A program made the translations under genes and the position numbers. A stretch of 64,000 nucleotides of DNA from Patescibacteria group bacterium. GTDB lineage: Bacteria; Patescibacteriota; Minisyncoccia; UBA6257; Colwellbacteraceae. The first letter of the stretch is position 1. Each line of letters starts with the position of its first letter. Below the pieces are notes generated by a model, which was not told the origin of the DNA, ran no database searches, and saw only the letters and a program-made list of their open reading frames with translations. Below, piece after piece: positions 1 through 64,000 of the stretch. The stretch is from contig JAMCQZ010000008.1 of NCBI GenBank assembly GCA_023380305.1, forward strand, positions 122,659-186,658, written 5' to 3'.

Positions 1-486
1 ACCGACAACGGCGACCGATTTTCCTTTCAAATCGATTTTCTGAAAATCCAATATCTCTTTGACGACGCCGACAGCCGGCGGCAGCACAAGAGGACTTCCT
101 CCGCGGAATCTATTAATCGCCTCCGAACTCAGAGCATCGGGATCTTTCCTAAAAGGCACGGCGTCAAGAATAGCCTGTTTATCAAGGTGTTCCGGCAAAG
201 GAAGCTGGACAATAATCCCTCCGCATTTTTCATCTTCGGCCAAGGCCTTGATGGCGGAAAGAAGCTCCTCTTCTTTGACTTTTTTCGGGAATTCAAAAAC
301 ACGGAAATCGATCCCCGATTTTTCAGCCGCCTGCTGTTTTTGCTTTCTGATAAAACTCATCGAAGCCGGATTATCGCCGACCAGAATGGCTGCTAAAAAC
401 TTATCTACAGGAGCAAAACCCCGAATCCGATCATAGATACGCCGACTGATTTGAAAACCGCTCAAAGCAATCATTAGAATGAGCAT
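1..486 (-). CDS. folD: methylenetetrahydrofolate dehydrogenase/cyclohydrolase FolD, 5' part (gene continues beyond window start)
   Basis: Not in the ORF track because there is no in-window stop. Reverse-strand translation from the ATG (reverse complement of 484-486) gives MLILMIALSGFQISRRIYDRI...LAAILVGDNPASMSFIRKQKQQAAEKSGIDF...GGIIVQLPLPEHLD, which has the FolD N-terminal and VQLPLP hallmarks. It lies beside glyA (one-carbon metabolism). Confidence 0.75.
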   Translation of the reverse strand, partial: MLILMIALSGFQISRRIYDRIRGFAPVDKFLAAILVGDNPASMSFIRKQKQQAAEKSGIDFRVFEFPKKVKEEELLSAIKALAEDEKCGGIIVQLPLPEHLDKQAILDAVPFRKDPDALSSEAINRFRGGSPLVLPPAVGVVKEILDFQKIDLKGKSVAVVG

Positions 487-576
487 AGCTTAAAAAAAAC
501 CGATTTTAAAGGAACTTCGGCAGACACTTGCCAAAACAGGCAAAATGTTGTATCTAAAAATAAGGAGGTGTTTGTA

Positions 577-783
577 ATGAGTATCCGCACTCTGACCTGC
601 AGGGATATATGCGATGGACGGAACAGCCTGGTTGATGGCCCGCCCATCACATTGAGACAAGTCGAGGAGATGATGGCGCCAGCCGTCGATCCCCGAGCTC
701 CGGAAAATTCTCCGGAGTACCGACAACTCACCCGGATCATTAACAAAAGAAAAATTCGGGCGCGCAATCCCCGAACTTTGTAG
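577..783 (+). CDS. hypothetical small protein (68 aa)
   Basis: AAGGAGG lies 8 nt before ATG 577. A TTGCCA-17nt-TATCTA promoter-like motif sits at ~528-556. A GC hairpin plus U-tract follows the stop. No family recognised; the antisense ORFs 474..788 and 490..726 were rejected. Confidence 0.45.
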   Translation: MSIRTLTCRDICDGRNSLVDGPPITLRQVEEMMAPAVDPRAPENSPEYRQLTRIINKRKIRARNPRTL

Positions 784-786
784 CCC

Positions 787-822
787 AAGGCTGCCGTAAG
801 GCAGCCTTCTCCATTTCTATTT
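787..822 (+). terminator. rho-independent terminator (AAGGCTGCC-GTAA-GGCAGCCTT followed by a T-rich run)
   Basis: Perfect 9-bp stem followed by CTCCATTTCTATTTTCC. Confidence 0.5.
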
Positions 823-1977
823 TCCTTTTTTTAAAATTTCGTAAATCCTTTTCGCGATCAACTTCATATCTTTCTCTTTCATTCCACGACGAGTAATGGC
901 CGGCGTGCCTATGCGGATGCCCGAAGGTTTGAAAGGAGAGGTGTCTCCAGGAACGCTGTTCCTATTCGCGATAATGCCATTTTTCTCGAGCAATTTCTCG
1001 GCGGTCAAACCGTCTACGCCGAAATTTTTCAAATCCAGAAGCATCAGATGGTTATCGGTTCCGCCGCTTACTAAAACAAACCCGAGTTTTTTAAACTCCT
1101 CGGCCAGAACCCTGGCGTTTTTGACAATCTGCTCCTCGTATTTTTTGAATCCCGGCTGTTGCGCCTCATAAAACATCTGGCATTTGGCGGCAGTAACATT
1201 GTTGTGCGGTCCGCCCTGTAATCCGGGGAAAACCGCCTTGTCGATTTCCTCGACCAGCTCTCGACGGCAGAAAATAACCGCGCCCCGTGGTCCGGCCAAG
1301 GTCTTGTGAGTGGTCGTCGTTACCACGTCGCTCCATGGAAAAGGCGACGGATGAAGCCCGGCGGCAACCAATCCGGCGATGTGGGAAATATCGGCCATAT
1401 GATAAGCGCCGACGGATTTAGCGATTTCGCTAATGCGTTTGAAATTGATCTTGCGAGGATAGGCGGAAATACCGGAGACGATGATCTTCGGTTTATGCTT
1501 TCGGGCCAGTCTGGCTATTTCTCCATAATCGATCAAGCCGGTTTTTTCATCGACTCCGTACTGAACCGCGCGGAAAAACTTCCCGGAAAAAGAGACTTTG
1601 TGGCCGTGGGTAAGATGGCCGCCGGCGGCGAGCTTCATCCCCAGGATCGTTTCCCCCGGCTCCAAAAGCGCCCCGTAGACCGCGAAATTGGCCGGAGAAC
1701 CGGAATACGGCTGGACATTGGCGTGCCATTTAGAAGGGCTAATATGAAAAGCCTTCAGGGCGTTTTCCTCGCAAAGCAACTCGATTTCATCGTAATACTT
1801 GTTCCCGGGATAATAGCGCTTGCCCGGATAACCTTCGGAATATTTGTTAACCAGGACCGATCCCAGAAGCTCCCTCACCTCATCCGAAGCGTAGTTTTCG
1901 GAAGCGATGAGGTCGACATCGCGAGTCTGCCTCCGCTCTTCTTTTTTAACCAGATCCCAAAGCCTCTTGTACTTCAT
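817..1977 (-). CDS. glyA: serine hydroxymethyltransferase
   Basis: ORF 817..2118 trimmed to Met48 (MKYKRLWDLVKKEERRQ...), which aligns with the SHMT N-terminus. It carries the motifs LIASENY, NKYSEGYPGKRYY, VQPYSGSPANFAVY and the THKTL PLP-lysine region. Confidence 0.9.
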   Translation of the reverse strand: MKYKRLWDLVKKEERRQTRDVDLIASENYASDEVRELLGSVLVNKYSEGYPGKRYYPGNKYYDEIELLCEENALKAFHISPSKWHANVQPYSGSPANFAVYGALLEPGETILGMKLAAGGHLTHGHKVSFSGKFFRAVQYGVDEKTGLIDYGEIARLARKHKPKIIVSGISAYPRKINFKRISEIAKSVGAYHMADISHIAGLVAAGLHPSPFPWSDVVTTTTHKTLAGPRGAVIFCRRELVEEIDKAVFPGLQGGPHNNVTAAKCQMFYEAQQPGFKKYEEQIVKNARVLAEEFKKLGFVLVSGGTDNHLMLLDLKNFGVDGLTAEKLLEKNGIIANRNSVPGDTSPFKPSGIRIGTPAITRRGMKEKDMKLIAKRIYEILKKGK

Positions 1978-2077
1978 ATATAGAAAAGGATAACAACAAT
2001 TTGACGAATAGACAAAGCTGTCGTAGAATCCGGCTGCTGGATGGCGCCCCGCGCCGTCCGCGGAAGGAGGGTAAAAA

Positions 2078-2416
2078 ATGTCAAAAGCCCAACCTTTGAC
2101 CCTCGACGACCTGTACAAAGTTCTTTGCCAAAAAGGTCAACTGACCGATCAACCGCCGGATCCAACCGACGAGCAGAAGCTTTCCGCCCTCGAGGCATAC
2201 GCGCACGCGCAACACTGGGTGATCCGCGTCGTCATGTTCTACGCCTTCGACGACGAGACTCCCAGGCCCCTGTACTACTTCTTCCAGGATCACTTCCAAG
2301 AAGAAGTGAACGATGACGGAGCCAAGCTCGACGCGATCAGGGCGTTGGCCAGTCGGACCGGCAAGAAGCTCATCGAAACCACCAAGTACGCGTTCGACTA
2401 TGATCTCGACGATTGA
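2078..2416 (+). CDS. hypothetical acidic protein (112 aa), atypical GC-rich codon usage
   Basis: GAAGGAGGG Shine-Dalgarno 8 nt upstream. GC is about 56% with GC3-rich codons (gac/ctc/ttc/tac), unlike neighbouring genes. A terminator follows. Confidence 0.55.
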   Translation: MSKAQPLTLDDLYKVLCQKGQLTDQPPDPTDEQKLSALEAYAHAQHWVIRVVMFYAFDDETPRPLYYFFQDHFQEEVNDDGAKLDAIRALASRTGKKLIETTKYAFDYDLDD

Positions 2417-2426
2417 GTCGAACGCA

Positions 2427-2457
2427 GAGCCGCCCCCACCAAGGCGGCTCTTCTTTT
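2427..2457 (+). terminator. rho-independent terminator (GAGCCGCC...GGCGGCTC + TTCTTTT)
   Basis: Hairpin then T-tract immediately after the 2078..2416 stop; it overlaps the stop of the convergent NUDIX gene. Confidence 0.5.
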
Positions 2458-2899
2458 ACGATCGATAAACAATCCTCCCCAAATAATTTTTGAGTATTTT
2501 CGCGCTCGGCGGGTAAACTTTTTCCGGCAAGTTATCCAAATCAAACCAGCGCCATTCGACGATTTCTTCCGGTTCCATCACCCTCGGCTCTCCGGAAAAA
2601 TCTTCCGAGATAAATCCGGCCGTCACAAAATGCTTATCCGGGATAATCTCGTCGGCCACACTGATCAACTCCAATTTTTTCAAAATAATTCCAGTCTCCT
2701 CTTTGGCTTCACGCAAGGCGGCCTCCTTCAGAGTCTCCCCGAAATCAAGCTTGCCTCCGGGCATTGTCCAGGTCCCTTCGCCGTGGAGCTCGCTCGAGGC
2801 TTTTGCCGGATCGTCGTTCCGCCGGCCGAGTAAGACCCTGCCTTCGCGAAAAACCATCACCCCCACTCCTATACCCGGTTTTGGATTGATGTCAGACAT
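2456..2899 (-). CDS. NUDIX hydrolase
   Basis: Nudix box GGKLDFGETLKEAALREAKEETGI (GX5EX7REUXEEXGU). Confidence 0.85.
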   Translation of the reverse strand: MSDINPKPGIGVGVMVFREGRVLLGRRNDDPAKASSELHGEGTWTMPGGKLDFGETLKEAALREAKEETGIILKKLELISVADEIIPDKHFVTAGFISEDFSGEPRVMEPEEIVEWRWFDLDNLPEKVYPPSAKILKNYLGRIVYRS

Positions 2900-3081
2900 A
2901 AGCCTATTTTAGGCCGTCTTTGCCCTCAATAAAAGGCTCCTAACCGCAACCAGGCAGAAACGAACAAGGGTTATCCACAATTTTGGGATTACACCGGGGG
3001 CTTTTTCCGCTAAACTTATTGCTAGTGTCTAAATCAGACTACCAGAATAAAATTCCGAAAATCGAAAAGGTTGATTCGCGA

Positions 3082-3107
3082 AATGAGCCGCTTGGCTCAT
3101 TTTTTTT
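3082..3107 (+). terminator. rho-independent terminator (AATGAGCC-GCTT-GGCTCATT + T8)
   Basis: Strong hairpin plus a long T-tract in the 2900-3182 intergenic region, ~75 nt upstream of the 3183 ORF. It may end a small leader or an sRNA. Confidence 0.45.
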
Positions 3108-3182
3108 AATCTATAACCGTTCGCTTCTTAGTCCGCCGTTCCAACCGACGGATTTTTAAAATCTCAAACATAAAAAATAAAA

Positions 3183-4199
3183 ATGAACACCCACCATTTA
3201 AAAAACCTTATCAAAATAAACAATTCGATTTTTGACGCCGGTCGCGAGCATTATAAAAACGCCGGGCTGACTTACGCCGAGGTGCCGCATATCGTCGGCA
3301 TCACCGGAGCCTGCGAAAACGTCGACACCCTTTTTAAGATCAGAAACCGGCAGGATATTCCCCTTTTCTTCACCCAAACCGGCCAACTGTCGCTCGAACA
3401 GCTTCTCCAGTGCCTTCCCGGAATATATACGATTATCCATAGCGGCCGAGACGAAGAAGATGAAGACAACCGGCACCTCCGCCAATTTATGCTGATCGAA
3501 GAAGAGTTCGATTGGAGTTTCGTCGATAAAGATCCGGCGGCCTACGATGAAGAAACGATGTACGAACACCTGCTCCGCCACATCGAATCAGCGGTCAAAG
3601 CAATGATTAGGAAAGCGCTCGAAGACAACGCCGAAATGCTATCCGATGATTATAAACGCGACACGAACAAGCTAAAGGAGGCGCTCGATCAACCCTTCTT
3701 CCGCATGGATTACGGTGAGGCCGTCGAGCTTTTAAAGAAGAACGGTTTCCCGGATCTTTCTTGGGGAAACGACTTGAAGGCCGAACACGAAGCGACCGTC
3801 GTCGGATTATTGAACGCTGACGGAACCGAGCGGCCGGTCTTTATCATGCGCTATCCGGAACATATCAAATTTTTCAATATGAAAGTCTCCGGGAAGAATC
3901 CCGACGTTGTCCTATCGGCCGATCTCATCTTTCCCTACGCCGGCGAAGGCGTGGGTTCGGCCGTGCGCGAACCGGACGGCGAAAGGCTTGAGAAAAGACT
4001 GCTTGGATCAACCATGTTCAAGCTCCACAAAGAACGCGGCGGCGAACTGGAGGATTTCCGCTGGTATCTTGACCTCGTGAAATCAAAGCAAACCCATCCG
4101 CACGCGGGTTACGGCTTGGGGAACGAAAGGCTCGTCCAATATATTTTGGGTTCGCAAGACATCCGCGAATGTTCGACTTTCGGAGCGCTCAAAAATTAA
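3183..4199 (+). CDS. class II aaRS-like catalytic-core protein (AsnA / AsnRS-paralog type, putative aspartate-ammonia ligase)
   Basis: C-terminal HPHAGYGLGNERLVQYILG resembles class-II motif 3 (GxGxGxxRL). The length and layout resemble AsnA-type asparagine synthetase / AsnRS paralogs. The family assignment is tentative. Confidence 0.5.
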   Translation: MNTHHLKNLIKINNSIFDAGREHYKNAGLTYAEVPHIVGITGACENVDTLFKIRNRQDIPLFFTQTGQLSLEQLLQCLPGIYTIIHSGRDEEDEDNRHLRQFMLIEEEFDWSFVDKDPAAYDEETMYEHLLRHIESAVKAMIRKALEDNAEMLSDDYKRDTNKLKEALDQPFFRMDYGEAVELLKKNGFPDLSWGNDLKAEHEATVVGLLNADGTERPVFIMRYPEHIKFFNMKVSGKNPDVVLSADLIFPYAGEGVGSAVREPDGERLEKRLLGSTMFKLHKERGGELEDFRWYLDLVKSKQTHPHAGYGLGNERLVQYILGSQDIRECSTFGALKN

Positions 4200-4203
4200 G
4201 GGG

Positions 4204-4971
4204 TTAGTCTATCAAGGCCGACAACCCCACCCGGCAAAGCTCGTCCTTTATCTTTTCCCTCGAATCGGTCTCCTCGATATAACTCCGGTCGCCGATAGTC
4301 TGGCCCTGGATAAGATTGTCAATGACGTAAAGAATGGCCGTGGCCGGAACCTTGAAGTGGCCGGAGACGGAAAAGAATGTCGAGGTCTCCATTTCCACGC
4401 CGTAGAATCCCTGCTTCGACCAATTCTCGACGTCTTCCAAAGTCTCACCATAAATAGCCTGACAAGTGATGATCGGCCCCCGCCAGACTTTAATCTTCGG
4501 ATCGATTCTATCCTGGGCCATCTTGGAAAGACCTTCGTCGGGAAAATATTTTTTATCGTTGTTCTCCCGGCTATAAATACGGGTAGCGCTTTCATCACCG
4601 AAGCTCCAAGTTGGGATCAGAAAGCTTTGAAGATCAAGCCCGGGATAAAGCCCGCCGCAAGCTCCGATATGGATATTCCTTTTCGATCCGAAAAGGCAAG
4701 CCAAATGGAGATATTCCGAAAGTAATGCTTCACCGTAAACAGCCGCCAGCCAATAGCGTTTTCCGGCGACGGTTATCTCATAAATATGATTTAAAGAATC
4801 CTTGAGTTTCCGGGATTCGTATCCCGGAGCCAAAACATCAAGGGCTTGATGAAGCTTTTGAAAATGCGGTTCCTCTTCGGCCGTGCCGTAAGACAAAAAT
4901 CCAGAGATTTCATAATCCTCCGGCAACCCGAGAACGGCTTTATGGTCTTTGGCGGTGAAGGATTTGTACAT
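4204..4971 (-). CDS. nucleoside phosphorylase, PNP/UDP (PNP_UDP_1) family
   Basis: GFYGVEMETSTFFSVSGHFKVPATAILYVIDN matches the phosphorylase-family substrate pocket (VEMEsaal...). Confidence 0.65.
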   Translation of the reverse strand: MYKSFTAKDHKAVLGLPEDYEISGFLSYGTAEEEPHFQKLHQALDVLAPGYESRKLKDSLNHIYEITVAGKRYWLAAVYGEALLSEYLHLACLFGSKRNIHIGACGGLYPGLDLQSFLIPTWSFGDESATRIYSRENNDKKYFPDEGLSKMAQDRIDPKIKVWRGPIITCQAIYGETLEDVENWSKQGFYGVEMETSTFFSVSGHFKVPATAILYVIDNLIQGQTIGDRSYIEETDSREKIKDELCRVGLSALID

Positions 4972-4994
4972 GTCTCGGCCGAATCGAAATATAT

Positions 4995-5069
4995 TGGGGT
5001 GGCCAACGGGAATCGAACCCGTATCGCCGCTTCCACAGAGCGGAGCTTTACCACTAAGCTATGGCCACC
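4995..5069 (-). tRNA. tRNA-His (anticodon GTG) with encoded G-1 and CCA
   Basis: Reverse complement gives GGTGGCCATAGCTTAGTGGTAAAGCTCCGCTCTGTGGAAGCGG...GGGTTCGATTCCCGTTGGCCACCCCA: a cloverleaf with anticodon loop CTGTGGA and an extra 5' G pairing with C73. Confidence 0.85.
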
Positions 5070-5222
5070 ATCGCCTTTGTATTCTACAAGAAAACCGCCT
5101 TAGAGCAAACCTTTGACCTGGGGCGTAAAAACGACCGGAGAAACAAATATCCTGGTCGGAGAGCCGAGAATTCCTGTCCGCCGCAGGCGAAGAACTCAAT
5201 CTTGTTTATAAGACCGACTTTG

Positions 5223-5293
5223 TCGGGCTGCCGAGAATCGAACTCGGTCTACATGCTCCCAAAGCATGCGTACTACCGGTATACTACAGCCCG
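5223..5293 (-). tRNA. tRNA-Pro (anticodon TGG)
   Basis: Reverse complement gives CGGGCTGTAGTATACCGGTAGTACGCATGCTTTGGGAGCATGTAGACCGAGTTCGATTCTCGGCAGCCCGA, with the C1:G72 pair typical of tRNA-Pro and anticodon loop TTTGGGA. CCA is not encoded. Confidence 0.85.
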
Positions 5294-5379
5294 GATAAAC
5301 TTTGAAGAGACCGCGGCCGATAAGAGACAATCGTGCCGCGAGAGGGAAGCTTACTACTCGTCATCGCCATCGCCTATCA

Positions 5380-5514
5380 CATTATATAATTTTGTAGGCG
5401 ATTGTCGGACTCCGTTCTTAAACCCCTCGGTTTGAGACCCGCCGGCAGGCGGATCCGCTACGGAAAGTAAACTTCCCGGCCCCTTCTTTTTTCGATATTC
5501 TTACTCGCGTCATA
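5380..5514 (-). repeat. tRNA-associated conserved element, copy E (downstream of tRNA-Phe)
   Basis: The minus-strand read GAAGGGGCCGGGAAGTTTACTTTCC...CCTGCCGGCGGG...AAACCGAGGGGTTTAAGAACGGAG is homologous to the cores after tRNA-Arg(TCT), tRNA-Arg(CCG) and tRNA-Gly. A degenerate copy of the tRNA-Phe 3' end (CTTCCCTCTCGCGGCAC) lies further downstream at ~5320-5345. Confidence 0.45.
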
Positions 5515-5533
5515 AAATGCCCCTGACGGGGCA
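5511..5533 (-). terminator. rho-independent terminator downstream of tRNA-Phe
   Basis: The minus-strand RNA reads GUGCCCC-GUCA-GGGGCAU followed by UUUUAU. Confidence 0.5.
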
Positions 5534-5538
5534 CTTTG

Positions 5539-5610
5539 TGCCGCGAGAGGGAATCGAACCCCCGACGCCATCCTCTTCAGGGATGCGCTCTACCACTGAG
5601 CTATCACGGC
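5539..5610 (-). tRNA. tRNA-Phe (anticodon GAA)
   Basis: Reverse complement gives GCCGTGATAGCTCAGTGGTAGAGCGCATCCCTGAAGAGGATGGCGTCGGGGGTTCGATTCCCTCTCGCGGCA, with anticodon loop CTGAAGA and discriminator A. Confidence 0.85.
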
Positions 5611-5681
5611 CTGAGATAAGGTTAGCATTTCCACCCTGGCTTTTCAATCTCAAAAAAATTGTTGTAGAATGGGTTTGCCAA

Positions 5682-5753
5682 GCCCCTGTAGTTCAACGGA
5701 TAGAACGACGCACTCCTAACGCGCCAATCGAGGTTCAATTCCTCGTGGGGGCA
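5682..5753 (+). tRNA. tRNA-Arg (anticodon CCT), anticodon stem with two A·C mismatches
   Basis: GCCCCTGTAGTTCAACGGATAGAACGACGCACTCCTAACGCGCCAATCGAGGTTCAATTCCTCGTGGGGGCA has good acceptor, D and T arms. The anticodon loop CTCCTAA needs A27·C43 and A31·C39, so it may be a pseudo-tRNA or an isotype I have misread. Confidence 0.55.
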
Positions 5754-5778
5754 CACGCTTTAAAAAGCGTAGGACTAC

Positions 5779-5850
5779 GCCCTCGTAGTTCAATGGACAG
5801 AACCGGAGACTTCTAATCTCTTAATGGGGGTCCGATTCCTCCCGAGGGCA
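5779..5850 (+). tRNA. tRNA-Arg (anticodon TCT)
   Basis: GCCCTCGTAGTTCAATGGACAGAACCGGAGACTTCTAATCTCTTAATGGGGGTCCGATTCCTCCCGAGGGCA, with anticodon loop CTTCTAA. Confidence 0.8.
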
Positions 5851-5853
5851 CAT

Positions 5854-5878
5854 AAATCCGCCGATGAGGCGGATTTTT
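5854..5878 (+). terminator. rho-independent terminator after tRNA-Arg(TCT)
   Basis: AAATCCGCC-GATGA-GGCGGATTTTT. Confidence 0.6.
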
Positions 5879-6078
5879 GGACCACTGGGAGGTCAATCGG
5901 ATTGGAAAAGGGGTCGGGGAAACTACCGTTTCCCCGTGGAGGAAACCTGCCGACAGGCAGGGCTAAAACCGCAGGGTGTTAGAGAAGCCCCTTCCTATTC
6001 TATTGACAATCGTTAGGGGCGAGGGAGATTCCGTGTTTCCCGAGGGCACATAAATCCGCCGACGAGGCGGATTTTTAT
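5879..6078 (+). repeat. tRNA-associated conserved element, copy A, ending in a degenerate tRNA-Arg(TCT) 3' end plus a duplicated terminator
   Basis: The core GGAAAAGGGGTCGGGGAAACTACCGTTTCCCCGTGGAGGAAAC...AAAACCGCAGGGTGTTAGAGAAG is homologous to copies B, C and E. At 6037-6078, TCCCGAGGGCACATAAATCCGCCGACGAGGCGGATTTTT nearly duplicates the tRNA 3' end plus terminator found at 5840-5878. Confidence 0.5.
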
Positions 6079-6083
6079 TAGGC

Positions 6084-6698
6084 TTAATCCTCGAAATACT
6101 TGTTGAACTCCCTGATCAATGTCTGAGCTTTTCGGTTTTGGCTGTTGATCTGACTTACCTGATCGTTGACCTGCTGAAGAATAGAAGAGGTAGCCGCATC
6201 GAAATCTTTCGGAGAATTGCTTAAAAACTTCAACCTCAACTGTTCGAGTAGATTCTGCAGGCCGCCGTTGTAGCTGATCAGCTGATTGACCAAAGTCATC
6301 TCCGCGGAGATGGCCTGCAACCCGGCACCCTGGGCCTGGACAGATTTGATTTCTCCGAGGCTGGCGATCATCTTTTGAAGCTCGGAAAGGAGGCCGATGC
6401 ATTTTTCCCTGATTTCGTTATTCCGTTTGATCTCGACGATCACCAGATCGACGGCTTTTTCGTAATTGCCAGCCTTGTCCTCGCGGCTGATGGCTTCGAG
6501 ATTCGCCGCCGCTTGACTCGAAAGACCGGTAATCTCTTCGGCGATAGCCACGCTGGCTGTTTTGGCTTCCAGAAATTCCGGAGGGACTTCAATTCTTTTA
6601 TTCGGAGAGCGGAAAACAAAGAAAACAGCAACGGCCACCATGGCGATGCCGGAAATTTTCAACCAGAGAAGCGCCTGTTTTTTAGGCATATTTTCCAT
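6084..6698 (-). CDS. hypothetical membrane-anchored protein (N-terminal TM helix, coiled-coil-like remainder)
   Basis: ORF 6084..6854 trimmed to the internal Met (MENMPKKQALLWLKISGIAMVAVAVFFVF...), because the upstream extension overlaps tRNA-Gly. The start is uncertain (6698 or 6689). Confidence 0.45.
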   Translation of the reverse strand: MENMPKKQALLWLKISGIAMVAVAVFFVFRSPNKRIEVPPEFLEAKTASVAIAEEITGLSSQAAANLEAISREDKAGNYEKAVDLVIVEIKRNNEIREKCIGLLSELQKMIASLGEIKSVQAQGAGLQAISAEMTLVNQLISYNGGLQNLLEQLRLKFLSNSPKDFDAATSSILQQVNDQVSQINSQNRKAQTLIREFNKYFED

Positions 6699-6780
6699 AT
6701 TATGAGATTTCTTTACAAGAAGCAAATAATTGATTAACCTGAATAATAGCTTTGTTTTTATAGATAAAAACGCAGAAAAA

Positions 6781-6853
6781 GCGGGATTAGTATAGTGGCA
6801 GTACGCTACCTTGCCAAGGTAATGGCGCCGGTTCGATTCCGGTATCCCGCTCA
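6781..6853 (+). tRNA. tRNA-Gly (anticodon GCC)
   Basis: GCGGGATTAGTATAGTGGCAGTACGCTACCTTGCCAAGGTAATGGCGCCGGTTCGATTCCGGTATCCCGCTCA, with anticodon loop TTGCCAA, discriminator U, and the GCGGGA/TCCCGC acceptor typical of Gly. Confidence 0.85.
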
Positions 6854-6857
6854 TAAT

Positions 6858-6887
6858 AAAATATCCCCTAAAGGGGATATTTTATTT
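6858..6887 (+). terminator. rho-independent terminator after tRNA-Gly
   Basis: ATATCCCC-TAAA-GGGGATAT followed by TTTATTT. Confidence 0.55.
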
Positions 6888-6904
6888 ATACGTGATATCC
6901 GGAT

Positions 6905-6992
6905 GAGTATAGGAAAGGGTCTCCGGCAGTTGCCGGACAAACCGAGTGGTTTGAGCGAGGAGTTGTGCGACGACGTTCGATCCCTATCCTGC
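6905..6992 (+). repeat. tRNA-associated conserved element, copy C, ending in a degenerate tRNA-Gly 3' end
   Basis: AGGAAAGGGTCTCCGGCAGTTGCCGGACAAACCGAGTGGTTTGAGCGAGGAG aligns with copy B (AAGGAAGGTGTCAGGGAACTCGTTCCCT...GAAACCGAGAGGTGTCAGAGAGGAG). GCGACGACGTTCGATCCCTATCCTGC then mimics the tRNA-Gly 3' end GGTTCGATTCCGGTATCCCGC. Confidence 0.4.
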
Positions 6993-7094
6993 TTTATTTT
7001 ACAAAGCCCTTTCCAGCCTATAAACTGAAATAGCCTTTGGGAGTTTAGGTAAGTGGTATACCGGCGGTCTCCAATTCCGCAGACAATCAAAAAT

Positions 7095-7167
7095 GGGGCT
7101 ATAGTTCAGTGGTAGAATGTCGATCTCCAAAATCGATGACCGAGGTTCGAATCCTCGTGGCCCCGCC
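7095..7167 (+). tRNA. tRNA-Trp (anticodon CCA)
   Basis: GGGGCTATAGTTCAGTGGTAGAATGTCGATCTCCAAAATCGATGACCGAGGTTCGAATCCTCGTGGCCCCGCC, with anticodon loop CTCCAAA and discriminator G. Confidence 0.85.
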
Positions 7168-7186
7168 GACTAAGATATATGCGGGA

Positions 7187-7222
7187 CGATTCCTCCAACT
7201 CCCGCCTCAAAAAACGCCCCTT
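7187..7222 (+). repeat. 36-bp direct repeat, left copy (CGATTCCTCCAACTCCCGCCTCAAAAAACGCCCCTT), tRNA 3'-end-like
   Basis: Identical at 35 of 36 positions to 8336-8371. It is preceded by GCGGGA (a tRNA-Gly-like acceptor 5' strand). The two copies bracket the low-GC methyltransferase gene. Confidence 0.6.
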
Positions 7223-7223
7223 A

Positions 7224-8234
7224 TTACTTTTCCGCCATCAGACCTATGGTAGTTTGCTTGTCGGCGAGTTTGATCCGCGGAGGATTGAAGTTGAATCCGG
7301 CATATGGTTTTAGATAAGCGCCGTCAATGATTTTCGCCCGATGAAAATGACAAGGCCTCGCTAAAGATGTCAAAGATTGACGAGTATATTTAACTGTCTC
7401 CGGATCGCCGAGAAAACGATCACATCCATCCTTGCCTTGAGTGACAATCAACAGCTTCCCTCCTGGTTTTAAAACTCTCCACATTTCTTTAAGGGCCAAT
7501 TTCGCTCCTTGATAATCCATGTGCTCTAAAACGAAATAACAAAGAATCCCTCCGAATTTATTGTTCGGAAAATTAAGATGGCGAGCGTCGCCATAACGCA
7601 AATCCAGTCCTAAAGACTTAGCCATGGCGTTTTTTATCTTATCCAATTCATAATCAACGCCAATAATTCTTTTAGGATCCAAACTCACGAATTCGCCTAA
7701 CCCCGCACCGACATCAAGAATCTTCCCCGATAAATCTTTAAAGAATAAATCCCAAAGAAATTGTTGATGATGTATGCTCTGATCCCAAAAAGCCTTCACG
7801 CATTCGACATCGTCAAGATCTCTTATAAAAAGCTCATTTGCCATGAAGGGTCGCAGTTCGACATCGCCAAATTTGGCGGTATAGGCCTTCGGCACCCCCG
7901 GACATAATTCTCGAAGCAGGCAATTCGAACATTTTTCGACTAGGGTATCTCCAGGAGAATGTTTTACTAAAGACACGAATCCCGTCCATGCGCGACCTTC
8001 TCTGGGAAAAACGCACAAAGGACAACCCGATATTGATATATTATAGAAATGCTTTTGATCAGAGATATTTTGGATAATCGGGATAACATCTTTATAAGTA
8101 ACCATCTCGGACTCGGAAGAATAATCATAAAAAAGATCGAAATCTTCATGATGAGCGATAAATTTGCTTAATAAATCCTTAAGCCCGCCTAAAGATTTTT
8201 TATTAAGGCCGATACGATGCGGGTGTCCGTTCAT
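7224..8234 (-). CDS. class I SAM-dependent methyltransferase with an N-terminal Cys-rich (zinc-ribbon-like) domain
   Basis: Motif I ILDVGAGLGEF and post-I/II VLKPGGKLLIV. The N-terminal region has CPLC...CSNC. The gene is about 40% GC against about 52% around it. Confidence 0.8.
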   Translation of the reverse strand: MNGHPHRIGLNKKSLGGLKDLLSKFIAHHEDFDLFYDYSSESEMVTYKDVIPIIQNISDQKHFYNISISGCPLCVFPREGRAWTGFVSLVKHSPGDTLVEKCSNCLLRELCPGVPKAYTAKFGDVELRPFMANELFIRDLDDVECVKAFWDQSIHHQQFLWDLFFKDLSGKILDVGAGLGEFVSLDPKRIIGVDYELDKIKNAMAKSLGLDLRYGDARHLNFPNNKFGGILCYFVLEHMDYQGAKLALKEMWRVLKPGGKLLIVTQGKDGCDRFLGDPETVKYTRQSLTSLARPCHFHRAKIIDGAYLKPYAGFNFNPPRIKLADKQTTIGLMAEK

Positions 8235-8335
8235 AAATTAGTAGCTCTACAGCTTTCAACACTACCCATAACCTTACGCTTCTATTTCAGCATAACAAAG
8301 ATTAAAACAAGGTTCAAAATATAGAAACTCGGGTT

Positions 8336-8371
8336 CGATTCCTCCGACTCCCGCCTCAAAAAACGCCCCTT
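8336..8371 (+). repeat. 36-bp direct repeat, right copy (CGATTCCTCCGACTCCCGCCTCAAAAAACGCCCCTT)
   Basis: It is preceded by a T-loop-like CTCGGGTTCGATTCC. The copy plus its upstream context resembles the tRNA-Trp 3' end (CGAGGTTCGAATCCTCGTGGCCCCGCC). Its 3' part forms a perfect terminator hairpin. Confidence 0.6.
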
Positions 8372-8388
8372 GCGGGGCGTTTTAAACG
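8358..8388. terminator. bidirectional hairpin terminator (AAAACGCCCC-TTGC-GGGGCGTTTT)
   Basis: Perfect 10-bp stem flanked by an A-tract and a T-tract, sitting at the tyrS stop. Confidence 0.55.
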
Positions 8389-9578
8389 ACGATCTTCTTA
8401 AATTTTCTCTTCCCGATCTGGAGAATCAAGCCTTCCGCCGGGATATCGATTTCTTCGACCGGATTATCGTGTTTTTTCTCGTTTATATCGACTCCGCCCT
8501 GTTCCACCAGCCGCCTGGCTTCGCTCCGGCTTTTGGCCATATTGGCGGCGACAACGAGATCAATGATATTCATTCTGGAAGAAACGGCCCTAAAGACTTC
8601 GATGTTTTCGGGAGCTTCTTTTTCCCGGAAAACCCTGTTAAATCCGTCCTCGGCCGCTTTGGCGGCTCCGAGACCGTGATACAAAGCAGTGATTTCGAAA
8701 GCCAGTCTCGCCTTGGCGTCCCGAGGATTTTGCGAATCCATGATCTTTTTTATTTCCTCTTCTTTGAGATCGGTGCAAAGCCAGAAATATTTATAAATCA
8801 GCTCGTCATTTAGACTCATCATCTTGCCGTACATATCGCCTGGCTCGTCGGAAATATTGATGACGTTTCCCCAGCTCGTCGACATCTTCCGGCCATCGGT
8901 GCCTTCGAGCATTTCGTTTATCAAAATATCCTGTTCCTTCTGACGATAATATTTTTGAATCGTCCGGCCGGCCATCAAATTAAAAAGCTGGTCTGTCCCG
9001 CCGAGCTCGACGTCGGCCTTAATGGCGACGCTGTCATATCCCTGCATCAGCGGATATAAAAATTCACGAAGGCTTATTTCCTCATGACGCTCGAAACGGT
9101 CCTTAAAATTCCGACGTTCGAGCATCTGGAGGACGGAGAAGCTTTCCGCCAGATTGGCGATTTCTTTAAAATTTAGTTTTCTCAACCAATCGTTGTTGTT
9201 TCTAAACTCCACTTTCCGGAGATCCAGAATTTTGCCGAGCTGACGCTTGTAGTCGGCCATGTTCTTTCTAACCTGGGCTTCGGTGAGCATTGGACGCTTG
9301 GAAAGCTTGTCCGACGGGTCGCCGATCTGGGCCGTAAAGCCGCCGATAACGAGTACCACCTTGTGCCCAAGGTCTTGGAACTCCTTAAGCTTCCTGATGG
9401 CCACCGCCCGACCAAGATGAATCTTCGTCCCGGTCGGATCAATGCCGAGCTTCACGCGCAAACGCTTTCCGGACCTCAAGGCCTCTTCCAAATGCCCGCG
9501 ATCGATAACTTCGGCCACGCCCCGGGAAAGCAAAGCGTTGATCTTTTCCTCCTTATTTGTTTTTCTTGATGATTTCAT
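8382..9578 (-). CDS. tyrS: tyrosine--tRNA ligase (bacterial type with C-terminal S4 domain)
   Basis: HIGH-region variant [15 protein letters not shown] for KMSKS, and a C-terminal S4-like [20 protein letters not shown]. The annotated ATG overlaps the clpP 3' end by 26 nt, so a downstream non-canonical start is possible. Confidence 0.85.
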
Positions 9579-10173
9579 CGATAAGGCCGTAGTCTTTAGC
9601 TTCCTCGGCGGTCAGCCAGAAATCGCGGTCGCTGTCTTTCTCAATTTTGGCAAGCGATTGCCCGGTCATCTTCGCCAAAAGCTGGTTGACCCTCTGTTTG
9701 GTCTTCAAGATCTGCTTGGCGGTAATCTCGATGTCGGTCGCCTGGCCTTCGGCCGCGCCCATCACTTGGTGCAGAAGGATTTCCGAATTGGGTAAAGCGA
9801 ATCTTTTTCCTTTGGCTCCGGCCGCCAAAAGAAAAGCGGCGAAAGAAGCGGCCATGCCGACGCAATAGGTCTCGACGGTCGGCCTGACCAGCTGCATCGT
9901 ATCGTAGATGGCCATACCAGCCGTTACCGATCCGCCCGGGGAATTGATATAAAGCTTGATGTTCTTCTTGGGATCCTCATAATCGAGGAAAAGAAGTTGG
10001 GCGATGATTAAATTCGCCACCTGGTCGTTGATCGGACCGCCCAAGAAAACCACCCTGTCCCTCAAAAGGCGGGAATAGATGTCGTAGGCCCGCTCGCCAT
10101 AAGTGCTTTTTTCGATGACCGTCGGCACCAGATATTGGTATCCTTCGGCTTCGTTTTTAATGTCTTTATTCAT
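9553..10173 (-). CDS. clpP: ATP-dependent Clp protease proteolytic subunit
   Basis: ORF 9553..10224 trimmed to Met18 ([37 protein letters not shown]...), which begins 5 nt after the nusA stop. Contains the Ser-His-Asp ClpP catalytic-triad regions ([11 protein letters not shown]...HQ). Confidence 0.85.
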
Positions 10174-10177
10174 TTTG

Positions 10178-11437
10178 TTAATCTTCTTCTCCGACAAACT
10201 TCGGAATAATTTTGGTTTCTTCAATTTTATCTTGTTTCAAATCGCCTTCCAAGACCTCAGGCAAAGTATCTTCATCCTCGGTTTCGGCGACACCCCCTTC
10301 TTGGACTTCTTCCGGTCTCGATTCCGAACGGACGTCGATCTTCATGCCTGTCAGTTTGGCGGCCAATCTGACATTTTGCCCGCCCTTGCCGATAGCAAGA
10401 CTCAATTGATCCTCGGCTACCAGAACCTTGGCTTCGCGACGCAGTGATATTTCCACGCTCAAAACCTTAGCCGGCGAAAGGGAGGCTGCCACGAATTTCT
10501 CCGGCTCCTCTGACCATTCGATGATATCAATTTTCTCCTGACCTCCAAGCTCGTTCGTTACCGCCATTACCCTCGTGCCCCGCTGCCCGACGCAGGATCC
10601 GACCGGGTCCACGCCTTGAGCTTTGGAAGCAACCGCGATTTTGGTGCGACTTCCCGGCTCACGGGCAACGCCTTTTATTTCCACTGTCCCGTCGTTGATT
10701 TCCGGAACTTCCAGTTCGAAAAGCCGATTGATAAACCTCGGATGCGACCGAGAAAGGATAATGCCCGGCTGGCCGCGACGATCTTCCTGGATGCTCAATA
10801 CGTAAAAACGCATTCTTTCGTTCGTACGATAATGTTCTCCCGGAATGGATTCATTGCCAAACATAATTCCCAGAGCCTTGCCGATTTCAACGTAAACATT
10901 CCCCCGGTCAAAACGGTGGATGATGCCGGAGACAACTTTGCCCTCCTTGTCTTTAAATTCCTGAAGAAGCATATCTTTTTCGGCCTCGCGGAGTTTCTGT
11001 AAAATAACCTGCTTGGCGGCTTGAGCGGCAATACGGCCGAAATCGGTCTTCGGCTCAAGGCTGAATTCCAAATTCTCGCCGACCTGAACGTCGGGGTTAA
11101 CCTTTTTCGCTTCTTCGACGAAAATATGTCTTTCCGGATTGTAACGGGGAAGTTTCGGCTCCTCTTCTTCCTGCGGCTCAGCCGGCTGTTCTTCCACGGC
11201 TTCTTCCTCGGTAACGACCCGGACCGTATTTTCATCAACCACCTCTTTCACCTGCCAAAAAGCCAACTCTCCGGTTTTTTCATCAAGCTTGGCCTTAATC
11301 ACTTCTCCCCGCTTGCCATATTCCTTGCGATAAGCGGCGGCGATAGACTCTTCTATAACCGAGATAATCTTTTCCGGCTCGATGCCCTTTTCCTTGGCGA
11401 CCTGGCCGATGACGATCAGCAACTGTTTTAAATCCAT
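10178..11437 (-). CDS. nusA: transcription termination/antitermination factor NusA
   Basis: N-terminal domain, S1 ([21 protein letters not shown]) and tandem KH ([23 protein letters not shown]; [20 protein letters not shown]). Confidence 0.9.
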
Positions 11438-11549
11438 TTTATTTTTGTTTTTTCCGCCAGAAGGCGATTTACTTTTATTTTTTTAAACCCCGCGGGAAGC
11501 GGGGTTTAACATCAAGATTTAGTATACTCTCGAAAACCGATCTGTCAAG

Positions 11550-12785
11550 CTAAATCCCGAGCCTCTTCGCCGCTTCCTTAATAGCGTTGTAAGAAGTGGC
11601 CACGACCCAATAGGTGGTATCGCCGGATTTAAAGAATCCGTATTCTATCCTTTGGGAATTAGATCCCCTTGAAAATCTCACGATCTTGGTAGAATCGATG
11701 CTTCCGTTATCGAACTTCCCAAAATTGCCGGTGTCGGTCAGAAAAATATTGGCCAGCTGCTTGGACGCTTCGAATTTGGTTCCGATAGCGTTATAGGAAG
11801 TGGCTCCGACGCCGGATTTCACTTTGGCAACGAACCCAGGAAAAGGATTGGAAGAAGAGTCGTAATAAACAAATTGAGTGAAGTCGTCTTCGAAGTTGGC
11901 GCTCAAATCGGATTCCGGAATATCTCCCGGGAGAATAGCATTCACATAAATCGGGAGGGTGATCGGGCCGTCGTCATCGGCGAGCACTGCCTCAACGACG
12001 GTCGACGGTTTGATTTTTTCGACTGGAATCTTAGATAAGGCTTCTTTGATATTTGTAAGATCAACCGTCGCCAATTGAATATTCTCGATTTGGTCCGCCG
12101 GAATCGTGAAGTAAGAGGCGTGAACCCTCGTCGGCGCGACCTCCACCGCTTCCTCCGGAGCCGGAGCGATCGGCTGAGTCTCGGTCGCGGTCGGAGCCGG
12201 ACACGGCTCGCAGACCTGAACCGGACACATCTTCGGTAAAAGCACGTATTTAAAAAGCAAAAGTAGTCCCAAAATAGCTGCCAGTCCGATGACGACGGCG
12301 ATTAGCAGGGTATTCGATTTTTTTGGCATTCCGGGCTTGGAGGCGGAAAGGTTAACCACGTCCGGGGTGAAAACCGGCTCGTTCGGTCCGGCCGGAGCGG
12401 CCGCGAAAACCTGGGGAGCGGCTTCGGCGCCGCCGGTCGCCTGCAACGATTCGGCGTCCGAGGCCATGGTCCTGATGCCGATATCCGGAGCGGATGAAGG
12501 CGGGGGCGGAACCGGAGTGGATGCCGCTGGAGCAAACGGTTGCCCCATCGGCGCGGCCGGAGTCGGCTGGCTCGGCTGATTGAACGAAGCAGGCTGAGCC
12601 GGGATATTAAAAGCTTCGTTTACCGATTTCGGAAATTGATCGGTTGGGCTAGCGGCGAAAGTCGCCGGCGTCCCGAAAGAGGCCGGAGGGAACGGAGTCG
12701 GGCCCATGTTGTTTGCATTGGACGGAGGATTCGGCTGTTTTTGATCAGGCGCCGAATTTAAAGGAAAATTTTGTTGGCTATCCAT
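11550..12785 (-). CDS. hypothetical single-pass membrane protein: Pro/Ala-rich disordered N-terminus, TM helix, extracytoplasmic C-domain
   Basis: Low-complexity P/A/S-rich residues 1-150, TM helix LLIAVVIGLAAILGLLLLF, and the internal repeat ATSYNAI appearing twice in the C-domain. Confidence 0.55.
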   Translation of the reverse strand: MDSQQNFPLNSAPDQKQPNPPSNANNMGPTPFPPASFGTPATFAASPTDQFPKSVNEAFNIPAQPASFNQPSQPTPAAPMGQPFAPAASTPVPPPPSSAPDIGIRTMASDAESLQATGGAEAAPQVFAAAPAGPNEPVFTPDVVNLSASKPGMPKKSNTLLIAVVIGLAAILGLLLLFKYVLLPKMCPVQVCEPCPAPTATETQPIAPAPEEAVEVAPTRVHASYFTIPADQIENIQLATVDLTNIKEALSKIPVEKIKPSTVVEAVLADDDGPITLPIYVNAILPGDIPESDLSANFEDDFTQFVYYDSSSNPFPGFVAKVKSGVGATSYNAIGTKFEASKQLANIFLTDTGNFGKFDNGSIDSTKIVRFSRGSNSQRIEYGFFKSGDTTYWVVATSYNAIKEAAKRLGI

Positions 12786-12815
12786 GACTTAATGATAGCA
12801 CAACGAAAACTTTTT

Positions 12816-14927
12816 TTATGCAGATTGTGTGGATAATTGCTTCACCGAGAGGGCGATTTTGCCATCCTCGACGCGAATCACTTTCGCGCGGAGAAAATCT
12901 CCAATCTTGGCGACATCATTGATGTTTTTGACAAAGCCGTCCTTGAATTCCGAAATATGGATCATGCCGTCTCGGCCGCCGCCCAGATCGACAATCGCTC
13001 CAAAATCGAGCAGACGAACGACCGTCCCTTCGACGATCTCGCCCACCTGGTACTCTTTGGTTAAGGCCTCGATCTCCGCCACCGCTTTCAAGGCGGAATC
13101 TTTGTTGTCGGCTGCCACGAAAACCTTCCCGGTCTGCTCGATATCAATGCTCAAAGCTCCCGTCCTCTCAATGATGCCATTGATCATCTTGCCTCCGGGG
13201 CCGATAACCTCGCCGATCTTTTCGGGGTTGATATGAATCACTATCACCTGCGGCGCGTAGGGCGAAAGCTCGGGTTTCGGCGCCTTGATGGCCTTTTCCA
13301 TAGCATCCAAGATCCGCAGTCTCGCTTCGCGAGCCTGGGCTAAAGTTTTTTCAGCAATCTCCAAGGTAATCCCCCAAATTTTCACGTCCATCTGTACGGC
13401 GTTTACGCCGTCCCTGGTGCCGGCCACCTTGAAATCCATGTCTCCATGGTGGTCTTCCGGTCCCTGGATGTCGGTCAAAATCTTGTAGTCTCCTTTTTCA
13501 TTCGACATCAATCCCATGGCAATGCCCGCGGCCGGTTTTCTGATGGGCACTCCCGCGTCCATCAAAGACATACTCCCGGCGCAAACCGTAGCCATCGAAG
13601 AAGAACCGTTCGAAGAAAGGATCTCGGAAACGACGCGGATGGTGTAGGGAAATTCGTCCTGTGAAGGAATAAGCGGTCGGAGAGCCTTCTCGGCCAAAGC
13701 TCCATGGCCGATATCGCGACGGCCCGGTCCCCGATAGGATCCGGTTTCGCCCACCGAATACGGCGGGAAATTGTAATGAAGCATGAACCGCCTCTTACCC
13801 GAATATTCCATGGTCTCGATAAGCTGTTCGGCTCCGGGCGCGGCCAGAGTCGTTACCGCCAGGGCCTGAGTGTTGCCACGGATGAAAACAGCCGAGCCGT
13901 GGGTGCGCGGCAAAAGGCCGGTCTCGGTATAAAGATCCCTGACTTCATCAAGTTTGCGGCCGTCCGGACGCATCTCTTTTTCTAAAATGTTTTTATGAAC
14001 CAGCTCGTCTAAAGCTTTATTGAACAGGCTGGCGCTGGCGCCGATGTCGGAATCGCCAAACCCTTTTTCGGAAAGATGCGCCGCCATTTCATCTTCGAGT
14101 TCGCCGAGCTTCTTTTCGCGATCAGCCTTCTCTCTGACGTAAACCGCTTCCTCCAGCTTGTCCGCCAGAAATTCCGAAACCGCGGATTTCAGCTCCTCCG
14201 CCGGTTCAGCCAGTTTAACATCAGCCTTCTCCTTGCCGATCGCCTTGATGATCTCCTTTTGAAAATCAATAAGTCCTTCTATTTCTTTGAGAGCCACGGC
14301 GTAAGCTTCGATAATATCTTTTTCGTTCGCTTCGTTCGCTTCAAGCTCGAGCATGTTGATCTTACCGTTAAGCCCGGCGACAAAACTTTCAAACCTTACT
14401 TCGGGGTTGTCGGTAGTCTCCACGTGGGAGGGATTCACGACGATGCGGTCGCCGATCTTCGCCATTTTGACGCCGGCGATCGGACCAGCCCACGGGATAT
14501 CGGAAATGGCCAGAGCGGTGGAAGCGGCCATCAAGGCGATGAAATCGGGTTCGTTCACCTCGTCGATCGACAGAATGGTAACGACCACCTGGATGTCTCG
14601 GCGAAGCCGCTGGTCGAAAAGCGGCCTGATGGCGCGATCAACCAAACGGCCGGAAAGAATGGCGTCTTCCGAAGGCCTTCCTTCGCGGCGGACAAAACGG
14701 CTGCCGATGATTTTGCCGGCGGCGTAAAATTTCTCCTCGTAATCGACGGTAAGCGGCATATAGTCAACCGCCCTGTCGGCTTTTCCCATGACCGTCGTCA
14801 CAAGCACGGTTGTTCCGCCGTAAGTGGCGAAAACCGCGGCATCGGTTTGTTCGGCCAACCGGGAAACTTCAATTTTCAAATCCCGACCGGCGATATTTTT
14901 GATAAAAGTCTTTTTATTTAGCTCCAT
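12816..14927 (-). CDS. pnp: polyribonucleotide nucleotidyltransferase (PNPase)
   Basis: Two RNase PH domains plus KH (GPGGKMINGIIERTG) and S1 (GEIVEGTVVRLLDFGAIVDL...GMIHISE) domains. Confidence 0.9.
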   Translation of the reverse strand: MELNKKTFIKNIAGRDLKIEVSRLAEQTDAAVFATYGGTTVLVTTVMGKADRAVDYMPLTVDYEEKFYAAGKIIGSRFVRREGRPSEDAILSGRLVDRAIRPLFDQRLRRDIQVVVTILSIDEVNEPDFIALMAASTALAISDIPWAGPIAGVKMAKIGDRIVVNPSHVETTDNPEVRFESFVAGLNGKINMLELEANEANEKDIIEAYAVALKEIEGLIDFQKEIIKAIGKEKADVKLAEPAEELKSAVSEFLADKLEEAVYVREKADREKKLGELEDEMAAHLSEKGFGDSDIGASASLFNKALDELVHKNILEKEMRPDGRKLDEVRDLYTETGLLPRTHGSAVFIRGNTQALAVTTLAAPGAEQLIETMEYSGKRRFMLHYNFPPYSVGETGSYRGPGRRDIGHGALAEKALRPLIPSQDEFPYTIRVVSEILSSNGSSSMATVCAGSMSLMDAGVPIRKPAAGIAMGLMSNEKGDYKILTDIQGPEDHHGDMDFKVAGTRDGVNAVQMDVKIWGITLEIAEKTLAQAREARLRILDAMEKAIKAPKPELSPYAPQVIVIHINPEKIGEVIGPGGKMINGIIERTGALSIDIEQTGKVFVAADNKDSALKAVAEIEALTKEYQVGEIVEGTVVRLLDFGAIVDLGGGRDGMIHISEFKDGFVKNINDVAKIGDFLRAKVIRVEDGKIALSVKQLSTQSA

Positions 14928-15459
14928 ATTTCGTTGGTTTCTTTGATTTCGACGATCTAAACGTTATCCGCGGCATTTTTTCCAAATCATAAAATCCGTC
15001 GGCCTCTTCCCTTAACCGGCCGGAAGCGGTTTTTCCAAAAGCCGCCACTTCCACGACTTTGCCCAGACCCCATTTCAAATATTGGACGAGCGGCATAAAA
15101 TCGCCGTCCCCGGTTACGAGCACGATGACGTCGAGGGAGTCCGCCAGCCTGATGGCATCGACAGCCATGCCGACATCCCAATCGGCTTTTTTGGTGCCGT
15201 CGGGGAAAATCTGGATCTCTTTGCTCCGGAGCTCGATGCCGGTTTTTTCCAAAGCCTCGAAAAAGAGCTCTTCCCCGGTCTGGGGGTCGCTCGAAACGAC
15301 GTAAGCGATGGCTCGGATCAATTTCCGGCCGTCGGTCAGGTTCTTGATGAGTTCGGCATAGTTCACCCGCGCTCCGTAGAGATTCCGCGCGGAGTGGTAA
15401 AGATTTTGGATATCGATAAAAATACCTATCCTTTGATCGGAGTGTTTTATAAAAGCCAT
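14914..15459 (-). CDS. NYN-domain (LabA-like / DUF88) putative ribonuclease
   Basis: IGIFIDIQNLY ... VDAIRLADSLDVIVLVTGDGDF gives the PIN-like NYN acidic signature. ORF 14914..15483 trimmed to Met9, which starts 1 nt after the rpsO stop. Its 3' end overlaps the pnp start by 14 nt. Confidence 0.7.
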   Translation of the reverse strand: MAFIKHSDQRIGIFIDIQNLYHSARNLYGARVNYAELIKNLTDGRKLIRAIAYVVSSDPQTGEELFFEALEKTGIELRSKEIQIFPDGTKKADWDVGMAVDAIRLADSLDVIVLVTGDGDFMPLVQYLKWGLGKVVEVAAFGKTASGRLREEADGFYDLEKMPRITFRSSKSKKPTKYGAK

Positions 15460-15460
15460 T

Positions 15461-15688
15461 TTATTTGGCGGCCTTGGCCGCAAGATAATGCTCCAACTTG
15501 CGCCGCTTGCTCACCATTTTGAGCAAACCGCGGCGGGAGTGGACGTCTTTCGGGTGTTTTTTTAAGTGGGCGGTCAGCTCGTCAATCTGTTTATCTAAAA
15601 GGCCGACCTGAATCTGGATCGATCCGGTGTCGGTTTCATGAAGACCCTTCGCCTTGACGATTATTGATTTTTTGCGGGGTGTAAGCAT
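15461..15688 (-). CDS. rpsO: 30S ribosomal protein S15
   Basis: [69 protein letters not shown] matches S15 (…HSRRGLL.MV..RR.LL.YL). It is the last 75 codons of ORF 15461..16030. Confidence 0.9.
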
Positions 15689-15823
15689 AAATTCTTTGTT
15701 TGGATAATTAAGATTAGCCCGAAATCCGTTTTTTTTCAAGGGGAACGATTTTTCCGAAGCGTCAAGGCGTTTTCGACCGGAAGCCGTTTCAATATTTTGC
15801 GACAAGCATGATAAAATTGATCG

Positions 15824-16711
15824 ATGATCGAAAAATACCTGAAAGACTACCTGGATTACCTGCAGATCGAGAAGAACCGCTCCTACCGGACCAAAGACGT
15901 TTACGGCCGGGCCCTCAAAAAATTCTTCGAGTTCGCCAAAATCAAGAAACCCGAAGACATCACAAACGACAAAATCCGTTCTTTCCGCATCCACCTCGCG
16001 GAAAGCACGAGGTTGAAAAAGAATACCCAAAGCTATTACGTCATCGCCATACGGAACTTCCTCCGTTATCTCATTAAAAGGGATATCGAGGTGATTTCCC
16101 CGGACAAAATCGAATTGCCGCAGATTCCCAAAAGACAGATCGACATCATCGAATACGAAGACCTGGAGCGGCTTTTAAGGGCGCCCGAAGGGTCGAGCCT
16201 CAAGGATCTCCGCGATCGGGCCATTCTCGAACTCCTCTTCTCAACCGGGCTTCGGGTGTCCGAACTCTGCGGACTCGACCGTTATTTAAACTGGAACCGC
16301 GGAGAGATTACCGTCCGCGGCAAAGGCGAAAAACTGCGGGTGGTCTTTATTTCGGACGCTGCCAGAAAAGCCATCAAAAACTACCTTGATAAACGTGGAG
16401 ATCCCGACTCAGCGCTCTTTGTCAGCTACTCGAATAACAAGAACCCGAAAGCCCTCGGCCGGATCACGCCGCGGAGCATCCAAAGACTCGTGGATTTTTA
16501 CAGTCGCAAAGCCGGCATCGCCAAAAGAATTTCGCCCCACACCCTGCGCCACCTTTTCGCGACCGATCTATTGATGAACGGAGCGGATTTGAGATCGGTC
16601 CAGGAGATGCTCGGCCACGCGAGCATCCAGACAACCCAGATCTATACCCACCTCACCAACAAGGCCCTAAAAGAAGTACACGAGGCTTTTCACGGAAGAC
16701 GAAGGAAATAA
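15824..16711 (+). CDS. tyrosine site-specific recombinase, XerC/XerD family
   Basis: N-terminal SAM-like core-binding domain. C-terminal catalytic R..HxxR..Y: [39 protein letters not shown]. Confidence 0.85.
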
Positions 16712-16715
16712 AAAC

Positions 16716-16738
16716 GCCGGATCTTCAAAGATCCGGCT
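16716..16738. terminator. hairpin terminator (GCCGGATCTT-CAA-AAGATCCGGC) between convergent genes
   Basis: Perfect 10-bp stem, U-rich on the minus-strand side. Confidence 0.45.
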
Positions 16739-16748
16739 TAATCGGTGG

Positions 16749-16997
16749 CTATGGCTGACGCTTTTCTAGCTCCTTAGCTAAGTCCTTAGCTGCATTCATC
16801 TCGGCTTCTTCTCGGGTATTTCCATAACCCTTGCCGTGAGTATTGCTCTTGATTTCAAGCGCCTCTGCTTCGTACTTCGGATCCGGAATGGTTAAAAATA
16901 ACCCTCCGGTAAGTACCCCCAACATTAAATCTGCGATTCCGGGATCATCGTGTTTTTCCTTCGATGTGATCACGATATCGCCTTCTCTCTTACTCAC
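16749..16997 (-). CDS. hypothetical small protein (about 82 aa)
   Basis: GTG start with AAGGAGG 8 nt upstream (GAAAGGAGGTGAATATCGTG). Gly-rich C-terminal half (GKGYGNTREEAEMNAAKDLAKELEK). No family recognised. Confidence 0.45.
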   Translation of the reverse strand: MSKREGDIVITSKEKHDDPGIADLMLGVLTGGLFLTIPDPKYEAEALEIKSNTHGKGYGNTREEAEMNAAKDLAKELEKRQP

Positions 16998-17100
16998 GAT
17001 ATTCACCTCCTTTCTTCTTGTGCTGCCTCAAAAAATTCACAAGGATCTATTTAAAATTTAAAATAGATAAAATCTATATTTTGTCAAGTATTTAAAAATG

Positions 17101-17184
17101 TGCCGGGAGAGGGATTTGGACCCTCAAGTCCTTGCGGACACAGCGCCCTAAACGCTGCGCGTCTGCCAATTTCGCCATCCCGGC
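17101..17184 (-). tRNA. tRNA-Leu (anticodon TAG), type II with long variable arm
   Basis: Reverse complement gives GCCGGGATGGCGAAATTGGCAGACGCGCAGCGTTTAGGGCGCTGTGTCCGCAAGGACTTGAGGGTCCAAATCCCTCTCCCGGCA, with anticodon loop TTTAGGG and a 15-nt variable arm. Confidence 0.85.
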
Positions 17185-17240
17185 TCACATTGATTTATAG
17201 CACGATCATTCTTGTTTTTGCGAGTGAAAATCAGCCCCGA

Positions 17241-17270
17241 TTGACAAAGGGGCCGAAATGTGCTGATATT
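17241..17270 (+). promoter_or_regulatory. putative sigma70-type promoter (TTGACA-17nt-TGATAT)
   Basis: Consensus -35 with a TG-extended -10-like element, about 65 nt upstream of the 17337 ORF. Confidence 0.35.
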
Positions 17271-17336
17271 AAGCCATCAGCTTGGACATTCCGATGGGTC
17301 CGGCAAATGCCGGACTATCATAAGGGAGGAACTAAG

Positions 17337-17915
17337 ATGTTGTGGATGGGTATCGGCCTGTTGGGGCTCGTTATCGCCGGAATCGGCATTGCCCACTGCT
17401 ATCACCGGACGATCCCGCAAAACCTCTGGTTTATCGGAGCGGTCGTCTCCATGATCGGCCTGGTCTTCATTTTCCTGCCGTCGTGGGGAATGACAGCTCT
17501 CCTCGTGCTTCCCGCCTCTATTCCGGTCTACTGCCTTGTCCGCGCCGGACGCCGGACCATGGCTCTTTACGCGGCCATTGGACTCGTCATCCTGATCCTT
17601 GCCGCCCACTTCCAACAAACCTCGTCCTACACGATCGTTCGTCTCTCGGACCGGGTTGAAATCCGCATGACCATGAAAGGCTGGGACGAGGGAGACGGCG
17701 TAAAAGGACCCGATTTTACAAAGCTCGGACAGGATTATCCGGGCTGGCGATTCAGATTCTCGCCAGCAGGCGTAGATATTCAAGTCCGATTCCCGGGCAA
17801 AGAAAGACAATTCTGGGGCCAGGAGTTCGGACTCCAAAACGGGACTCCGGTTTTCTTCGGACCCGAAGGAACGGAGATCCTCATCACACTCCTCCCTCCT
17901 AAAAGCGCACCTTGA
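17337..17915 (+). CDS. hypothetical integral membrane protein (4 predicted TM helices plus C-terminal soluble domain)
   Basis: ORF 17100..17915 trimmed to Met80 (MLWMGIGLLGLVIAGIG...), preceded by AAGGGAGGAA. The upstream extension overlaps tRNA-Leu. Confidence 0.6.
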   Translation: MLWMGIGLLGLVIAGIGIAHCYHRTIPQNLWFIGAVVSMIGLVFIFLPSWGMTALLVLPASIPVYCLVRAGRRTMALYAAIGLVILILAAHFQQTSSYTIVRLSDRVEIRMTMKGWDEGDGVKGPDFTKLGQDYPGWRFRFSPAGVDIQVRFPGKERQFWGQEFGLQNGTPVFFGPEGTEILITLLPPKSAP

Positions 17916-17920
17916 ACCAA

Positions 17921-17960
17921 AACCCCGCAAAAGCGAAAGCTGATGCGGGGTTTGTATTTC
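17921..17960. terminator. bidirectional terminator (CCCCGCA...TGCGGGG plus T-tract)
   Basis: Hairpin between the convergent genes at 17915 and 17974. Confidence 0.45.
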
Positions 17961-17973
17961 CGAGATTTTTTAT

Positions 17974-18333
17974 TTAAGCGCCTTTGACAAAGCTCGCGAT
18001 AATCGCCGGTATGGATTTGGCAAGTATGGCCAAAAGAATACCAATGAAGATATTGCGAATCTGAGTTCCAAGTCCTTTTAATTTGGCAGGATCTCCGCTT
18101 GACCTAACAAACTCAAAAGCTGTCCACAAGATTACTCCAACCGTCCAAATAGTGATCAACCAAAAAGCCCAATTGAAGATAAGGGCTGGCCAGCCGTAGA
18201 TATCGGACAAGCTCCAGGAACGCGGCGTGATAATCGGGATTTCACCAGACGGCGGCAGAGCCTGGGCAAAAGCGACAGGCGCGACCGCGGCGATTACCGC
18301 TAACCCGATTAAAAGATAATTAACCTTTCTCAT
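17974..18333 (-). CDS. small secreted/membrane protein, VirB2/TrbC pilin-like topology (signal peptide plus 2 TM), paralog 1
   Basis: Signal peptide MRKVNYLLIGLAVIAAVAPVAFA, two hydrophobic helices and a short charged loop. The C-terminal SIPAIIASF tail is shared with paralog 2. Confidence 0.45.
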   Translation of the reverse strand: MRKVNYLLIGLAVIAAVAPVAFAQALPPSGEIPIITPRSWSLSDIYGWPALIFNWAFWLITIWTVGVILWTAFEFVRSSGDPAKLKGLGTQIRNIFIGILLAILAKSIPAIIASFVKGA

Positions 18334-18406
18334 TTCGATTTCTCTTTACGACCTTTTCTTGATTTATATTGACACTATTATACAAGTTTTCTCTTCGCGG
18401 CCGCAA

Positions 18407-18811
18407 TTATCCGGCGAAAAATTCCCTGATAATTCCCGGGATGCTTTGGGCAAGCAGAATCAACACGAACCCGATTATGGCATTAAACAACCTACCCTTG
18501 GCTCTTCTTTGAACAGCCACTACATCTCTGCTGTTTATTAGATCCCAGGCCGACGTGATAATGATGTAAATCAGCACGGCCGAGGCAATCCACAAAACCC
18601 AGGTCATAATCGTCGCGATCAAAGCGCCAAGATCAGTCGGCAATCCAGTCGGCGGAGCGATTCTTAGAGACTCCCCGCCCGGCAAAGTTCCGCCTCCGAC
18701 CGAACCGTTTCCACCGGGCAACACGCCTCCGCCGGCGGTACCGCCTCCGCCGCCGCCGCTCGGCGCGGCAATAGCCTTTTTAATGAAAATCAATCTCAAC
18801 CAATCAAGCAT
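18407..18811 (-). CDS. small membrane protein, VirB2/TrbC pilin-like, paralog 2 (Gly-rich N-region)
   Basis: GGGGGGTAGGG low-complexity region followed by two TM helices. The C-terminal QSIPGIIREFF is similar to paralog 1. Confidence 0.45.
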   Translation of the reverse strand: MLDWLRLIFIKKAIAAPSGGGGGGTAGGGVLPGGNGSVGGGTLPGGESLRIAPPTGLPTDLGALIATIMTWVLWIASAVLIYIIITSAWDLINSRDVVAVQRRAKGRLFNAIIGFVLILLAQSIPGIIREFFAG

Positions 18812-18824
18812 TTTTTTGTTAATT

Positions 18825-19157
18825 TTACGGGCGGCTGAACACGCCTCTTATTAAATTATAAATCAGATAAGAGCTGTAAACCAAAGCCAGGCCGATGATG
18901 GCCGAGGTGATTTTTCTCCTACCGGCGACGTATACGTCTTTTCTGTCTCCAGCCGTCATTATTTGGAAACCACCGTAGATGATCCAGTAAAGAGCGATGA
19001 AAGGCACAATCTTTAGAAGGAGATCAACAGCATTATTTAAAAGTATGACAAACTCGTTCCAGCCGCAGCCCGTTTCCGGACAGCTGGGAATAAGCCTGTG
19101 CGCCGCTTCGACCGTTTCCTCTGCGCTCTGAGCGAAAACCCGCGGAATCAACATCAT
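18825..19157 (-). CDS. small membrane protein, VirB2/TrbC pilin-like, paralog 3
   Basis: Same size and 2-TM architecture, with a CxxTGC motif in the N-region. Third member of a tandem trio upstream of gyrA. Confidence 0.4.
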   Translation of the reverse strand: MMLIPRVFAQSAEETVEAAHRLIPSCPETGCGWNEFVILLNNAVDLLLKIVPFIALYWIIYGGFQIMTAGDRKDVYVAGRRKITSAIIGLALVYSSYLIYNLIRGVFSRP

Positions 19158-19169
19158 GGGTTAATTATA

Positions 19170-21605
19170 TCACAGGCAGATGATGCCGATGAGTTTATCT
19201 CCGGAATCGAGCTTAATGATCCTTACTCCCTGAGCCGCCCTCGCGGTTTCACGCACGCTCTTAATCTCCGTGCGCAAAATCTGACCCTTGGCCGAGAGAG
19301 CGATGAGCTCGGTCTCGTCGGAAACGACCTGCGAAGTCACCAATTTGCCGGTTTTCGAAGTGATGGTGGCTGTTTTGATGCCTTTCCCGCCGCGGCTTTG
19401 GACTTTATATTCTTTGAGCGGTGTCTGCTTGGCGAAGCCGTTGTCCATGACGCTTAAAAGGTTGGCGGATTTCTTTTCGGCCGGGACAATATCAAACGAC
19501 GCGACCTTGTCCGACGAAGAAAGATTGATGCCCCGCACGCCGGCGGCGGCCCTGCCCATGGCCCGAGCTTCGGTTTCCTTGAAGCGAATCGCTTGGCCTT
19601 CGACGGTGGTAATGACGATTTCATCCTTGCCCGAAGAAAGTTTCGCGCCGATGAGCTTGTCGCCCTTATTCAAATTGATGGCGATAATGCCGTTTCTGCG
19701 GATATTCCCGAATTCCTTGATACTGGTTTTCTTAATTACTCCTTTGGAGGTGACCATTACCAGATAACCCGAACCCGATTTCAGCTGGCTGTTCGAATAG
19801 GTGATGACGGCGTTTACCGATTCGTCCGCCGGAATCTCCAAAAAATTCTGGATCATCCTTCCTTTGGCGGTGCGGCTCGCAGCCGGAATCTCGTAAACCT
19901 TGATCTGAAAAGCCCGTCCTTTTTCCGTGAAAAAGAGGATGTTGTCGTGGGTGGCGGCGGAAATGAAGTGCGTCAAGAAATCGTCCTCGCCGACATCGGA
20001 ACCGATGACGCCTTTGCCGCCGCGATGCTGGGCTTTGATGTTTTGCGGCGGGAGCCGCTTGATGTAACCGCTTTTTGAAAGAGTGATCATCACCTCCTCC
20101 TCCGGAATCAAATCCTCATCGGAAAATTCCTTAAGCCCCGAAGCGACCACCTTGGTCTTCCTTTCGTCGCCGTATTTCTCTTTCAAGGCGACAAGTTCTT
20201 CCTTAACCACTTTCAGAATAGCCTTTGGGCTCTTCAAGAGAGCCTCAAGGTCGGCGATCAGTTTCTTCTTCTCCTTGAGTTCATTTTCGATCTTCTCCCT
20301 TTCCAAAGCGGCCAGGGTTTGGAGCTTCATTTCCAAAATAGCCTCGGCCTGAAGCTCGCTCAAATCAAAGTTTTTAACAAGGTTCTTTTTAGCGTCTTCC
20401 TTATCATCGGACTTCTTGATGGTCGCGATAATCTTGTCGATAACCGAAAGCGCCTTGGCCAAGCCTTCCAATATATGGGCTCTTTCTTTGGCGCGTTTCA
20501 AATCGAACTCGGCCCGTCGGCGAACGACATTCTCGCGATGTTTGATATGGACGGAGAGCATGTCCTTCAAAGACATGACCTCGGCCCGGATGCCGTCGAC
20601 GAGCGCCAAGGTGTTCAGATGGAAATCTTTCTGAAGATCGGTAAATTTATAAAGCTGGTTTAGGACTTTCTGGGGAACGGCATCGGACTTGAGCTCGATC
20701 ACGATCCGCAGGCCGTCTTTATCCGATTCGTCGCGGATATCCTTGATGCCCTCGACCCGCTTCTCTTGGACGAGCTCGGCCATTTTCACGATCAGCTCCG
20801 ATTTGTTGACCTGATACGGAATCTCGGTGATAACGATCCTCTTCTCCTCGACATCGGCTACGGCCCGACAAGTGATGCTGCCCTTGCCGGCGGCGTAAGC
20901 CGCGGCAATGGCTTTCTTGTCATAGATGATCCCGCCTGTCGGAAAATCCGGCCCCTTCACCAAGTCCGTCAGTTCCTCCAACGAGGCTTCAGGGCGATCG
21001 ATCAAACAGACCTCGGCGTCCACTACCTCGGATAGATTGTGCGGCGGGATGTTTGTCGCCATACCGACGGCGATACCAGAAGCGCCGTTCACCAAAAGGT
21101 TCGGGAGTTTAGCCGGCAAGACAATGGGTTCAAGGCGGGTGGCGTCGTAATTCGGCTGCCAGTCGGTGGTCTCCTTTTCGATATCGGACAAAAGCTCTTC
21201 GGAAATTTTACTTAAACGGGCCTCGGTGTAACGTTGGGCCGCCGGAGGATCGCCGTCGATCGAACCGAAATTTCCTTGTCCCTGGATAAGTGGATAGCGT
21301 AGGGAGAAGTCCTGGGCCATGCGGACCATGGCGTCGTAAACCGCCACGTCTCCGTGCGGATGGTATTTGCCGAGACACTCTCCGGTTACCCTCGCCGCCT
21401 TCATAAATTTGGCGCCAGCAGAAAGACCCATATCCCACATTGCCCAAAGAATGCGCCTCTGCACTGGCTTCAAACCGTCCCTCGCGTCGGGCAAGGCCCG
21501 GCCGACGATGACGGACATGGCGTAATCCAAATACGCCTCCTTAAGTTCGGCGGTGATTTCCCTCTCCGTTATTTTGCCTATTTGATTTTCTTTTTCCTGA
21601 TCCAT
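19170..21605 (-). CDS. gyrA: DNA gyrase subunit A
   Basis: Catalytic-Tyr region, [18 protein letters not shown], and a C-terminal beta-pinwheel with the GyrA-box-like QHRGGKG. Confidence 0.9.
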
Positions 21606-21628
21606 TAAGGTGCGCTACATTATATATA

Positions 21629-22210
21629 TTAACAAGACAAGATCGCCAGCCGGGTTTTTTCCTCGGCTTCAAGATCCTTCTTTTTGACAACCAGTTTCTC
21701 CTGCGGTTCGGCGTCTTGGCCCAATTCGACAGCCAGTTTCTTGGAATCGCCGGCCGGAATAACCACCTTCGGCTCGACGGATTTCACGTAACGCATGGCC
21801 ACATTGGCCGCGCCCGGAGCAAAAAGAATATCGATCTCATCGAAATCGTCAAGCTCTTCTTCGGTCAGATCAGAGGAGACGTCTCCGAGAAATCCCAACT
21901 TGATCTCGTCGAGTTCGACGCGGAAAGCGGTTCTGATTTGCTTCTCTCCGGACTCCTTGGAGATCAACACCCCTCTCACTTTAGCCGGGCCGATATTGTA
22001 CTCGCCCGGGCCAAAAATTTCCCCTTCTCTGGGAGGGAAATTCTCCGCGGCGGCTTTGGAGTCTTCGATGATGCCTTTATCCGACGTATGCAGGATCAAA
22101 TCCCCTTTCAAGCGGTTCCCGACGGCGGGAGCGGTTTCGGGATCAATAATCAAGTTAAAATTCGGCGTCTGTATCTTATAGCATCCGCCTCCGTACCAGT
22201 TGATGGTCAT
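21629..22210 (-). CDS. MBL-fold (UPF0173-like) protein lacking the canonical HxHxDH motif
   Basis: The overall pattern is ITWLGH...LIDP...LTH.D; here it reads LILHTSDKG, so the protein may be non-catalytic. Confidence 0.5.
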   Translation of the reverse strand: MTINWYGGGCYKIQTPNFNLIIDPETAPAVGNRLKGDLILHTSDKGIIEDSKAAAENFPPREGEIFGPGEYNIGPAKVRGVLISKESGEKQIRTAFRVELDEIKLGFLGDVSSDLTEEELDDFDEIDILFAPGAANVAMRYVKSVEPKVVIPAGDSKKLAVELGQDAEPQEKLVVKKKDLEAEEKTRLAILSC

Positions 22211-22276
22211 TTTAGTCTATTTTATCAGACGCAGACTTGATTTTCAAGCCGATTTTAAGCTATCATTAAGCCCATC

Positions 22277-23386
22277 ATGGATACATTGACTCAGCTTATT
22301 AAAGCCAAACCCGAGATCGTCCCTATTTTAAAGAAGGGCGAAATCGTCACGGTGAAGCTCGTTGGAAAGGCCCCTCGGGCCGCTTATTTCGAAGTTCAAA
22401 ACATCGGAACGGGCGTCGTCCTCGGCCGCGAGCTTTTGAACGGCCGCGATATCTTAAAACCCTTGAGCATCGGCGATTCCATCAGCGCCAAGGTCTCCAA
22501 CCCGGAGAACGAAGACGGATTCATCGAGCTGTCGCTCACCGAAGCCGACAAACAGAAGTCCTGGCAAGCCGTCAAAGAACTTCAGGAAAAAGACGAACCG
22601 ATCAAGGTGAAGATAACAGCGGCGAACGCCGGCGGACTGATGACCGAAATCGAAGACCTCAAGGCCTTCTTGCCGGTTTCGCAGCTTTCGTCCGAACACT
22701 ATCCGAGGATGCAGGAACAAAGCCGCGAAAAACTGATCGAGGAACTCAATAAGTTCGTAGGCGCGGAGCTGGACGTGAAGATCATCAGCATGAACCAACG
22801 CACCAATAAGCTCATCATTTCCGAAAAAGAAGTCTTGAGCCAGAACGTCAAAGACCTTATCAACCAGTACAAAATCGGCGACGTCGTTCCCGGCATCATC
22901 TCCGGCCTTGCCAATTTCGGCGCTTTCATCAGGTTCGCCGATAACCCGGAAATCGAGGGACTGATCCACATCTCCGAGCTTGACCATCGGCTCATCGAAT
23001 CTCCGAAAGAAGTGGTTGCCGTCGGCGACATGGTGAACGCCAAAGTGATGGACATCAAAGACAACAAGATTTCTCTTTCGCTCAAGGCGCTCCAGCCGGA
23101 TCCCTGGAAAGACATCGACCAAAAATTCAAAGCCGACGACGTTATTAAGGGAACCGTTTACAAATTCAATCCTTTCGGCGCCTTCATCAAGTTAAACGAT
23201 GACATCGTCGGATTGATTCACGTTTCCGAATTCGGAAGCATCGAGGCCATGAAGGCCGAAATAAGCGTCGGCCAGACTTACGACTTCGTCATCACCTCCA
23301 TCAAACCCGACGAAAAAAGAATCGTTCTTAAATTAGCCAATAAAAAAATCCCAACCCCCGCTCAAACCGAAACAACCAATGGTTAA
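22277..23386 (+). CDS. rpsA: 30S ribosomal protein S1 (four S1 repeats)
   Basis: Repeated S1 OB-folds (GEIVTVKLVG...; GDVVPGIISGLANFGAFIRF; GDMVNAKVMDIKDNKISLSLK; GTVYKFNPFGAFIKL). Confidence 0.85.
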   Translation: MDTLTQLIKAKPEIVPILKKGEIVTVKLVGKAPRAAYFEVQNIGTGVVLGRELLNGRDILKPLSIGDSISAKVSNPENEDGFIELSLTEADKQKSWQAVKELQEKDEPIKVKITAANAGGLMTEIEDLKAFLPVSQLSSEHYPRMQEQSREKLIEELNKFVGAELDVKIISMNQRTNKLIISEKEVLSQNVKDLINQYKIGDVVPGIISGLANFGAFIRFADNPEIEGLIHISELDHRLIESPKEVVAVGDMVNAKVMDIKDNKISLSLKALQPDPWKDIDQKFKADDVIKGTVYKFNPFGAFIKLNDDIVGLIHVSEFGSIEAMKAEISVGQTYDFVITSIKPDEKRIVLKLANKKIPTPAQTETTNG

Positions 23387-25214
23387 ACAGCTTGGAAAAA
23401 GCTTAGCTATTTTAACCGCCGTTTTCCTCGTTCTTATCAGCATCCTCTCTCTCGCCGAATCCCGGAACAAGCCGGAACCGATCTCATTAAATAGCTTGGC
23501 TCAAAAAATAACGGCCGGCGAAGTGTCGACGGTAACCGTCGACTACAACACTCTCCGGGTCGTTTTAAACGACGGGCAAAAACTTGTCGCTTCCAAAGAA
23601 GTCGACGCCAATTTCGTGAGCCTGATGCGGGATTACGGCGTACCGGCCGAATCTCTGCAAGCGGTCGGCCTTGAGGTTAAGGATAACACCACCAAGGAGA
23701 TCGTTCTGAACGCTTTGGCGACCATCATCCTCCCCCTACTATTGCTCGCCGGACTGATGATGTTTCTCACGAGGCGGGCGGCCGGAGGCGCTAATCAGGC
23801 CTTCTCTTTCGGCCGAGCAAATATCCACCTTTTCACCAATTTCAAGGATCGCATCAGCTTTAAAGATGTCGCCGGAGCCAAAGAAGCCAAACAAGAACTC
23901 GAGGAGGTCGTCGATTTTTTGAAGAATCCAAAAAAGTTTTTAGATCTCGGAGCGAAAATCCCGAGGGGCGTCCTTTTAATGGGTCCGCCGGGCTCGGGAA
24001 AGACCCTCCTCGCGAGAGCGGTGGCCGGCGAAGCCGGCGTGCCGTTCTTCCATATCTCCGCCTCGGAATTCGTGGAAATGTTCGTCGGCGTCGGCGCGAG
24101 CCGCACCAGGGACGCTTTCCAGACCGCCAAGAAGGCCAGCCCTTCGATCCTTTTTATCGATGAGATCGACGCTGTCGGCCGCGAGCGCGGCGCCGGACTC
24201 GGAGGCGGCCATGACGAACGCGAACAGACTTTAAACCAGATTCTCGTCGAGATGGACGGATTCGATCGAGACACGAACGTCATCGTCCTTGCGGCCACCA
24301 ACAGGCCGGATATTCTGGATCCGGCGCTCTTGAGGCCCGGCCGGTTCGATCGCCGCATCGTGCTAGACCTGCCCGACATGTCGGAACGAGAGGATATTTT
24401 GAGACTCCACAGTAAGGGCAAGCCGATCGGTCCGGATGTCGATTTTAAAAAGGTGTCCGTGCGTACGCCAGGATTTTCTGGAGCCGACCTCGCGAACGTC
24501 ATGAACGAATCAGCTATCCTCGCCGCCCGCCACAACGCCAAAGTCATCAGCCAGCAGAATATCTACGATTCGATCGAAAAAGTTTTGCTCGGACCAGAAC
24601 GCCGAAGCAAAATTATTTCCGACAAGGAAAAAAATATCACCGCCTTCCATGAAGCCGGACATGCCCTCGTCTCCGTGGGTGTCAAAAATTCCGATCCGGT
24701 TCACAAGATCTCCATCATCAGCCGCGGCCGCGCCGGAGGTTATACTTTGAAGCTTCCGACCGAAGACCAAAGATTGAAAACCAAGGACCAATTCTTGGCG
24801 GACCTGGCGGTCCTGATGGCCGGGTTCGTCTCCGAGAAAGAAACTTTCGGCGACGTCTCCACCGGAGCTTCAAGCGATTTGAAAAACGCTTCGGAGATCG
24901 CGAGAAAATTGGTAACACGTTTCGGTATGAGCGATAAGCTCGGGCCGATCACCTTCGGAGACACCGAAGAATTGGTTTTCTTGGGACGCGAAATCTCGGC
25001 CGAAAAAAATTATTCCGAAAAAGTGGCCGCCATAATCGACGACGAGGTGCGTGGTTTTATCGCCAGAGCCGAAAGAGCGGCTCAAAAAATCATCAAAGGC
25101 AACGGAAAGGCACTCGCTAAAATAGCCGAGGCCTTGCTCAAAGAAGAAACCATAGAGCAAGACGAATTTTACCGTCTTGTGAAGCCGTTCGGTTTGAAAC
25201 CAATAACGGTTTAG
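23379..25214 (+). CDS. ftsH: ATP-dependent zinc metalloprotease FtsH
   Basis: Two N-terminal TM helices, AAA+ Walker [12 protein letters not shown], and the zinc motif HEAGHAL. Confidence 0.9.
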
Positions 25215-25233
25215 ACTAAACTGAGCTAGATTC

Positions 25234-25308
25234 CGGCACGTAGCTCAGTGGTAGAGCAATGCTCTTATAAAGCATGGGTCGCAGGTCCGATCCCTGCCGT
25301 GCCGACCA
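25234..25308 (+). tRNA. tRNA-Ile (anticodon TAT) with encoded CCA
   Basis: CGGCACGTAGCTCAGTGGTAGAGCAATGCTCTTATAAAGCATGGGTCGCAGGTCCGATCCCTGCCGTGCCGACCA, with anticodon stem ATGCT/AGCAT and loop CTTATAA. UAU is a rare anticodon. Confidence 0.65.
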
Positions 25309-25310
25309 TA

Positions 25311-25340
25311 AATCCCGCTCCAACGCGGGATTTTTGTTTT
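25311..25340 (+). terminator. rho-independent terminator after tRNA-Ile
   Basis: AATCCCGC-TCCAAC-GCGGGATT followed by TTTGTTTT. Confidence 0.6.
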
Positions 25341-25357
25341 AAATAAAGGGTTCGGAT

Positions 25358-25373
25358 TGTTTCACGTGAAACA
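25358..25373. promoter_or_regulatory. isolated perfect parS site (TGTTTCACGTGAAACA)
   Basis: Exact 16-bp ParB/Spo0J parS consensus palindrome. Confidence 0.7.
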
Positions 25374-25681
25374 ATCTGTTTTCACAAAAATGTTTCACAC
25401 CCGATAAATCGGTTGGGGACGACGCCGGGACAAGCTCAAGCAGCCGGTAAATCCAAGGACCAGAAAGCATCCTCCAAAAGCGGATCCCAATCCGCCGACA
25501 CTAACAACGGAAGAGTTAAAACGACCGCTGAAACGGCATCATCGAGCCGGCTGGAACCCAAATCGTTTCGTCGCCTCTTACATCGATAGCCAAGCCAAGC
25601 GCCGAACGAAATTGTCGTTCTCGCCGCGAATGAAATAAAAATATTTTTCAAAACATCTGGTTTGTGATAGATATAAAAAGC

Positions 25682-25753
25682 GGACGGTTAGCTCAGGGGT
25701 AGAGCATCTCGTTTACACCGAGAGGGTCATAGGTTCAAATCCTATACCGTCCA
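25682..25753 (+). tRNA. tRNA-Val (anticodon TAC)
   Basis: GGACGGTTAGCTCAGGGGTAGAGCATCTCGTTTACACCGAGAGGGTCATAGGTTCAAATCCTATACCGTCCA, with anticodon loop TTTACAC. About 40 nt downstream sits a degenerate copy of its 3' end (GGGCTCGAATCCTGCGCCGTCCACCG). Confidence 0.85.
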
Positions 25754-25859
25754 CAGCTGTCAAAAAATCCCTAAAGGGCGGTCCGAAAAACCACGGGCTC
25801 GAATCCTGCGCCGTCCACCGTAAAAAATAAAGCCGCCTCTTTCGAGACGGCTTCGGGGA

Positions 25860-26381
25860 TTATCTGGAAACACGACGCGCTTTGACGACGCGGCGGCCGA
25901 GCGCGAGAGCCGCGTCAAGACCAGTATCCCCTTCTCCGCAAAAAACATCGAGCTCCAAGTGATCGGTAAGCGAAGCTTTCCTGTCGTTCACACGCACTTC
26001 GCCCACGCCATCGACGAACCAAAAACTGCCGAAGGGCGCGAGATCCAAATTGCTTGAAGCCGCGGACCCGATATAGGTTTGTTCGCCTATGGCCGTGCGG
26101 CCATTGCCATTCATTTTAAGATCGGCTTCGTATGATCCACCGGCATAATGTTTCTGACCGAACAATGGTTTATAGTAACCGGTGATTATGACTTCGACAG
26201 GCGCATTGACGCCATCGTGGGTCTCGCGATAATTCGGCGGAGCGAGAGGTTCCTCCAAAACCGCAACTGCTCCCCTGCTATGCGTTTGATGTCGGCTTTC
26301 TAAAAAGCCGGATAAAAACCAGGGCACGGAGACAACCAACACGACCGCGAAACCGAAAATTACCAACCCTTTGCGCGACAT
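25860..26381 (-). CDS. membrane-anchored 3D-domain (MltA/RlpA-like) protein, putative cell-wall-active
   Basis: N-terminal TM anchor. The C-terminal GRTAIGEQTYIGSAASSNLDLAPFGSFWFVDGVGEVRVNDR...GEGDTGLD resembles the 3D (Asp-rich) domain. Confidence 0.45.
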   Translation of the reverse strand: MSRKGLVIFGFAVVLVVSVPWFLSGFLESRHQTHSRGAVAVLEEPLAPPNYRETHDGVNAPVEVIITGYYKPLFGQKHYAGGSYEADLKMNGNGRTAIGEQTYIGSAASSNLDLAPFGSFWFVDGVGEVRVNDRKASLTDHLELDVFCGEGDTGLDAALALGRRVVKARRVSR

Positions 26382-26781
26382 CTAACGATACCTCCATTAT
26401 GTGATTTGGAATGTCCTACGGCTTACGCACAAAGATTTATAGTCTAACGATAGAAACCAGACCACAATTCTTTGGTCGCGAGTTAAAACTTTATACTCAA
26501 TTAATTTTGTGCAGTCAAATTGAGAACGCGGCCATTTTTAATAAATTTGGCCACATGGCCGGACTATGTCCACGTGGCCAAAACGTGGCCGAGTGACGAA
26601 GAATTATTGGCCAAGCTAGGTTAAAGAATGGTCTAAATAATCGATCTGTCAATCTACATCTACGTTAATCAGCACAACTTAATATTTTGCGACGCTGTCT
26701 ACACAAAGTGTGAAACATCGTTTTTTATTGATAATCGATCCGTCGCGTTAAATCTACGTTTTTCATAAAACCGAAATTTTA

Positions 26782-27051
26782 ATGTTTCACGTGAAACATT
26801 TTGTTTGCATAAAAATGTTTCACGAGGCTAGTTTACGATGTTTCACGTGAAACACTATATTCTAAAAAACCCGGAAAAACCTCAATTCGGTGTTTACAAT
26901 GTTTCACGTGAAACATTTTTTATTCCGGTGTGAAACAAAATTGTTTCACAGATAAAATTCTGGTGTTTCACGTGAAACATGCCCATAAATCCGATGGCCA
27001 CATGTCCTAATTACTTGGCCAGGCCAACAGCCGATGTTTCACGTGAAACAT
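26782..27051. promoter_or_regulatory. parS centromere-like array: five perfect TGTTTCACGTGAAACA sites plus half sites within ~270 bp
   Basis: Perfect 16-mers at ~26783, 26839, 26900, 26964 and 27035, most of them in the 18-bp form ATGTTTCACGTGAAACAT. Half sites lie at 26815 and 26700. An inverted split site GTGAAACA-AAAT-TGTTTCAC lies at 26929-26950. The surrounding 26390-27033 has no convincing CDS. Confidence 0.8.
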
Positions 27052-27111
27052 CAGTTGACCTTTAAAGCTGGCCAGCGCAACAAATTTTCCGAAAACAGGC
27101 TATACTTAATT

Positions 27112-27546
27112 ATGCGCTCTTTAAATAGAATAAAAGGGGATCAGGGCGAAGAAATCGCCTGTGGATATCTCGTGGACAATGGTTATCAGATACTCGACCA
27201 AAATTTTTGGCGACCCTTCGGCGAGATAGATATAATCACGAAATTTCGAGGTCGGACACTTGTTTTTATCGAGGTCAAAACTATCCACAAACCCGGCCAA
27301 ATGGCCATGTCACAACCTGGCCAAAATGCGGCCAAACATAACCAGGACAAGCTCAAATTTCAAAATTCTATACAGCCCGAAGATAATTTAACTGCCAAGA
27401 AAATGGCCAAGTTAAAAAAGACATGTGCGTGGTATGTTGGCCAGCATCCAGAGCTGGTTGATCTTGAAACTGGCTGGAGGATCGATTTAATCAGCTTGAC
27501 AATTACTGGGGAAAGTTGCCTTATCAGACATTACCAAAACATTTAA
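27112..27546 (+). CDS. YraN/UPF0102 family protein (predicted endonuclease fold) with an internal low-complexity insertion
   Basis: ORF 27034..27546 trimmed to Met27, because the upstream MFHVKH codons are just the last parS palindrome. GEEIACGYLVDNGYQILDQNFWRPFGEIDIIT...LVFIEVKT is the UPF0102 core. The insertion HKPGQMAMSQPGQNAAKHNQ... is encoded by a TGGCCA-rich repeat. Confidence 0.65.
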   Translation: MRSLNRIKGDQGEEIACGYLVDNGYQILDQNFWRPFGEIDIITKFRGRTLVFIEVKTIHKPGQMAMSQPGQNAAKHNQDKLKFQNSIQPEDNLTAKKMAKLKKTCAWYVGQHPELVDLETGWRIDLISLTITGESCLIRHYQNI

Positions 27547-27547
27547 A

Positions 27548-28843
27548 ATGATTTCACGAATCAAATTGTCCAGACTAGCTGACAAGCGACTCGCGCGCCC
27601 CTCCTCCATCCCGTCTCCAACCGCAGGTCTGGAACAGGGCTTCACTCTCGTCGAACTCCTCCTTGTCATAGGGATCCTTGGAATCATGGGAGGAATCACG
27701 GTTCTCGTGTTGAGGCCAGCTGAGCTCTTGAAACAAGCCCGGGATTCGGAAAGGCTAGCCGATATGAAGACGTTGAGCCAGCTTTTCACCTCGTATACCA
27801 CCCAGGTGTCGGAGCTCTACGGAAACCCGCAGAACATCTACCTTTCTTTGCCCGACACAAATCCGGATTGCTCTTCCTACAGCCTCCCAGATATTCCTTC
27901 CGGCTACAGCTATCATTGCGTTTCCACAGCAAACCTGAAGAAGGTGGACGGAACAGGCTGGATACCGGTGAACTTCAATTCCATTCCTGGAGGTTCTCCT
28001 ATCGCGGTCTTGCCTGTTGATCCGGCAAACAACGTTTCCTATTACTACAGTTTTGTGGAGGGAGGGTCGTATTCGTTGACCTCGTTTTTAGAATCCCAGA
28101 AACGGGCCCAAGAGAAACCAGATACCGAAGCCACTGGTTCGCTCAGGCAAGACGGTTTTGTCTACGCGATCGGAACAGATCTCGATCTTACGCCCGATAT
28201 AATTTGGGGGAGGAGCTGTAAAACCATCAAAACCCAATATCCGCAGAGTCCCGACGGGCTTTATTGGATAGACGCCGATGCCGAAGGCATTGAGCCGGAA
28301 ATCAGGGTATATTGCGACATGACGACCGACGGCGGAGGATGGACCCTTATCCAATCAACCGTTAAGGGCCAGGCAGCTGACAGCCGTTGGGCCGATACGT
28401 TCCCTAACCAACTCTATCAGACGATCGGCGAACCGTCGCTCATCAGCCCATACCGATTGGCCATGCGTTACTGGTATCTCATACCGAACACCAGCTGGAG
28501 CAAAATGGCGATTACGACAGCTGAGCAAAAGAAGACCTTCAATAAATCTCCGACTTTTTCCCTGACCGGCGTCAATGCCGGCCCGACCGGCTTTACTTAT
28601 ATCGGATCTGATCCGGTTGTCGTCCTTAACTCGCTAAGTTCTTACAACTGGAACACCTGCACTTATGGCGTGGCTTATTTCAACACCAGTTGCTGCGGCA
28701 CCTGCATCCTCTACAACAATCCGACCACCTACAACGCCTACAATCAGCCGATGATGTCGACGATCACCGCCATTGACGGGTCGGTTATCCAGAAATGGAA
28801 TAATTTCGCGCCTCTCGACCGACTCAATATCTTCTCGAGATAG
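27548..28843 (+). CDS. type IV pilin-like protein with C-terminal fibrinogen-related domain (FReD), long 30-aa leader
   Basis: Prepilin cleavage/methylation motif G|FTLVELLLVIGILGIMGG after a 30-residue leader. The C-terminal CKTIKTQYPQSPDGLYWIDADAEGIEPEIRVYCDMTTDGGGWTLIQ carries the FReD signature (C..I....SG.Y.I....VYCDM..DGGGWTVIQ), followed by a Cys-rich tail. Confidence 0.7.
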   Translation: MISRIKLSRLADKRLARPSSIPSPTAGLEQGFTLVELLLVIGILGIMGGITVLVLRPAELLKQARDSERLADMKTLSQLFTSYTTQVSELYGNPQNIYLSLPDTNPDCSSYSLPDIPSGYSYHCVSTANLKKVDGTGWIPVNFNSIPGGSPIAVLPVDPANNVSYYYSFVEGGSYSLTSFLESQKRAQEKPDTEATGSLRQDGFVYAIGTDLDLTPDIIWGRSCKTIKTQYPQSPDGLYWIDADAEGIEPEIRVYCDMTTDGGGWTLIQSTVKGQAADSRWADTFPNQLYQTIGEPSLISPYRLAMRYWYLIPNTSWSKMAITTAEQKKTFNKSPTFSLTGVNAGPTGFTYIGSDPVVVLNSLSSYNWNTCTYGVAYFNTSCCGTCILYNNPTTYNAYNQPMMSTITAIDGSVIQKWNNFAPLDRLNIFSR

Positions 28844-28911
28844 ACTAGTCAAGACTGATCCGCCGGCCTTTACAGGCGTTTTCTTCTTTGTTATTCTGAA
28901 TCTGCTTAAAT

Positions 28912-29187
28912 ATGCCAATCATCAGATCAGCGAAAAAAGCATTAAGGCAATCCGAAAAAAGGCGAGTTGTGAATGCGGGTAAAAAAGAGACCCTTCTTAA
29001 GGCTATCAAGCAGTACCGGAGATTGATCGCCGCCGGCAAAACCGAAGAAGCCAAACAATATCTGCCATCGCTTTACAAAACCTTAGACAAGGCCGCAAAA
29101 GCAAACCTGGTGAAGCAGAACAAATCGAGCCGCTTGAAATCGCGCCTGGCTCAGCTGATCGCGAGATCGGTCAAAACCTCTTCGTAA
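28912..29187 (+). CDS. rpsT: 30S ribosomal protein S20
   Basis: MPIIRSAKKALRQSEKRRVVNAGKKE... matches the S20 N-terminus (IKSAKKR..Q.EKRR.N). Basic, helical, 91 aa. Confidence 0.85.
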   Translation: MPIIRSAKKALRQSEKRRVVNAGKKETLLKAIKQYRRLIAAGKTEEAKQYLPSLYKTLDKAAKANLVKQNKSSRLKSRLAQLIARSVKTSS

Positions 29188-29954
29188 TCCAGTTTTCCGG
29201 ATTTCACCGCCACGTCATAATCGGCTAACATGTTTAGCCATTTTTTTTGGTCTATCGGCGGCCGGCCGTAAGGCAGGCTGTTGAATATCCTTGCCGGGTC
29301 TTCTCTAAGCTGACTCAAGAGCGCTTCGAGCGCCCATAATTTGTGGTTTAAAGATCTACCCGATTTAAAGACGTTCAGGGCTTGGAAATACTCCGGGGCC
29401 TGGGAGCGCCTCCGGAGCGACAATCCTTCTCCGCTCAAAGACAATTTGTCGAGTTCGGTCGCAATGGACCAAGTGTCGACCCCGAAATTATCCTTGAGCA
29501 AGGATATCTGGTCGTCTTTCAGCTCCAAGCCGCGCTTCGCAGCTTCGTTTTTGATAAACTTCGTCAGGCCGGCCTCGCCAAGCTCTTCGAACTCCTGCGA
29601 CTTGATGTCGGTTTCGAACAAAAACTTGAAGTCCGCTCCGGGCTTGGAGTCAGCCGAAAGAATCACCGTGTCCCGGCTATTTTTATAGAGAGCGACCAAT
29701 TCTTTAAGCTCCTTGATCTTCTTTCCCGCCTTGAAATCAGCGCCGGAAAAATTTTTCAAAACAACAATCTTAAGGGGGTCGAAAAGGGATCGGTTTCTCA
29801 AAAATTCGACGGCGTCGTCGAAAGCCTGGAGATCGTCTTCAAGATCGGCTCTGAAAACCCCGAGATCGCCGTGCTTTTGCCGGTAAGCCGCGATGATTTC
29901 ATCCGTTTTCTGTTTGCGGCGATAAGAATCCGGCCCGTAGAAAAGCAAAACCAT
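29151..29954 (-). CDS. holA: DNA polymerase III delta subunit (HolA)-like
   Basis: N-terminal LLFYGPDSYRRKQ fits the clamp-loader delta pattern (LYLLYG.E.L.). The size and helical C-domain are consistent. Moderate confidence. Confidence 0.55.
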   Translation of the reverse strand: MVLLFYGPDSYRRKQKTDEIIAAYRQKHGDLGVFRADLEDDLQAFDDAVEFLRNRSLFDPLKIVVLKNFSGADFKAGKKIKELKELVALYKNSRDTVILSADSKPGADFKFLFETDIKSQEFEELGEAGLTKFIKNEAAKRGLELKDDQISLLKDNFGVDTWSIATELDKLSLSGEGLSLRRRSQAPEYFQALNVFKSGRSLNHKLWALEALLSQLREDPARIFNSLPYGRPPIDQKKWLNMLADYDVAVKSGKLDYEEVLTDLAIS

Positions 29955-29985
29955 GGCCTTATGATAACCCGAAACCCGCGAAGAT

Positions 29986-30855
29986 TCACAATCTCTGGCA
30001 GGCAGGACAGAAATAAGCTGATCGGCCTCCGATCTTCATCCTCTTGACCTTGCCGGCGCAGGGCCCCGGACAAGGCTGATTCTCGCGGCGGTAAACCAGG
30101 CGCTTCGGGCCGTAAGCGCCTTCGGCACCGGCTGTGTCGCGAAAATCCGAAACCGAGACGCCCCGAAGGATAATGGCCTCTTGGAGTATTCTTTTCATCG
30201 AATCATAAAGTTTTTTCCGCCTTTCGTTATCCAGAGAATCGGCCGAAGACAAAGGATGGATCTTGGCGTCGAAAAGGATTTCGTCCGAATAAATATTGCC
30301 GATGCCGGCGATCGAGCCCTGATCCATCAGCAATTTTTTGATCGGCTTTCGAGAGTCTCTTAGGAGATTCTTAAAATTCTCGAAGTCAATTTCGGTTGCC
30401 TCCGGCCCCAACCGATCAAGCTTGGCCGCGGCCGTGATTTCCTCGGCGTCGCCGAACATAATCTTCGCGAATTTACGAAGATCGGATAAGGCAAGCATCT
30501 GGCCGTTATCAAGAGAAAAAACAACGTGGATGTAGCTGTTCACCTTCTCCATAAGCGGACCGGCCGCTTTCACCGGCTTGGCCCCCTTCGAAGAAAGAAT
30601 CCACTGGCCGAGAAGATAATGACCGGTCATTTTAAGATGGGTCAGAAGCAGTTTTCCGGAGTCGAAGTGGATCAAAATATTTTTCGCCCGGCGATCGACG
30701 CCGACAATCTTCCGGCCGACGATCTCCTTCTTGAACTGCGAAAACGGCTCGCGAATCAAATTCGGCGCGTCCGTCCAGACATCGACGATCGTCCGGCCTT
30801 TGATTTTCTTATCAAGGTCATCGACGATCGTTTGAACTTCCGGAAGTTCTGGCAT
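29986..30855 (-). CDS. mutM: formamidopyrimidine-DNA glycosylase (Fpg/MutM)
   Basis: N-terminal MPELPEV catalytic Pro2/Glu3, H2TH, and the C-terminal zinc finger CPGPCAGKV...CPACQ. Confidence 0.85.
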   Translation of the reverse strand: MPELPEVQTIVDDLDKKIKGRTIVDVWTDAPNLIREPFSQFKKEIVGRKIVGVDRRAKNILIHFDSGKLLLTHLKMTGHYLLGQWILSSKGAKPVKAAGPLMEKVNSYIHVVFSLDNGQMLALSDLRKFAKIMFGDAEEITAAAKLDRLGPEATEIDFENFKNLLRDSRKPIKKLLMDQGSIAGIGNIYSDEILFDAKIHPLSSADSLDNERRKKLYDSMKRILQEAIILRGVSVSDFRDTAGAEGAYGPKRLVYRRENQPCPGPCAGKVKRMKIGGRSAYFCPACQRL

Positions 30856-30867
30856 CGACGATAAGGA

Positions 30868-32202
30868 TTACGTCTCGCCGTAGATTATTTCCTTCGGCGG
30901 GATCAGTCTCGGATCGGTCGGCAGAAAAACGTAAAAAGTCGTTCCCCGGTTCAAAACCGACTCCGCCTGGATGCCGCCGCCGTGACGAAGGATAATATTC
31001 TTGGCGATATAGAGGCCAAGCCCCGTGCCGTCGGTCTCGTCGCGCACCACGTTCTCTCCGCGATAAAACTTGCTGAACAATTTGGGCATGTCTTCCTCCG
31101 GTATGCCGACGCCTGTGTCTTGAACGCTTATTCTCACATACGGCCGATCGGTCATCTTTTCGATCTTCACGGTAACGCTGCCGTTTTTGACGTTATACTT
31201 GATGGCGTTGTCGAGCAGATTTGAAAAAGCCATGCCGAGTCTTTTCGGATCCATCCTGATAACAACCGGGAGATTGTCGGCCGGCCGATCGAAATAAAGA
31301 CTGACTCCGTATTCTTTGGCGATCGCCTGGACTCCCGAAAGAGCCTCTTCGAGAAAGGCGACGATATCCATATCCTGGAACTCGTAACCGAAACGCCCTT
31401 CTTCAATCTTCGAAGTGTTTAAAAGATCCTCGATGATTTTCATGAGCTTTCCGGAGGCGGAAAGACCCGTCGCCGTCAACTCTTTGATGTTCGGATCAAG
31501 GTTCGGAACAATGTTGATATTCTCGAGGGCCCAGCGCACGGCCGTAAGGGGTGTCCGGAGCTGGTGGGCGGCCACGGTGATAAATTCCGATTTTGACCGC
31601 AGGAGTTCGATCTCCCGGGTCCGGTCGTGGACCACCTTGACGAATCCGAGCACCTCTCCTTTGTCCGTCGTTATTCGATCGGTTGAAACCCGAATCTCGA
31701 TGTCCGGCTCGACGAAGGAGATATCGACGACCTGGGGGTATACCCCGGGCTCGCTCCTTTTGACAACTGTCGGCGCAAGCGAAGGAAAAACCACTTGAGC
31801 GAGCAGTTTTAGCTCCGGATTAGCTCCCCATTCGGGAGAAATCTTCTTGCCGATGACCTTGTCTTTCTGGATGTTAAAAATCTGTTCGGCGGCGGCGTTC
31901 ATCTCGGTGATCTCGAGATTGTTGTCGTAACTTATGATGCCGTCGCTTAGATTGGAGACGATGCTCTGGAGCCTCCTGTAATTAAAAACAGCCTGGCGGC
32001 TTTCTCTCATCGCCCGGTAGCCCGCCCGAAAGACAAAAACGCCGGTAACGACAACAGCGGCAAGATCCAACCATAGCCAAATGCCAGTCAGGTAGCTGAT
32101 CGCGATAACGAGATTGAGAATCCCGGCGGCGAGAAAAAACCAAAAGCCCGTCATCTGCGGGGATCGCCACCATCCTTTAATTTGCGAAAAGATTTTGTCC
32201 AA
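30868..32202 (-). CDS. sensor histidine kinase (2 TM plus PAS plus HisKA plus HATPase_c)
   Basis: H-box AAHQLRTPLTAV. N/G boxes LLDNAIKYN...DTGVGIPEE...GTGLGLYIAK. Confidence 0.85.
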   Translation of the reverse strand: MDKIFSQIKGWWRSPQMTGFWFFLAAGILNLVIAISYLTGIWLWLDLAAVVVTGVFVFRAGYRAMRESRQAVFNYRRLQSIVSNLSDGIISYDNNLEITEMNAAAEQIFNIQKDKVIGKKISPEWGANPELKLLAQVVFPSLAPTVVKRSEPGVYPQVVDISFVEPDIEIRVSTDRITTDKGEVLGFVKVVHDRTREIELLRSKSEFITVAAHQLRTPLTAVRWALENINIVPNLDPNIKELTATGLSASGKLMKIIEDLLNTSKIEEGRFGYEFQDMDIVAFLEEALSGVQAIAKEYGVSLYFDRPADNLPVVIRMDPKRLGMAFSNLLDNAIKYNVKNGSVTVKIEKMTDRPYVRISVQDTGVGIPEEDMPKLFSKFYRGENVVRDETDGTGLGLYIAKNIILRHGGGIQAESVLNRGTTFYVFLPTDPRLIPPKEIIYGET

Positions 32203-32209
32203 ATCTTTA

Positions 32210-33088
32210 TTATTCTACCACTTCAAGCCTTGACGCCAAAGAATGGAATCCGAGCTCGGTGAAATAATCCATCAAATCTTTTTTGGAGACGATGCCAAAT
32301 TTCAAAGTGGACAGATCGACTTCGGGTAGGGGAACGTCTCTTCTCACGGTCGCCAGTTTTTTCGAGAGCATGGCCATCTCTTTGCCGGCGATCAGCTTCT
32401 TGTAGCCGCTGTTGATCGGGGCGGGCGAAAGGCCATAAAAATCCTCGATCGATCCGAACTCCCTGATGATTTCTCCGGCTGTTTTCGGCCCGATACCCAA
32501 CACCCCGGGGATATTATCAGACTTGTCTCCGACCAAAGCTTTGTAATCCGGAATCTGATCCGGCCGCACGCCATATTTTTCGATGACGGCCTTCTCGTCG
32601 TAGACAGTAAAGCTGCTCACGCCTTTTTGAGGAATCCAGGCGCTCACTTTCGGATCCTCAACGAGCTGCAGGGTATCGTGGTCTCCGGAAAGAATAACGA
32701 TACGGAGATCGTCCCGGGATTTGTACTTCTCAACAAGCGTAGCGATCAGATCGTCGGCTTCGAATCCCGGCATCTCGTAAGTCATGATGTTGAAATGCTC
32801 CATCATGTGTTTCGATTCCTTGAGTTGGGCGATCAAATCCGACGGCGCAGCCGGCCGGGTGATCTTATAATTTTCAAATTCCTGCTCCCGGAAAGTCGGT
32901 TCGGGCCGATCATAAGCGGCGAAGACGTACTCCGGGTGGATCTCTTTCAATATTTTTAAAAGAGCATTCGCCAAACCATAAAGGGCGCCGGTCGGCCGGC
33001 CATCGGGGGCAGTAAACGGCGGCAAAGCGAAAAAACTTCGATAAATTAGGGAATTCGCGTCTATCAGAAGAAGTATTTTATCCGGCAT
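32210..33088 (-). CDS. 5'-3' exonuclease / flap endonuclease (Pol I N-terminal-domain-like)
   Basis: LLLIDANSLIYRSFFAL, EADDLIATL, GDKSDNIPGVLGIGPKTA (H3TH). Confidence 0.8.
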   Translation of the reverse strand: MPDKILLLIDANSLIYRSFFALPPFTAPDGRPTGALYGLANALLKILKEIHPEYVFAAYDRPEPTFREQEFENYKITRPAAPSDLIAQLKESKHMMEHFNIMTYEMPGFEADDLIATLVEKYKSRDDLRIVILSGDHDTLQLVEDPKVSAWIPQKGVSSFTVYDEKAVIEKYGVRPDQIPDYKALVGDKSDNIPGVLGIGPKTAGEIIREFGSIEDFYGLSPAPINSGYKKLIAGKEMAMLSKKLATVRRDVPLPEVDLSTLKFGIVSKKDLMDYFTELGFHSLASRLEVVE

Positions 33089-33092
33089 GGTT

Positions 33093-33545
33093 TTAAAACT
33101 TGATTATCCGTTCATTCTCTTTTTCGCCGCAGGCGAAGGAAATCATCTTGGCATCTTTGAACAGGCTCGTCCGGACCCGCTCCGGCCATTCGATCATCAC
33201 GAGCGCCCGGCTGGATTTCAAGACGTCTCCGAATCCAAGCTCCTTCAAGTCGCCGAAGCTCCGCAAGCGATAGGCGTCGACGTGATAGACGTCTTTGACG
33301 CCGAGCTTGGCCCGCGAAAGCCGATAGTGTTTCATCAAGACAAAAGTCGGGCTGGTGGCTCGCCTCACTCCGAAATAACGAAGCGCTCCCTGGATAAAAG
33401 TCGTCTTGCCCGAACCGAGATCGCCGGAAAGGAGTAAAACCAACGCTCCGGTTTTGGGCTTCCTCTTGCGTAAAACATCCTCGATGAATTCCTCGGCCAG
33501 GGCCCGGGTTTCTTTAAAAGACTCTGTCTTGACCTTCGTCATCAA
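33093..33545 (-). CDS. tsaE: tRNA t6A37 biosynthesis ATPase TsaE (YjeE)
   Basis: Walker A GDLGSGKTTFIQG, and the size is typical of TsaE. Confidence 0.75.
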   Translation of the reverse strand: MMTKVKTESFKETRALAEEFIEDVLRKRKPKTGALVLLLSGDLGSGKTTFIQGALRYFGVRRATSPTFVLMKHYRLSRAKLGVKDVYHVDAYRLRSFGDLKELGFGDVLKSSRALVMIEWPERVRTSLFKDAKMISFACGEKENERIIKF

Positions 33546-34528
33546 GGCTTGGCTAGATGCTCTTTGGCCGCTTCGGTGATCACTCGACCGGACGAAGTCC
33601 TTTTTAAAAATCCGATTTTCATAAGATACGGCTCGTAAACCTCCTCGATCACGCCGCGTTCTTCCCCCAAGGCCGCCGAGAGAGTGTTGAGGCCGACCGG
33701 GCCGCCGCCAAATTGGTTGGCGATAAGCCCCAAAAACTTCCTGTCGATGTATTCAAGGCCAAATTCGTCTATATCAAGCAGCTGGAGCGCCTTATCGACG
33801 GTTTCTTCCTTGATTACCGACACCTGGTTCATCTCGGCGAAGTCCCGACTTCTCTTTAAAAGCCTGTTCGCGATTCTCGGAGTGAAGCGGCTCGCGGCGG
33901 CCAGGCTTGCCACGGCCGGGTCTTCGATCGCGATATTTAAAATCTTGGCCGATCTTTTTAAAATGGATTCGATATCTTTCAAAAAATAATAATCCAGCCG
34001 AAACGAAGCTCCGAAACGCGATCTCAAAGGGTTTGAAAGCAGGTTCGCCCGCGTCGTCGCCGCGATCAAAGTAAAGGGGGGCAAGTCTAAGGAGATGGTC
34101 CTGGCAGCCGGACCCTTACCCAAAATAATGTTTAGTTTCCGGCTTTCCATCGCCGGATAAAGAATTTCTTCAATCATTTTATTGAGACGGTGGGCTTCGT
34201 CTATAAAAAGGACGTCGTGCGGTTCGAGGTTGGTTAAAACCGCAGCCAAATCTCCGGCTTTCTCGAGCGCCGGCCCGGAAGTCTCTCTAATTTCGACGTC
34301 GAGCTCGTTCGCCACCAAATGGGCGAGCGTGGTTTTTCCAAGTCCGGCCGGGCCGTAGAATAAAAGATGGTCCGGCGCCTCGTTTCTCTGCTTGGCCGCC
34401 CCCAAAATGACAGCCAGCGCTCTTTTGATCGTCTCCTGGCCGACGTAATCCTCGAAAACTCGCGGTCTCAATAAGAGATCAACGTTCGAATCATCGATTT
34501 TCGGCGGCTGAATAGGGGTTTTTTTCAT
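33542..34528 (-). CDS. ruvB: Holliday junction branch-migration helicase RuvB
   Basis: GPAGLGKTTLAHLVANEL, FIDEAHRL, and a winged-helix C-terminal domain. Confidence 0.9.
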   Translation of the reverse strand: MKKTPIQPPKIDDSNVDLLLRPRVFEDYVGQETIKRALAVILGAAKQRNEAPDHLLFYGPAGLGKTTLAHLVANELDVEIRETSGPALEKAGDLAAVLTNLEPHDVLFIDEAHRLNKMIEEILYPAMESRKLNIILGKGPAARTISLDLPPFTLIAATTRANLLSNPLRSRFGASFRLDYYFLKDIESILKRSAKILNIAIEDPAVASLAAASRFTPRIANRLLKRSRDFAEMNQVSVIKEETVDKALQLLDIDEFGLEYIDRKFLGLIANQFGGGPVGLNTLSAALGEERGVIEEVYEPYLMKIGFLKRTSSGRVITEAAKEHLAKP

Positions 34529-34729
34529 CTCTTGACAAATATCCTGCGATATGCTATCTTGAGTTAAATCCGCAATGGATCTTCGGTATGGGAATTGTTT
34601 TTAGTCATCGGCCTATCTGGCTCCGGCTGGGTTACGCCTCGAGACAATTCTAAATCTTTCTTTTGATTCTTAAAAGAAAGATCATTCTTTTTTAAGCTTA
34701 CCGAAATTCCTTCGCGGATTTTTTGTTTT

Positions 34730-36061
34730 CTAAACTATTTTCCAAGCTATCGGGCCTGTCTGGCGCTCTACTTCCTCAAATGAGGTAACGCCTCTCAACA
34801 CCTTAATCAAACCGTCCGCCTGCGCGCCGACAAACCCCTTTTTGACAGCGGCTTTTTCAATATCGAACTCCGTCATATTCTCGGCGATGATGGAGGCGAA
34901 TTCTTTATCGAATCTCAATATTTCAAAAATGCCGATTCTCCCCTTATAACCCGTGTTGTTGCAGACGGGGCAGCCGACCGCTTTGTATAGACGAACCTCT
35001 TCTGCTTTCGGTTTGTCCACGATTCCGGGAAGGGCATCAAGAAAACTTTTTATCTTCTCTTTTGTCTCCTCGGACGGATCAACCGATTCCCGGCATTCTT
35101 CACAAAGTTTTCTCACCAGCCTTTGGGCGATGACCACGTTCAAGGCCGGTCCGATAACCGAGGGTTTGATGCCCAAATCAAGAAGCCTCGGCACGGCGCC
35201 GACGGCATTATTGGTGTGCAAGGTGGAAAAAACCAGGTGGCCGGTAAGGCTGCTGTGAAGCGCGATCTCCGCTGTTTGCTCGTCGCGGATTTCACCGACC
35301 AGGATAACGTCCGGGTCCTGCCTCAAGATCGATCTCAAGCCGTTTTCAAAAGTGTATCCGGCGCTTTCGTCAACCTGGGTCTGTTCAATGCCCGGGAGGT
35401 GATATTCAATCGGATCCTCGATGGTAATAATCTTGATATCCGGACTGGAAACAGACTTCAAAAAAGCATAAAGCGTAGTGGTTTTGCCCGATCCGGTCGG
35501 CCCGGTAACCAAGATCATGCCGTTCGGACGCTTCAGCTCCTCGGCCATCACAGCTTCATCATCTTTGCGCAGGCCAAGGTCGCCGATGTTTAAAGAGATG
35601 GCCGCCGGGTTCAGCAATCTTAAAACTGCGGTCTCGCCGAACTCCGAAGGGTTGACTGAAACTCTGATTTCGACGTCAATCGCTCCGGCGGGCTCCAAAA
35701 CGCGCGCCGTAAAGCGACCATCCTGGGCCACGTCGCGGACATTCAGTTTTAAATTCCCCAAAAGCTTGATCCGGTTTAAAATCAAAGCGTAAGAATCCCT
35801 GCCGATTTCGGCGATATCATTCAAAACGCCGTCGATGCGCGCCCGCAAGCGCGTTTTTCCTTCTTCGATCTCCAAATGAATGTCTGAAGCGTCGAGGCCG
35901 AGACTCGAAGCGACGATCGTCTCCAAAAATTCAGAGGCGCTTGCTTTTTTGTCGTTTAAATCTTGAATTTTCTTCCCAAAATCGGCTATGGTTGTAGGAA
36001 GAAACGCCGAGATTTCTATCCCATCTCGGAAATCTGCATTCTCAGCCATTGAAAACATCAT
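34730..36061 (-). CDS. pilB: type IV pilus assembly ATPase PilB / GspE family
   Basis: GspE N-domain, Walker A LVTGPTGSGKTTTL, Asp/His boxes, and the tetracysteine motif CEECRE...CPVCNNTGYKGRIGIFE. Confidence 0.85.
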   Translation of the reverse strand: MMFSMAENADFRDGIEISAFLPTTIADFGKKIQDLNDKKASASEFLETIVASSLGLDASDIHLEIEEGKTRLRARIDGVLNDIAEIGRDSYALILNRIKLLGNLKLNVRDVAQDGRFTARVLEPAGAIDVEIRVSVNPSEFGETAVLRLLNPAAISLNIGDLGLRKDDEAVMAEELKRPNGMILVTGPTGSGKTTTLYAFLKSVSSPDIKIITIEDPIEYHLPGIEQTQVDESAGYTFENGLRSILRQDPDVILVGEIRDEQTAEIALHSSLTGHLVFSTLHTNNAVGAVPRLLDLGIKPSVIGPALNVVIAQRLVRKLCEECRESVDPSEETKEKIKSFLDALPGIVDKPKAEEVRLYKAVGCPVCNNTGYKGRIGIFEILRFDKEFASIIAENMTEFDIEKAAVKKGFVGAQADGLIKVLRGVTSFEEVERQTGPIAWKIV

Positions 36062-36068
36062 AAATTAT

Positions 36069-36593
36069 ATGTCTGGACACAGCAAATGGTCTCAAATCAA
36101 ACACAAGAAGGAAGTCACCGATAAAAAACGGGCGAAATTCTTCACCAAACTCCTCGGCAATATCCAGGTCGCGGCCAAAGACGACCCGAATCCAGAATTC
36201 AATCCGCGACTGCGCGACGCCGTGCTTAAAGCCAAGGAAGCCAACATACCCCAAGAAAACATTGACCGGGCCATCAAGCGCGCCAAAGAGGAGCCGAGCG
36301 AGGAAATCCTCGTCGAAATGTACGGGCCCGAAGGGTCGGCTTTCATGGTCGCCGGCGTTACCGCAAATACCAACCGGACCATGGCCGACATTAAGGCCGT
36401 AGCCAAAGATTTCGACGCCAAAATCGGCTTGCCCGGATCGGCCAAATGGGCCTTCAACCAATCCGACGGGGAGTTTGTCCCGAATTTCACGCAGGCGGTT
36501 TCGGAAGAAAACCGAGAAAAAATTTCAAACCTGATCGACGCCCTGGAGGACATCGACGAGGTAACCGCGATTTACACGAACGCCGTTTTATGA
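36069..36593 (+). CDS. yebC: YebC/PmpR family probable transcriptional regulator (short form)
   Basis: MSGHSKWSQIKHKKEVTDKKRAKFFTKL is a canonical YebC N-terminus. ORF 35988..36593 trimmed to Met28. Confidence 0.8.
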   Translation: MSGHSKWSQIKHKKEVTDKKRAKFFTKLLGNIQVAAKDDPNPEFNPRLRDAVLKAKEANIPQENIDRAIKRAKEEPSEEILVEMYGPEGSAFMVAGVTANTNRTMADIKAVAKDFDAKIGLPGSAKWAFNQSDGEFVPNFTQAVSEENREKISNLIDALEDIDEVTAIYTNAVL

Positions 36594-37078
36594 AAAATCT
36601 GACGATTTTGGGGATCGATCCCGGAAGCCACCGTATCGGTTTCGGCCTTGTCGAAAAAAGCGGCCGGGACCTTTGTTCGAAAAATTACGGGACCATCGAA
36701 TTCCGACCCGGCCAAACCGCGGACCGGCTGGCCCTTCTGGAAAAAGAAATTGAAAAACTCGTTAAAAAAAACAAGCCTTCGGCCATCGCCATTGAAAAAC
36801 TCTATTTTTCCAAAAACCGGAAGACCGCCCTCTCGGTGGCCGAATCGCGCGGCGTCATTATGCTCGCTGCGAGAAAATCGGGCGCGCCCGTCTTAGAATA
36901 CGATCCGACGACAGTCAAACAGCGCATCACCGGCTACGGCATGAGCGACAAAAAGGCCGTCTTAAAAATGGTTAAAATTTTCCTCAGACTCAAGGACTTC
37001 GCGGGGCTCGACGACGCTTCGGATGCCCTGGCGATCGCCATCGTCGCCTGCCTCGATAACCCGGGAATTAACTCTTGA
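36590..37078 (+). CDS. ruvC: crossover junction endodeoxyribonuclease RuvC
   Basis: ILGIDPGSHRIGFGLVE (catalytic Asp), AIEKLYFSKN, DASDALAIAI. ATG overlaps the yebC stop (ATGA). ORF 36446..37078 trimmed to Met49. Confidence 0.85.
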   Translation: MKNLTILGIDPGSHRIGFGLVEKSGRDLCSKNYGTIEFRPGQTADRLALLEKEIEKLVKKNKPSAIAIEKLYFSKNRKTALSVAESRGVIMLAARKSGAPVLEYDPTTVKQRITGYGMSDKKAVLKMVKIFLRLKDFAGLDDASDALAIAIVACLDNPGINS

Positions 37079-37157
37079 CGGCGAAGAAAAAACAATTATA
37101 CTTTTTCAAGTTATCAAAAAATAAACCAAAAGATTCGAAAGGTCGAAACTTTTCACG

Positions 37158-37334
37158 ATGATGACGGATTATTATAACAAAGGATATCTTCTGATGGATA
37201 ACTTCGAAGAGGGGGAAGAGGAGTCTAATGATTCCGACACCGATTTCCTCGGAGGGGTGGGTGATCTTGAAGACGAAGACGAGGAAGAGGACGAAGACGA
37301 GGAAATGGGCGACGAAGACGGCGACGAGTGGTAA
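37158..37334 (+). CDS. possible small highly acidic protein (58 aa, D/E-rich), strand uncertain
   Basis: MMTDYYNKGYLLMDNFEEGEEESNDSDTDFLGGVGDLEDEDEEEDEDEEMGDEDGDEW is encoded by a GAAGAC-rich low-complexity tract. The antisense 84-aa Ser-rich ORF (37172..37426) is the alternative. Neither reading has strong support. Confidence 0.25.
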   Translation: MMTDYYNKGYLLMDNFEEGEEESNDSDTDFLGGVGDLEDEDEEEDEDEEMGDEDGDEW

Positions 37335-37371
37335 AAGAAGATAATCTGATAGAGTAATCTATATCTATAAT

Positions 37372-37407
37372 AATCCGCCTTGGTTATAATAAAACCAAGG
37401 CGGATTT
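37372..37407. terminator. strong stem-loop (AATCCGCCTTGGTT-ATAATAAA-ACCAAGGCGGATTT) upstream of the PBP gene
   Basis: Perfect 14-bp stem. The flanking tracts are AU-rich rather than pure U, so it may be a terminator or an attenuator. Confidence 0.4.
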
Positions 37408-37424
37408 GATTAAAACACGGCTCC

Positions 37425-39875
37425 ATGAAAAAAGATAACGTCTATAGAGACATTTTTATTTCGGTCGTCGCTCTCGGAATTTTCGCCGCGCTCGCCGGCC
37501 TCTTGGTCTTCTACCGCTTGAGCAAGACTCTTCCGCCAGTCGCTCAGCTCGATGGCGACATCAAGACCGAGTCAACCAAAATCTACGACCGCACCGGGCA
37601 GGTGATGCTCTACGAAATCTACGGTGAGGAGCGCCGCACTATTCTCTCGGCAGATCAAATCCCTGATGTTATGAGGCGAGCGGTGATCGCCGTCGAAGAT
37701 AAGGAATTCTACGGCCATCCGGCCTTCGATATCGCGGCCATGACTAGGGCCCTTATCGCCGACATTTTGAAACAAAGCGCTTCCCAGGGCGGCTCAACCA
37801 TCACTCAGCAGCTCGCCCGGAACGCCTTTTTAACGACCGAACGCTCGATAACGAGAAAGCTCAAGGAGATCATCCTCGCCTATCGCATCGAAAAACTTTA
37901 TTCCAAGGACGAAATCCTGAATCTCTATTTAAACCAGATTCCCTTCGGCCAGAACAGCTACGGCATTGAGGCTGCGAGCCAGACCTATTTCGCCAAACAC
38001 GCCTCCGATCTTAGTCTGTCCGAAGCGGCCCTGCTCGCGGCCGTGGCCAAAGGGCCAAGTTACTTTTCTCCCTGGGGGTCCCACCTCATCGAGCTCGAAG
38101 GCCGCAGGCAATACGTGCTCGAACAGATGGAAAAAGTCGGGTTCATCGACAAGCAGCAGTTGGAAGCCGCGAGAGCGGACAAGCCACGAGTCCTTGCCGA
38201 ACCCCAAAGGGCCAACTTTCATATCGCGCCCCACTTCGTCATTTACGTCCAGGATTATTTAAACCAGAAATACGGGGAGGACTTCGTGAGGAGATCGGGA
38301 ATGAAGGTGATCACCACCTTGGATGTCGACCTCCAGAAACTAGCGAATGAGAAAGTGGCCTCCGGCGGAAAAAGGAATATTGAGATGATCAACGGCCACA
38401 ACGTCGCCCTACTTGCCGAAGACGCGACCAACGGCCAGATACTCGCCATGGTCGGGTCAAGGGATTATTTCGCCGATTCCGAACCAGCCGGTTGCGTTGA
38501 AGGGGAAAACTGCCTCTTCGAGGGAAAATTCAACGTCGCCACTCAGGGATTGAGACAGCCCGGATCCGCTCTAAAACCCTTTGTCTATTCGTTAGCATTC
38601 AAATCAGGCCTGACTCCCGACACCGTCGTTTTCGATGTCCCGACGGAGTTCCGCGCCAACAGCTCTGATTGCCCGGCTGTCCCGAACCTCATCGATGAAA
38701 ACAAAGAATGCTATCATCCGAAAAATTACGACGGTCTTTTCAGGGGGCCGATCATGTTGAAAGACGCCCTGGCGCGGTCTTTAAACATTCCGGCGGTTAA
38801 AGTGCTCCATGTCGTTGGGCTCCAAAATGCCATCAACTGGCTGGAAAGATTCGGCATCACTACCTTGAATGATCCCGACCGCATCGGGCTTTCTCTCACC
38901 CTGGGAGGAGGGGAAATCAGACTGACCGAACTCACGAATGCCTACGCTACCCTGGCAAACGACGGTGTTTTCAATCCTCAAACCGCGATCTTGAGCATCG
39001 CCGATTCCAAGGGGAACGTTTTGGAACAATTCGAACCGAAACCAGAAAGAGCCGTCGACGCCCAATATGCGAGGCTCGTAAACGACATCCTCTCCGATCC
39101 AAAGCTCAGGGAGCCGCTCTTCGGATCAAACCTTTACCTAACCCAGGTCCCGGGCAAACAGATCGCCCTTAAGACAGGAACCGCCGACAACTACGTCGAC
39201 GCTTGGGCCTTCGGCTATTCGCCGCGGCTCGTGGTCGGTCTCTGGGCCGGCAACAACAACCGCCACCCCTTGGGAAAAGCCGGATCAAGTATTCTGGCCG
39301 CAATTCCAACCTGGCACGACTTCGCTATCGAAGCCTTTAAAAACGAACCCGGCCTTACCTTTATCAAGCCAGATCCCATCTATTCCGATTCGCCGATACT
39401 TTTGGGAGCGATCGACCGAAGCAACGTTCACGACCTCCTTTATTTCTTAAACCGGATTTCCGATCCGCAATACCAGAATTGGGAAGAAGACGTCAGAGCC
39501 TGGGTGACCCAAAACGGCATGCCTCTTTATTGGGGCCAGGCCACTTATACCTTTAAAAGCGACGGCCGAGTGGAATTAAACGGTGAAAAAAATATCACCA
39601 TAAGCCTGTCTTTCCCGAAAAACGGCGACTTTATTAATTCCTCGTCCGAATTGAAAGCGTCTGTCTCGGCCGAATCCGGCGTAAAAAGCATCGAACTCCT
39701 ATTAAACAGTCAGCCGATAGACGTTTTCCAGGCCGGTTCAAAAAACATCGTCGATTATCGCTTTGTTTTCGGGACGACTCCATTAAACCCCCAGAATTCG
39801 TTAACCTTACGGGCGACAAATGCTTTAGGGAACTCCACCGAACAAACAATAATCGTCTTTAAGGAGACCGATTAA
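37425..39875 (+). CDS. class A penicillin-binding protein (glycosyltransferase plus transpeptidase) with C-terminal extension
   Basis: GT51 motifs RAVIAVEDKEFYGHP and GGSTITQQLAR. Transpeptidase SALKPF (SxxK) and KTGTA. Confidence 0.85.
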   Translation: MKKDNVYRDIFISVVALGIFAALAGLLVFYRLSKTLPPVAQLDGDIKTESTKIYDRTGQVMLYEIYGEERRTILSADQIPDVMRRAVIAVEDKEFYGHPAFDIAAMTRALIADILKQSASQGGSTITQQLARNAFLTTERSITRKLKEIILAYRIEKLYSKDEILNLYLNQIPFGQNSYGIEAASQTYFAKHASDLSLSEAALLAAVAKGPSYFSPWGSHLIELEGRRQYVLEQMEKVGFIDKQQLEAARADKPRVLAEPQRANFHIAPHFVIYVQDYLNQKYGEDFVRRSGMKVITTLDVDLQKLANEKVASGGKRNIEMINGHNVALLAEDATNGQILAMVGSRDYFADSEPAGCVEGENCLFEGKFNVATQGLRQPGSALKPFVYSLAFKSGLTPDTVVFDVPTEFRANSSDCPAVPNLIDENKECYHPKNYDGLFRGPIMLKDALARSLNIPAVKVLHVVGLQNAINWLERFGITTLNDPDRIGLSLTLGGGEIRLTELTNAYATLANDGVFNPQTAILSIADSKGNVLEQFEPKPERAVDAQYARLVNDILSDPKLREPLFGSNLYLTQVPGKQIALKTGTADNYVDAWAFGYSPRLVVGLWAGNNNRHPLGKAGSSILAAIPTWHDFAIEAFKNEPGLTFIKPDPIYSDSPILLGAIDRSNVHDLLYFLNRISDPQYQNWEEDVRAWVTQNGMPLYWGQATYTFKSDGRVELNGEKNITISLSFPKNGDFINSSSELKASVSAESGVKSIELLLNSQPIDVFQAGSKNIVDYRFVFGTTPLNPQNSLTLRATNALGNSTEQTIIVFKETD

Positions 39876-40981
39876 TCTTTGATCGGCATTAAAATATAGA
39901 AATAAGAAGTGTCGTTCGGCGCTTTGATGATCGCTGGCCGGCTGTCTCCCTGGAGGCCGAATAAAACCGTATCCGTGTAAATGTTTTTCAATCCGTCCAG
40001 GAGATATTTCCAATTAAACGAAGCTTTGACTGGGTCGCCGTTTATTTTCGCGGAAATCAAATATTTGTTTTCCCCGAGTCCGCTGTCGGCCGAATAGACC
40101 TCGACGATCTTTTTGTCGTCTCCCACTTTAACGATCACTTCGCCACTTCTCGCGGTAAACGACCCGGCTAATTTCATAGCGTTCACCAACTCCTGTTTAT
40201 CGATGACTATTTCGGTTTCGAGAATCTTCGGAATGATCGGCCCGTAATCCGGAAACTGCCCGTCGATCAGCCGGGTGATTATCTCCAGGCTTTCTGTCTT
40301 GAAAAGCGCCTGGGAGTCGTCGATAAAAATATGGACATCATCCTCGTCATCCAAAACCCTCACCAACTCCTGGATGGTTTTTAAGGGAATAATGGTTTTT
40401 TTAACCTTTAAGGAATTGCTTTTAAATTGCGTTTCCGGGATAGTTTTTTCTGCTAGCCTAAAACTGTCGGTCGCCACCAATTTGAAAACATTGGTTTCGA
40501 AATTAAAAAGAATGCCGCTTATTTCCGGACGCAAATCGGAAATTTGACAAGCGTTGATTATTTTATTGATTCCTTCCTTTAAGACCGCAGCGGGGATATT
40601 AAAACTTCCTGATTCCGGAGTGATTTTGGGGATAATCGGAAAATCCGAAGGATTCATCCCTTGGATAGTCGCTTCGTAATTATCCGTTTTAAGAAAAAGG
40701 TTGTTCTTTTTCGCTTCAAGGTCAATGCGCTCGCTTTGAAGATTGTTGATCAGACTATTTAAGAGATTAAAAGGGACCGTTACTTCTCCTTGCTCGGTGA
40801 TTTTTCCAGGAACGATTTTTGTGATAGCCGCTTCAAGATTAGTGGAAGCGATGGTGATTTTCGACTGATCCGCTCTAATAAAGATATTTTTTAAGATCGG
40901 CAGATTGAGATTATCTTCGATCGTTCTTGAGACGGCATCCAAGGCATTTTTTAGATTATTACGTAATACGATTATTTTCAT
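39872..40981 (-). CDS. dnaN: DNA polymerase III beta sliding clamp
   Basis: Three-domain beta-clamp layout (MKIIVLRNNLKNALDAVSRTIE...), positioned immediately downstream of dnaA. Confidence 0.85.
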   Translation of the reverse strand: MKIIVLRNNLKNALDAVSRTIEDNLNLPILKNIFIRADQSKITIASTNLEAAITKIVPGKITEQGEVTVPFNLLNSLINNLQSERIDLEAKKNNLFLKTDNYEATIQGMNPSDFPIIPKITPESGSFNIPAAVLKEGINKIINACQISDLRPEISGILFNFETNVFKLVATDSFRLAEKTIPETQFKSNSLKVKKTIIPLKTIQELVRVLDDEDDVHIFIDDSQALFKTESLEIITRLIDGQFPDYGPIIPKILETEIVIDKQELVNAMKLAGSFTARSGEVIVKVGDDKKIVEVYSADSGLGENKYLISAKINGDPVKASFNWKYLLDGLKNIYTDTVLFGLQGDSRPAIIKAPNDTSYFYILMPIKD

Positions 40982-41130
40982 ATATAAATTTGTAGTAGTT
41001 ATCCGTGTGGATTGGTGGATAAGTTGTTTTTCGACGCTTTTTAAATAAGTTTTTTGATATTTATTTTTGTGGATAAAAAGTTTTTATCTGCGTTCGTCTG
41101 TTTTTATCCATAATTTATTCCCGGAATAAT
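40982..41130. promoter_or_regulatory. putative oriC segment: DnaA-box cluster in AT-rich dnaA-dnaN intergenic region
   Basis: A perfect box TGTGGATAA at ~41068-41076, GTGGATAAG at ~41015-41023 and TTATCCATA at ~41104-41112, plus weaker boxes near 40999-41013 and T/A-rich spacers. Confidence 0.6.
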
Positions 41131-42489
41131 TCACAGGTTTTGGGGTTTATTGATTAAATCCTTGATTAGAGAAATTTTTTGATTCAACCCTTGGTCTTTG
41201 GAAAGAGAAAGGTTGATTTTTTCATAGGCGTAGATGGCTGTCGTGTGATCGCGCTTCCCCATTTTTTCGGCAATATAGGGATAAGACATATTGAGAAGTT
41301 CCCGCAGAAGATAAATAGCCACTTGTCTCGGCTCGACGATCTCTTTTTTCCGGCCCCGACCGATCAGGTCGGTTGGGGAGATTTCGTAGAAGGTGGAGAC
41401 GGCTTTAAGCACGTGTGTTGGGCTAATATTGACCGCAGACTGGGTTAAAATATCATTGATGATATTTTCCACTTGTTCGATAGAAAAACCCTCCTGGTGC
41501 TGATTTCTGTAGAAAATAAGCTTGTTTAAAATACCTTCGAGCTCCCGGATATTCCTTTGGATTTTTTTGGCGACGATGCTGATAACGGCGTCGTCGAAAG
41601 CCTCGCTTTTCTCTTGAAGCTTCACTTTAATAATGGCCATCCTTGTTTCGTAGTCCGGGAAGCTGATATCGGCGATCATTCCACCTTCAAACCTCGAACG
41701 AAGCCTTTCTTCGAGTATCGGAATGGCGCGCGGAGGCCGATCCGAAGAAATGATGATCTGTTTATTGGCCTCGTAAAGGGCGTTGAAGGTGTGGAAGAAT
41801 TCTTCTTCAGTTTTCTCCTTTCCGCCGATGAACTGGATATCGTCAATTATTAAGACGTCGACGTTCCGATAGGCTTCTTTGATATCCTCGACGCGTTTGT
41901 TTCTTATCGCCCAGATAACGTCGTTCGTGAACTTTTCCGAGGAGACATATTTGACGTTGACGTTTTTATAGTTGTTTTTTATTTCGTTTCCGATAGCTTG
42001 GATCAAGTGGGTTTTACCGAGGCCGGTGCCGCCGTAAACAAAGAGAGGATTGTATTTTTTGCCGATCTCTTCGATGACAGCGAGCGAAGCGGCGTAAGCC
42101 AGTTCGTTCGAGGAACCGACGACAAACGATTTCAAATTGTATCTTGGATTGAGTCCGGTCTCGGGATCGATCTTAAGTTCGGAGAAAACCAATTGCTTGC
42201 TTTGAGGAGCGGCCGGAGCCTGTTCGGCGGGCTTCTTGAAAACTACGCTATCGACGGCATAACTAATATTTCTGATCGATCCGTCCTTGCTTCTTAAGAC
42301 GCCGAGGATTAATTTATGGTATTTTGTTTCCACCCATTCTTTGGCGAAGTGGTTTGGGAGGATAACAGTCGCCTTTCCGTTTTCGTAATCGTTCATGCGG
42401 CTGTTTTTTAACCAAGTAAGGAAGTTGGGCTTTGAAATTTGTATTTCCAGTTCTGACAAAACGTTTTTCCAAAGCTCTTCCTTATTCAT
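41131..42489 (-). CDS. dnaA: chromosomal replication initiator DnaA
   Basis: AAA+ Walker A GGTGLGKTHLIQAIGNE, box VII, and a C-terminal DNA-binding domain. Confidence 0.9.
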   Translation of the reverse strand: MNKEELWKNVLSELEIQISKPNFLTWLKNSRMNDYENGKATVILPNHFAKEWVETKYHKLILGVLRSKDGSIRNISYAVDSVVFKKPAEQAPAAPQSKQLVFSELKIDPETGLNPRYNLKSFVVGSSNELAYAASLAVIEEIGKKYNPLFVYGGTGLGKTHLIQAIGNEIKNNYKNVNVKYVSSEKFTNDVIWAIRNKRVEDIKEAYRNVDVLIIDDIQFIGGKEKTEEEFFHTFNALYEANKQIIISSDRPPRAIPILEERLRSRFEGGMIADISFPDYETRMAIIKVKLQEKSEAFDDAVISIVAKKIQRNIRELEGILNKLIFYRNQHQEGFSIEQVENIINDILTQSAVNISPTHVLKAVSTFYEISPTDLIGRGRKKEIVEPRQVAIYLLRELLNMSYPYIAEKMGKRDHTTAIYAYEKINLSLSKDQGLNQKISLIKDLINKPQNL

Positions 42490-42556
42490 GGCTTAATTTT
42501 AGGTAAGCGGAGCTTGATAGTCAAAAGAAGCAAAAAAACATAAACTGTTGACTACC

Positions 42557-42565
42557 TGTGGATAA
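42557..42565. promoter_or_regulatory. perfect DnaA box (TGTGGATAA) in dnaA-rpmH intergenic region
   Basis: Exact reverse complement of TTATCCACA, about 20 nt upstream of rpmH. Confidence 0.5.
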
Positions 42566-42583
42566 TTCGATTATTTTTAATAT

Positions 42584-42718
42584 ATGTCATTAACTTATCA
42601 GCCGAGAAAGAAAAAGAGAAGCCGAACGCACGGCTTTCTTAAGCGTCAGAGCACCCCAGGCGGCAGACGGACGGTTGCGAGGCGTCGCGCCAAAGGAAGG
42701 AAGAGGCTGACGGTTTAA
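42584..42718 (+). CDS. rpmH: 50S ribosomal protein L34
   Basis: Not in the ORF track (44 aa). [44 protein letters not shown] aligns with L34. Its stop overlaps the rnpA ATG (TAATG). Confidence 0.85.
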
Positions 42719-43050
42719 TGCTTTCCAAAAGACATCGCTTTAACGTCCTGTCAAACAGGGGTTTTTTGGCTTTCTACCGAGGCGGACAGATCTTGATTAA
42801 AGTCAGGCTAAACCATTTGACATTTTCGAGATTTGGTGTCTTTCTGACGAAGAAAAACATTCCCTTATCCAGTCAAAGAATCGCCTTTAAAAGATTGGTG
42901 TTTGATTTTCTTGACAAAAGCGGGGTTTTATCGTCTTCTCCCTCGGCCGAACCCAGGGATTTTCTGATAATTAACCTCGCCAAAATAAACAAAATAGGGG
43001 ATAATAAACCGATTATTATTAAAGAACTCAAAGAAGCTTTTCATGTTTAA
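42718..43050 (+). CDS. rnpA: ribonuclease P protein component
   Basis: Basic 110-aa protein (KRHRF...IAFKRLVFDFL) in the conserved rpmH-rnpA-yidC-jag position. Confidence 0.7.
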   Translation: MLSKRHRFNVLSNRGFLAFYRGGQILIKVRLNHLTFSRFGVFLTKKNIPLSSQRIAFKRLVFDFLDKSGVLSSSPSAEPRDFLIINLAKINKIGDNKPIIIKELKEAFHV

Positions 43051-43765
43051 CTTATTGCTTTACAGACCGTTTTTAAATCTTCTCGTTTGGATCTCCGAGC
43101 ATTTGGTCGCGGGCGATTTTGGTCTGGCTATCGTGATTTTGACCGTCGTCGTGAGGTTCTTGCTCTTCCCGTTCTTCCATAAGTTTCTAAAAGGACAGCA
43201 GGCGATGATAAAGGTCCAGGCCGAGCAGAAGAAGATCGAAGCGCAGTATCCCGGGAATAAAGAAAAACAGCTTCAAGCCATCATGGAGCTCTATAAGGCG
43301 AATAAAATCAACCCTTTTGCCAGCCTCCTCCTCACTTTCGTCCAAATACCGGTTATCTATGCCCTTTATAAAGTGATTATCACCGGCTTGAATGGCGGAG
43401 CCATTGGGAATCTTTACCCTTTTATTAAGCCGACGACGACGGTCAATTATTTGTTTCTAGGCTTGATAAATCTCAAAGAAAGCAATACGATAATGCTTGG
43501 TTTGGCGCTCGGAGTCCAGCTAATCCAGGGCGTAATGGCTGCCCCCGGAGGCTTGTTCGGAAAGACAACCCCGGAGCTTAAAAAAAGCCGGCAGACGGCG
43601 ATCAACACGAGTTTGATGATGACCGGACTTCTTGCTTTGTTTTTCTGGAAACTGCCGGCGGCCATCGGGCTTTACTGGCTGGCATCGACCTTGTTTTCAA
43701 TCGGCCAGCAGTTAATCGTCAATAAAATAAGCGCGCAAAATGGAGAATTTAAAGGAAATAACTAA
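43043..43765 (+). CDS. yidC: membrane protein insertase YidC (short, monoderm-type)
   Basis: ILTVVVRFLLFPF, MIKVQAEQKKIEAQY, ELYKANKINP, and the typical five-TM core. Confidence 0.85.
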   Translation: MFNLLLYRPFLNLLVWISEHLVAGDFGLAIVILTVVVRFLLFPFFHKFLKGQQAMIKVQAEQKKIEAQYPGNKEKQLQAIMELYKANKINPFASLLLTFVQIPVIYALYKVIITGLNGGAIGNLYPFIKPTTTVNYLFLGLINLKESNTIMLGLALGVQLIQGVMAAPGGLFGKTTPELKKSRQTAINTSLMMTGLLALFFWKLPAAIGLYWLASTLFSIGQQLIVNKISAQNGEFKGNN

Positions 43766-44171
43766 AAAATTGGTCGGAATGATCGGTTTTAGGGACGCAA
43801 ACGTCGATTTTGACGAGATGAACAGGCGCGTTCTCATCTTTATTAACGACGAGTTTGCCGGACCCGCCAACGTTCCAGAGCTTATCAACCATTTCAGTCG
43901 GGTCTTTAAGCTGGTAGCTAAGAAGTTCGACGAAGGCCCAATTACCGTTGACATCAACAACTATCGAAAAGAGAGGGAAAAACTTATTATCGAATTGGCG
44001 AGGGCTGGAGCGAGGAAGGCGAGCACCACCAAGAAAGAGGTGGCTCTGCCGCCGATGAACGCTTATGAAAGAAGGCTGGTTCACTCAGAGCTTTCTTTGA
44101 GACCGGATATCAAGACAGAGAGCGTCGGCGAAGGATCCGGCAGGCAGGTGATCATCAAGGTGTTGGAATAA
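43740..44171 (+). CDS. jag: Jag/KhpB-like RNA-binding protein (KH plus R3H)
   Basis: C-terminal R3H MNAYERRLVHSELSLRPDIKTESVGEGSGRQVIIK, downstream of yidC. Confidence 0.8.
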   Translation: MENLKEITKKLVGMIGFRDANVDFDEMNRRVLIFINDEFAGPANVPELINHFSRVFKLVAKKFDEGPITVDINNYRKEREKLIIELARAGARKASTTKKEVALPPMNAYERRLVHSELSLRPDIKTESVGEGSGRQVIIKVLE

Positions 44172-44190
44172 GAAATTTGACGGGAACAAA

Positions 44191-44217
44191 AAAAACGGCC
44201 GAAAGGCCGTTTTTTTA
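44191..44217. terminator. bidirectional terminator (AAAAAACGGCC-GAAA-GGCCGTTTTTTT)
   Basis: Perfect hairpin flanked by A7/T7, between the convergent jag and M23-peptidase genes. Confidence 0.6.
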
Positions 44218-45006
44218 ACCGGCGGGGTTAAAAGGATTGGCGAGGGGGTTGACCCTCGTGCCGTTTAGGGCGATCTCGAAATGCACGTGCGGGCCGGTTG
44301 AACGACCGGTGCTTCCGGCCAAGGCGATTTCTTCGCCTTTGGTAACCGTGTCTCCGACTCTCACAAGCAGCTCGGAACAGTGGCCATAGAGCGTGGTATA
44401 GCCATTCGCGTGTTGAATTTGAATATAATTGCCGTATCCGTCCGGATCAAAGCTGGCGACAATGACTTTGCCCGTCTCCGCTGCATAGACCGGAGCCCCC
44501 ATATTAACCGCGATATCAATCCCGTGATGTACGGAGGCGCCTCGCGGACCGAAAGGAGACGAGATCCAGCCGCTTGAAAGGGTCGGCCAGCTGAAACCGT
44601 TGATCAGTTGTTGGCTTAATCCCCCGACGTTGCTCGGGCCCGAAGACCTGCCTTCGGCAGGAAGATTTATTTTCTGGAGCGGAGGAAGATTGATTTTAAA
44701 CTCCAAAAGAGAAGGATTAATGACGGAAATGATGATGTAGCTCGTGGCGAGGATCCCCAGGCCCCAGGCTGCCTCGGTGATCATCTCTTTGGAACGTTTT
44801 TGTTTGGCCACGTCGTTTGCATGGACCGTGTATTGAAATCCGGCCCAGAGAATAATGAGGAAGGCGATGAATCCACCAAGTTCCCAAGCAAAGACGAACA
44901 GATTTTCGAGCCCTCCGGGGATGAGGCTGTTTAGCGCTTCGAGAATGCCGCTCGAAGACGTTGTCCCGTTGCTCGCCAAGGCGACACCCGTGAAAAAATT
45001 GGACAT
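44215..45006 (-). CDS. M23 (LytM) peptidase with N-terminal pilin-like 2-TM domain (PrgK/VirB1-like function for a T4SS)
   Basis: HHGIDIA...GYGNYIQIQH...HVHFEI are the M23 zinc ligands. N-terminal residues 1-110 resemble the small VirB2-like paralogs (two TM helices with a charged loop). Confidence 0.75.
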   Translation of the reverse strand: MSNFFTGVALASNGTTSSSGILEALNSLIPGGLENLFVFAWELGGFIAFLIILWAGFQYTVHANDVAKQKRSKEMITEAAWGLGILATSYIIISVINPSLLEFKINLPPLQKINLPAEGRSSGPSNVGGLSQQLINGFSWPTLSSGWISSPFGPRGASVHHGIDIAVNMGAPVYAAETGKVIVASFDPDGYGNYIQIQHANGYTTLYGHCSELLVRVGDTVTKGEEIALAGSTGRSTGPHVHFEIALNGTRVNPLANPFNPAG

Positions 45007-45049
45007 ATTATTTCAATTATACTCGAAAACCTGGGAAAGACGACAGCTT

Positions 45050-45415
45050 TTAAAACGGAGTTTTCCTGGCCGTTCCGGCAACCTTGACGATCGTTTGCGC
45101 TTCCGGCCGGCTGATAAGGAAAAAAGTAACGAGCAGAGTGATGGTCTTGATGGGTAAAATATTCAAAATTGGGAAGAGCTCGAAAACGCCGCCGGCGAGA
45201 GACCAAACGCCTTTGATGCCTTTGACAAGCAAATAGCCGTTGATGACAATGCCGGCGATAAGGGCGACGAAAGAATTTAGAAACAGGAAGATGAGCCCGA
45301 CCACCGGCACCAAGCCGAAAAGTCCGTTCAAGAGTTCGAAAAGATCGGCTCCGATCGCCACCAAAAAAAGAATGATCCCCTCGGGCAGCGATATTTTGGG
45401 AGACGCTTTATCCAT
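45050..45415 (-). CDS. small polytopic membrane protein (VirB3-like?) in T4SS-like operon
   Basis: Three predicted TM helices. The start overlaps the stop of the upstream VirB4-like gene (translational coupling). Confidence 0.45.
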   Translation of the reverse strand: MDKASPKISLPEGIILFLVAIGADLFELLNGLFGLVPVVGLIFLFLNSFVALIAGIVINGYLLVKGIKGVWSLAGGVFELFPILNILPIKTITLLVTFFLISRPEAQTIVKVAGTARKTPF

Positions 45416-47760
45416 TAGACGTTTTCCTGCTCCTCGAGACCTTCTTCTCCGGCGAGCGCCGCCTCGGCCTGTTCGGCTTCGACGATCTCTTCCGGATTGG
45501 TAGTGATGATCTGGTGCTCGAAGGGAGAGGCGACGACTTCGATTGCCGCATGGGTCAGCCCCGCGAGAAACAGGCCCTGGCCGATGTCTACCTCAAGAAG
45601 ATAATTCTTTTCCGATTCGGAAAGTCCGAAGGCCTTGCCCGTTGATTCGATGGACGAAGGGGACTGTTTCAAAAGCAGTTGGAGGGATGAGTTGGTGATG
45701 ATCGGCCGGCCGTAGGGAGAGCTTAAAAAGTCCTCCACGTCCTGGGTGATGGTCGAGATGCCGAGATAGTATTTTCTCGCTCTTTTGACGAGGCCGAAAA
45801 GGAATGAGGCCGAATCCGGATATTTCATCATCCACCAGGCCTCATCGATGATCATCAGCCTTTTTTTGAGGTCGGCTCTCACTAGGTTCCAGACGAAATT
45901 CAAAATGATGAACATGGCGATCGGACGGAGTTCGTCTTCGAGGTCGCGGATGGAAAAAACAATGAGCCGGTTATTGGTGTCGATATTCGAAGCCTGGTTC
46001 AAGAACCCGGCATAGCTTCCTTTGGTGAAACGATAGAGCCGGTCGGCCAGGGCACGGCCGCCTTCGATATTTCGGAGGATTTCCTCCAGGTCTTCGAGGA
46101 GCGGCGGCGTGGCGCCGGAGAAGTCCTTGTTCGGCGTGATGTCTTTCGAGGCGTAGGCTTCGGTGATGGCCTGATCAATAACGGCTTCTTCCTCCGGCTT
46201 GATCTCTCCGAACATCAGCTTTAAAAGGCTTGTCAGGTTGACGATGTGTGATTTCAGGACTTCTGGCGGACTCTCGTCTTCCGGAATTTGCGGAACGTCA
46301 AAAGGGTTGATGTGGTTCGGCGAATCGAGCGAAATCTTGATAAAGGATCCGCCCGCGGAATTCGCCAGGTTTTCATATTCGTTTTCCGGATCGATGATGA
46401 TCACCTCGTCGCCGATCATGAGAGATCGGAGCACTTCGAGCTTGGTGGCATAGGATTTTCCGGATCCGGCTTTGGCGAAGACGACGGTGTTGGCGTTTTC
46501 CAAAGAAAACCGGTCGAAGATGATGGGAGTGTTGTTGTGCCGGTTGATGCCGTAGAGTATGCCCTCGTCCGAGGACAGGGTGGCGGAGACGAACGGAAAG
46601 AAAGAAGAAAGCGTGTTGGTGTTGAAGGGATTCGCGATTTCCAGACGGTCCTCGGCGATCGGTAGGGTGGAGTAGAAGCCCTGGAGGTTTTCAAAAAGCA
46701 AAGGCTTGGCGTAGATGAGCTTGGCCTCGAGTCCGCTCGAAATGCGGTCGATGATGCGGTTGAGATCCGAAGAGTCTTTGCCGAAAATGGTCAGATAAAC
46801 GCTTACCGAAAAAAGTTTTTCCTGAGATTGCTGAAGGTTGTCTCGCAAGGCCTCGATATCCTGCAGGGCGGTCTCGAGCATCGGATCCCGGACCAGGCCT
46901 TTCTCTTCGATTTCCATAAGTTGGACCTGGACCTGGGCTGATCGGTTGCGGAGCTGTCTCAAGACGTCTCCTGTCTCGGTGGGCGAAATATGGATGGAAA
47001 TGTCGGCGAGCTCGGCGAGATTGATGAGGCCAGAAAGCCAGCCGCTCGAGAGATACCGCGGATAACCGGAAAGAAAAAGAGATTTGGCTGTCAGCTCGTC
47101 CACCTTTAGGGAGTCCGGAGCGATCTCGAATCGCCGTGGCCCGATGAATTTCTGGGCCTCGGCCGGATTCAGTTTTTCTCCCGGGTTGAAGGCGCTGTAA
47201 AAAAGCTCTCGGAGCTCCGCTTCTTCGAGGACAATGCCGCGGAGCCCGATGCGGTGGAGGCTGTTTATGATCTGGCTGGCCTTGAGATCAAGTTTTTCTT
47301 TGGCTTCGCGGACGGCCGTCGGCTCTGTCTCGGCTGGAGGCTGTTGCCGGCCGATGGTCGGCAGGCTGATGATCTCGTGGGGGATGGTGATGAAAAAACC
47401 TTTTTTCATCACGGCGTTTTCGGCGACGAAATTTTCGATGAACTCCCGATAGATGGCGATTTGGGAACGCATCATCTCGTTCTGCTCCTGGTTTTCTTTT
47501 TCTTTCAGCCGGTTCAAATAGTCGTCGATAAAAAACTTTCTCGAAGAGACGCTGATTTCGATCGGATAGTCGAGGGAGTTTAGGAGATCGGCGAAGGCCG
47601 AAAGGATCATCTGCTGTTCTTCCTCGGATTTAAGATCGAAGTTGACGCCGTTCACCATGATGACCTTGCGGAGTCCGCCGTCTTTCAAAAAAACGGAATC
47701 GCCTTCGATTTTTTTGACCGGCAGGATGTTCTCCGAGGAGATGTTTTGTTTCTGAGCCAT
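45415..47760 (-). CDS. VirB4/TrbE/PrgJ-family type IV secretion ATPase
   Basis: Walker A FAKAGSGKSYATK, Walker B MIIDEAWWMM, plus the N-terminal VirB4 domain. 781 aa. Confidence 0.8.
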   Translation of the reverse strand: MAQKQNISSENILPVKKIEGDSVFLKDGGLRKVIMVNGVNFDLKSEEEQQMILSAFADLLNSLDYPIEISVSSRKFFIDDYLNRLKEKENQEQNEMMRSQIAIYREFIENFVAENAVMKKGFFITIPHEIISLPTIGRQQPPAETEPTAVREAKEKLDLKASQIINSLHRIGLRGIVLEEAELRELFYSAFNPGEKLNPAEAQKFIGPRRFEIAPDSLKVDELTAKSLFLSGYPRYLSSGWLSGLINLAELADISIHISPTETGDVLRQLRNRSAQVQVQLMEIEEKGLVRDPMLETALQDIEALRDNLQQSQEKLFSVSVYLTIFGKDSSDLNRIIDRISSGLEAKLIYAKPLLFENLQGFYSTLPIAEDRLEIANPFNTNTLSSFFPFVSATLSSDEGILYGINRHNNTPIIFDRFSLENANTVVFAKAGSGKSYATKLEVLRSLMIGDEVIIIDPENEYENLANSAGGSFIKISLDSPNHINPFDVPQIPEDESPPEVLKSHIVNLTSLLKLMFGEIKPEEEAVIDQAITEAYASKDITPNKDFSGATPPLLEDLEEILRNIEGGRALADRLYRFTKGSYAGFLNQASNIDTNNRLIVFSIRDLEDELRPIAMFIILNFVWNLVRADLKKRLMIIDEAWWMMKYPDSASFLFGLVKRARKYYLGISTITQDVEDFLSSPYGRPIITNSSLQLLLKQSPSSIESTGKAFGLSESEKNYLLEVDIGQGLFLAGLTHAAIEVVASPFEHQIITTNPEEIVEAEQAEAALAGEEGLEEQENV

Positions 47761-47763
47761 GGG

Positions 47764-48264
47764 TTAGCGGTAATCTATGCGGCGGACAGCTTCTTTTTCG
47801 CCGGTTATTTTTTGGATAATGGCGTATTTCTGGCGCCACTCGTTTTGGTTTCTGATAAAATCGGCTTCGAAAGCCATTTCCCGTTTCGGCACCGGAGCGA
47901 CGCTCGTGGTGATGCGCTCAAAAAGGCTGGTGAGGGAAGGCTTCGCCGTTACTCCGGCGGGGGCGACGGCCACCAGTTTTTCTTCGGCGTAAGCCGGCCA
48001 GACGTAAAGTTTTGACCGCGTAAGATAATAAAAAGAGGCTCTGACCACTATCGGGAGAGGCCGGGTGTTTATTTTAACAAAAGCCAGGCCGGCGCCGGCT
48101 CCCATAAGGCCGGCGGCGACGATGATCCAAACCCAATGCGCCAGAGGAAAATACAGGGCGTAGGCGATGGCCGCCGGAATGGCGAGGTAGATGAACTGGG
48201 TGAGCGTTAAAGAACCGATGATGCGGTTCTCGGTGCTGATAAACTGCGGAACTAAAAATTGCAT
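47764..48264 (-). CDS. PrgI-like small membrane protein (VirB3 analogue of monoderm T4SS)
   Basis: 166 aa, two TM helices (FIYLAIPAAIAYALYF; VWIIVAAGLMGAGAGLAFV), immediately upstream of VirB4 as in Gram-positive conjugation operons. Confidence 0.45.
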   Translation of the reverse strand: MQFLVPQFISTENRIIGSLTLTQFIYLAIPAAIAYALYFPLAHWVWIIVAAGLMGAGAGLAFVKINTRPLPIVVRASFYYLTRSKLYVWPAYAEEKLVAVAPAGVTAKPSLTSLFERITTSVAPVPKREMAFEADFIRNQNEWRQKYAIIQKITGEKEAVRRIDYR

Positions 48265-48308
48265 CGCTTTGTTAAAGTCTTTCCGAACAGAAAAAGACTC
48301 TATTAATT

Positions 48309-49145
48309 CTACAAAGGAAGGTCCCTTAAGTCTATTTTCTTGTTTTCGGGAGAGGCTGCGGACTTGGCGGTGTTTTCAATGACGCGATCATTGAATTTGG
48401 CCGGCGAGATAATGGCCGGCGCGGGTTCGGTCGGGACAACAGTCGGTTGGGGGGCCGGTGTTTCCGACCGCGTCGGCGGGTTGAGGGGCGTCTTGAGGCT
48501 GGAATAATGAACGATTTTCGGGGCGAAGACTTCGGTCCTGCCGATCGCGGGCGGTTGGGGTTTTATTGGTTCGGTCGGGACAGGTTCCTTGTATCCGCCA
48601 AATTGGATTCTGGCTGGCTGGGCCGGCTGCCTGAATGTCGGTTGGGCCTGGCTCGAGCTGAAGAAAGCCTGCCTGATCGGTTCGTAATTGATGTCGTGTT
48701 CTTCGGCGAGGGTTTTGAAAGCAGCCTCCTCATGGAGAATATAGGGCGAAGGGGTAGCAGGAGAGGGCTGAATTTCCGAGGGCGTTGCCGGGATAACGGA
48801 TATGGGCATCTCTAAGGGCTCGGTCTGCGGCGTCGGCGTCGCGACAGCCGGCGATGGAGCGGTCGGGATAAGACCAATATCGATCCCGAACGCGGACAGG
48901 TTGTTTTTAATCGGCGTGAGTATTTTTTCGACGATCTGCTGAAGAAGCTCCGGCGGCAATTCTCGGCCGGCGCGTTTTTGAAGTTCTATCGCGAAATTCT
49001 CCGGAGATATTTGTTTGGACTCCAGATAATAAAGGGTAAGCGTCAAAACCGAAATATCAAAGTTGAATTTGCCGGCAAGTTCTTCGTAAACAGCTATCAT
49101 CGGCTCGGAATTGAGCCATGTTTTGATGTTGAGGGGAATCTCCAT
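48309..49145 (-). CDS. hypothetical Pro-rich protein in T4SS-like operon
   Basis: Structured N-domain followed by a P/T/A-rich low-complexity C-terminal half. No TM helix and no family match. Confidence 0.45.
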   Translation of the reverse strand: MEIPLNIKTWLNSEPMIAVYEELAGKFNFDISVLTLTLYYLESKQISPENFAIELQKRAGRELPPELLQQIVEKILTPIKNNLSAFGIDIGLIPTAPSPAVATPTPQTEPLEMPISVIPATPSEIQPSPATPSPYILHEEAAFKTLAEEHDINYEPIRQAFFSSSQAQPTFRQPAQPARIQFGGYKEPVPTEPIKPQPPAIGRTEVFAPKIVHYSSLKTPLNPPTRSETPAPQPTVVPTEPAPAIISPAKFNDRVIENTAKSAASPENKKIDLRDLPL

Positions 49146-49148
49146 AAT

Positions 49149-49465
49149 CTATTTTTCTCCCGGCTTGATAATCTTCGCCTCGGGATTGGGCTGCGCTCCC
49201 GGAGTAATAATTTTGGCTTCGGGATTAGGCTGGTTCCCGGCTGTGATTATGCGAGCCGGACCGGTGGCGGCCTCTCGATAACGTTCCATTGGTTTGATGT
49301 CGATCGGGTAATCGCGGGAAGCCGGCCCGTAGATTTTCGCTGAAGGGTTTGGCTGCGCTCCCGGAGTAATAATTTTGGCTTCGGGATTAGGTTGGGCTCC
49401 GGGCGTGATGATCTTCGCTTCGGGATTGGGCTGAACCTCGGAAGGATTGATAATCCGTGAAGGGC
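49149..49465 (-). repeat. 39-bp in-frame tandem repeats (five full or partial units) in the virB6-like 3' end
   Basis: GGCTGCGCTCCCGGAGTAATAATTTTGGCTTCGGGATTAGG-type units are visible at ~49190, 49230, 49340 and 49380; they encode AQPNPEAKIITPG. Confidence 0.6.
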
Positions 49466-51746
49466 CGGCGGGCATTGCCGGAGAAGCCGGGCTGGTCGGG
49501 GAGGTCGGACTTGGCTCTATCGGAGTTGGCGGTTGGGAGCCGGGACCGCTCGGCGGGGGCGATTCCAGTTCCGCGACCAATTCGGACCAGGAAGGAATGC
49601 GTTTTAATCTGCGGACAGTATTTTCGAAGGCCTGGTTCTGCTGGGGGTCTTCGGGATCTGTTTTGATGGCTTTTAATGTTTTCCCGATATTTTCTATTTG
49701 TTCATTAGTGCCTTCGTCGCCAAGTTTTCTGAATTGGGAGTCGGTTATGGCCAGGACAACAGGTCTGGAGTTAAAGGCTTCTGGCACGACATCCAGGATC
49801 TCGCTTGGCTTGAGGCCTTTGACGATTTTGGCGGGATTTGATGCGTGGTGGGGCATTGTTTTTTCGAAAGCGCCGGTCGCTTTGATGCTTTGCGCGGCCA
49901 AAACCAGCTGGCGGATTTTTTCATTGATGGGCTGTCTGCGTTCTTCGCTCAAGCCGACTTTAGCCAGATCGCCTTCTTTAAAAGAAGTAATTTTTTTATC
50001 CTGCAATTGCTGTAAGAGTGCGGTGCGCGCTTGCGGATTCATCAAAGAAATATTCGCGGAGTTCAGATAACGGATGAGAGTTTCTTTGGACCAATCTTTA
50101 TAGGCGGCGCCGTATTCGCCGATGGATTTTTTCTGAGCTTCTTTTAATTTCCCGGCAAGCACGTCCGAGCCGACGGCCAGGGGCCTTGTAATGAAGCTGC
50201 CAGCGAGTATGTTCTTGGCGCGTTGGTATTGGGGAGCCGCCATGATTCTTCCTCCCAAAATAGTGCCGAGGCTTTTACCTTCCCTGATGGGGATATTCTT
50301 GGCTCTTTCAAGCCAGCGGCTGGCTAGTCCGAAAACGGCTTTCCCACCGCCCAGGCTGAGACTGTTTGCCTGTTGCAGGCCGATGGCGAGCAAAACCAAT
50401 TGGATGATCAGCCTGCCGACGCCGAGTCCTAAAGATTGACCGAAGACCGTTTCGGTTGTCGCGTCGAGGCCGATCGAGCTTAAGCTAAGCACGATGTAGA
50501 TGAAGAGCATCATCAGCGGAGCGAAAACCAACCATTGGATGAATTGTTGGCTCCAATCTTCAAATGACAGTTTCTTGAAGGAGACAACCGGGAAGACTCT
50601 CATAAAAATTACTAGGGGAGAAATGATGACGAGGAAAGTCAGGTATCCCCAACGGATGAAGAACATGATGGCGATCGCGGACATTACGAGAATGATGCCG
50701 ATGCCGACGAGGGCCGTGAGAAGAGGCATAAAGATAAGTTGGAAAATGCCCTCGATGTTTCCGAGAATGGCTGAATTCGGCGTGGCCGCCGGGATTCTCC
50801 CGAAATAATTCCAGGCATTGGAATCGGTGACTATCTGGCTGAGCGCCAAAGTTATTTTGTCGGAAAAGCTGATGAATATTCCGGCCAGAGCGAAGGTGAA
50901 ATTCACCAGGAAGAAAGCGAGAAGAAACTTGGGCAGGCTGTTTTTGTCGATTTTGCCCAGGATCTTGGAATTCGGGAACACGGGTCTCAGCATCGTGGCA
51001 AAGCCGATGCCGAGGATTCCGAAAACGAAAAACAAATTGACGAATTGGAGGACGACGTCGAATCCGGCTTTGGCAAGGCTGGCGCCCCCGTAAATGGTCG
51101 AGTTTAAAGCGATGGCTCCAGAAAGGATATAAACAGCGAGTTTGACGAAGCCTTTGATGATGGCGCCGACAATATTGGTGAGGACGCAGGCAAGAGTGCC
51201 CGTAATGTTCAGGCTTAAAAGCGGCAGCATGCAGCTAGAATCTCCTTCCGGCTGGCAGACGCCGACAACGCTTTGGGGCTCGTAGACGCAGACGAGAGGC
51301 GCCTTGCAGGGCATGAATTCGGTTTTGCCGGTGGGTTTTCCTTCAGCGTTTTTTTGCGGAATATTGCCGCATTGATCGCCGATTTGTTCGGCCCCAGCCA
51401 ATCCTATTTTGGCTTCTTGGGTTCGGATATAAGTGTCGGCTTCGCTCTGGATATAGCACCGGCCGGTGTCGGCTCCGGTGTCGTCGGGGACGCATTTGTA
51501 GTCATTGGGGCATTCGTTTGCCAATCCGACGCTACAAAAGCAGTCTGACCCCGATCCAAGCGGACCGCTGGCCGGAAGACAGACGCCGCTTGATCCGCCG
51601 AGGCTGGTGGGAGAACAGTGCTGGTTTTCGGCGCAGGGTTTGTCCGGGCCGCAAGCCGGTCCCGAGGGCCGGCAGGCCGCCTCCGCTTTTCCGACCATAA
51701 GCACGACCGATAAGACAACCGCGAGCAAGAGGAAATATTTGCGCAT
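49149..51746 (-). CDS. VirB6/TrbL/PrgH-like large polytopic T4SS membrane protein with Cys-rich N-terminal ectodomain and C-terminal tandem repeats
   Basis: Signal peptide (from Met13, MRKYFLLLAVVLSVVLMVG), a Cys-rich 180-aa domain, at least 8 TM helices, and a C-terminal (IITPGAQPNPEAK)x5. The ORF-track GTG start at 51782 would overlap rsmA. Confidence 0.55.
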   Translation of the reverse strand: MRKYFLLLAVVLSVVLMVGKAEAACRPSGPACGPDKPCAENQHCSPTSLGGSSGVCLPASGPLGSGSDCFCSVGLANECPNDYKCVPDDTGADTGRCYIQSEADTYIRTQEAKIGLAGAEQIGDQCGNIPQKNAEGKPTGKTEFMPCKAPLVCVYEPQSVVGVCQPEGDSSCMLPLLSLNITGTLACVLTNIVGAIIKGFVKLAVYILSGAIALNSTIYGGASLAKAGFDVVLQFVNLFFVFGILGIGFATMLRPVFPNSKILGKIDKNSLPKFLLAFFLVNFTFALAGIFISFSDKITLALSQIVTDSNAWNYFGRIPAATPNSAILGNIEGIFQLIFMPLLTALVGIGIILVMSAIAIMFFIRWGYLTFLVIISPLVIFMRVFPVVSFKKLSFEDWSQQFIQWLVFAPLMMLFIYIVLSLSSIGLDATTETVFGQSLGLGVGRLIIQLVLLAIGLQQANSLSLGGGKAVFGLASRWLERAKNIPIREGKSLGTILGGRIMAAPQYQRAKNILAGSFITRPLAVGSDVLAGKLKEAQKKSIGEYGAAYKDWSKETLIRYLNSANISLMNPQARTALLQQLQDKKITSFKEGDLAKVGLSEERRQPINEKIRQLVLAAQSIKATGAFEKTMPHHASNPAKIVKGLKPSEILDVVPEAFNSRPVVLAITDSQFRKLGDEGTNEQIENIGKTLKAIKTDPEDPQQNQAFENTVRRLKRIPSWSELVAELESPPPSGPGSQPPTPIEPSPTSPTSPASPAMPAGPSRIINPSEVQPNPEAKIITPGAQPNPEAKIITPGAQPNPSAKIYGPASRDYPIDIKPMERYREAATGPARIITAGNQPNPEAKIITPGAQPNPEAKIIKPGEK

Positions 51747-51765
51747 TGTTAAAATAATACCATTT

Positions 51766-52536
51766 TTAACCCGCGAAAACACGGCTCAACTCGATGATCT
51801 GGTCGAAGGAAAGTTCCTGGCCCCGGATGGAGGGGTCGATGCCTTGTTTCTCGAGCCGACTTTGGATTTCTCCCTTGTTGATTTTGAGGGCCGAGAGATT
51901 GTTAAGGATGGTTTTTCTCGGTTGTTTGAAGAGCGTCTTGATAAAGGCGTAGTAGTTTTGGCGTTCGGCTTCGCTTCTATCAATTTGTTTGGTTTTAAGG
52001 AGAATGACGGCCGAATCCACTTTGGGCTCTGGAGAAAAGTCTTTTCTGGGAATGCTTAAGACTATTTGGGGCTCGGCCCAGAAGGCGATACTCCCTGCAA
52101 GCAGGTTCATCTCCGGCGGCTTGGCGGACGCGCGTTCAGCCACTTCTTTCTGGATGGTGAAAACCGAGATCATAGGTTTTCGCGGTAGATTTTCAATCAA
52201 TCTAAAAAGATGGCCGGTGATGTAGTAGGGAATATTGCCGCATAGTTTGTAGCCGTAGCCGATGTTTTCGACGATTGCCGGCAGAGATTTGAGGGCGTCG
52301 GCTTCAACCACTTCCAGTTTTTCCGGGGACAAAGGCATTAATCTGGCGGCCAGTTTCGGGTCGCGTTCAATAGCGATCAGTTTCCTCGGATTTTTATAGA
52401 GCAGATGTTTGGTCAGCTCTCCATGGCCCGGGCCGATTTCGATGAGGACGTCGTCCGGAGAAATATCCAAAACCCCGGCGATTCTTTCAAGAACCGTTTC
52501 GTTTTTCAAAAAATGCTGGCCTAATCGCCTCATCAA
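51766..52536 (-). CDS. rsmA: 16S rRNA (adenine1518/1519-N6)-dimethyltransferase
   Basis: LGQHFLKNETVLERI, IEIGPGHGELT. Confidence 0.9.
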   Translation of the reverse strand: MMRRLGQHFLKNETVLERIAGVLDISPDDVLIEIGPGHGELTKHLLYKNPRKLIAIERDPKLAARLMPLSPEKLEVVEADALKSLPAIVENIGYGYKLCGNIPYYITGHLFRLIENLPRKPMISVFTIQKEVAERASAKPPEMNLLAGSIAFWAEPQIVLSIPRKDFSPEPKVDSAVILLKTKQIDRSEAERQNYYAFIKTLFKQPRKTILNNLSALKINKGEIQSRLEKQGIDPSIRGQELSFDQIIELSRVFAG

Positions 52537-54278
52537 TCCAAGTATATCGTATCTTCGTCGGTTTTGGGTCTGATGCCGTCGAACTCGACGAGCTCCGGAG
52601 GAATCTCATAGAGAAATCTCGAAGGAAAGTTGAAAAAGCTGATAAAAAGCTTCTCCCTGGCGCGGGTCATAGCCACGTACATCAGTCGGCGTTCTTCTTC
52701 GAGCTCGTCTTTGGACGCGAGCGAACGGTGGTGGGGCAGGAGGCCTTCGTTTACGCCGACGATGAAGACGTTTTTGAATTCGAGACCTTTGGAAAGATGG
52801 ATGGTCATCATTTTCACGCCTGGCCGATCAGCCCCCTTGATTTCGTCGTTCGCCTGGAAAAGGGAGATCTTCTCGAGCAGTTCCTCGAGCGATTTGGCTT
52901 CGGCGGCGAACCCGACGAGCTCGCCGATATTTTCCATGCGTTCCTCGCTATTTTTGAATTTGGTCGCGAGGAGAGCCGGATAGTTGGCCGTCTGGAGAAT
53001 GAAGCCGATGAGTTCGGCCGGCGAGAGGCTCGCGGCCATTTCCGGCAGTCGTTCGATGAGTTCGGTCGCCGGTTTCCGGTTGAAGGAAGACTCGATGCGC
53101 TCGCGGCTGATCATATCCCTTGGGTTGAATCCGTAGCGCAGACAGGCGACGACGTCCTTAATTTCTTTCCTTTCGTAGAACTTCAATCCGCCGTAGATCT
53201 GGTAGGGGATCTGGTTATAAATGAAATATTGTTCGATCGGCCGGGACTGGGCGTTCGTTCGGAAAAGCACGGCCGTGTTTTCCCAGTCTCCCAGGTCGAT
53301 TATTTTTTCAGCGAGCCATTCGGCTTCGCCTTCGGCGTCATAGGCCCCAAAAACCTTTATTAAATCCCCTTCAGAGTTGTCGGTCCAAAGGGTTTTCGGC
53401 CGCTGGAGCGTATTGTGGCGGATGACTTCCCCGGCCGCGGAAATAATGTTCTTGGTCGAACGGTAGTTTTGGTCGAGGGTAACCACCTTGGCTTCGGGCC
53501 AGTCCTTTTCGAAATTCAAAAAATTTCTGAAGTCCGATCCGCGGAAGCTGTAGATGCTCTGGGCGTCGTCGCCGACGACGCTCAAATTACGGTGTCCGGA
53601 AGCGAGAAGCCTCACCAGTTCGTACTGACTCTGGTTGATGTCCTGGTACTCGTCGACGAGAATGTGCCGGAACTGGTCGCGGTATTTGGCGAGGGCGTCG
53701 GGGCTTTCCGAAAAGAGCCGGACCACCTTTTCAATGAGGTCGTCGAAATCAAAAGCGTTTGCTTCGACAAGGCCCGCTTCGTAGTTTTCGAAGATTTTGA
53801 TTCCCATATCGTCGCCCAGGTCTTCCGGCCGTAGAAGCTCGCTTTTGACGCGCGATATTTTTCCGAGATAGCTAGCGGCCGGGAACCTTTCCTTGTCGAG
53901 ATCGAGCGACTTAACGATGTTTTTGATGAGTTTTAAGGAATCGTCGTCGTCGAAGATAACGTAGCCCCTGGTCCGGCCGAAAGAAGGTTCTTGTCTCAAT
54001 ATCCGGGCGCCGAGAGAGTGGAAGGTGCCGAGAAAAGGCGTCCTGCCGGATTTGATTTCCGGATAAACCCGTCTTTTTATCTCTTCGGCCGCTTTGTTTG
54101 TGAAGGTGATGGCGACGATTTGATCGGCCGGAACCCCTTTCTGGATCAAAAAGGCCAATCTTTGGGTCAGGGTTCTGGTTTTGCCCGATCCGGCGCCGGC
54201 GGTGATGAGCAGGGGGCCGTCGCCGGCGGTGGCGGCTTCGAGCTGGCGATCGTTCAGATTTTGTGGTATAATAGGCAT
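52533..54278 (-). CDS. UvrD/PcrA-family ATP-dependent DNA helicase (compact, 581 aa)
   Basis: Motif I AGAGSGKTRTLTQR, motif II VDEYQD, motifs IV-VI (e.g. VAMTRARE). Confidence 0.85.
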   Translation of the reverse strand: MPIIPQNLNDRQLEAATAGDGPLLITAGAGSGKTRTLTQRLAFLIQKGVPADQIVAITFTNKAAEEIKRRVYPEIKSGRTPFLGTFHSLGARILRQEPSFGRTRGYVIFDDDDSLKLIKNIVKSLDLDKERFPAASYLGKISRVKSELLRPEDLGDDMGIKIFENYEAGLVEANAFDFDDLIEKVVRLFSESPDALAKYRDQFRHILVDEYQDINQSQYELVRLLASGHRNLSVVGDDAQSIYSFRGSDFRNFLNFEKDWPEAKVVTLDQNYRSTKNIISAAGEVIRHNTLQRPKTLWTDNSEGDLIKVFGAYDAEGEAEWLAEKIIDLGDWENTAVLFRTNAQSRPIEQYFIYNQIPYQIYGGLKFYERKEIKDVVACLRYGFNPRDMISRERIESSFNRKPATELIERLPEMAASLSPAELIGFILQTANYPALLATKFKNSEERMENIGELVGFAAEAKSLEELLEKISLFQANDEIKGADRPGVKMMTIHLSKGLEFKNVFIVGVNEGLLPHHRSLASKDELEEERRLMYVAMTRAREKLFISFFNFPSRFLYEIPPELVEFDGIRPKTDEDTIYLD

Positions 54279-54926
54279 ATTAGTAATTTAGCTCACAAAT
54301 CAAGATATGTTTTCTTGGCGGCGATAGGAATCGCCATATTTTTTGCGGGTTTCGGCCAGAGTATTTTAGCAAAAAGCGAAGCCCAAAAGCTATCGAAGTT
54401 TTTGGCCGAAAATTCGGTTTTCGGATCGGTTTTCCCGGGATTGCGGCCGGACGGCTCGTTTTCGGCCTTTTCCCAGATTATTTCCCCGGAGGTAGTCATT
54501 TCCGACGGATTAAACCGTGAACGGATCACGGAAGGGGCCTTGTTCGAGGCTTCGGAGACGGTTGAAGACGATCTCGCCGGCCGGACCGAAACCACGATCT
54601 ATAAAGTCCAGCCGAGAGATACTCTTGTTTCCGTCGCCAGAAAGTTCAATATTTCGACAGACACCATCGTGTGGGCCAACGGTTTGAAGACAAGGGCTTT
54701 GAAGCGGGGTTCGAGCCTGGTGATTCTTCCGGTCTCCGGAGTGATCCATGAAATCAAATCTGGTGAGACCGTGGAATCGATCGCCGACAGCTACCACGTG
54801 CCGGCCCAGCAGATTTACGCTTTCAATAAAGGCAAGATTTTAACCGAGGGAGTCGAACTTATCGTCCCCGGAGGTCAGCCTTTGGACAACGGTTTGGCCA
54901 CGCAGTCTTCGGCGAAAGTCAACTAA
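54279..54926 (+). CDS. secreted/membrane-anchored protein with two LysM domains (start codon uncertain)
   Basis: LysM 1 YKVQPRDTLVSVARKFNISTDTIVWANGL and LysM 2 HEIKSGETVESIADSYHVPAQQIYAFN. N-terminal hydrophobic segment FLAAIGIAIFFAGFG. There is no in-frame ATG after the divergent uvrD start. Candidate starts are ATT 54279 or TTG 54315. An extended -10 TGGTATAAT lies at ~54264-54272. Confidence 0.5.
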   Translation: MSNLAHKSRYVFLAAIGIAIFFAGFGQSILAKSEAQKLSKFLAENSVFGSVFPGLRPDGSFSAFSQIISPEVVISDGLNRERITEGALFEASETVEDDLAGRTETTIYKVQPRDTLVSVARKFNISTDTIVWANGLKTRALKRGSSLVILPVSGVIHEIKSGETVESIADSYHVPAQQIYAFNKGKILTEGVELIVPGGQPLDNGLATQSSAKVN

Positions 54927-54948
54927 AAGATTTTTGTGAGAGCCGCTT

Positions 54949-56487
54949 TCAAGCGGCGTTTTTTAATCTGTATTGATAGGCCTCAGCTACGTGGTCGGCC
55001 GTAACGAGTTCCGATTCCTCGAGATCGGCGATGGTGCGGCTTACCTTGAGCATCCGGAAATAGCCCCGGCCGGAAAGCTCCGATTGGTCAAAGATTTTCT
55101 TTAGCATGTTGTCGGCGCCGCGGTCGCAATTGATAAGTTCCTCACATTGTTTCGAAGACATTTCGCTATTGAGGAGTAGGGAGATTTTCTGTTGTGCAAA
55201 ACGTTCTTTTTGAATTTCTCTTGCTTGGTTGACCCTTCTTCGGATTTCTGAGCTTCTCGCTCCGCCGCTTGATCTGAGTTCGCCGAGTTTCAGATTGGGA
55301 ACGTGGATTTGAATGTCAATCCGGTCAAGCAAGGGGCCGGAGATTTTCTTCTGGTAGCGGAAGATTTCGTTGGCGCTACAGCGACATTCGCGTTTCGGGT
55401 CGCCGTAAAATCCGCAGGGGCATGGATTCATAGCGGCGACGAATTGGAAACGCGAGGGGAAGGTGAGGCTGGACTTCGCCCTTGAAACGACGATCTCTCC
55501 AGATTCAAGGGGTTGCCTCAGGGCTTCGAGAATATCCCGGTGGAATTCGGGTAGCTCGTCCAAGAAAAGCACGCCGCGGTGGCTTAAGCTGATTTCCCCG
55601 GGTCTGGGATTCGCGCCGCCGCCGATCACGGAAACGATCGAGGCTGAATGGTGTGGCTGCCGGAAAGGCCGCGATTTTATAAAAGAAGCATTTTCGGGGA
55701 TCATTCCCGCGGCGCTCCAGACCTTGGAGACTTCGAGCGCTTCGGCCAGGGTGAGCGGCGGCAGAATGGAGCCGAGGGCTTTGGCGAGCATGGTCTTGCC
55801 GGACCCCGGCTGTCCGGACATGAGAATGTTGTGGCCGCCGGAAGCGGCGACAATCAGGGCCCGTTTGGCCGCTTCCTGGCCGCGGACGTCTCCGAAGTCG
55901 AATTCTGCTTCGATATTTTCGAAATCCGGTTCTTGGTTCGGGAAAACATCGATCAAACGTTTGTTTTCGAAGTGGTCGATGGCTTCCGCGAGGCTGCCAA
56001 CTGGGACGACGGCGATCTCTTGGATAAGGCTTGCTTCCTCGGCGTTTTGTTTCGGAAGGACGATGGATTTAAATCCCTGTTCGGCGGCGGCCGAGGCGAT
56101 GTTCAAGGCGCCGCGCATCGGCCGGAGTCCGCCGTCGAGGCCGAGCTCGCCGACAAAAAGGATCTGCGAGGAGTCGAATTCTTTCATCTGGTTTGAAGCC
56201 ACTAGATAGGCGAGGGCGATTCCGAGATCGTATTGCGATCCGGATTTGTCGATATCCGCCGGCGCGAGGTTGACGACGATTCTCCGGTTTTCGCGGTTCG
56301 GCGGCCGGCAGCCGCTCCACTTGAGGGCCGAGTTTACCCTCTCTTTGGCCTCGGACAGTGCCTTGTCCGCCAGGCCGACGATCGTAAAACTATGAAGGCC
56401 GACGTTTAAGTCGACCTCGATTTCGATTATCCTCGCCTGCACCCCCTCGAGTTCCGCTGAGAAAACGCGAGACAGGTTGGCGGGCAT
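54949..56487 (-). CDS. comM: YifB/ComM family Mg-chelatase-like AAA+ ATPase
   Basis: ORF trimmed to Met30 (MPANLSRVFSAELEG...). Lon-like N-domain, Walker A MSGQPGSGKTMLAK, and the C-terminal ChlI-like region. Confidence 0.85.
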   Translation of the reverse strand: MPANLSRVFSAELEGVQARIIEIEVDLNVGLHSFTIVGLADKALSEAKERVNSALKWSGCRPPNRENRRIVVNLAPADIDKSGSQYDLGIALAYLVASNQMKEFDSSQILFVGELGLDGGLRPMRGALNIASAAAEQGFKSIVLPKQNAEEASLIQEIAVVPVGSLAEAIDHFENKRLIDVFPNQEPDFENIEAEFDFGDVRGQEAAKRALIVAASGGHNILMSGQPGSGKTMLAKALGSILPPLTLAEALEVSKVWSAAGMIPENASFIKSRPFRQPHHSASIVSVIGGGANPRPGEISLSHRGVLFLDELPEFHRDILEALRQPLESGEIVVSRAKSSLTFPSRFQFVAAMNPCPCGFYGDPKRECRCSANEIFRYQKKISGPLLDRIDIQIHVPNLKLGELRSSGGARSSEIRRRVNQAREIQKERFAQQKISLLLNSEMSSKQCEELINCDRGADNMLKKIFDQSELSGRGYFRMLKVSRTIADLEESELVTADHVAEAYQYRLKNAA

Positions 56488-56488
56488 G

Positions 56489-56824
56489 TCAGCTTTCCTG
56501 CTTGTTGTGCTCTTTGCAATAGCGCGCCGACGGATTGAGTTCGAGAACCTCCATCTCGATGTTTTCCCCGCCAATTTCGCAGATGCCGTAGACGTTGTTC
56601 TTGATTTTGTTCAAAGCCGAACGGATGTCGTCGAGTTTCTGCAGCAAGATGTCCTGCTTGCTTGCCTGCAAATCGGCCGCGGTCGATTCGTCGGCTTCTT
56701 CGGTTTCCTCGTCCTGGGTGTCGCCGAAATTGACAACATCGGGCGTGGCTTTGAGTTCGGACTCGATTTTGGCCTCTTCTTGGACCAGTCTTTTTTCAAA
56801 TTTTTCTAAATCTTCGTTCGTCAT
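56489..56824 (-). CDS. DksA/TraR-family C4 zinc-finger protein
   Basis: Acidic coiled-coil N-terminus and a C-terminal CEICGENIEMEVLELNPSARYC zinc ribbon. Confidence 0.55.
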   Translation of the reverse strand: MTNEDLEKFEKRLVQEEAKIESELKATPDVVNFGDTQDEETEEADESTAADLQASKQDILLQKLDDIRSALNKIKNNVYGICEIGGENIEMEVLELNPSARYCKEHNKQES

Positions 56825-56837
56825 ATAATAAAAGTAT

Positions 56838-57404
56838 ATGATTTACAGCTTAAAAGGCAAATTAACGGAAAAGGGACCGGGTTATGTTGTCGTGGAGACT
56901 TCGGGAGTGGGCTACAAAACGTTCTTCCCGGCTTCATCCGAAAACAAATTACCGAAACTGGGGGAAGACATTAAGCTTTATACCAAGCTCCGGGTGAAAG
57001 ACGACGGATTCGATCTCTACGGATTCCTTTATAAAGAAGAGCGGGAATTTTTCGAGCTTTTAAATACGGTCTCCGGCGTCGGTCCAAAAACCGCTCTGGG
57101 AATTTTGAATTTGGCTTCGGTCGGGGATTTGAAGTTCGCTATAGCCGAAGGCAACAAGGACGTACTCATCAAGTCGATCGGTATCGGCAAGAAGACGGCC
57201 GAAAGGCTGATCACCGAGCTGAAAGACAAGATTTTTGTCCCGGAGTCCGGCAAAAAATCCGCCTCCTGGGACGAGGATGTTTACCAGGCGTTGCTCGAGC
57301 TCGGCTATAAATCGAAAGAGGCCAAGGAAGCAGTGATGAAAATAAATCCTGATTTAAAGACCTCCGGGGAAAAGCTGAAAGAGGTTTTAAAAAAAATAAA
57401 ATAA
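56838..57404 (+). CDS. ruvA: Holliday junction DNA helicase RuvA
   Basis: OB domain MIYSLKGKLTEKGPGYVVVETSGVGYK, HhH LLNTVSGVGPKTALGIL, and a C-terminal RuvB-binding domain. Confidence 0.85.
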   Translation: MIYSLKGKLTEKGPGYVVVETSGVGYKTFFPASSENKLPKLGEDIKLYTKLRVKDDGFDLYGFLYKEEREFFELLNTVSGVGPKTALGILNLASVGDLKFAIAEGNKDVLIKSIGIGKKTAERLITELKDKIFVPESGKKSASWDEDVYQALLELGYKSKEAKEAVMKINPDLKTSGEKLKEVLKKIK

Positions 57405-57458
57405 GAAAGAGGCCCGTTGTAAGCGGGTCTCTGGTTTGGCTGCCAGCGCGGAGCCGGA

Positions 57459-57758
57459 TCAGCCGATGGACAGGGATTCAACCTTGCCGTCCAGGATGCG
57501 GAAAGCGCATCTTCCTTGAGGCAGGAGCGAGGCGGAGAGGCCGTAGTTATGCACGACATCTTCATCGGTGTATGGCTGGAGAAGCTGATCTTCGATGTAG
57601 ACGCTCGCCACGAGCTTCAAGACAGACCGGAAAGCGTTCTTGATGAAGTGTTGAGCCTGGCTCTCCGAGAAGGCCCTGACGAAACAAATGCCCTTGACCC
57701 TACTCGTCGGGACCCGATACAGCTGGAGCACGGACTTTGTTCTCGGTCTCACGGCCAT
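57459..57758 (-). CDS. hypothetical protein (99 aa)
   Basis: Strong AAAGGAGGAG Shine-Dalgarno 7 nt upstream of ATG. The antisense ORF 57516..57833 was rejected. Confidence 0.5.
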   Translation of the reverse strand: MAVRPRTKSVLQLYRVPTSRVKGICFVRAFSESQAQHFIKNAFRSVLKLVASVYIEDQLLQPYTDEDVVHNYGLSASLLPQGRCAFRILDGKVESLSIG

Positions 57759-57912
57759 ACAATCTCCTCCTTTAGCGATTGTGGTTTTTCACCTGAAAAT
57801 GAATCAAGGTCCGATCAAATTGCCTATTTTTAAAATATAACACATTTCCCGATTTTTGTCCAGAGAGGACTCACTCGATCGAACATTCTGCGATATAATC
57901 TATTTAATCACC

Positions 57913-59334
57913 ATGAAATTAACTTTTTTCGGCGGAGTCGGGGAAGTGACCGGCTCGAATTATTTATTGGAAAGCGAGCCTCTTGATCCTAAAGATCGGC
58001 CGACGCGCATTCTAATCGACTGTGGTCTGGAGCAAGCAGGCCACTATTGCGAAGATTCGAACTTCGAGCCTTTCCCGTTCGACCTCAAAGAGATTGACGC
58101 CGTCATCATCACCCATAGCCATATCGACCACATCGGCCGCGTCCCGAAGCTCGTAAGGGATGGGTTTAAGGGCTCGATCATTTCCACGCCTCCGGCCAAG
58201 GATTTTGCCGAAGAGCTGTTGCTCGATTCCGAGCATATTCTCGGGAACGAAGCCGAGGCGAAAGGCAGGGAACCTCTTTATACCGCCGTCGATGTCGAGG
58301 ATGCGCTCGGCCTTTGGAAAACCATTCGTTATCACGAAATCAAAAAAATCAAGGATTTCGAAATCGAGCTTTACGACGCCGGACATATCCTGGGTTCGAG
58401 CTTCGTCGTTGTCTCGACTACGGAGTCAAAGAAGGACAAGGACGGCCGGCCCGTAGATGGGGCGGTTAAAAAGAAAATCGTTTTTTCCGGGGATCTTGGC
58501 AATGTTCCGGCGCCGCTCGTCAAAGATACCGAGATCGTGAACCAGGCAGATTATGTGCTTGTTGAGTCGACCTACGGCGATCGCCTGCATCAGGATCTCG
58601 CAACAAGACAGGACCTTCTGGAAAACGCCATCGAAGACACGGTCAATTCCAAGGGCGCATTGATGATTCCGGCTTTTGCCATGGAGCGCACCCAGGAGCT
58701 ACTTTACGAGATCAACTCGCTCGTTTCCGAAGGCCGCATTCCCCAGGCTCCGGTTTTCATCGACAGCCCGCTTGCTATCAGGCTGACGGCCATCTATAAA
58801 AAATATTCGAATAACCCCGAGTATTTTGACGCCGAATCTCTGGCCAAGCTTCGCGGGGGGGACGCTATTTTCGATTTTCCGGGGTTGCAGACGACGCTTA
58901 CCACCGAAGAGTCGAAGATGATCAACGATGTGCCCATGCCCAAAGTGATCATTGCCGGGTCTGGCATGTCTCAGGGCGGCCGCATCATGCACCACGAGCT
59001 CCGCTATTTGCCCGATAAAAACAGCACCATGCTTTTCATCGGCTTCCAGGTTCAGGGGTCTCTGGGAAGGGCGATTTACGACGGGGAGAAAAAGGTAAGA
59101 ATTTTGGGAGAAGAGGTGGCGGTCCGCTGCCGAGTGAGATCGATCGACGGTTATTCGGCTCACGCCGACCAGGAGGGGCTGATCAAGTGGCTTTATCCGA
59201 TGAAAGACAGCCTAAAGAAAATTTTCGTTACCCACGGAGAACCGGAGATAAGCGCCGAATTCGCCGCCGCCGCTTCGGATAAACTGGCGGTTGAAACCGA
59301 GGTCCCGCAGAAAGGCGAGAGTGTGATATTATAA
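57913..59334 (+). CDS. MBL-fold / beta-CASP family hydrolase (RNase J / CPSF-like RNA-metabolising enzyme)
   Basis: ITHSHIDHIG (HxHxDH), a downstream beta-CASP region and a C-terminal His motif (SAHADQEGL). ORF trimmed to Met20. Confidence 0.7.
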   Translation: MKLTFFGGVGEVTGSNYLLESEPLDPKDRPTRILIDCGLEQAGHYCEDSNFEPFPFDLKEIDAVIITHSHIDHIGRVPKLVRDGFKGSIISTPPAKDFAEELLLDSEHILGNEAEAKGREPLYTAVDVEDALGLWKTIRYHEIKKIKDFEIELYDAGHILGSSFVVVSTTESKKDKDGRPVDGAVKKKIVFSGDLGNVPAPLVKDTEIVNQADYVLVESTYGDRLHQDLATRQDLLENAIEDTVNSKGALMIPAFAMERTQELLYEINSLVSEGRIPQAPVFIDSPLAIRLTAIYKKYSNNPEYFDAESLAKLRGGDAIFDFPGLQTTLTTEESKMINDVPMPKVIIAGSGMSQGGRIMHHELRYLPDKNSTMLFIGFQVQGSLGRAIYDGEKKVRILGEEVAVRCRVRSIDGYSAHADQEGLIKWLYPMKDSLKKIFVTHGEPEISAEFAAAASDKLAVETEVPQKGESVIL

Positions 59335-59355
59335 AAACAAAACAACAACGATTAC

Positions 59356-59946
59356 ATGCCTGATTCGACATTGAAATATAAGATTTGCGTTTCCGGAGCA
59401 GCCGAGACTGCTCATTGCGGAGAAGCGGCTTTCAAACAGGCCGAGGAACTCGGCCGGGAGATTATTAGACACGGCGCGGTTTTGGTCGACGGCGCGACCA
59501 CCGGGTTCCCTTTCTGGGCGGCCAAAGGAGCCAAGCTCGAAGGCGGAACCGTTGTCGGCGTTTCGCCGGCTGATTCCAAACAGGAGCACATCAAGCTCTA
59601 CAAACTGCCGGTCGATTATCACGACATCATCATGTACACCGGTCACGGATATTCCGGACGCAACCTTCTTTTGACGCGCATGGCCGACGCCGTGGTCGTC
59701 GGTTGCGGACGCATGGGGACGCTTAATGAATTCACCATCGCTTTCGAGGATAAAAAACCCATCGGGATTCTGGAAGGGGAATGGGTGACGGACGAAGTCA
59801 TCAAGACCATCATCGAAAAATCGTTTCGCGGGGACGAGATGAAGGACCGCATCGCTTACGATGCCGATCCCAAAGCCCTACTCGACAAATTGATTGCCAT
59901 CGTTTCCCGCCTTGAAGAAACAAACGGCATCGTCAAACCGCTCTAA
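59356..59946 (+). CDS. LOG / TIGR00725-family Rossmann-fold protein
   Basis: VVGCGRMGTLNEFTIAF resembles the LOG-family GGxGTxxE motif. 196 aa. Confidence 0.55.
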   Translation: MPDSTLKYKICVSGAAETAHCGEAAFKQAEELGREIIRHGAVLVDGATTGFPFWAAKGAKLEGGTVVGVSPADSKQEHIKLYKLPVDYHDIIMYTGHGYSGRNLLLTRMADAVVVGCGRMGTLNEFTIAFEDKKPIGILEGEWVTDEVIKTIIEKSFRGDEMKDRIAYDADPKALLDKLIAIVSRLEETNGIVKPL

Positions 59947-59969
59947 AGGTCGGAAAATTATTTTAATAA

Positions 59970-60218
59970 ATGGAAAAATCAGTGGGCATGGTTACCCATT
60001 ATTATGGGAAACTCGGGGTGGCCATCGTCAGGCTTTCCGGCGAACTTAAACTCGGAGAAAAGATTAGGATTTTCGGAAAAACAACGGACTTTTCCGAGGA
60101 GAATACCTCGATGCAGGCCGATCATAAGGTCATCAAATCGGCGGGCAAAGGGGAAGAGGTGGGCATTAAAGTTAGCCAGGAAGTGCGCGAGGGAGATGAA
60201 GTTTTCAAAATCGTATAA
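59970..60218 (+). CDS. hypothetical small beta-barrel-like protein (82 aa)
   Basis: Vaguely reminiscent of the EF-Tu domain-2 / GTP_EFTU_D2 fold (GELKLGEKIRIFG...). Its 3' end overlaps the next gene by 23 nt. Confidence 0.35.
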   Translation: MEKSVGMVTHYYGKLGVAIVRLSGELKLGEKIRIFGKTTDFSEENTSMQADHKVIKSAGKGEEVGIKVSQEVREGDEVFKIV

Positions 60219-61323
60219 GGAAATTGTTATCCCGGCAAGCATGCTTGCGTCCTTGATTATTGGCGCCGGCATGTTTTCTCTGCCTTACGTAACAAGCAGG
60301 TCCGGCCTCATCGTCGGCCTGGTTTATCTTGTCGTTTTTACGGGGCTCATGTCTCTGATCCATTTGTTTTACGCCGATGTCGTCGCCGATGACCGGGATA
60401 GCCGTTTTGTCGGCCAAAGCAGGCGCTATCTCGGAAAAGCCGGTTTTTTCTTCGGGGCAGTCGCCATTTTGATCGGCACTACTTTGGCTTTGACGATTTA
60501 TCTTATTCTGACCGTCGGTTTCGCTTCCCTGGTGTTTCCCCGTCTGCCGACTTTAGCCGCGGCTGTTATTTTCTGGGCCGCCGCCGGCCTCGCCATCGGT
60601 CTGGGCGTCAAGGAGATCGCCGGCGTCGACAGTTTGTTGACGATTTTTATGGTCTTCCTCGCGGCCACCGTGGCTTTCTTCGGCTTGAGATCCGGCCATA
60701 CAGCCATGGGTGGACTTGATCTCTGGCCGGTCGCTGGTGCATCGCTTTTGCTTTTGCCTCTTGGTCCGTTTCTTTTCTCTTTGAACGGCCGGGCGGCCAT
60801 TGTCTCCCTGAGGGATTATTTCGATACCAACCGTCTGGATAAGAGAAAAATGAAACAGGCGATTATTTTGGGAACGTCGATCCCGGCGTTCGTCTATCTG
60901 TTTTTCATCGTGGGCATCATTATGTTGGCGGCTGGGGCGCCGGCCAAGGATATAGTCCAGGACCTCGCTTTTCTGCCAGCCTACGCCAGGCCGGTTATCG
61001 GCGGCCTGGGGCTCATCGCCATTTTTACTTCGTATATTTTTCTCGGTCTTGAACTCAAATCCATTTTTGAAAGAGATTTCGGTTTGCGAAAGGGACTGGC
61101 TTTCGCGGCCACTATTTTCCCGGCGCTTTTTTTCTATCTTTTCGGCGAGCGCAACCTTGTCGATTTGATCGCCGCCGCCGGCGGGATATTCATCGCTATC
61201 GAGAGCATCCTCGTGATTTTGATGTGGGAGAAAACGAAATCGAAGAAGCTTTTTATCAACCGCGTCATTATCATTGTTTTCGTCCTGGGAGCGGTTTACG
61301 AGGTTTGGAAGAGGATCGGCTGA
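60196..61323 (+). CDS. polytopic membrane transporter, amino-acid (HAAAP/TnaB-Mtr-TyrP-like) permease family
   Basis: About 11 TM helices. N-terminal SMLASLIIGAGMFSLPY resembles the HAAAP signature. ORF trimmed to Met65. Confidence 0.55.
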   Translation: MKFSKSYKEIVIPASMLASLIIGAGMFSLPYVTSRSGLIVGLVYLVVFTGLMSLIHLFYADVVADDRDSRFVGQSRRYLGKAGFFFGAVAILIGTTLALTIYLILTVGFASLVFPRLPTLAAAVIFWAAAGLAIGLGVKEIAGVDSLLTIFMVFLAATVAFFGLRSGHTAMGGLDLWPVAGASLLLLPLGPFLFSLNGRAAIVSLRDYFDTNRLDKRKMKQAIILGTSIPAFVYLFFIVGIIMLAAGAPAKDIVQDLAFLPAYARPVIGGLGLIAIFTSYIFLGLELKSIFERDFGLRKGLAFAATIFPALFFYLFGERNLVDLIAAAGGIFIAIESILVILMWEKTKSKKLFINRVIIIVFVLGAVYEVWKRIG

Positions 61324-61327
61324 CGAA

Positions 61328-61355
61328 TTGCCGAGTTTCCCGATAGGCCGTATAA
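61328..61355 (+). promoter_or_regulatory. sigma70-type promoter (TTGCCG-17nt-TATAAT) for tRNA-Arg(CCG)
   Basis: Consensus -10 TATAAT, about 24 nt upstream of the tRNA 5' end. Confidence 0.45.
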
Positions 61356-61378
61356 TCTGGGCTGTCAGACAACTGATC

Positions 61379-61453
61379 GCCTCGGTAGTTCAATGGATAG
61401 AATGCGAGCCTCCGAAGCTTGCGATGAAGGTTCGATTCCCTCCCGAGGCACCA
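61379..61453 (+). tRNA. tRNA-Arg (anticodon CCG) with encoded CCA
   Basis: GCCTCGGTAGTTCAATGGATAGAATGCGAGCCTCCGAAGCTTGCGATGAAGGTTCGATTCCCTCCCGAGGCACCA, with anticodon loop CTCCGAA. Confidence 0.8.
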
Positions 61454-61481
61454 AAAAATACTGCCTGTGGCAGTATTTTTG
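61454..61481 (+). terminator. rho-independent terminator after tRNA-Arg(CCG)
   Basis: AAAAATACTGCC-TGT-GGCAGTATTTTT. Confidence 0.6.
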
Positions 61482-61680
61482 TGCCCTGGAGAAGATTGAG
61501 AACAAGGAAGGTGTCAGGGAACTCGTTCCCTGCGGAGGAAGAACTGAAACCGAGAGGTGTCAGAGAGGAGCGGACGCGAAGTCCCGAGCTTATCGAGGGA
61601 CGGAGACGGTAGCGACGATGTTCGCTTCCCTCCCGAGGCACAACACAAAGCCGCCTTGAAGGCGGCTTTGTGTTACCCCT
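61482..61680 (+). repeat. tRNA-associated conserved element, copy B, ending in a degenerate tRNA-Arg(CCG) 3' end plus a second terminator
   Basis: The core AAGGAAGGTGTCAGGGAACTCGTTCCCTGCGGAGGAAGAAC...GAAACCGAGAGGTGTCAGAGAGGAG is followed by GCGACGATGTTCGCTTCCCTCCCGAGGCAC (compare the tRNA 3' end GCGATGAAGGTTCGATTCCCTCCCGAGGCACCA). The hairpin AAAGCCGCC-TTGAA-GGCGGCTTT follows. Confidence 0.5.
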
Positions 61681-61730
61681 GGCCTTTCGATCTCCTTTAA
61701 GCTCCTCATTTTTTTCTCTATAATTAGTCT

Positions 61731-63413
61731 ATGCTTTTCACGGAAATCGTCTTGACGATCGTGCTTGCTTCTTTGCTTGGAATTCTGATGATCCTTTTGA
61801 AACAGCCTTCGATTTTGGGTTACATTCTTGCCGGAGTGGTTATCGCTGCCGCCGGCTTCGTGAGCAACGAATCCCTTGATGTAGTTTCCGCGCTTTCGTC
61901 GATCGGCATCGCTTTTCTTCTGTTTATGGTCGGTCTGGAGATGAACCTAGAAAAAATTAGACATTTAGGGAAGGACATCGTTCTTCTCGGCATTCTCCAG
62001 ACGGTTTTTATCGTCGCCGCCGGGTTCGGAGTCAGCCGCTTGTTGGGATTCGGGGCCACGCCGGCGGTTTATCTCGCTTTCGGGTTGTCTTTTTCTTCGA
62101 CCATCATCGTCGTCAAGCTCCTTTCCGAGAAGAAGGACTTAAATAGTCTTTACGGCCGGTTGGTTGTCGGCTCCATGGTGTTTGAAGATTTCCTGGCGAT
62201 TCTCATGCTGATTTTTCTCGAGGGGGTGGGCGCTTCCTCCGGCGCTTTCGGATTTGGCGGGGATTTCATTATTACCATTTTGAAGGGCCTCGTGCTTTTC
62301 GGCGCGACCATCGTGCTTTCGAGATTCATGCCTAAGGCGCTTGATTTTTTCGGCGGCAAGAGCGAAATGCTTTTCCTTTTCAGTCTGGCCTGGGGTCTGG
62401 GTATCGCCGCCTTGATGGATTTGCCCATAATCGGATTGGGCATAGTTATCGGCGGATTCTTGGCCGGGCTTAGCCTGGCAAGTTCGGCCGAACATTACGA
62501 GATCTCCGGAAAAATCCGTTGGATCAGGGATCTTTTTATTCTTCTCTTTTTCGTAGTCTTGGGCGCCCAGATGAGCCTTGAATTAAATTGGGAAGTGCTT
62601 TTGCGGGCCAGTGTTTTTTCCGGATTTGTCCTCGTTATTTCCCCGATCATATCGATGTTTATCATGTCCTTGCTTGGCTATAAAAGCCGGACGGCCTTTT
62701 TCGCGAGCTTGAGCACCGCCCAAATTTCCGAATTCAGCCTAGTGGTGGCTATGAAGGGATTTAATCTCGGCCATCTTACTCAAAACGACGTGAGCGTTAT
62801 GATTATCGTTGCCGCCGTCACCATCGTCGGCTCGTCATATTATGTGATGCATGGGGATAGGCTTTACGCTTTTTTCAAAAGATCGCTGAAGCTCCTTGAA
62901 TTCAGAAAATCCCGCGAGGGAGGCGCTTTTATCGAGGAATATAAGGACCATATTGTTTTAATAGGCGGGCACCGGCTTGGAGAAAATATCATCAAGGCGC
63001 TCGTCGACATCGGCGAGGATTTTGTGATCATCGATTTCGATCCGCAGATCATCAAGATCTTGCGGAGCCGGGGTTTGGCCGTCATTTACGGGGATATCGC
63101 CGAGGACGACGTAAGGGAGGCGGCTGGATTTTCAAAGGCGCGACTCGTCATTTCGACGGCGCCGTCGTTTGAAGACAACGTCGTTATCCTGGAAACGGCG
63201 CGGCGGGACAATCCGCGAACCCGGGTGATTCTCCGGGCGGAAAGCGATCTGGATGCCAGAGACCTTTACGATCTCGGCGCGGATTACGTGCTTTTGCCGT
63301 ATTTTCTGGGAGGGGAATATCTGGGGAGGATGCTTGAGGACGACAAATCTTGCCGGCGGCTCGCGGCCGTCAAAAAAAGGGACCTCGAACTTTTGAAAGA
63401 TCGTTGCCCATAA
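61731..63413 (+). CDS. monovalent cation:proton antiporter-2 (CPA2, KefB/KefC-like) with C-terminal RCK/TrkA-N domain
   Basis: 13 TM Na+/H+-exchanger core. C-terminal Rossmann motif HIVLIGGHRLGENIIKAL...DFVIIDFD. Confidence 0.85.
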   Translation: MLFTEIVLTIVLASLLGILMILLKQPSILGYILAGVVIAAAGFVSNESLDVVSALSSIGIAFLLFMVGLEMNLEKIRHLGKDIVLLGILQTVFIVAAGFGVSRLLGFGATPAVYLAFGLSFSSTIIVVKLLSEKKDLNSLYGRLVVGSMVFEDFLAILMLIFLEGVGASSGAFGFGGDFIITILKGLVLFGATIVLSRFMPKALDFFGGKSEMLFLFSLAWGLGIAALMDLPIIGLGIVIGGFLAGLSLASSAEHYEISGKIRWIRDLFILLFFVVLGAQMSLELNWEVLLRASVFSGFVLVISPIISMFIMSLLGYKSRTAFFASLSTAQISEFSLVVAMKGFNLGHLTQNDVSVMIIVAAVTIVGSSYYVMHGDRLYAFFKRSLKLLEFRKSREGGAFIEEYKDHIVLIGGHRLGENIIKALVDIGEDFVIIDFDPQIIKILRSRGLAVIYGDIAEDDVREAAGFSKARLVISTAPSFEDNVVILETARRDNPRTRVILRAESDLDARDLYDLGADYVLLPYFLGGEYLGRMLEDDKSCRRLAAVKKRDLELLKDRCP

Positions 63414-64000
63414 ATGAAATTCATCGCCGATTTTCACATTCATTCTGCTTTTTCCCGGGCGGTTTCCCGGGATATGACCTTCGATAACCTCGGGGCTTGG
63501 GGCAAAAAGAAGGGCCTGAAAGTCATTGGTACCGGAGATTTCACCCATCCGCGATGGCTTGCCGATATAGAAAGCCTTTTGGAACCGGCCGAGCCCGGAC
63601 TTTACAAATTGAGATCTGGAGATCAAGGGACGCGGTTTCTGCTGACGGCCGAAATCTCGAGTATTTATTCCCGAGCCGGAGCGACGCGGAGGGTCCACAA
63701 TTTGGTTTTTGCCCCGGATGTGGCGACCGTAAAAAAAATCAACGAGGCGCTTTTAAAACGGGGAGCGAATCTCCTTTCAGACGGCCGGCCGATCATCGGC
63801 CTCGATTCCGAGGAACTGGTGAAAATAATCCTGGAAGCCGATTCCGGGGCGGCCGTCGTGCCGGCGCACGCCTGGACGCCGTGGTTTTCGGTCTTCGGAT
63901 CGATGTCCGGCTTTGACTCTCTCGAGGAATGTTACGGAGAACAGACAAAAAATATTTTCGCCATCGAGACCGGTCTCTCGAGCGATCCCTCGATGAACTG
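63414..64000 (+). CDS. PHP-domain protein (TIGR00375-like), 5' part; gene continues beyond window end
   Basis: Not in the ORF track (no stop). MKFIADFHIHSAFSRAVSRDMTFDNLGAW...VPAHAWTPWFS carries the PHP metal-binding His motifs. Its ATG directly follows the antiporter stop. Confidence 0.55.
   Translation, partial: MKFIADFHIHSAFSRAVSRDMTFDNLGAWGKKKGLKVIGTGDFTHPRWLADIESLLEPAEPGLYKLRSGDQGTRFLLTAEISSIYSRAGATRRVHNLVFAPDVATVKKINEALLKRGANLLSDGRPIIGLDSEELVKIILEADSGAAVVPAHAWTPWFSVFGSMSGFDSLEECYGEQTKNIFAIETGLSSDPSMN

Follow-up and report, generated by a model that had tools for sequence, protein, structure and literature searches.

Several tRNA genes in the DNA that we analyzed, a 64-kb stretch of a Patescibacteria genome (hereafter the window), are followed by members of a repeat family that we propose to be small, non-coding and non-autonomous mobile elements of Patescibacteria, which would insert at the ends of conserved genes and be mobilized in trans; we give this reading a probability of roughly 40%. 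On its own strand, the element follows the order gene body, X, short linker, inverted segment (IR-L), core and X'. Here, X is the last or first 35–80 nt of the gene (for tRNAs usually including the terminator), and X' repeats that gene end and runs directly into the original flank. Of the two copies, the left one makes the working gene complete, and the right one undergoes decay. The unit measures ~130–200 nt across copies and contains no ORF; a fixed length of ~171–177 nt (L002, L004, L005, L006 and L014) was considered and dropped when more copies gave a range of ~132–200 nt. A preliminary description of the window had this architecture right as far as it went, and lacked the IR-L, the targets other than tRNAs and the insertion polymorphism.

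Detection of the family in the window

The motif AAACCGNNNGGTNTNAG occurs 4 times in the window against 0.32 expected occurrences, a count reached by none of 100 shuffles. Its sites, at 5966 (+), 6939 (+), 61547 (+) and 5433 (-), lie 60–160 nt 3' of tRNA-Arg-TCT, tRNA-Gly, tRNA-Arg-CCG and tRNA-Phe, respectively, and we refer to the corresponding elements as copies A, C, B and E. With a covariance model built from 12 copies of the element, those in the window reached 75, 55, 52 and 46 bits (E 5e-21 to 4e-12); no further copies were found in the 64-kb window. The proposal that these 4 tRNAs are followed by homologous cores was thereby borne out, and so was its own suggested check, a significant alignment among the cores, since the model recovers all 4 with E of at most 4e-12. 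Over the whole family, which as sampled comprises only ~15 independent copies, scores range from 46 to 94 bits in 13 distinct copies, with 2 decayed copies at 20–24 bits. A downstream copy of the tRNA's own 3' end is real for 5 tRNAs (Arg-TCT, Arg-CCG, Phe, Val and Gly), given that the same repeat score amounts to 18–22 in control tRNAs. Among these are all of copies A, B, C and E, for which a degenerate copy downstream of the core had been described. An Rfam scan of the whole window, at the gathering threshold and at E≤5, returned tRNAs and chance matches, and none on the cores.

Anatomy of the individual copies

Copy A follows tRNA-Arg(TCT) (5779–5851, +; ARAGORN and Rfam tRNA), whose T-arm and acceptor 3' strand make up the left direct repeat (DR-L). 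The terminator T1 (ATAAATCCGCCGATGAGGCGGATTTTT; 5852–5878, +) belongs to the duplicated segment and has a second copy at 6050–6076 with 1 mismatch. The reverse complement of the IR-L (GGGAGGTCAATCGGA; 5887–5901, +) is a degenerate match to the T-arm of tRNA-Arg; the complementarity score of this IR-L was reached by 5 of 2000 shuffles, and its duplex energy is -27.6 kcal/mol with its own target zone, versus a mean of -18.0 with non-cognate zones. The core (5901–6002, +), delimited by alignment and the covariance model (55.3 bits, E 7e-15), consists of a AAGGGGTC box, hairpin P1 (5916–5935), an extra hairpin CCTGCCGACAGGCAGG, and hairpin P2 with AAACCGCAGGGTGT. It is followed by the right direct repeat (DR-R; 6027–6076, +; repeat score 76), which holds the tRNA-Arg(TCT) 3' end and terminator, with a 5-nt insertion after GATTCC and, terminator included, a single mismatch in ~40 nt. 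The terminator had been described as duplicated in both copies A and B: in copy A the duplicate is indeed near-identical, and in copy B it is a diverged homologue.

Copy E lies on the minus strand behind tRNA-Phe (5538–5610; ARAGORN and Rfam tRNA), a gene identical in sequence between the window and a relative, L025. The sequence reads as a terminator T1 (AAAGTGCCCCGTCAGGGGCATTTTA; 5513–5537), which is missing from the empty site in L025 and is therefore not part of the ancestral spacer, and an IR-L (TGACGCGAGTAAGAATATCGAA; 5491–5512) whose reverse complement is a degenerate match to the acceptor 3' strand and T-arm of tRNA-Phe (score reached by 10 of 2000 shuffles; own target ranked 1 of 14 by duplex energy). 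The core (5397–5492; covariance model 52.1 bits) again contains an extra hairpin, TCCGCCTGCCGGCGGG. Repeat search, promoter scan and comparison with L025 define a variable spacer plus DR-R at 5333–5396. The spacer holds a promoter-like CCGACA-16-TATAAT site directed at tRNA-Pro, detected with a promoter/terminator scan that missed evident terminators; the DR-R (5371–5333; score 36.5) ends in GCTTCCCTCTCGCGGCAC and passes into the original Phe–Pro spacer. The Phe 3'-end repeat falls outside the extent first given for this copy, 5380–5514.

Copies C and B are both on the plus strand and were delimited by sequence, repeat search and covariance model. Copy C (6853–7009) follows tRNA-Gly(GCC) (6781–6852; ARAGORN and Rfam tRNA) and has its terminator T1 at 6853–6889, its IR-L CGTGATATCCGGA at 6891–6903, a short core that is devoid of the GTGGCGGAA linker (covariance-model match 6895–6975), and, after GCGACGAC, its DR-R at 6967–7009 (repeat score 29). 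In the relative L024, tRNA-Gly keeps a stump with an IR-L orthologous to that of copy C. Copy B (61454–61682; 75 bits) follows tRNA-Arg(CCG) (61379–61453; ARAGORN and Rfam tRNA), with T1 at 61454–61480, IR-L at 61481–61503, core at 61501–61581, a spacer, and a DR-R with the diverged terminator T2 at 61605–61682 (repeat score 58.5). Its nearest relative is L024-E1, which is located at tRNA-Arg(TCT).

Two further loci, after tRNA-Pro and tRNA-Val, had been described as carrying a shorter version of the element. The former (5155–5221, -), recognized by sequence, repeat search and comparison with L025, gives no covariance-model match, and its 3'-end repeat score of 22 is by itself not significant. 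When read against its relatives, its sequence is that of an internally deleted copy, with an IR-L-like AAGATTGAG, a hairpin CCTGCGGCGGACAGG and a DR-R AATTCTCGGCTCTCCGACC that bears the acceptor strand of the L025-type tRNA-Pro. The tRNA-Pro of the window is a whole-gene xenologous allele beside a relic of the ancestral 3' end. Behind tRNA-Val we found a second T-arm and acceptor 3' end of another allele (25755–25828, +; repeat 25796–25828, score 32.5), and the covariance model found no core there. This locus is a possible relic and no more than a candidate member of the family.

Structure of the core

The conserved core is ~85–105 nt long and comprises an RAAGGGGKC box, hairpin P1 (GGGGAAAC..GTTTCCCC), GTGGMGGAA, hairpin P2 (CTRAAACC-GAGN-GGTTTYAG), and a purine-rich tail ending in GCGAYGAY. 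P1 and P2 both contain GAAAC/GTTTC, both sit to the right of the unit's first third, and are 96.6% paired across 15 copies. Compensatory changes had been reported from three versions of the hairpin, GGGGAAAC/GTTTCCCC, AGGGAAC/GTTCCCT and TCCGGCA/TGCCGGA. These are present, and the covariation is modest: both-sided changes are seen in just 3 of 11 hairpin pairs in the 15 copies, and the sequence of P2 is almost invariant. As reading frames in the core are open on both strands, we also considered a small protein-coding gene. This was rejected: the CTA/CTG/CTC and TTT/TTC/TTG changes, which look synonymous, covary as base pairs. A search with core-encoded peptides against a database of 5.8 billion proteins gave just two weak, spurious ORFs.

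Targets in other Patescibacteria

The family had been described as tied to tRNA 3' ends. This tie does not hold, as in other Patescibacteria we found the element at both ends of protein-coding genes, again with duplications of 35–80 nt: at the 3' end of a 608-aa membrane/glycosidase-like gene (L004), the 5' end (L021a, L022) and 3' end (L021b) of rplK, and the 5' ends of a SpoU-like (L018) and a TrxB-like (L008) gene. At protein-gene ends, either orientation relative to transcription occurs. These sites count against simple footprints of a tRNA-specific integrase, as well as against the alternative offered in the preliminary description, an ncRNA family co-transcribed with tRNAs. The element strand is sense to tRNAs and antisense to rplK, SpoU and TrxB, so that the copies are not united by one relation to the gene at the level of RNA.

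The direct repeats at these loci match over 55/55 nt in L002 and L006, 60/62 nt in L004 and 66/69 nt in L021a; that of L014 spans ~60 nt, and that of L022 55 nt at ~75% identity. A single genome or population can hold near-identical cores at several genes. The copies L002 and L006 share a contig, where they are found at tRNA-Gly and tRNA-Thr, with cores ~88% identical and an IR-L that in each case matches its own T-loop. The perfect repeats of 55–69 nt around near-identical cores point to recent new insertions. L008 and L022 have an identical core with left sides from different genes; L008 is a hybrid of two copies. The left target junctions (tRNA T-loops, rplK, SpoU, TrxB and glycosidase-like) have no motif in common, with only a weak GCGC/TCGA-type palindrome recurring. 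Loci L001, L003, L007, L009–L013, L015, L017, L019 and L023 were discarded as chance, coding or unrelated sequence.

An inverted segment that tracks the target

Every copy contains, 5' of the core, an inverted segment of 10–17 nt that is complementary to its own target, with the complement spanning the left edge of the duplication X or lying directly at it. The best complementary run falls in the copy's own target in 11 of 14 copies, and for the targets other than tRNAs, perfect runs of 10–13 nt contrast with at most 7 nt in non-cognate targets. By duplex energy, the own target has the top rank among 14 in 9 copies, and one of the top two ranks in 12. In L014, L022 and others, it is the working gene copy, and not the relic, that the IR-L matches. 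Its pairing is usually far better with the working copy than with X', and it is not simply a stem that closes the core. Together, IR-L and gene end form a hairpin, which encloses the stop codon in L021b, the start codon in L018 and at rplK, and the terminator at tRNAs. The lineage of copy B and L024-E1 has a degenerate IR-L, yet is found at two different tRNA-Arg genes; either perfect pairing is not strictly required, or those copies are dead.

Gain and loss among close relatives

The preliminary description had called for a comparison of orthologous loci, in which insertion could be told from conserved spacer. L025 has the same cluster of Gly, gene, Arg-TCT, Arg-CCT, Phe, Pro and His without any elements: the element is missing from all 6 tRNA sites, with gaps of 38–48 nt where the window holds copies A, C, E and the Pro relic. 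These empty sites reveal the repeats to be insertions rather than conserved spacer. L024 carries two tandem copies (E1 and E2) at tRNA-Arg-TCT and just a stump at tRNA-Gly; decay is seen at L024-E2, L024-Gly and the Pro site of the window. Taken together, the empty cluster in L025 and the tandem and stump in L024 indicate that elements are gained and lost.

Search for a mobilizing enzyme or parent element

Pfam scans of 40 ORFs in the window yielded no reverse transcriptase, transposase or Y1 (HUH) domain, and just a Xer-like recombinase. This gene (15824–16711), previously put forward as a candidate XerC/D-family integrase, lies 9 kb away and shows no sequence link to the elements. Its context of rpsO and tRNA-Leu is the same in L024, so that it looks like a conserved chromosomal gene. 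Scans of genomes (596 Gb), metagenomes and viruses gave no integrase-carrying parent; true copies were all small and ORF-less. A miniature integrative element was a fair first description, and its variant, the decayed ends of a larger integrase-mobilized element, is unlikely judging from the size and content of all copies. In viral contigs, the first of two core patterns gave one chance match and the second none, with no true copy, and a complete unit had no BLAST match among plasmids and phages. TnpB-linked (IStron/IS605-type) elements have been reported in Patescibacteria (PMC13011429). A TnpB/omega-RNA-like reading, in which the core is the scaffold and X' a 3' guide, was rejected, because the guide also matches the intact working copy and there is no common adjacent motif.

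Proposed mechanism and alternatives

Under the reading that we prefer, the mobile unit would be X, linker, IR-L and core, or a circular permutation thereof. An enzyme supplied in trans would take a folded single strand of DNA or RNA as its substrate, and the left edge of X would be the point at which it joins the unit to the target. Base pairing of IR-L with the target strand on both sides of this point would determine where insertion takes place, by analogy with the guide bases of IS608, the exon-binding sites of introns, and the bridge RNAs of IS110; the related hairpins P1 and P2 and the GCGAYGAY end could serve as handles for the enzyme. As the element would bring a copy of the gene end, often with a terminator, the interrupted gene should remain functional. 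For young copies with perfect repeats, the 35–80 nt may instead be a target duplication from a staggered cut. How a lineage gains a new X with a matching IR-L is not accounted for by this proposal. Only tentatively, and as something we hold to be rather doubtful, do we suggest that the family represents an undescribed class of mobile elements with a protein-less core of ~100 nt, site choice by base pairing over 10–17 nt, a carried replacement gene end and an enzyme in trans.

One alternative is a miniature derivative of a classical integrative element of the Campbell type, a circle with an attP and a gene end that is integrated by a sequence-specific tyrosine recombinase, either the chromosomal Xer-like one or that of a parent element; the IR-L would then have no guiding role or be half of a folded attP. 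A duplication from the T-loop region through the tRNA 3' end is typical of tRNA-integrating elements, and here it begins in or near the T-loop and extends through the tRNA 3' end into the sequence behind it. Working copy and relic are different alleles in Pro, Val, L014 and L022, as expected if the element brings its own gene end; the stacking at the working tRNA in L024 and the presence of a Xer-like recombinase in both the window and L024 fit as well. We nevertheless regard this explanation as unlikely, since the tRNA, rplK, SpoU, TrxB and glycosidase-like junctions share no sequence resembling a recombinase site, the scans gave no integrase-carrying parent, a double-stranded circle of 130–200 bp would be a poor recombination substrate, and the tracking of each target by IR-L is left unexplained. 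Decidedly improbable is a structured RNA or DNA module useful to the host (e.g., a terminator/insulator or regulatory hairpin at gene ends) that spread by duplication and homologous recombination. Such a module would agree with the conservation of a core with paired hairpins across distant Patescibacteria, with the stop codons, start codons and terminators enclosed by the hairpin of IR-L and gene end, and with the terminators of tRNA-linked copies and the promoter-like site in copy E. It is at odds with the dispensability of the element, seen in the 6 empty sites of L025 and the 3 decaying ones, and with the change in strand between tRNAs and rplK, SpoU and TrxB; moreover, a perfect 13–17 nt complement to the target is unlikely to arise through point mutation at each new gene.

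Recombination with foreign DNA does occur at such loci, as attested by the xenologous tRNA-Pro allele beside its ancestral relic, and together with the hybrid nature of L008 and the possibility that recombination between repeats caused the precise loss in L025, this could suggest that there is no active mobility at all, and that old segmental duplications and a repeat are moved just by homologous recombination or transformation between related genomes. Homologous recombination, however, cannot put one core at unrelated genes, each with its own X and IR-L, and the perfect repeats flanking near-identical cores do not fit either; we consider this very unlikely. We give least weight to a retro-element product, for which a reverse transcriptase would copy the core RNA with target priming or template switching onto gene or transcript ends in a LINE/SINE-like manner. 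The long and variable duplications would suit it, and those at tRNAs often stop at or immediately behind the terminator U-tract, i.e., the transcript 3' end; a purine-rich tract abutting X' and a tRNA-complementary segment near X superficially recall an LTR polypurine tract and primer-binding site. At protein genes, however, the end of the duplication is not marked by a terminator; the window encodes no reverse transcriptase, and group II introns were not found in Patescibacteria (PMC13011429). Differences between repeats lack the adenine-specific pattern of diversity-generating retroelements (as in the mismatches of L004 and L021a), and an IR-L acting as primer-binding site would be expected to give inverted, not direct, repeats. 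An LTR-like reading proper was rejected on strand geometry.

Comparison with known elements

No described element matches the whole design, as judged from Rfam, the phage, plasmid and viral collections, and literature searches, which found no description of such an element. As in tRNA-targeting integrative elements and their derivatives without an integrase (CIME-type, cis-mobilizable), a conserved gene is split near its end and kept intact by a supplied replacement end, the displaced end persists as a decaying direct repeat, and copies accrete in tandem at the working tRNA. The flanking direct repeats do derive from the 3' part of the target, and neither an integrase in or near the element nor a shared att core was found. 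Unlike those elements, the unit is ORF-less and only ~130–200 nt long with no parent found in our scans, a single core serves many unrelated targets including 5' ends of protein genes, and the inverted segment is complementary to the target. With IS200/IS605 elements and their non-autonomous derivatives (PATEs), the family shares its small size and the lack of fixed terminal inverted repeats; its two related hairpins with GAAAC/GTTTC may be a further resemblance. IS608 recognizes its target through internal guide pairing with the left-junction sequence, and here, too, that sequence has its complement in a segment preceding the first hairpin. However, IS608 guides are ~4 nt and read short fixed target motifs, whereas the complementary segment described here is 10–17 nt and gene-specific, and IS200/IS605 elements insert without duplication and carry no host gene end. 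Insertion 3' of a fixed tetra- or pentanucleotide without duplication, as in PATEs, was not observed; long direct repeats are found instead.

A structured non-coding core with a target-complementary segment that covaries with the target between copies recalls the bridge RNA of IS110 and the exon-binding sequences of group I/II introns, except that the family has neither a neighboring DEDD recombinase nor an intron ribozyme, and no Rfam match. Instead of the 2-nt core repeat of IS110, the element has a long direct target duplication and no ORF, and its core is too small for a group I/II intron. Like MITEs, REP/BIME, Correia and RPE repeats, the family is small, multicopy, non-coding, structured, mostly located at gene ends and variable between strains. 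It has no conserved, family-wide terminal inverted repeats, however, as the inverted segment differs per target, and it duplicates 35–80 nt of a gene end rather than 2–10 bp. Finally, integron attC sites and the CTX phage attP also have inverted segments that form a hairpin displaying a double-stranded copy of the target, an AAC...GTT flavor to the stem and tandem arrays at the target; those sites use fixed sequences for IntI or XerCD and target attI or dif, whereas here the stem varies with the target gene.

If IR-L does direct insertion, the family would constitute a minimal nucleic-acid-guided DNA insertion system made up of a ~100-nt core and a short programmable segment, in effect a naturally programmable, gene-end-specific insertion cassette, and the kind of lead that stood behind the tools based on TnpB/IscB and IS110 bridge RNA. 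Even without a guiding role, it would be the first family of small mobile repeats to be defined in Patescibacteria. The family offers an explanation for pseudo-tRNA 3' ends and gene-end fragments in the reduced genomes of this group and marks sites of allele replacement at tRNA genes. Annotators and assemblers should be aware of scaffold gaps and hybrid contigs at element loci.

Homologous elements downstream of tRNA genes

The window contains 11 tRNA genes according to ARAGORN, and the motif AAACCGNNNGGTNTNAG occurs in it 4 times against an expected 0.32, a count that no shuffle equalled. All 4 sites lie shortly downstream of a tRNA gene and on the same strand as that gene: at 5966 (+) downstream of tRNA-Arg-TCT (copy A), at 6939 (+) downstream of tRNA-Gly (copy C), at 61547 (+) downstream of tRNA-Arg-CCG (copy B), and at 5433 (-) downstream of tRNA-Phe (copy E). 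The preliminary description had claimed that homologous cores follow these tRNAs and had named computational alignment as the check. The 4 cores indeed align with MAFFT, and a covariance model (CM) of the element core, trained on 12 copies, gives them 75, 55, 52 and 46 bits, with no further match in the window.

A second claim was that each tRNA is followed by a copy of its own 3' end. For each tRNA, the terminal 40 nt together with 40 nt of trailer were aligned to the sequence farther downstream, which revealed a repeat of the 3' end for Arg-TCT (score 76), Arg-CCG (58.5), Phe (36.5; at 5371-5333, outside the span first assigned to copy E), Val (32.5) and Gly (29); tRNA-Pro, for which a shorter version had been described, scored 22, within the range of 18-22 seen for element-free tRNAs. 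The relics of the tRNA-Arg(TCT) 3' end in copy A (6027-6049) and in the first element of L024, a close relative's locus with the same tRNA cluster (11082-11057, -), each contain a 4-5-nt insertion at the same position, between GATTCC and TCCCGAGG, the inserts themselves being different (GTGTT and ATGA). The variable spacer of copy E contains a promoter-like CCGACA-16-TATAAT site (5381-5408, -) directed toward tRNA-Pro, which the copy E terminator would otherwise separate from the tRNA-Phe promoter. Copies A and C (+) lie on the same side of dnaA as copy E (-) in the opposite orientation, so the elements show no strict replication-strand bias.

Anatomy and core structure

In consensus, the left part consists of the gene body, X (35-80 nt of gene end, the working copy), a linker of 0-25 nt, and IR-L, an inverted segment complementary to the target; at tRNAs, X usually extends through the terminator. 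The core then reads RAAGGGGKC, hairpin P1 (GGGGAAAC-loop-GTTTCCCC), GTGGMGGAA, hairpin P2 (CTRAAACC-GAGN-GGTTTYAG) and RGNGGAG-CGAAG-CGAYGAY, and is followed on the right by X', the decaying second copy of the gene end, and by the original flank. An additional small hairpin, CCTGCC-GNNA-GGCAGG, is optional and varies in position: it follows GGAGGAAA in copies A (5947-5962) and E (5440-5455, -), and lies between the box and P1 in L021a, an element at rplK (L021 10120-10141). It behaves, as far as sequence can tell, like a separate mini-insertion or a variable stem.

The hairpins, proposed earlier as a conserved RNA structure, are 96.6% paired in 15 CM-aligned copies versus 90.3% in shuffles; only three pairs are changed on both sides. 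The sequence of P2 is nearly invariant, which suggests recognition by a partner and not structure alone. Reading frames are open on both core strands; the apparently synonymous variation (CTA/CTG/CTC with TTT/TTC/TTG) is in fact base-pair covariation, which rules out the core as a coding sequence. A few G-U pairs speak for the element strand, and a single C-A mismatch, found in P2 of copy E, for the opposite one; with clues pointing both ways, we are undecided between an RNA and a single-stranded DNA form. Two database proteins, P0006 and P0007, are spurious ORFs through elements, the former displaying the X-core-X' layout as a repeated peptide flanking a core peptide and the latter running across two tandem copies.

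A segment complementary to the element's own target

Immediately 5' of the conserved AAGGGG box, every copy carries a segment, IR-L, that is reverse-complementary to a stretch of the copy's own target; the preliminary description had overlooked it. In the old window copies it is degenerate: the score of copy A (GGGAGGTCAATCGGA versus GGGAGG--AATCGGA) was matched by 5 of 2000 shuffles, and that of copy E by 10 of 2000. In younger copies of other genomes it is perfect, with GGGGGATCGAAC complementing GTTCGATCCCCC in tRNA-Glu (L005) and AATCCCGCGCCG complementing CGGCGCGGGATT in rplK (L021a). When 14 copies were compared with all 14 targets, the best complementary run fell on the own target in 11/14 copies, and for non-tRNA targets the own run measured 10-13 nt versus at most 7 for any other target. 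RNA duplex energy put the own target zone at the top of the 14 for 9 copies, and among the top two for 12. IR-L usually pairs far more strongly with the working copy of the gene than with the relic downstream, and where the repeats differ between the two sides (L014 and L022), IR-L tracks the working copy.

The family outside the window and its targets

Outside the window, we scanned for the exact pattern AAACCGAGNGGTKTNAGNNNGGAG. Across 596 Gb comprising one genome per species, this yielded 4 true loci: L002 and L006, which follow tRNA-Gly-TCC and tRNA-Thr on a single MAG contig labelled Bdellovibrionales, L004 in a Patescibacteria MAG, and L005, after tRNA-Glu, in a Doudnabacteria MAG. A metagenome scan added L008, L014, L018, L021 and L022; the remaining matches fell in coding or unrelated sequence and were rejected as chance. 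No copy was found in phage, plasmid or viral collections.

The non-tRNA cases among these loci settle the matter of tRNA specificity. At L004, the element lies downstream of a gene for a 608-aa membrane/glycosidase-like protein, and the final 62 nt of the ORF recur after the core with 2 mismatches. At L021, elements flank rplK on both sides: the first, on the strand opposite the gene, lies at codon 22 and duplicates the first 22 codons in a 69-nt repeat, and the second, at the 3' end, is diverged (24 bits) and has its own IR-L and a decayed repeat. L022 has an element at the same rplK site, and L018 one at the 5' end of a gene for a SpoU-like methyltransferase, where IR-L matches GCAACCATATCCAAA at 14/15 positions. 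The left side of L008 is the 5' end of a TrxB-like gene, while its core, right repeat and flank are identical to the L022 rplK copy; this mixed composition implies identical-core copies at different genes, recombined either in the cell or in assembly. The gene body is always on the left, so the element is sense to tRNAs and 3'-targeted genes and antisense to 5'-targeted genes.

At 4 of the 5 non-tRNA targets (L004, L008, L021 and L022), GCGC(A) occurs at the junction or immediately to its left (GCGCAGCAT, GCGCAACATGG, GCGCAGAATGG and GGCGGCGC), with TGCA at SpoU and TCGA at tRNA sites; these motifs are similar to the right end of the element, GCGAYGAY, and could mark a weak preference in the choice of target. 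On contig CAYFUG010000005.1, scaffold gaps of exactly 100 N adjoin the elements at L002 (7360-7560) and L006 (170-269). Beyond the L002 gap lies a second copy of linker, IR-L, box and P1 5' half, ending at GGGGGAA|GTTAGG some 300 nt upstream of an hsdM-like gene. Gaps and partial copy together suggest tandem arrays or rearrangements there, together with repeat-caused assembly trouble.

Insertion polymorphism and turnover

Loci with and without the element could be compared through the 204-aa protein encoded between copy A and tRNA-Gly, whose homologues in two relatives are 80% (L025) and 72% (L024) identical; a protein encoded on a 195,891-nt contig of a Patescibacteria MAG at NCBI matches it exactly. 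L025 has the same cluster, Gly / gene / Arg-TCT / Arg-CCT / Phe / Pro / His, in which the CM finds no match. Its Phe-Pro and Pro-His gaps are about 46 nt, versus 244 and 153 nt in the window; its tRNA-Arg-TCT is separated by ~38 nt from the end of the adjacent gene and its tRNA-Gly by ~48 nt from the next one, and the terminator after tRNA-Phe is missing. The L025 Phe-Pro spacer (AAATTGACTCTTATCGGCCGCG) has its window counterpart (GATTGTCTCTTATCGGCCGCG) after X', which shows that X' is continuous with the ancestral flank. L024, in turn, has two stacked elements after tRNA-Arg-TCT, the first intact and most similar to copy B (83.6 bits), the second decayed (20.6 bits); at its tRNA-Gly, just IR-L and the start of the box are left, clearly orthologous to copy C.

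The short version after tRNA-Pro in the window comprises an IR-L-like AAGATTGAG, a small hairpin, and an X' bearing the acceptor strand of the L025-type tRNA-Pro (CTCTCCG). The tRNA-Pro gene itself (5222-5293; L025 1778-1849) represents a different allele from end to end: the acceptor stem differs by compensated changes (CGGGCTG/CAGCCCG in the window versus CGGAGAG/CTCTCCG in L025), and D-loop and anticodon stem differ as well, next to an identical tRNA-Phe. Foreign DNA appears to have replaced the allele of the entire gene. In the Val relic, too, the T-arm comes from another allele. The comparisons with L025 and L024 indicate that close relatives gain elements, stack them, let them decay and lose them, and element loci evidently undergo allele replacement as well.

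Nature of the element and a possible mechanism

With their anatomy, target-specific complement, duplication, polymorphism and lack of coding capacity, these elements form what we consider a real, insertion-polymorphic family (probability about 0.85). The architecture, in which a long gene-end duplication is combined with an inverted segment complementary to the target and a conserved core of two hairpins, with no protein, fails the defining tests of every family considered. A known RNA family is ruled out, as the cores have no Rfam match at the gathering threshold nor at E<=5. A MITE would have family-wide inverted termini, which are lacking here, and the duplications are far too long. An ordinary integrative element is excluded by the lack of an integrase, a parent element and a shared att core, and a DGR by mismatches that are not adenine-specific and the lack of an RT in the window. 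A standard IS200/IS605 derivative is at odds with the long repeats and with the lack of a fixed short target. A recent survey reported TnpB-linked IStrons and no group II introns in Patescibacteria (PMC13011429). We found no description of such an element in the literature and regard it as a small mobile element of a new kind.

Our results support one part of the earlier interpretation, insertion, but neither its tRNA specificity nor its link to Xer. The window's 40 largest ORFs are housekeeping genes (SHMT, aaRSs, ClpP, NusA, PNPase, GyrA, FtsH, DnaA/DnaN, RuvABC and a type IV secretion-like cluster), except for one Xer-like recombinase, and this gene, put forward as a candidate integrase, has the same rpsO / tRNA-Leu context in L024.

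As a tentative scheme, to which we give somewhat less than even odds, mobilization would be guided and driven in trans. The mobile unit would be [X-linker-IR-L-core], and its junction with the target would lie at X's left boundary; IR-L would set the site by pairing with the target strand across the joining point, and a trans-acting enzyme would use the hairpins and the GCGAYGAY end as its handles. The split gene would stay functional through the X that the element carries, which at tRNAs includes a terminator. The duplication could instead stem from a staggered cut, but all of the ~15 copies lie within 80 nt of a gene end and none is purely intergenic; moreover, in L022, L014, Pro and Val the relic represents another allele than the working copy, with IR-L following the latter, and the right ends of L002 and L006 share a mutated T-loop (CTGAGAT) despite different tRNAs. 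We thus favour an element that brings its own X. Two points weigh on the other side: the B-like element at tRNA-Arg-TCT in L024 has an Arg-TCT-type X, which implies that X can be renewed locally, and a new X and its matching IR-L would have to originate together.

Other features of the window

The replication origin is probably near 42.6 kb, since dnaN and dnaA lie within the window; after them comes the type IV secretion-like cluster with a pilin, an M23 peptidase and a TraG/VirB4-like ATPase, the whole set occupying 39872-42489 and 44215-47760. Downstream of tRNA-Ile(TAT), at 25355-25376, stands GATTGTTTCACGTGAAACAATC, a perfect palindrome of 22 nt. A similar one, TGTTTCACGTGAAACA, occurs at the unrelated chance-match locus L009, upstream of a reading frame assigned as SSB-like by eye from its translation, and the 22-nt palindrome may be an operator-type site.

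Follow-up and report, generated by a model that had tools for sequence, protein, structure and literature searches.

What placed a single gene of atypical composition between two copies of a tRNA 3' end, beside an intact tRNA-Trp, in the genome of a member of the Patescibacteria? The window (the whole stretch of DNA analysed, 64,000 nucleotides) carries direct repeats at 7187–7222 and 8336–8371 that are identical at 35 of 36 positions, with A/G at 7197/8346 as the sole difference and a start-to-start spacing of 1,149 bp. The original prediction had taken them for attL/attR-type repeats of tRNA 3'-end sequence around a foreign gene, and the repeat pair, its tRNA 3'-end sequence in direct orientation, and the atypical DNA between the copies were all confirmed. 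No further copy of the 36-mer with up to three mismatches was found in the 64 kb (0 expected by chance), and a window search placed the 17-nt terminator part of the repeat at the same two sites only. With two copies in 64 kb, a dispersed terminator-associated or REP-like repeat, the alternative named in the prediction, was rejected. A transposon with a target-site duplication was likewise rejected, since the unit has no inverted repeats at its ends and no transposase, and the duplication is 36–41 bp. When one indel was allowed, the similarity gained 5 nt leftward (GCGGGA-CGATT on the left, CGGGTTCGATT on the right). The T-loops of the two copies are unequal, ACGATT on the left and TTCGATT on the right.

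Sequence comparison traced the repeat to the canonical Patescibacteria tRNA-Trp: it covers the gene from the T-loop to the 3' end and half of the downstream terminator. The parent sequence is found in the canonical tRNA-Trp of L001, L057, L125, L127 (L numbers denote loci of other genomes) and other Patescibacteria. In the right copy, GGGTTCGATTCCTCCGACTCCCGCC (8331–8355) corresponds to the canonical tRNA-Trp from T-stem to 3' end, with 24 of 25 bases matching in direct orientation; the whole attR-like displaced fragment (8331–8371, forward strand) then runs into the first arm of the terminator. The adjacent intact tRNA-Trp, from which the repeat had been thought to derive, matches at only ~18 of 24 positions (counted by eye). 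The attL-like left repeat (7187–7222, forward strand) comprises the canonical tRNA-Trp from T-loop to 3' end (7187–7206) and the first half only of the terminator (7207–7222), and ends 1 nt before the stop codon of the gene between the repeats. The complete terminator is present at the right copy only, as a bidirectional intrinsic hairpin, AAAACGCCCC-TTGC-GGGGCGTTTT (8360–8383), with a folding energy of –24.1 kcal/mol on the tyrS strand (z = –4.0) and an overlap with the stop codon of tyrS; no hairpin was predicted at the left repeat (–6 kcal/mol, z = 0.3). Homologous hairpins lie at the matching place in L125 and L135. The gene tyrS itself (tyrosine-tRNA ligase; 8382–9578, reverse strand; Pfam tRNA-synt_1b, E = 1.3e-73) is the native right-hand neighbour of tRNA-Trp, and the nusA, clpP, tyrS synteny is kept in all relatives. 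Reading the right copy as a longer decayed tRNA reaching 5' was rejected, the local alignment being no better than those of shuffles.

The left repeat belongs to a tRNA gene that is itself split. Downstream of a promoter-like site found by consensus scan (TTTACA-17-TAAACT, 6998–7026, forward strand), in a block kept in L125, L003, L135, L001 and L057, lies the 5' part (positions 1–43) of the canonical tRNA-Trp(CCA) (7039–7080, forward strand), 40 of 42 bases of which are identical to the intact tRNA-Trp of L001, L057 and L125. An insert (7081–7186, forward strand) separates it from the 3' part at 7187–7206, and consists of a 14-nt spacer, a second tRNA-Trp(CCA), and a spacer ending in GCGGGA (7181–7186). 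This second tRNA-Trp (7095–7167) is the only intact one at the locus (ARAGORN; Rfam tRNA, 70.7 bits). The canonical gene, split at 7080/7187, was called by neither ARAGORN nor Rfam, its variable loop and T-stem 5' strand being absent, and it appears to be a pseudogene in this genome. A functional, intron-containing outer tRNA-Trp is unlikely because a tRNA joined after removal of the insert would lack a variable loop, the 5' strand of the T-stem and two bases of the T-loop, and because the outer tRNA-Trp of L003 and L135 has a further 36-nt insertion in the D-loop. The nested arrangement is common to the window, L003 and L135, and the junction of TATGCGGGA with CGATTCC, GCGGGA included, is conserved in the three genomes; GCGGGA, formerly read as a tRNA-Gly-like acceptor, is thus part of the nested tRNA-Trp junction. 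The predicted fold pairs UUCCGCA (7075–7081) with UGCGGGA (7180–7186).

The sole ORF between the repeats (7224–8234, reverse strand, 336 aa) encodes a class I SAM-dependent methyltransferase with an N-terminal Cys domain, as predicted. Its C-terminal half (~residues 165–270) matches Pfam Methyltransf_11 (residues 173–263, E = 4.4e-15, 56.5 bits against a gathering cutoff of 21.2) as well as Methyltransf_25/23/31/12 and UbiE, and the SAM-binding motif DVGAGxG is conserved. While this half resembles the Methyltransf_11/UbiE-like class I methyltransferases, the protein adds an N-terminal domain of ~160 aa that has no Pfam match, and four cysteines of the N-terminal half (C74, C102, C105, C111) are invariant among homologues. 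In NCBIfam, small-molecule methyltransferase matches fell below their cutoffs and no equivalog model reached its own; the relatives in the PDB are small-molecule, lipid or peptide methyltransferases. Judged by these family matches, the cargo is a small-molecule-type SAM methyltransferase, of only putative substrate class, and not a DNA methylase. The earlier idea of a restriction-modification or toxin remnant was abandoned: only families of the small-molecule type matched, with no DNA methyltransferase family among them, no neighbour gene lies inside the unit, and the single PADLOC match (mad2) covers 112 residues of generic SAM-binding fold only. A search of 5.8 billion proteins yielded only three full-length homologues, and the protein of the window had no exact match in the contig index. 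One homologue with 38% identity (L002) has many radical-SAM genes in its surrounding cluster. The AlphaFold model, built on a four-sequence alignment, was too poor for use (mean pLDDT 38). Upstream of the gene is an AT-rich spacer (8235–8330, reverse strand, 32% GC as read from the sequence) with no similarity to tRNA-Trp, in which TTGAAC (8317–8312) and TATGCT (8294–8289), 17 nt apart, form a candidate promoter that scores below the consensus-scan threshold.

The methyltransferase gene is the single low-GC gene that had been expected between the repeats, with a GC content of 41.5% against 50.5% for the window and 49–51% for the neighbouring genes. Among the 38 ORFs of 200 aa or more, none has a lower GC3 (0.39 vs 0.616 ± 0.054), and among the 47 of 150 aa or more, none diverges further in synonymous codon use; native codon usage, which the prediction had weighed as a counterargument, was not what we found. 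Comparison with relatives, as the prediction had proposed, revealed uninterrupted sites. In L125 the canonical tRNA-Trp, the terminator and tyrS follow one another without a break, as do the nested tRNA-Trp, the terminator and tyrS in L135, and when the left repeat of the window was joined to what follows the right repeat, the result aligned colinearly with both. Their arrangement is that of the window minus one repeat and the cargo, which is what recombination between the window repeats would restore. A genome-collection scan with the 17-mer CGATTCCTCCRACTCCC yielded 120 loci, nearly all of them chance matches in coding DNA, and five useful Patescibacteria tRNA-Trp loci.

The contents of the slot vary among the relatives. 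The methyltransferase occupies the same slot in the same orientation in L001/L060, L003 and L124, there 30–60 nt from tyrS and with no right repeat. Elsewhere the slot holds a MazG-like gene (L057), a 302–303-aa ORF (L127), a 296-aa ORF (L136/L137) or nothing (L125, L135). L124 and L057 carry different cargo, yet their tyrS products are 94% identical over 219 shared C-terminal columns. Methyltransferase identities (68, 58, 54 and 53%) rank like the tyrS identities (86, 74, 68 and 74%), and pairwise divergence of the methyltransferase roughly scales with tyrS divergence. In all four hosts the GC3 of the gene is below that of its neighbours, and it tracks the GC3 of each host at a constant offset. 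Since the slot is shared without the repeats and divergence follows tyrS, a recent acquisition of foreign DNA is too simple an account of the insertion.

The shared slot and orientation, the similar identity rankings and the constant GC3 offset would all fit a methyltransferase that is an old vertical resident between tRNA-Trp and tyrS. The repeat would then have been formed later, by local duplication, by gene conversion, or by a tRNA-3'-end/terminator/tyrS segment from an empty-slot relative, and the repeats would not mark the arrival of the gene. Another tRNA gene of the window, tRNA-Arg(TCT), lends this reading some support: the terminator copies at its insertion are identical at 38 of 39 positions in the window, whereas the orthologous insertion of L135 has two different terminators, which suggests local homogenisation in this genome. 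However, two or more events are required where one integration would do, and gene conversion hardly extends identity into non-homologous flanks. The loci without the methyltransferase (L125, L135, L057, L127) are interleaved with the carriers by tyrS identity, so that several precise losses would be needed, and the composition of the gene is atypical in every host. On balance we consider old residence improbable.

Our preferred reading, to which we assign a probability of roughly 0.6, is that the methyltransferase unit is a CIME-like element inserted in the 3' part of tRNA-Trp, with the repeats as its attL-like and attR-like junctions. An integration scar, of unusually small form and without an integrase, is supported by what the comparisons show: what the repeats are and where they come from, a lone cargo gene of atypical composition, the uninterrupted sites in relatives and the turnover of cargo in the slot. 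The unit would be 1,149 bp long and would consist of the methyltransferase gene, the spacer upstream of it and one copy of the repeat. Its target would have been the T-loop-to-3'-end segment of the canonical tRNA-Trp, in this lineage probably already a remnant after an earlier insertion with a replacement tRNA-Trp had split the gene. A circular form bearing a tRNA-Trp 3' fragment may have recombined there, at or just 3' of the T-loop, leaving the right repeat as the displaced copy, still next to the native terminator and tyrS. A T-loop sublocation class of tRNA-gene integration was reportedly distinguished by Williams in 2002. A tyrosine integrase, either supplied in trans or later lost, is the probable catalyst. 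The predicted empty site is TATGCGGGACGATTCCTCC[A/G]ACTCCCGCCTCAAAAAACGCCCCTTGCGGGGCGTTTT and the predicted circular junction AAACTCGGGTTCGATTCCTCC[A/G]ACTCCCGCCTCAAAAAACGCCCCTTATTACTTTTCC.

Part of the evidence bears against integration. No integrase was found in or beside the unit; a motif-regex screen of ORFs of at least 150 aa, not exhaustive by design, found as the only tyrosine recombinase in the 64 kb one of Xer type, 7.5 kb away (15821–16708). Neither the window nor the fetched loci revealed a cognate integrative element whose integrase would act on this att site. Scans of viral and metagenome sequences turned up neither a circular form nor an element bearing attP, and no match to a phage: in metagenomes, the tRNA-end/terminator junction gave nothing and the nested-tRNA junction chance matches only, and in viral contigs neither the inner tRNA-Trp nor the 3' end of the canonical tRNA-Trp gave a match. 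The T-loop difference between the copies would hinder strand exchange inside the loop, and a shared slot with divergence scaling with that of tyrS fits long residence. The attL/attR signature of the original prediction is supported in part, by the repeats, the empty sites and the composition, and is weakened by the missing integrase and by relatives that fill the same slot without repeats. A further difficulty is that the identity block continues for 16 nt after the tRNA and so covers half of a terminator that belongs to the host, which is unexpected in a foreign attP unless the element arose at this locus.

That extension is as expected if the homology had been copied from this locus, and could be explained by homology-dependent integration, in which one RecA-type crossover, within the 25 perfectly matched bp right of the A/G mismatch, would have brought in a DNA circle or loop with the methyltransferase and ~40 bp of tRNA-Trp/terminator sequence. 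The lack of an integrase fits this reading, as does the fact that the copies differ only where a crossover is unneeded (the T-loop and 7197/8346). Yet 25–36 bp is near the lower limit for efficient homologous recombination, and the left boundary of the displaced fragment lies in the T-loop, a position that recurs at four other tRNA genes of the window and points to a common site-specific process. We regard such a crossover as possible, though unlikely.

We also asked whether the repeat could be a metagenome assembly artefact that merged strains carrying the methyltransferase with strains lacking it. The window does come from a metagenome-assembled genome, and filled- and empty-slot strains co-occur, L003 and L135 both being from JGI sample 3300037067. 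But the right copy has a left flank of its own, AAACTCGGGTT, which is not shared with the left copy, and differs from that copy at 8346; a length of 36 bp is below typical assembly k-mers and read lengths; and an assembly switch would not make the new methyltransferase-spacer/T-loop junction. An artefact is very improbable.

Site-specific integration would place the unit close to known elements. A tDNA with a displaced fragment is an established mark of integrase-mediated insertion (PMC4383910), and as in islands of the Islander type, a displaced tRNA 3' fragment spanning T-loop through 3' end lies in direct orientation at the far end of the unit, the cargo is atypical in composition, and an empty site is present in relatives (L125, L135). 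In contrast to the islands admitted under the Islander criteria (PMC4383910), the unit has the methyltransferase as its sole ORF and no tyrosine integrase, its 1,149 bp are under the 2-kb minimum, and its left copy is a remnant of a split tRNA, with no intact tRNA regenerated; the identity block also runs on into half of the host terminator. CIMEs are defined by att sites without recombination genes (PMC6323972). With att sites kept and recombination genes absent, we class the unit as a CIME-like member of an already known kind of element. It shares with the CIMEs of Firmicutes near-identical attL-like and attR-like repeats, putative in att function, and a lack of integration and transfer genes, and would, like them, be a single-cargo remnant movable only by a helper. 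It differs in its host, a member of the Patescibacteria, and in having a tRNA remnant as target, with no cognate element or helper integrase found in the window or the fetched loci.

The T-loop boundary recurs at four more tRNA genes of the window, where small insertions of 110–180 nt after tRNA-Phe, tRNA-Arg(TCT), tRNA-Gly and tRNA-Arg(CCG) end in a displaced tRNA 3' fragment that begins in the T-loop. The four share a structured non-coding core; Rfam had no match to it, and no family for any non-coding insert. Tentatively, and with considerable doubt, the methyltransferase unit might belong to an active integrase-in-trans system that targets the T-loops of many tRNA genes. The mini-elements would be its commonest members, in circular form they would specify a small RNA with a tRNA 3' half and a terminator at its end, and the nested tRNA-Trp would be a functional product of this process rather than mere debris. 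For annotation, the locus is a warning that such a repeat can stem from a split tRNA pseudogene missed by tRNA finders. The mobile DNA of Patescibacteria (candidate phyla radiation), whose genomes are small and streamlined, is poorly described. Here, a slot beside tRNA-Trp exchanges single genes among close relatives, tRNA genes of the lineage gather several small insertions, each with a displaced tRNA tail at its end, and the locus supplies concrete junction sequences with which excision and integration could be tested in population data.

The 36-mer CGATTCCTCC(A/G)ACTCCCGCCTCAAAAAACGCCCCTT is present at 7187-7222 (left repeat) and 8336-8371 (right repeat), and no further copy was found in the window at ≤3 mismatches, the chance expectation being none. 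The terminator portion of the 36-mer, taken alone, was likewise restricted to these two sites, which is not the behavior of a common terminator-associated repeat. The sole ORF between the repeats, 7224-8234 (-), encodes a 336-aa methyltransferase with a GC content of 41.5% vs 50.5% for the window. Its codon usage is not native: GC3 (0.39 vs 0.616 ± 0.054) is the lowest of 38 long ORFs, and synonymous usage is the most deviant among 47 ORFs. The original observation of a direct repeat around one low-GC gene therefore stands, neither of the two conditions proposed to refute it being borne out in the window. GC is also below average (0.42-0.46) at 39875-43762, where dnaN, dnaA and yidC are clustered; the cluster probably marks the replication origin rather than foreign DNA.

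The origin of the repeat was established by comparison of this Patescibacteria metagenome-assembled genome with homologous loci of related Patescibacteria (L numbers). The tRNA-Trp gene of L001, GGGAGTTTAGGTAAGTGGTATACCGGCGGTCTCCAAAACCGCGGTCGGGGGTTCGATTCCTCCAACTCCCGCC, termed here canonical, is the same in L057, L060, L125, L127, L138 and L139, and the more distant L035, L054 and L069 carry a very similar gene. The right copy (8331-8355) matches the canonical gene from T-stem to 3' end at 24/25 bases, vs only about 18/24 (manual count) for the 3' end of the adjoining intact tRNA-Trp, to which the repeat had been likened. Beyond the end of the tRNA, each repeat continues for 16 nt, TCAAAAAACGCCCCTT, corresponding to an intrinsic terminator from its first arm to halfway through its loop. 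The complete hairpin is found at the right copy only (8360-8383, -24.1 kcal/mol, z = -4.0), overlapping the stop codon of tyrS, the tyrosine-tRNA ligase gene (8382-9578, -); folding of the left copy gave no hairpin.

The 5' part of the canonical gene (positions 1-43) lies at 7039-7080 (40/42 bases identical), followed by a 14-nt spacer, an intact, different tRNA-Trp(CCA) at 7095-7167, a second spacer ending in GCGGGA, and the left repeat. The canonical gene is therefore a pseudogene, split by an insert that holds a replacement tRNA-Trp, and GCGGGA, earlier read as a tRNA-Gly acceptor, is the conserved right junction of the nested insert. This tRNA-Trp within tRNA-Trp (window 7039-7206) is also present, on the reverse strand, in L003 (about 1840-2045) and L135 (about 7005-7215), split after the same position 43, and the outer halves are more conserved than the spacers across the three genomes. 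The insert is predicted to be closed by a 7-bp helix (UYCCGCA/UGCGGGA), formed in the window by UUCCGCA (7075-7081) and UGCGGGA (7180-7186); L003 and L135 have C at the window's wobble U and retain the pairing, three sequences being too few to call selection. The outer D-loop in L003 and L135 contains a 36-nt hairpin-forming insertion, CCCGATACTGCATCGCAGATAACGGGGTAAATTCCA, absent from the window. At L137 4382-4507 and L136 8610-8685, a variant full-length tRNA-Trp is followed after 16 nt by a canonical fragment starting in the anticodon loop; this scar of integration at tRNA-Trp is separate and of a second kind.

Uninterrupted sites were found in two relatives. L125, whose tyrS product is 79% identical, has the canonical tRNA-Trp, a homologous terminator and tyrS with no gene between, and L135 has the nested tRNA-Trp, a terminator and tyrS, again with no gene between. 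With the window's left repeat fused directly to what follows the right repeat, the result is colinear with both. This colinearity most strongly supports the reading of the 1,149-bp unit (one repeat, the methyltransferase gene and its upstream spacer) as a probable insertion that duplicated, or carried in, 36-41 bp of target. The main rival explanations are that a RecA-type single crossover produced the arrangement, or that a later local duplication produced the repeat. Host terminator sequence is part of the identity block of the repeats; a foreign attP would not be expected to carry any, except where the element itself arose at a locus of this type. The slot between tRNA-Trp and tyrS has turned over: it holds the methyltransferase in the window, L001/L060, L003 and L124, a MazG-like pyrophosphatase in L057, a 302-303-aa ORF with no family assigned in L127, and 296-aa plus 69-aa ORFs in L136/L137, and is empty in L125 and L135. 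Cargo differs between L124 and L057 even though their tyrS products are 94% identical (219 shared C-terminal columns).

A gap of 30-60 nt separates tyrS from the downstream methyltransferase in L001/L060, L003 and L124, and neither a terminator nor a right repeat is present there. Its pairwise identities rank like those of tyrS (methyltransferase and tyrS, respectively: L001-L124, 68% and 86%; window-L001, 58% and 74%; window-L003, 54% and 68%; window-L124, 53% and 74%), and its GC3 is below that of its neighbors in every host by a similar margin. This speaks against a simple recent arrival and fits a long-term resident of the clade, either inherited vertically and precisely lost several times, or passed between relatives. 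At L001 7930-7960, a C run breaks the reading frame at the gene start, so that the called protein is 293 aa, vs 330 aa for a cluster member from another source; an error in sequencing or assembly, or phase variability of the tract, is the likely explanation.

Among class I SAM methyltransferase families, the ORF hits Methyltransf_11, 25, 23 and 31, its C-terminal half being a Methyltransf_11-type SAM-binding domain, and the solved structures closest to it are of methyltransferases acting on small molecules, lipids or peptides. Family profile searches matched no DNA methylase family and the PADLOC match was restricted to the generic fold, and a restriction-modification or toxin remnant, as first suggested, was rejected. 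Four Cys are invariant (GxPLC...CxxCxxxxxC) in the N-terminal part, which spans about 160 aa and matched no known family. Only three full-length homologues were found among 5.8 billion proteins, the most distant (38% identity) sitting in a cluster with seven radical-SAM genes. We infer a metal-binding methyltransferase directed at a small molecule or peptide.

The core of the original proposal, that a single foreign-looking gene is enclosed by the scar of an integration at a tRNA 3' end, is supported. We infer that recombination took place between the tRNA-Trp remnant and a circular intermediate carrying ...AAACTC-GGGTTCGATTCCTCC(A/G)ACTCCCGCC-TCAAAAAACGCCCCTT-(methyltransferase stop). The left junction would then be chromosomal GCGGGA, the shared block and cargo, and the right junction element GGGTT, the shared block and the native terminator. 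No integrase was found in or beside the unit. The most likely catalyst would be a tyrosine integrase that either worked in trans or has been lost since, making the unit CIME-like (cis-mobilizable element; PMC6323972). As a genomic island defined by Islander (PMC4383910), it fails on integrase, length and tRNA regeneration. A motif regex screen of the window, not exhaustive, detected a single tyrosine recombinase, of Xer-type (15821-16708, +), which scored below the XerC and XerD equivalog cutoffs and above that of the archaeal-type XerA model. It is a possible trans-acting enzyme, with no evidence tying it to tRNA insertions.

Four more tRNA genes of the window are each directly followed by a non-coding insert of 110-180 nt ending in a displaced copy of the gene's own 3' end that begins in or at the T-loop: tRNA-Phe (5333-5514, -), tRNA-Arg(TCT) (5879-6049, +), tRNA-Gly (6885-6993, +) and tRNA-Arg(CCG) (61479-61641, +). 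Related inserts are found at L125 7335-7470 (-), L135 9347-9476 (-) and 9205-9318 (-), and L139 655-809 (-). All share a core, in the order AAGGAAGGGGUC, hairpin, GUGGAGGAA, hairpin CUCAAACC-GNNN-GGUUUGAG, purine-rich stretch and GCGACGACG, which abuts the T-loop fragment; 7/15 predicted core pairs stay paired through changes on both sides. No Rfam family matches the inserts. A covariance model of the core detected no additional copies in the window; the orthologous tRNA sites in L001, L057, L060 and L138 gave none either and are thus empty. In L139 (about 655-870, reverse strand), a 20-nt tRNA-Gly 3' end, GGTATCCCGCTCATAATAAA, is repeated about 190 nt downstream, and the copies flank one insert.

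In three or four of the insert cases, the intact tRNA and the displaced fragment are followed by different terminators. The classical model expects this, because the tRNA receives both its new 3' end and the terminator behind it from the element. The tRNA-Arg(TCT) insert is bounded by a 39-nt direct repeat (5840-5878/6038-6076, 38/39 identical) comprising the acceptor 3' strand and the whole terminator, whereas the two terminators of the orthologous L135 insertion differ; this points to local homogenisation having occurred in the lineage of the window. The T-loop of tRNA-Arg(TCT) is TCCGATT, with C at the near-universal U55, in both insert carriers (window 5779-5851; L135 9510-9582) and TTCGATT in L001 and L057, which lack the insert; TCCGATT may be a recombination footprint.

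The methyltransferase unit lacks the core and is therefore not the same element as the small inserts. The T-loop-anchored displaced fragment that they have in common favors a shared site-specific process over chance or plain homology. The unit is a minimal, integrase-less member of an already known kind; less ordinary are the nested tRNA-Trp and the family of structured mini-inserts at tRNA T-loops.

Follow-up and report, generated by a model that had tools for sequence, protein, structure and literature searches.

The non-coding block in front of yraN in this uncultured Patescibacteria (CPR) bacterium is very probably the centromere of its chromosome, that is, the zone where ParB would be loaded. 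This reading, made from DNA sequence, draws on the identity of the sites with parS, their concentration in a short segment, their proximity to the replication origin, the purifying selection acting on them, and the recurrence of such arrays at the same locus across Patescibacteria.

The window, i.e., the whole 64,000-nucleotide stretch of DNA that was analyzed, contained six exact copies of TGTTTCACGTGAAACA, starting at 25358, 26783, 26839, 26900, 26964, and 27035. By chance, 0.02 copies were expected at two mismatches or fewer, as estimated with dinucleotide-preserving shuffles. No further site of this kind was found in the 64 kb at up to three mismatches, and no exact copy was found in the approximately 10 kb past the right end of the window. 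All six sites are identical to TGTTNCACGTGAAACA, the 16-bp inverted repeat that constitutes the canonical ParB/Spo0J parS. The earlier note had described five exact parS sites within about 270 bp (26783-27050) and a sixth at 25358; both the count and the match to the ParB/Spo0J consensus were borne out, with six identical 16-mers lying far beyond chance expectation.

The sites of the array occupy 26783-26798 (parS 1), 26839-26854 (parS 2), 26900-26915 (parS 3), 26964-26979 (parS 4), and 27035-27050 (parS 5). The full 18-bp palindrome ATGTTTCACGTGAAACAT was present at three of these five sites (26782-26799, 26899-26916, and 27034-27051), as expected from the claim that most of them are extended, and the remaining two carry the extension of the 16-mer on one flank only. 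The start-to-start steps are 56, 61, 64, and 71 bp, and Tandem Repeats Finder reported no tandem repeat in the array. Thus, the array is not a regular repeat. The isolated perfect parS at 25358-25373, which forms a 20-bp palindrome (ATTGTTTCACGTGAAACAAT), directly follows the tRNA-Ile terminator. Together with two direct half sites on the plus strand at 25377-25398 (TGTTTTCAC, AAAAA, TGTTTCAC), it makes up a 41-nt composite unit of parS, degenerate half site, AAAAA, and half site. This unit occurs twice, at 25358 and 26783, with 90% identity, and the second copy includes the degenerate half site TGTTTGCAT and the half site TGTTTCAC at 26802-26823 (plus strand). In addition, a 50-nt direct repeat has copies at 26637 and 26731. 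An origin of the array by tandem duplication was considered and rejected, since the Tandem Repeats Finder result was empty and only the 41-nt and 50-nt units occur twice.

The array lies within a 730-bp gap between two divergent genes, one encoding a 173-aa protein with no Pfam family (25860-26381, minus strand; start at 26381) and the other being yraN (UPF0102, PF02021; 27112-27546, plus strand), which is transcribed away from the array. The former marks the left boundary of the block, and the existence of a non-coding segment hosting the sites was thus confirmed. To the left of the array lie ftsH, tRNA-Ile, and tRNA-Val, and beyond yraN lie a pilin-like gene, rpsT, holA, and fpg. The GC content of the block is 0.45, compared with about 0.51. 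At the Rfam gathering score, only the tRNAs were detected and no RNA gene was found in the gap; the matches obtained there at permissive E-values were far under threshold and were discarded as artefacts of the palindromes. The predicted RNA fold of 26382-26780 had a z score of -2.2. Two further observations were made in the surrounding DNA. The 3' end of tRNA-Val is repeated over 23 nt, with 78% identity, at 25796-25818, 42 nt past the tRNA gene; this copy may be left over from a tRNA gene or from an integration. The pilin-like gene (27548-28843), located between yraN and rpsT, encodes a protein whose N terminus bears a methylation motif and which weakly matches fibrinogen/collagen C-terminal domains. 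This gene is missing from that position in L124, a contig from a JGI metagenome that encodes a YraN with 73% identity to that of the window.

Whether the last palindrome is coding depends on the start of yraN. One gene call placed the start at ATG 27034, inside this palindrome, giving 170 aa, and the 167-aa product at NCBI implies a start at GTG 27043, which is also inside it. Homologues of YraN with 71 to 76% identity are 144 aa long and start with MRSL, MLSL, or MKSL at the position equivalent to 27112, and in L124 the open frame extends just six codons upstream of the equivalent ATG. These homologue starts and the short L124 frame indicate that the true start is 27112 and that the last palindrome is non-coding. 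The earlier note had dismissed the MFHVKH start as a misreading of the last parS, and this proved correct. Site 5 accordingly begins 77 nt before the yraN ATG.

To place the array in a wider context, one genome per species (185,579 species) was scanned for three perfect parS separated by 30 to 60 nt, and at least 120 loci with this pattern (at least three perfect parS within about 170 bp) were obtained. Among the matches listed, 14 of 120 were labelled as CPR and 3 more resembled the window in their genes (L071, L084, and L113), giving 17 CPR loci. The array was directly 5' of yraN in 7 of these 17 loci, which had been selected by their arrays (L006, L049, L061, L080, L084, L085, and L099), and no non-CPR locus among the matches listed had yraN adjoining the array. 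In other CPR loci, it was rpsT that adjoined the array (L034, L069, L071, and L092) or lay within about 2 kb of it (L111 and L113). A sample blind to parS was also assembled, comprising eight yraN loci: seven homologues picked only by the length of their contigs, and L123, the sole match of a metagenome scan that had a single YraN protein as the query. Arrays were present upstream of yraN in five of the eight (L123, L124, L127, L128, and L130). In L127 and L128, three perfect parS lie 68 to 204 nt upstream of yraN, and dnaA is 6 kb away. No parS was found within 20 kb around yraN in L125, L126, and L129, where yraN sits beside comM and nusA. Overall, an array was found no more than 570 nt upstream of yraN in 13 of 16 CPR yraN loci. 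In the simplest reading, an ancestral array-yraN-rpsT arrangement near the origin was later rearranged, leaving the array with one neighbor or the other, and this favors positional conservation of the centromere.

In the three loci lacking the array, one or two small genes separate yraN from the nearby comM, and nusA follows yraN. This proximity fits the reported partnership of the two proteins, in which YraN, with ComM as its partner, acts as a D-loop nuclease in natural transformation (bioRxiv 10.1101/2024.02.06.579203). In the window, comM is located at 54949-56610. From the position of the array, a functional tie to yraN is possible.

The close association with yraN also raises the question of whether the palindromes are operators of a transcription factor other than ParB that controls the divergent promoters of yraN and the 173-aa gene. 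The array fills the divergent promoter region and travels with yraN in many CPR lineages; in the window, as in L124, L127, and L128, its proximal site begins 68 to 77 nt ahead of the yraN start codon (21 to about 290 nt in other loci). In L123 and L130, the site sequences have drifted, as operators can. However, the 16-mer matches the pan-bacterial parS exactly, and an operator would need far fewer than 5 to 9 copies. CPR arrays away from yraN still adjoin rpsT or lie within about 2 kb of it, and the loci in which yraN adjoins comM/nusA have no array within 20 kb. Moreover, arrays of the identical type flank parAB in other phyla, and a scan for promoter consensus sequences gave no signal over the shuffled background. 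That the palindromes are operators of this kind is therefore very improbable.

The two drifted arrays deserve description. L123 (metagenome contig Ga0265293_10002689) carries about 11 variant sites at 9533-9954, upstream of yraN. With a period of approximately 42 bp, hybrids of the form TGTTTGCC|GTGAAACA (TGTTTGCCGTGAAACA) alternate with palindromes TGTTTGCCGGCAAACA, and no parS with two canonical halves was found in this array. L130 has two copies of TGTTTCGCGGGAAACA and one of TGTTTCGCGCTAAACA at 9690-9975, likewise upstream of yraN, with core changes at half-site position 7. Such variants suggest a shifted or dual ParB specificity in some lineages, and their presence at the same locus shows that the sequence of the site itself can drift, a point against the ParB reading, in which the binding protein is identified by the sequence match.

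Dense perfect-parS arrays are usually located beside parAB or other origin-region genes. Among the matches listed, at least 12 phyla were represented, which by record title included Bacillota, Actinomycetota, Alpha- and Gammaproteobacteria, Bdellovibrionota, Myxococcota, Spirochaetota, Planctomycetota, Acidobacteriota, Chloroflexota, Armatimonadota, Bacteroidota, and Patescibacteria. Five or more sites within 400 bp were present in 42 of the 120 loci listed, and the largest arrays had nine sites. Within 8 kb of each of these loci, a ParB box II motif was detected in 44 of 120 and a ParA Walker A motif in 58 of 120, and gyrA was near the array in 11 of 120. The same pattern was found in only 7 of 2.9 million viral contigs. 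Thus, with at least 120 genome loci in many phyla against 7 viral contigs, dense arrays are a widespread chromosomal architecture rather than a plasmid hallmark. True tandem arrays also exist: the Hyphomicrobiales MAG chromosome OZ245032.1 carries three (L019, L025, and L107), far apart from one another, each with seven to nine perfect parS at a strict period of approximately 50 bp.

This distribution bears on the proposal that the array belongs to an integrated plasmid or other mobile element and serves it as a centromere of the tandem type known from F sopC. The earlier note had likewise regarded the tight stacking as unusual and plasmid-like. Dense stacking and the lower local GC content (0.45 versus about 0.51) would suit such an origin. 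In contrast, the array has no regular repeat unit and no adjacent partition, integrase, or replication genes, and it is flanked by ftsH, tRNAs, yraN, rpsT, holA, and fpg, that is, by housekeeping genes whose order is kept in L124 and L084. With the triple pattern in at least 120 genome loci from at least 12 phyla and in only 7 viral contigs, the view of the stacking as unusual and plasmid-like did not hold, and a mobile-element centromere is extremely unlikely here.

Comparison with L124 provided evidence of selection on the sites. From gyrA through the 5'-3' exonuclease gene, this contig has the gene order of the window. A single perfect parS follows ftsH (at 8338, the counterpart of the isolated site), five more lie upstream of yraN, and the lone half sites are at corresponding positions. 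In the intergenic alignment of the two, the full sites, the half sites, an inside-out pair of half sites, and a block at 26678-26727 were essentially invariant, while the spacers had accumulated substitutions and indels. Since sites and half sites are kept while spacers drift, the sites are under selection. Together with the arrays in 13 of 16 CPR yraN loci, the 1 + 5 sites of L124 answer the question, raised in the earlier note, of whether relatives keep a stacked array at this locus.

The pattern in L124 is, judging from the alignment, what purifying selection on protein-binding sites would look like, and it speaks against repeats that are neutral or selfish. If the sites were functionless, as a selfish element or a recent duplication, this could explain why the 41-nt composite unit occurs twice (25358 and 26783) and why a 50-nt direct repeat is present (26637 and 26731). 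Nevertheless, L124 keeps sites and half sites base for base while its spacers diverge, arrays recur at this locus in distant CPR classes, and the 64 kb hold no copies elsewhere, which makes this explanation scarcely credible.

The array is close to the likely origin of replication, which was located at 39872-42650 (minus strand) by dnaN, dnaA, clustered DnaA boxes, and the GC-skew minimum. Both dnaA (41131-42492, minus strand) and dnaN (39872-41083) were confirmed by Pfam. The cumulative GC skew turns at approximately 40 to 41 kb, where the GC content is also lowest, and perfect and near-perfect DnaA boxes are clustered at 41014-41112 and 42557. From the skew minimum, the dnaA/dnaN genes, and the DnaA boxes, oriC lies approximately 14 kb from the array and the array itself is not the origin; the distance of about 14 kb from dnaA had been given in the earlier note and was reproduced. 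That the block is part of the replication origin, as its long, AT-richer non-coding gap and two near-DnaA boxes in yraN (27160 and 27281) might suggest, is hardly conceivable, because the skew minimum, dnaA-dnaN, the perfect DnaA boxes, and the lowest GC content all lie at approximately 40 to 42.6 kb. A gene for a TraG/VirB4-like P-loop ATPase (type IV secretion) was also noted near the origin region, at 45415-47763.

The centromere proposed here presupposes a ParB partner whose gene lies elsewhere in the genome. The 64-kb window yielded no gene for ParA or ParB, either by motif scan or with local HMMs built from 43 ParB and 47 ParA sequences, in agreement with what had been stated before. Nor was either gene found in the approximately 10 kb beyond the right end of the window, so that 74 kb was covered in total. 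Likewise, the array had neither gene near it in any of 25 CPR loci, in contrast to many arrays of other phyla. When a large protein database was searched with a ParB profile, most matches were close relatives of the first query sequence, those with an organism name being from Acidimicrobiales or Acidobacteria, and the search was uninformative for CPR. In the literature searched, no paper on parS or ParB in Patescibacteria was found, and the evidence for the partner in this group came from one supplementary gene table. In this table, from a Tn-seq study of the cultured Saccharibacterium Southlakia epibionticum, adjacent ParA and ParB genes are listed (PMC10633639). SEML1_0183 is given there as an AAA family ATPase assigned to K03496 (ParA), and the ParB entry, SEML1_0184, carries K03497 with PF02195 and PF17762 (PMC10633639). 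Both genes are marked "GD / ES / ES" in the same table (PMC10633639), which we read as growth-defect/essential. On these entries, canonical ParAB exists in Patescibacteria. Its presence in the group and the exact match of the sites to the pan-bacterial ParB consensus make ParB the likeliest ligand. As far as can be judged from these data, ParB is by far the most likely protein to bind the array.

The sites would then work as follows. Each of the six palindromes is predicted to bind a dimer of canonical ParB. Upon CTP binding, the dimer would close into a clamp and slide away, freeing the site for the next dimer. Six loading sites in 1.7 kb would multiply the flux of ParB into one dense partition complex approximately 14 kb from oriC, and this complex would then engage ParA and/or load SMC. 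Since the last site is approximately 70 nt upstream of yraN, ParB occupancy may, tentatively, also influence the divergent promoters in the gap.

Neither the lone half sites nor the TGGCCA boxes are accounted for by a simple ParB model. All 8-mer half sites (TGTTTCAC/GTGAAACA) of the 64 kb fall within 25358-25398 or 26710-27050. Five of them stand alone, at 25391 (plus), 26710 (minus), 26816 (plus), 26930, and 26942. The last two form the inside-out pair GTGAAACA-AAAT-TGTTTCAC, which is kept in L124. Half sites and such a pair had been noted before, and their existence was confirmed; the coordinates of the pair, previously given as 26929-26950, are off by one base and should read 26930-26949. 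The half site at 26710-26717 (GTGAAACA) is part of the 50-nt block TTAATATTTTGCGACGCTGTCTACACAAAGTGTGAAACATCGTTTTTTA (26678-26727), which is almost identical in L124 while the adjacent spacers have diverged. The lone half sites may tentatively be regarded as low-affinity ParB contacts; alternatively, they may be remnants retained for another reason.

TGGCCA represents a second motif of the region. Of the 33 TGGCCA hexamers in the window, 10 lie in 26548-27438, a 22-fold enrichment, and they are found on both sides of the parS array as well as inside it. A cluster of TGGCCA/GGCC boxes occupies 26548-26614, further boxes at 26995, 27016/27021, and 27069 are interleaved with the last parS (26995-27074), and four are situated in the part of yraN that encodes a variable loop (27294-27444). 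In L124, all 11 TGGCCA of 19.5 kb are in the homologous region (9376-9505, the counterpart of the first cluster, 9906, and 10183-10332), and three of them form a 21-bp phased repeat, GTGGCCAAGTCCATT. The motif was missing in more distant relatives. No candidate for a protein binding these boxes emerged. A restriction-avoidance signature was considered as well and rejected for the window, as 23 copies lie outside the block against about 15 expected by a rough estimate.

A more elaborate possibility, which we consider doubtful, is that the Patescibacteria centromere is a conserved composite module: the array at the yraN promoter, in this lineage a phased TGGCCA(A) array flanking it, and in sister lineages rewritten half sites (TGTTTGCC and TGTTTCGC). 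If this were true, ParB occupancy could control the expression of yraN or tie recombination to the region of the origin, the TGGCCA(A) boxes would be bound by another factor, and the sister arrays with two kinds of half site side by side would point to a ParB specificity that is dual or co-evolves with the sites.

Taken as a centromere, the array provides a sequence-defined element of this kind for an uncultured, small-genome CPR bacterium. The recurrent yraN/rpsT locus could serve as a landmark for orienting and closing CPR genomes, and the array fragment is a ready substrate for the biochemistry of CPR ParB. Furthermore, bacterial chromosomes commonly carry perfect parS in very dense arrays, which those of the model organisms do not show, and this bears on how the flux of ParB loading is tuned. 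A modest further interest attaches to the conserved locus in Patescibacteria, to the TGGCCA boxes, and to the arrays of variant sites in relatives.

The array is a known kind of element, and the understanding of ParABS is unchanged by it. It resembles the chromosomal parS of the Bacillus subtilis Spo0J system in the identical TGTTNCACGTGAAACA, the origin-proximal position, and the predicted feeding of one complex by several sites. In model chromosomes, parS sites are kilobases apart and often imperfect; here, in contrast, five perfect sites stand in 270 bp and parAB is not nearby. The clusters of Caulobacter, Corynebacterium glutamicum, and Myxococcus xanthus extend over several to tens of kilobases and usually include the parAB operon. 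The array shares with them the many parS copies in a single origin-proximal zone, whereas it is approximately 100 times more compact and has no link to parAB. In Pseudomonas aeruginosa, ParB reportedly makes weak contacts at half-parS sites. The lone GTTTCAC-type half sites beside the full sites, kept in a relative, are reminiscent of this; unlike those of P. aeruginosa, which are said to be scattered genome-wide, the half sites of the window are confined to the centromere block. The plasmid F sopC centromere consists of a regular 43-bp tandem repeat beside its own partition genes. Stacked inverted-repeat sites and, as predicted here, one ParB-family dimer per site are common to both. Neither a repeat unit of fixed period nor an adjacent parAB of its own on a mobile replicon was found for the array, which differs from sopC in its irregular 56- to 71-bp steps, unrelated spacers, chromosomal consensus, and housekeeping context. 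For M. xanthus, 22 parS near the origin have been reported (PMC3899335), and the ParB/SMC system of C. glutamicum has been described (PMC7083940). In Streptococcus pneumoniae, according to a further report, ParB spreading from an origin-proximal parS modulates a neighboring competence operon (PMC4488948). The array is similar in that it abuts yraN, the gene for a reported transformation nuclease. Unlike the link in S. pneumoniae, that between the array and yraN is positional only and is broken in some CPR lineages.
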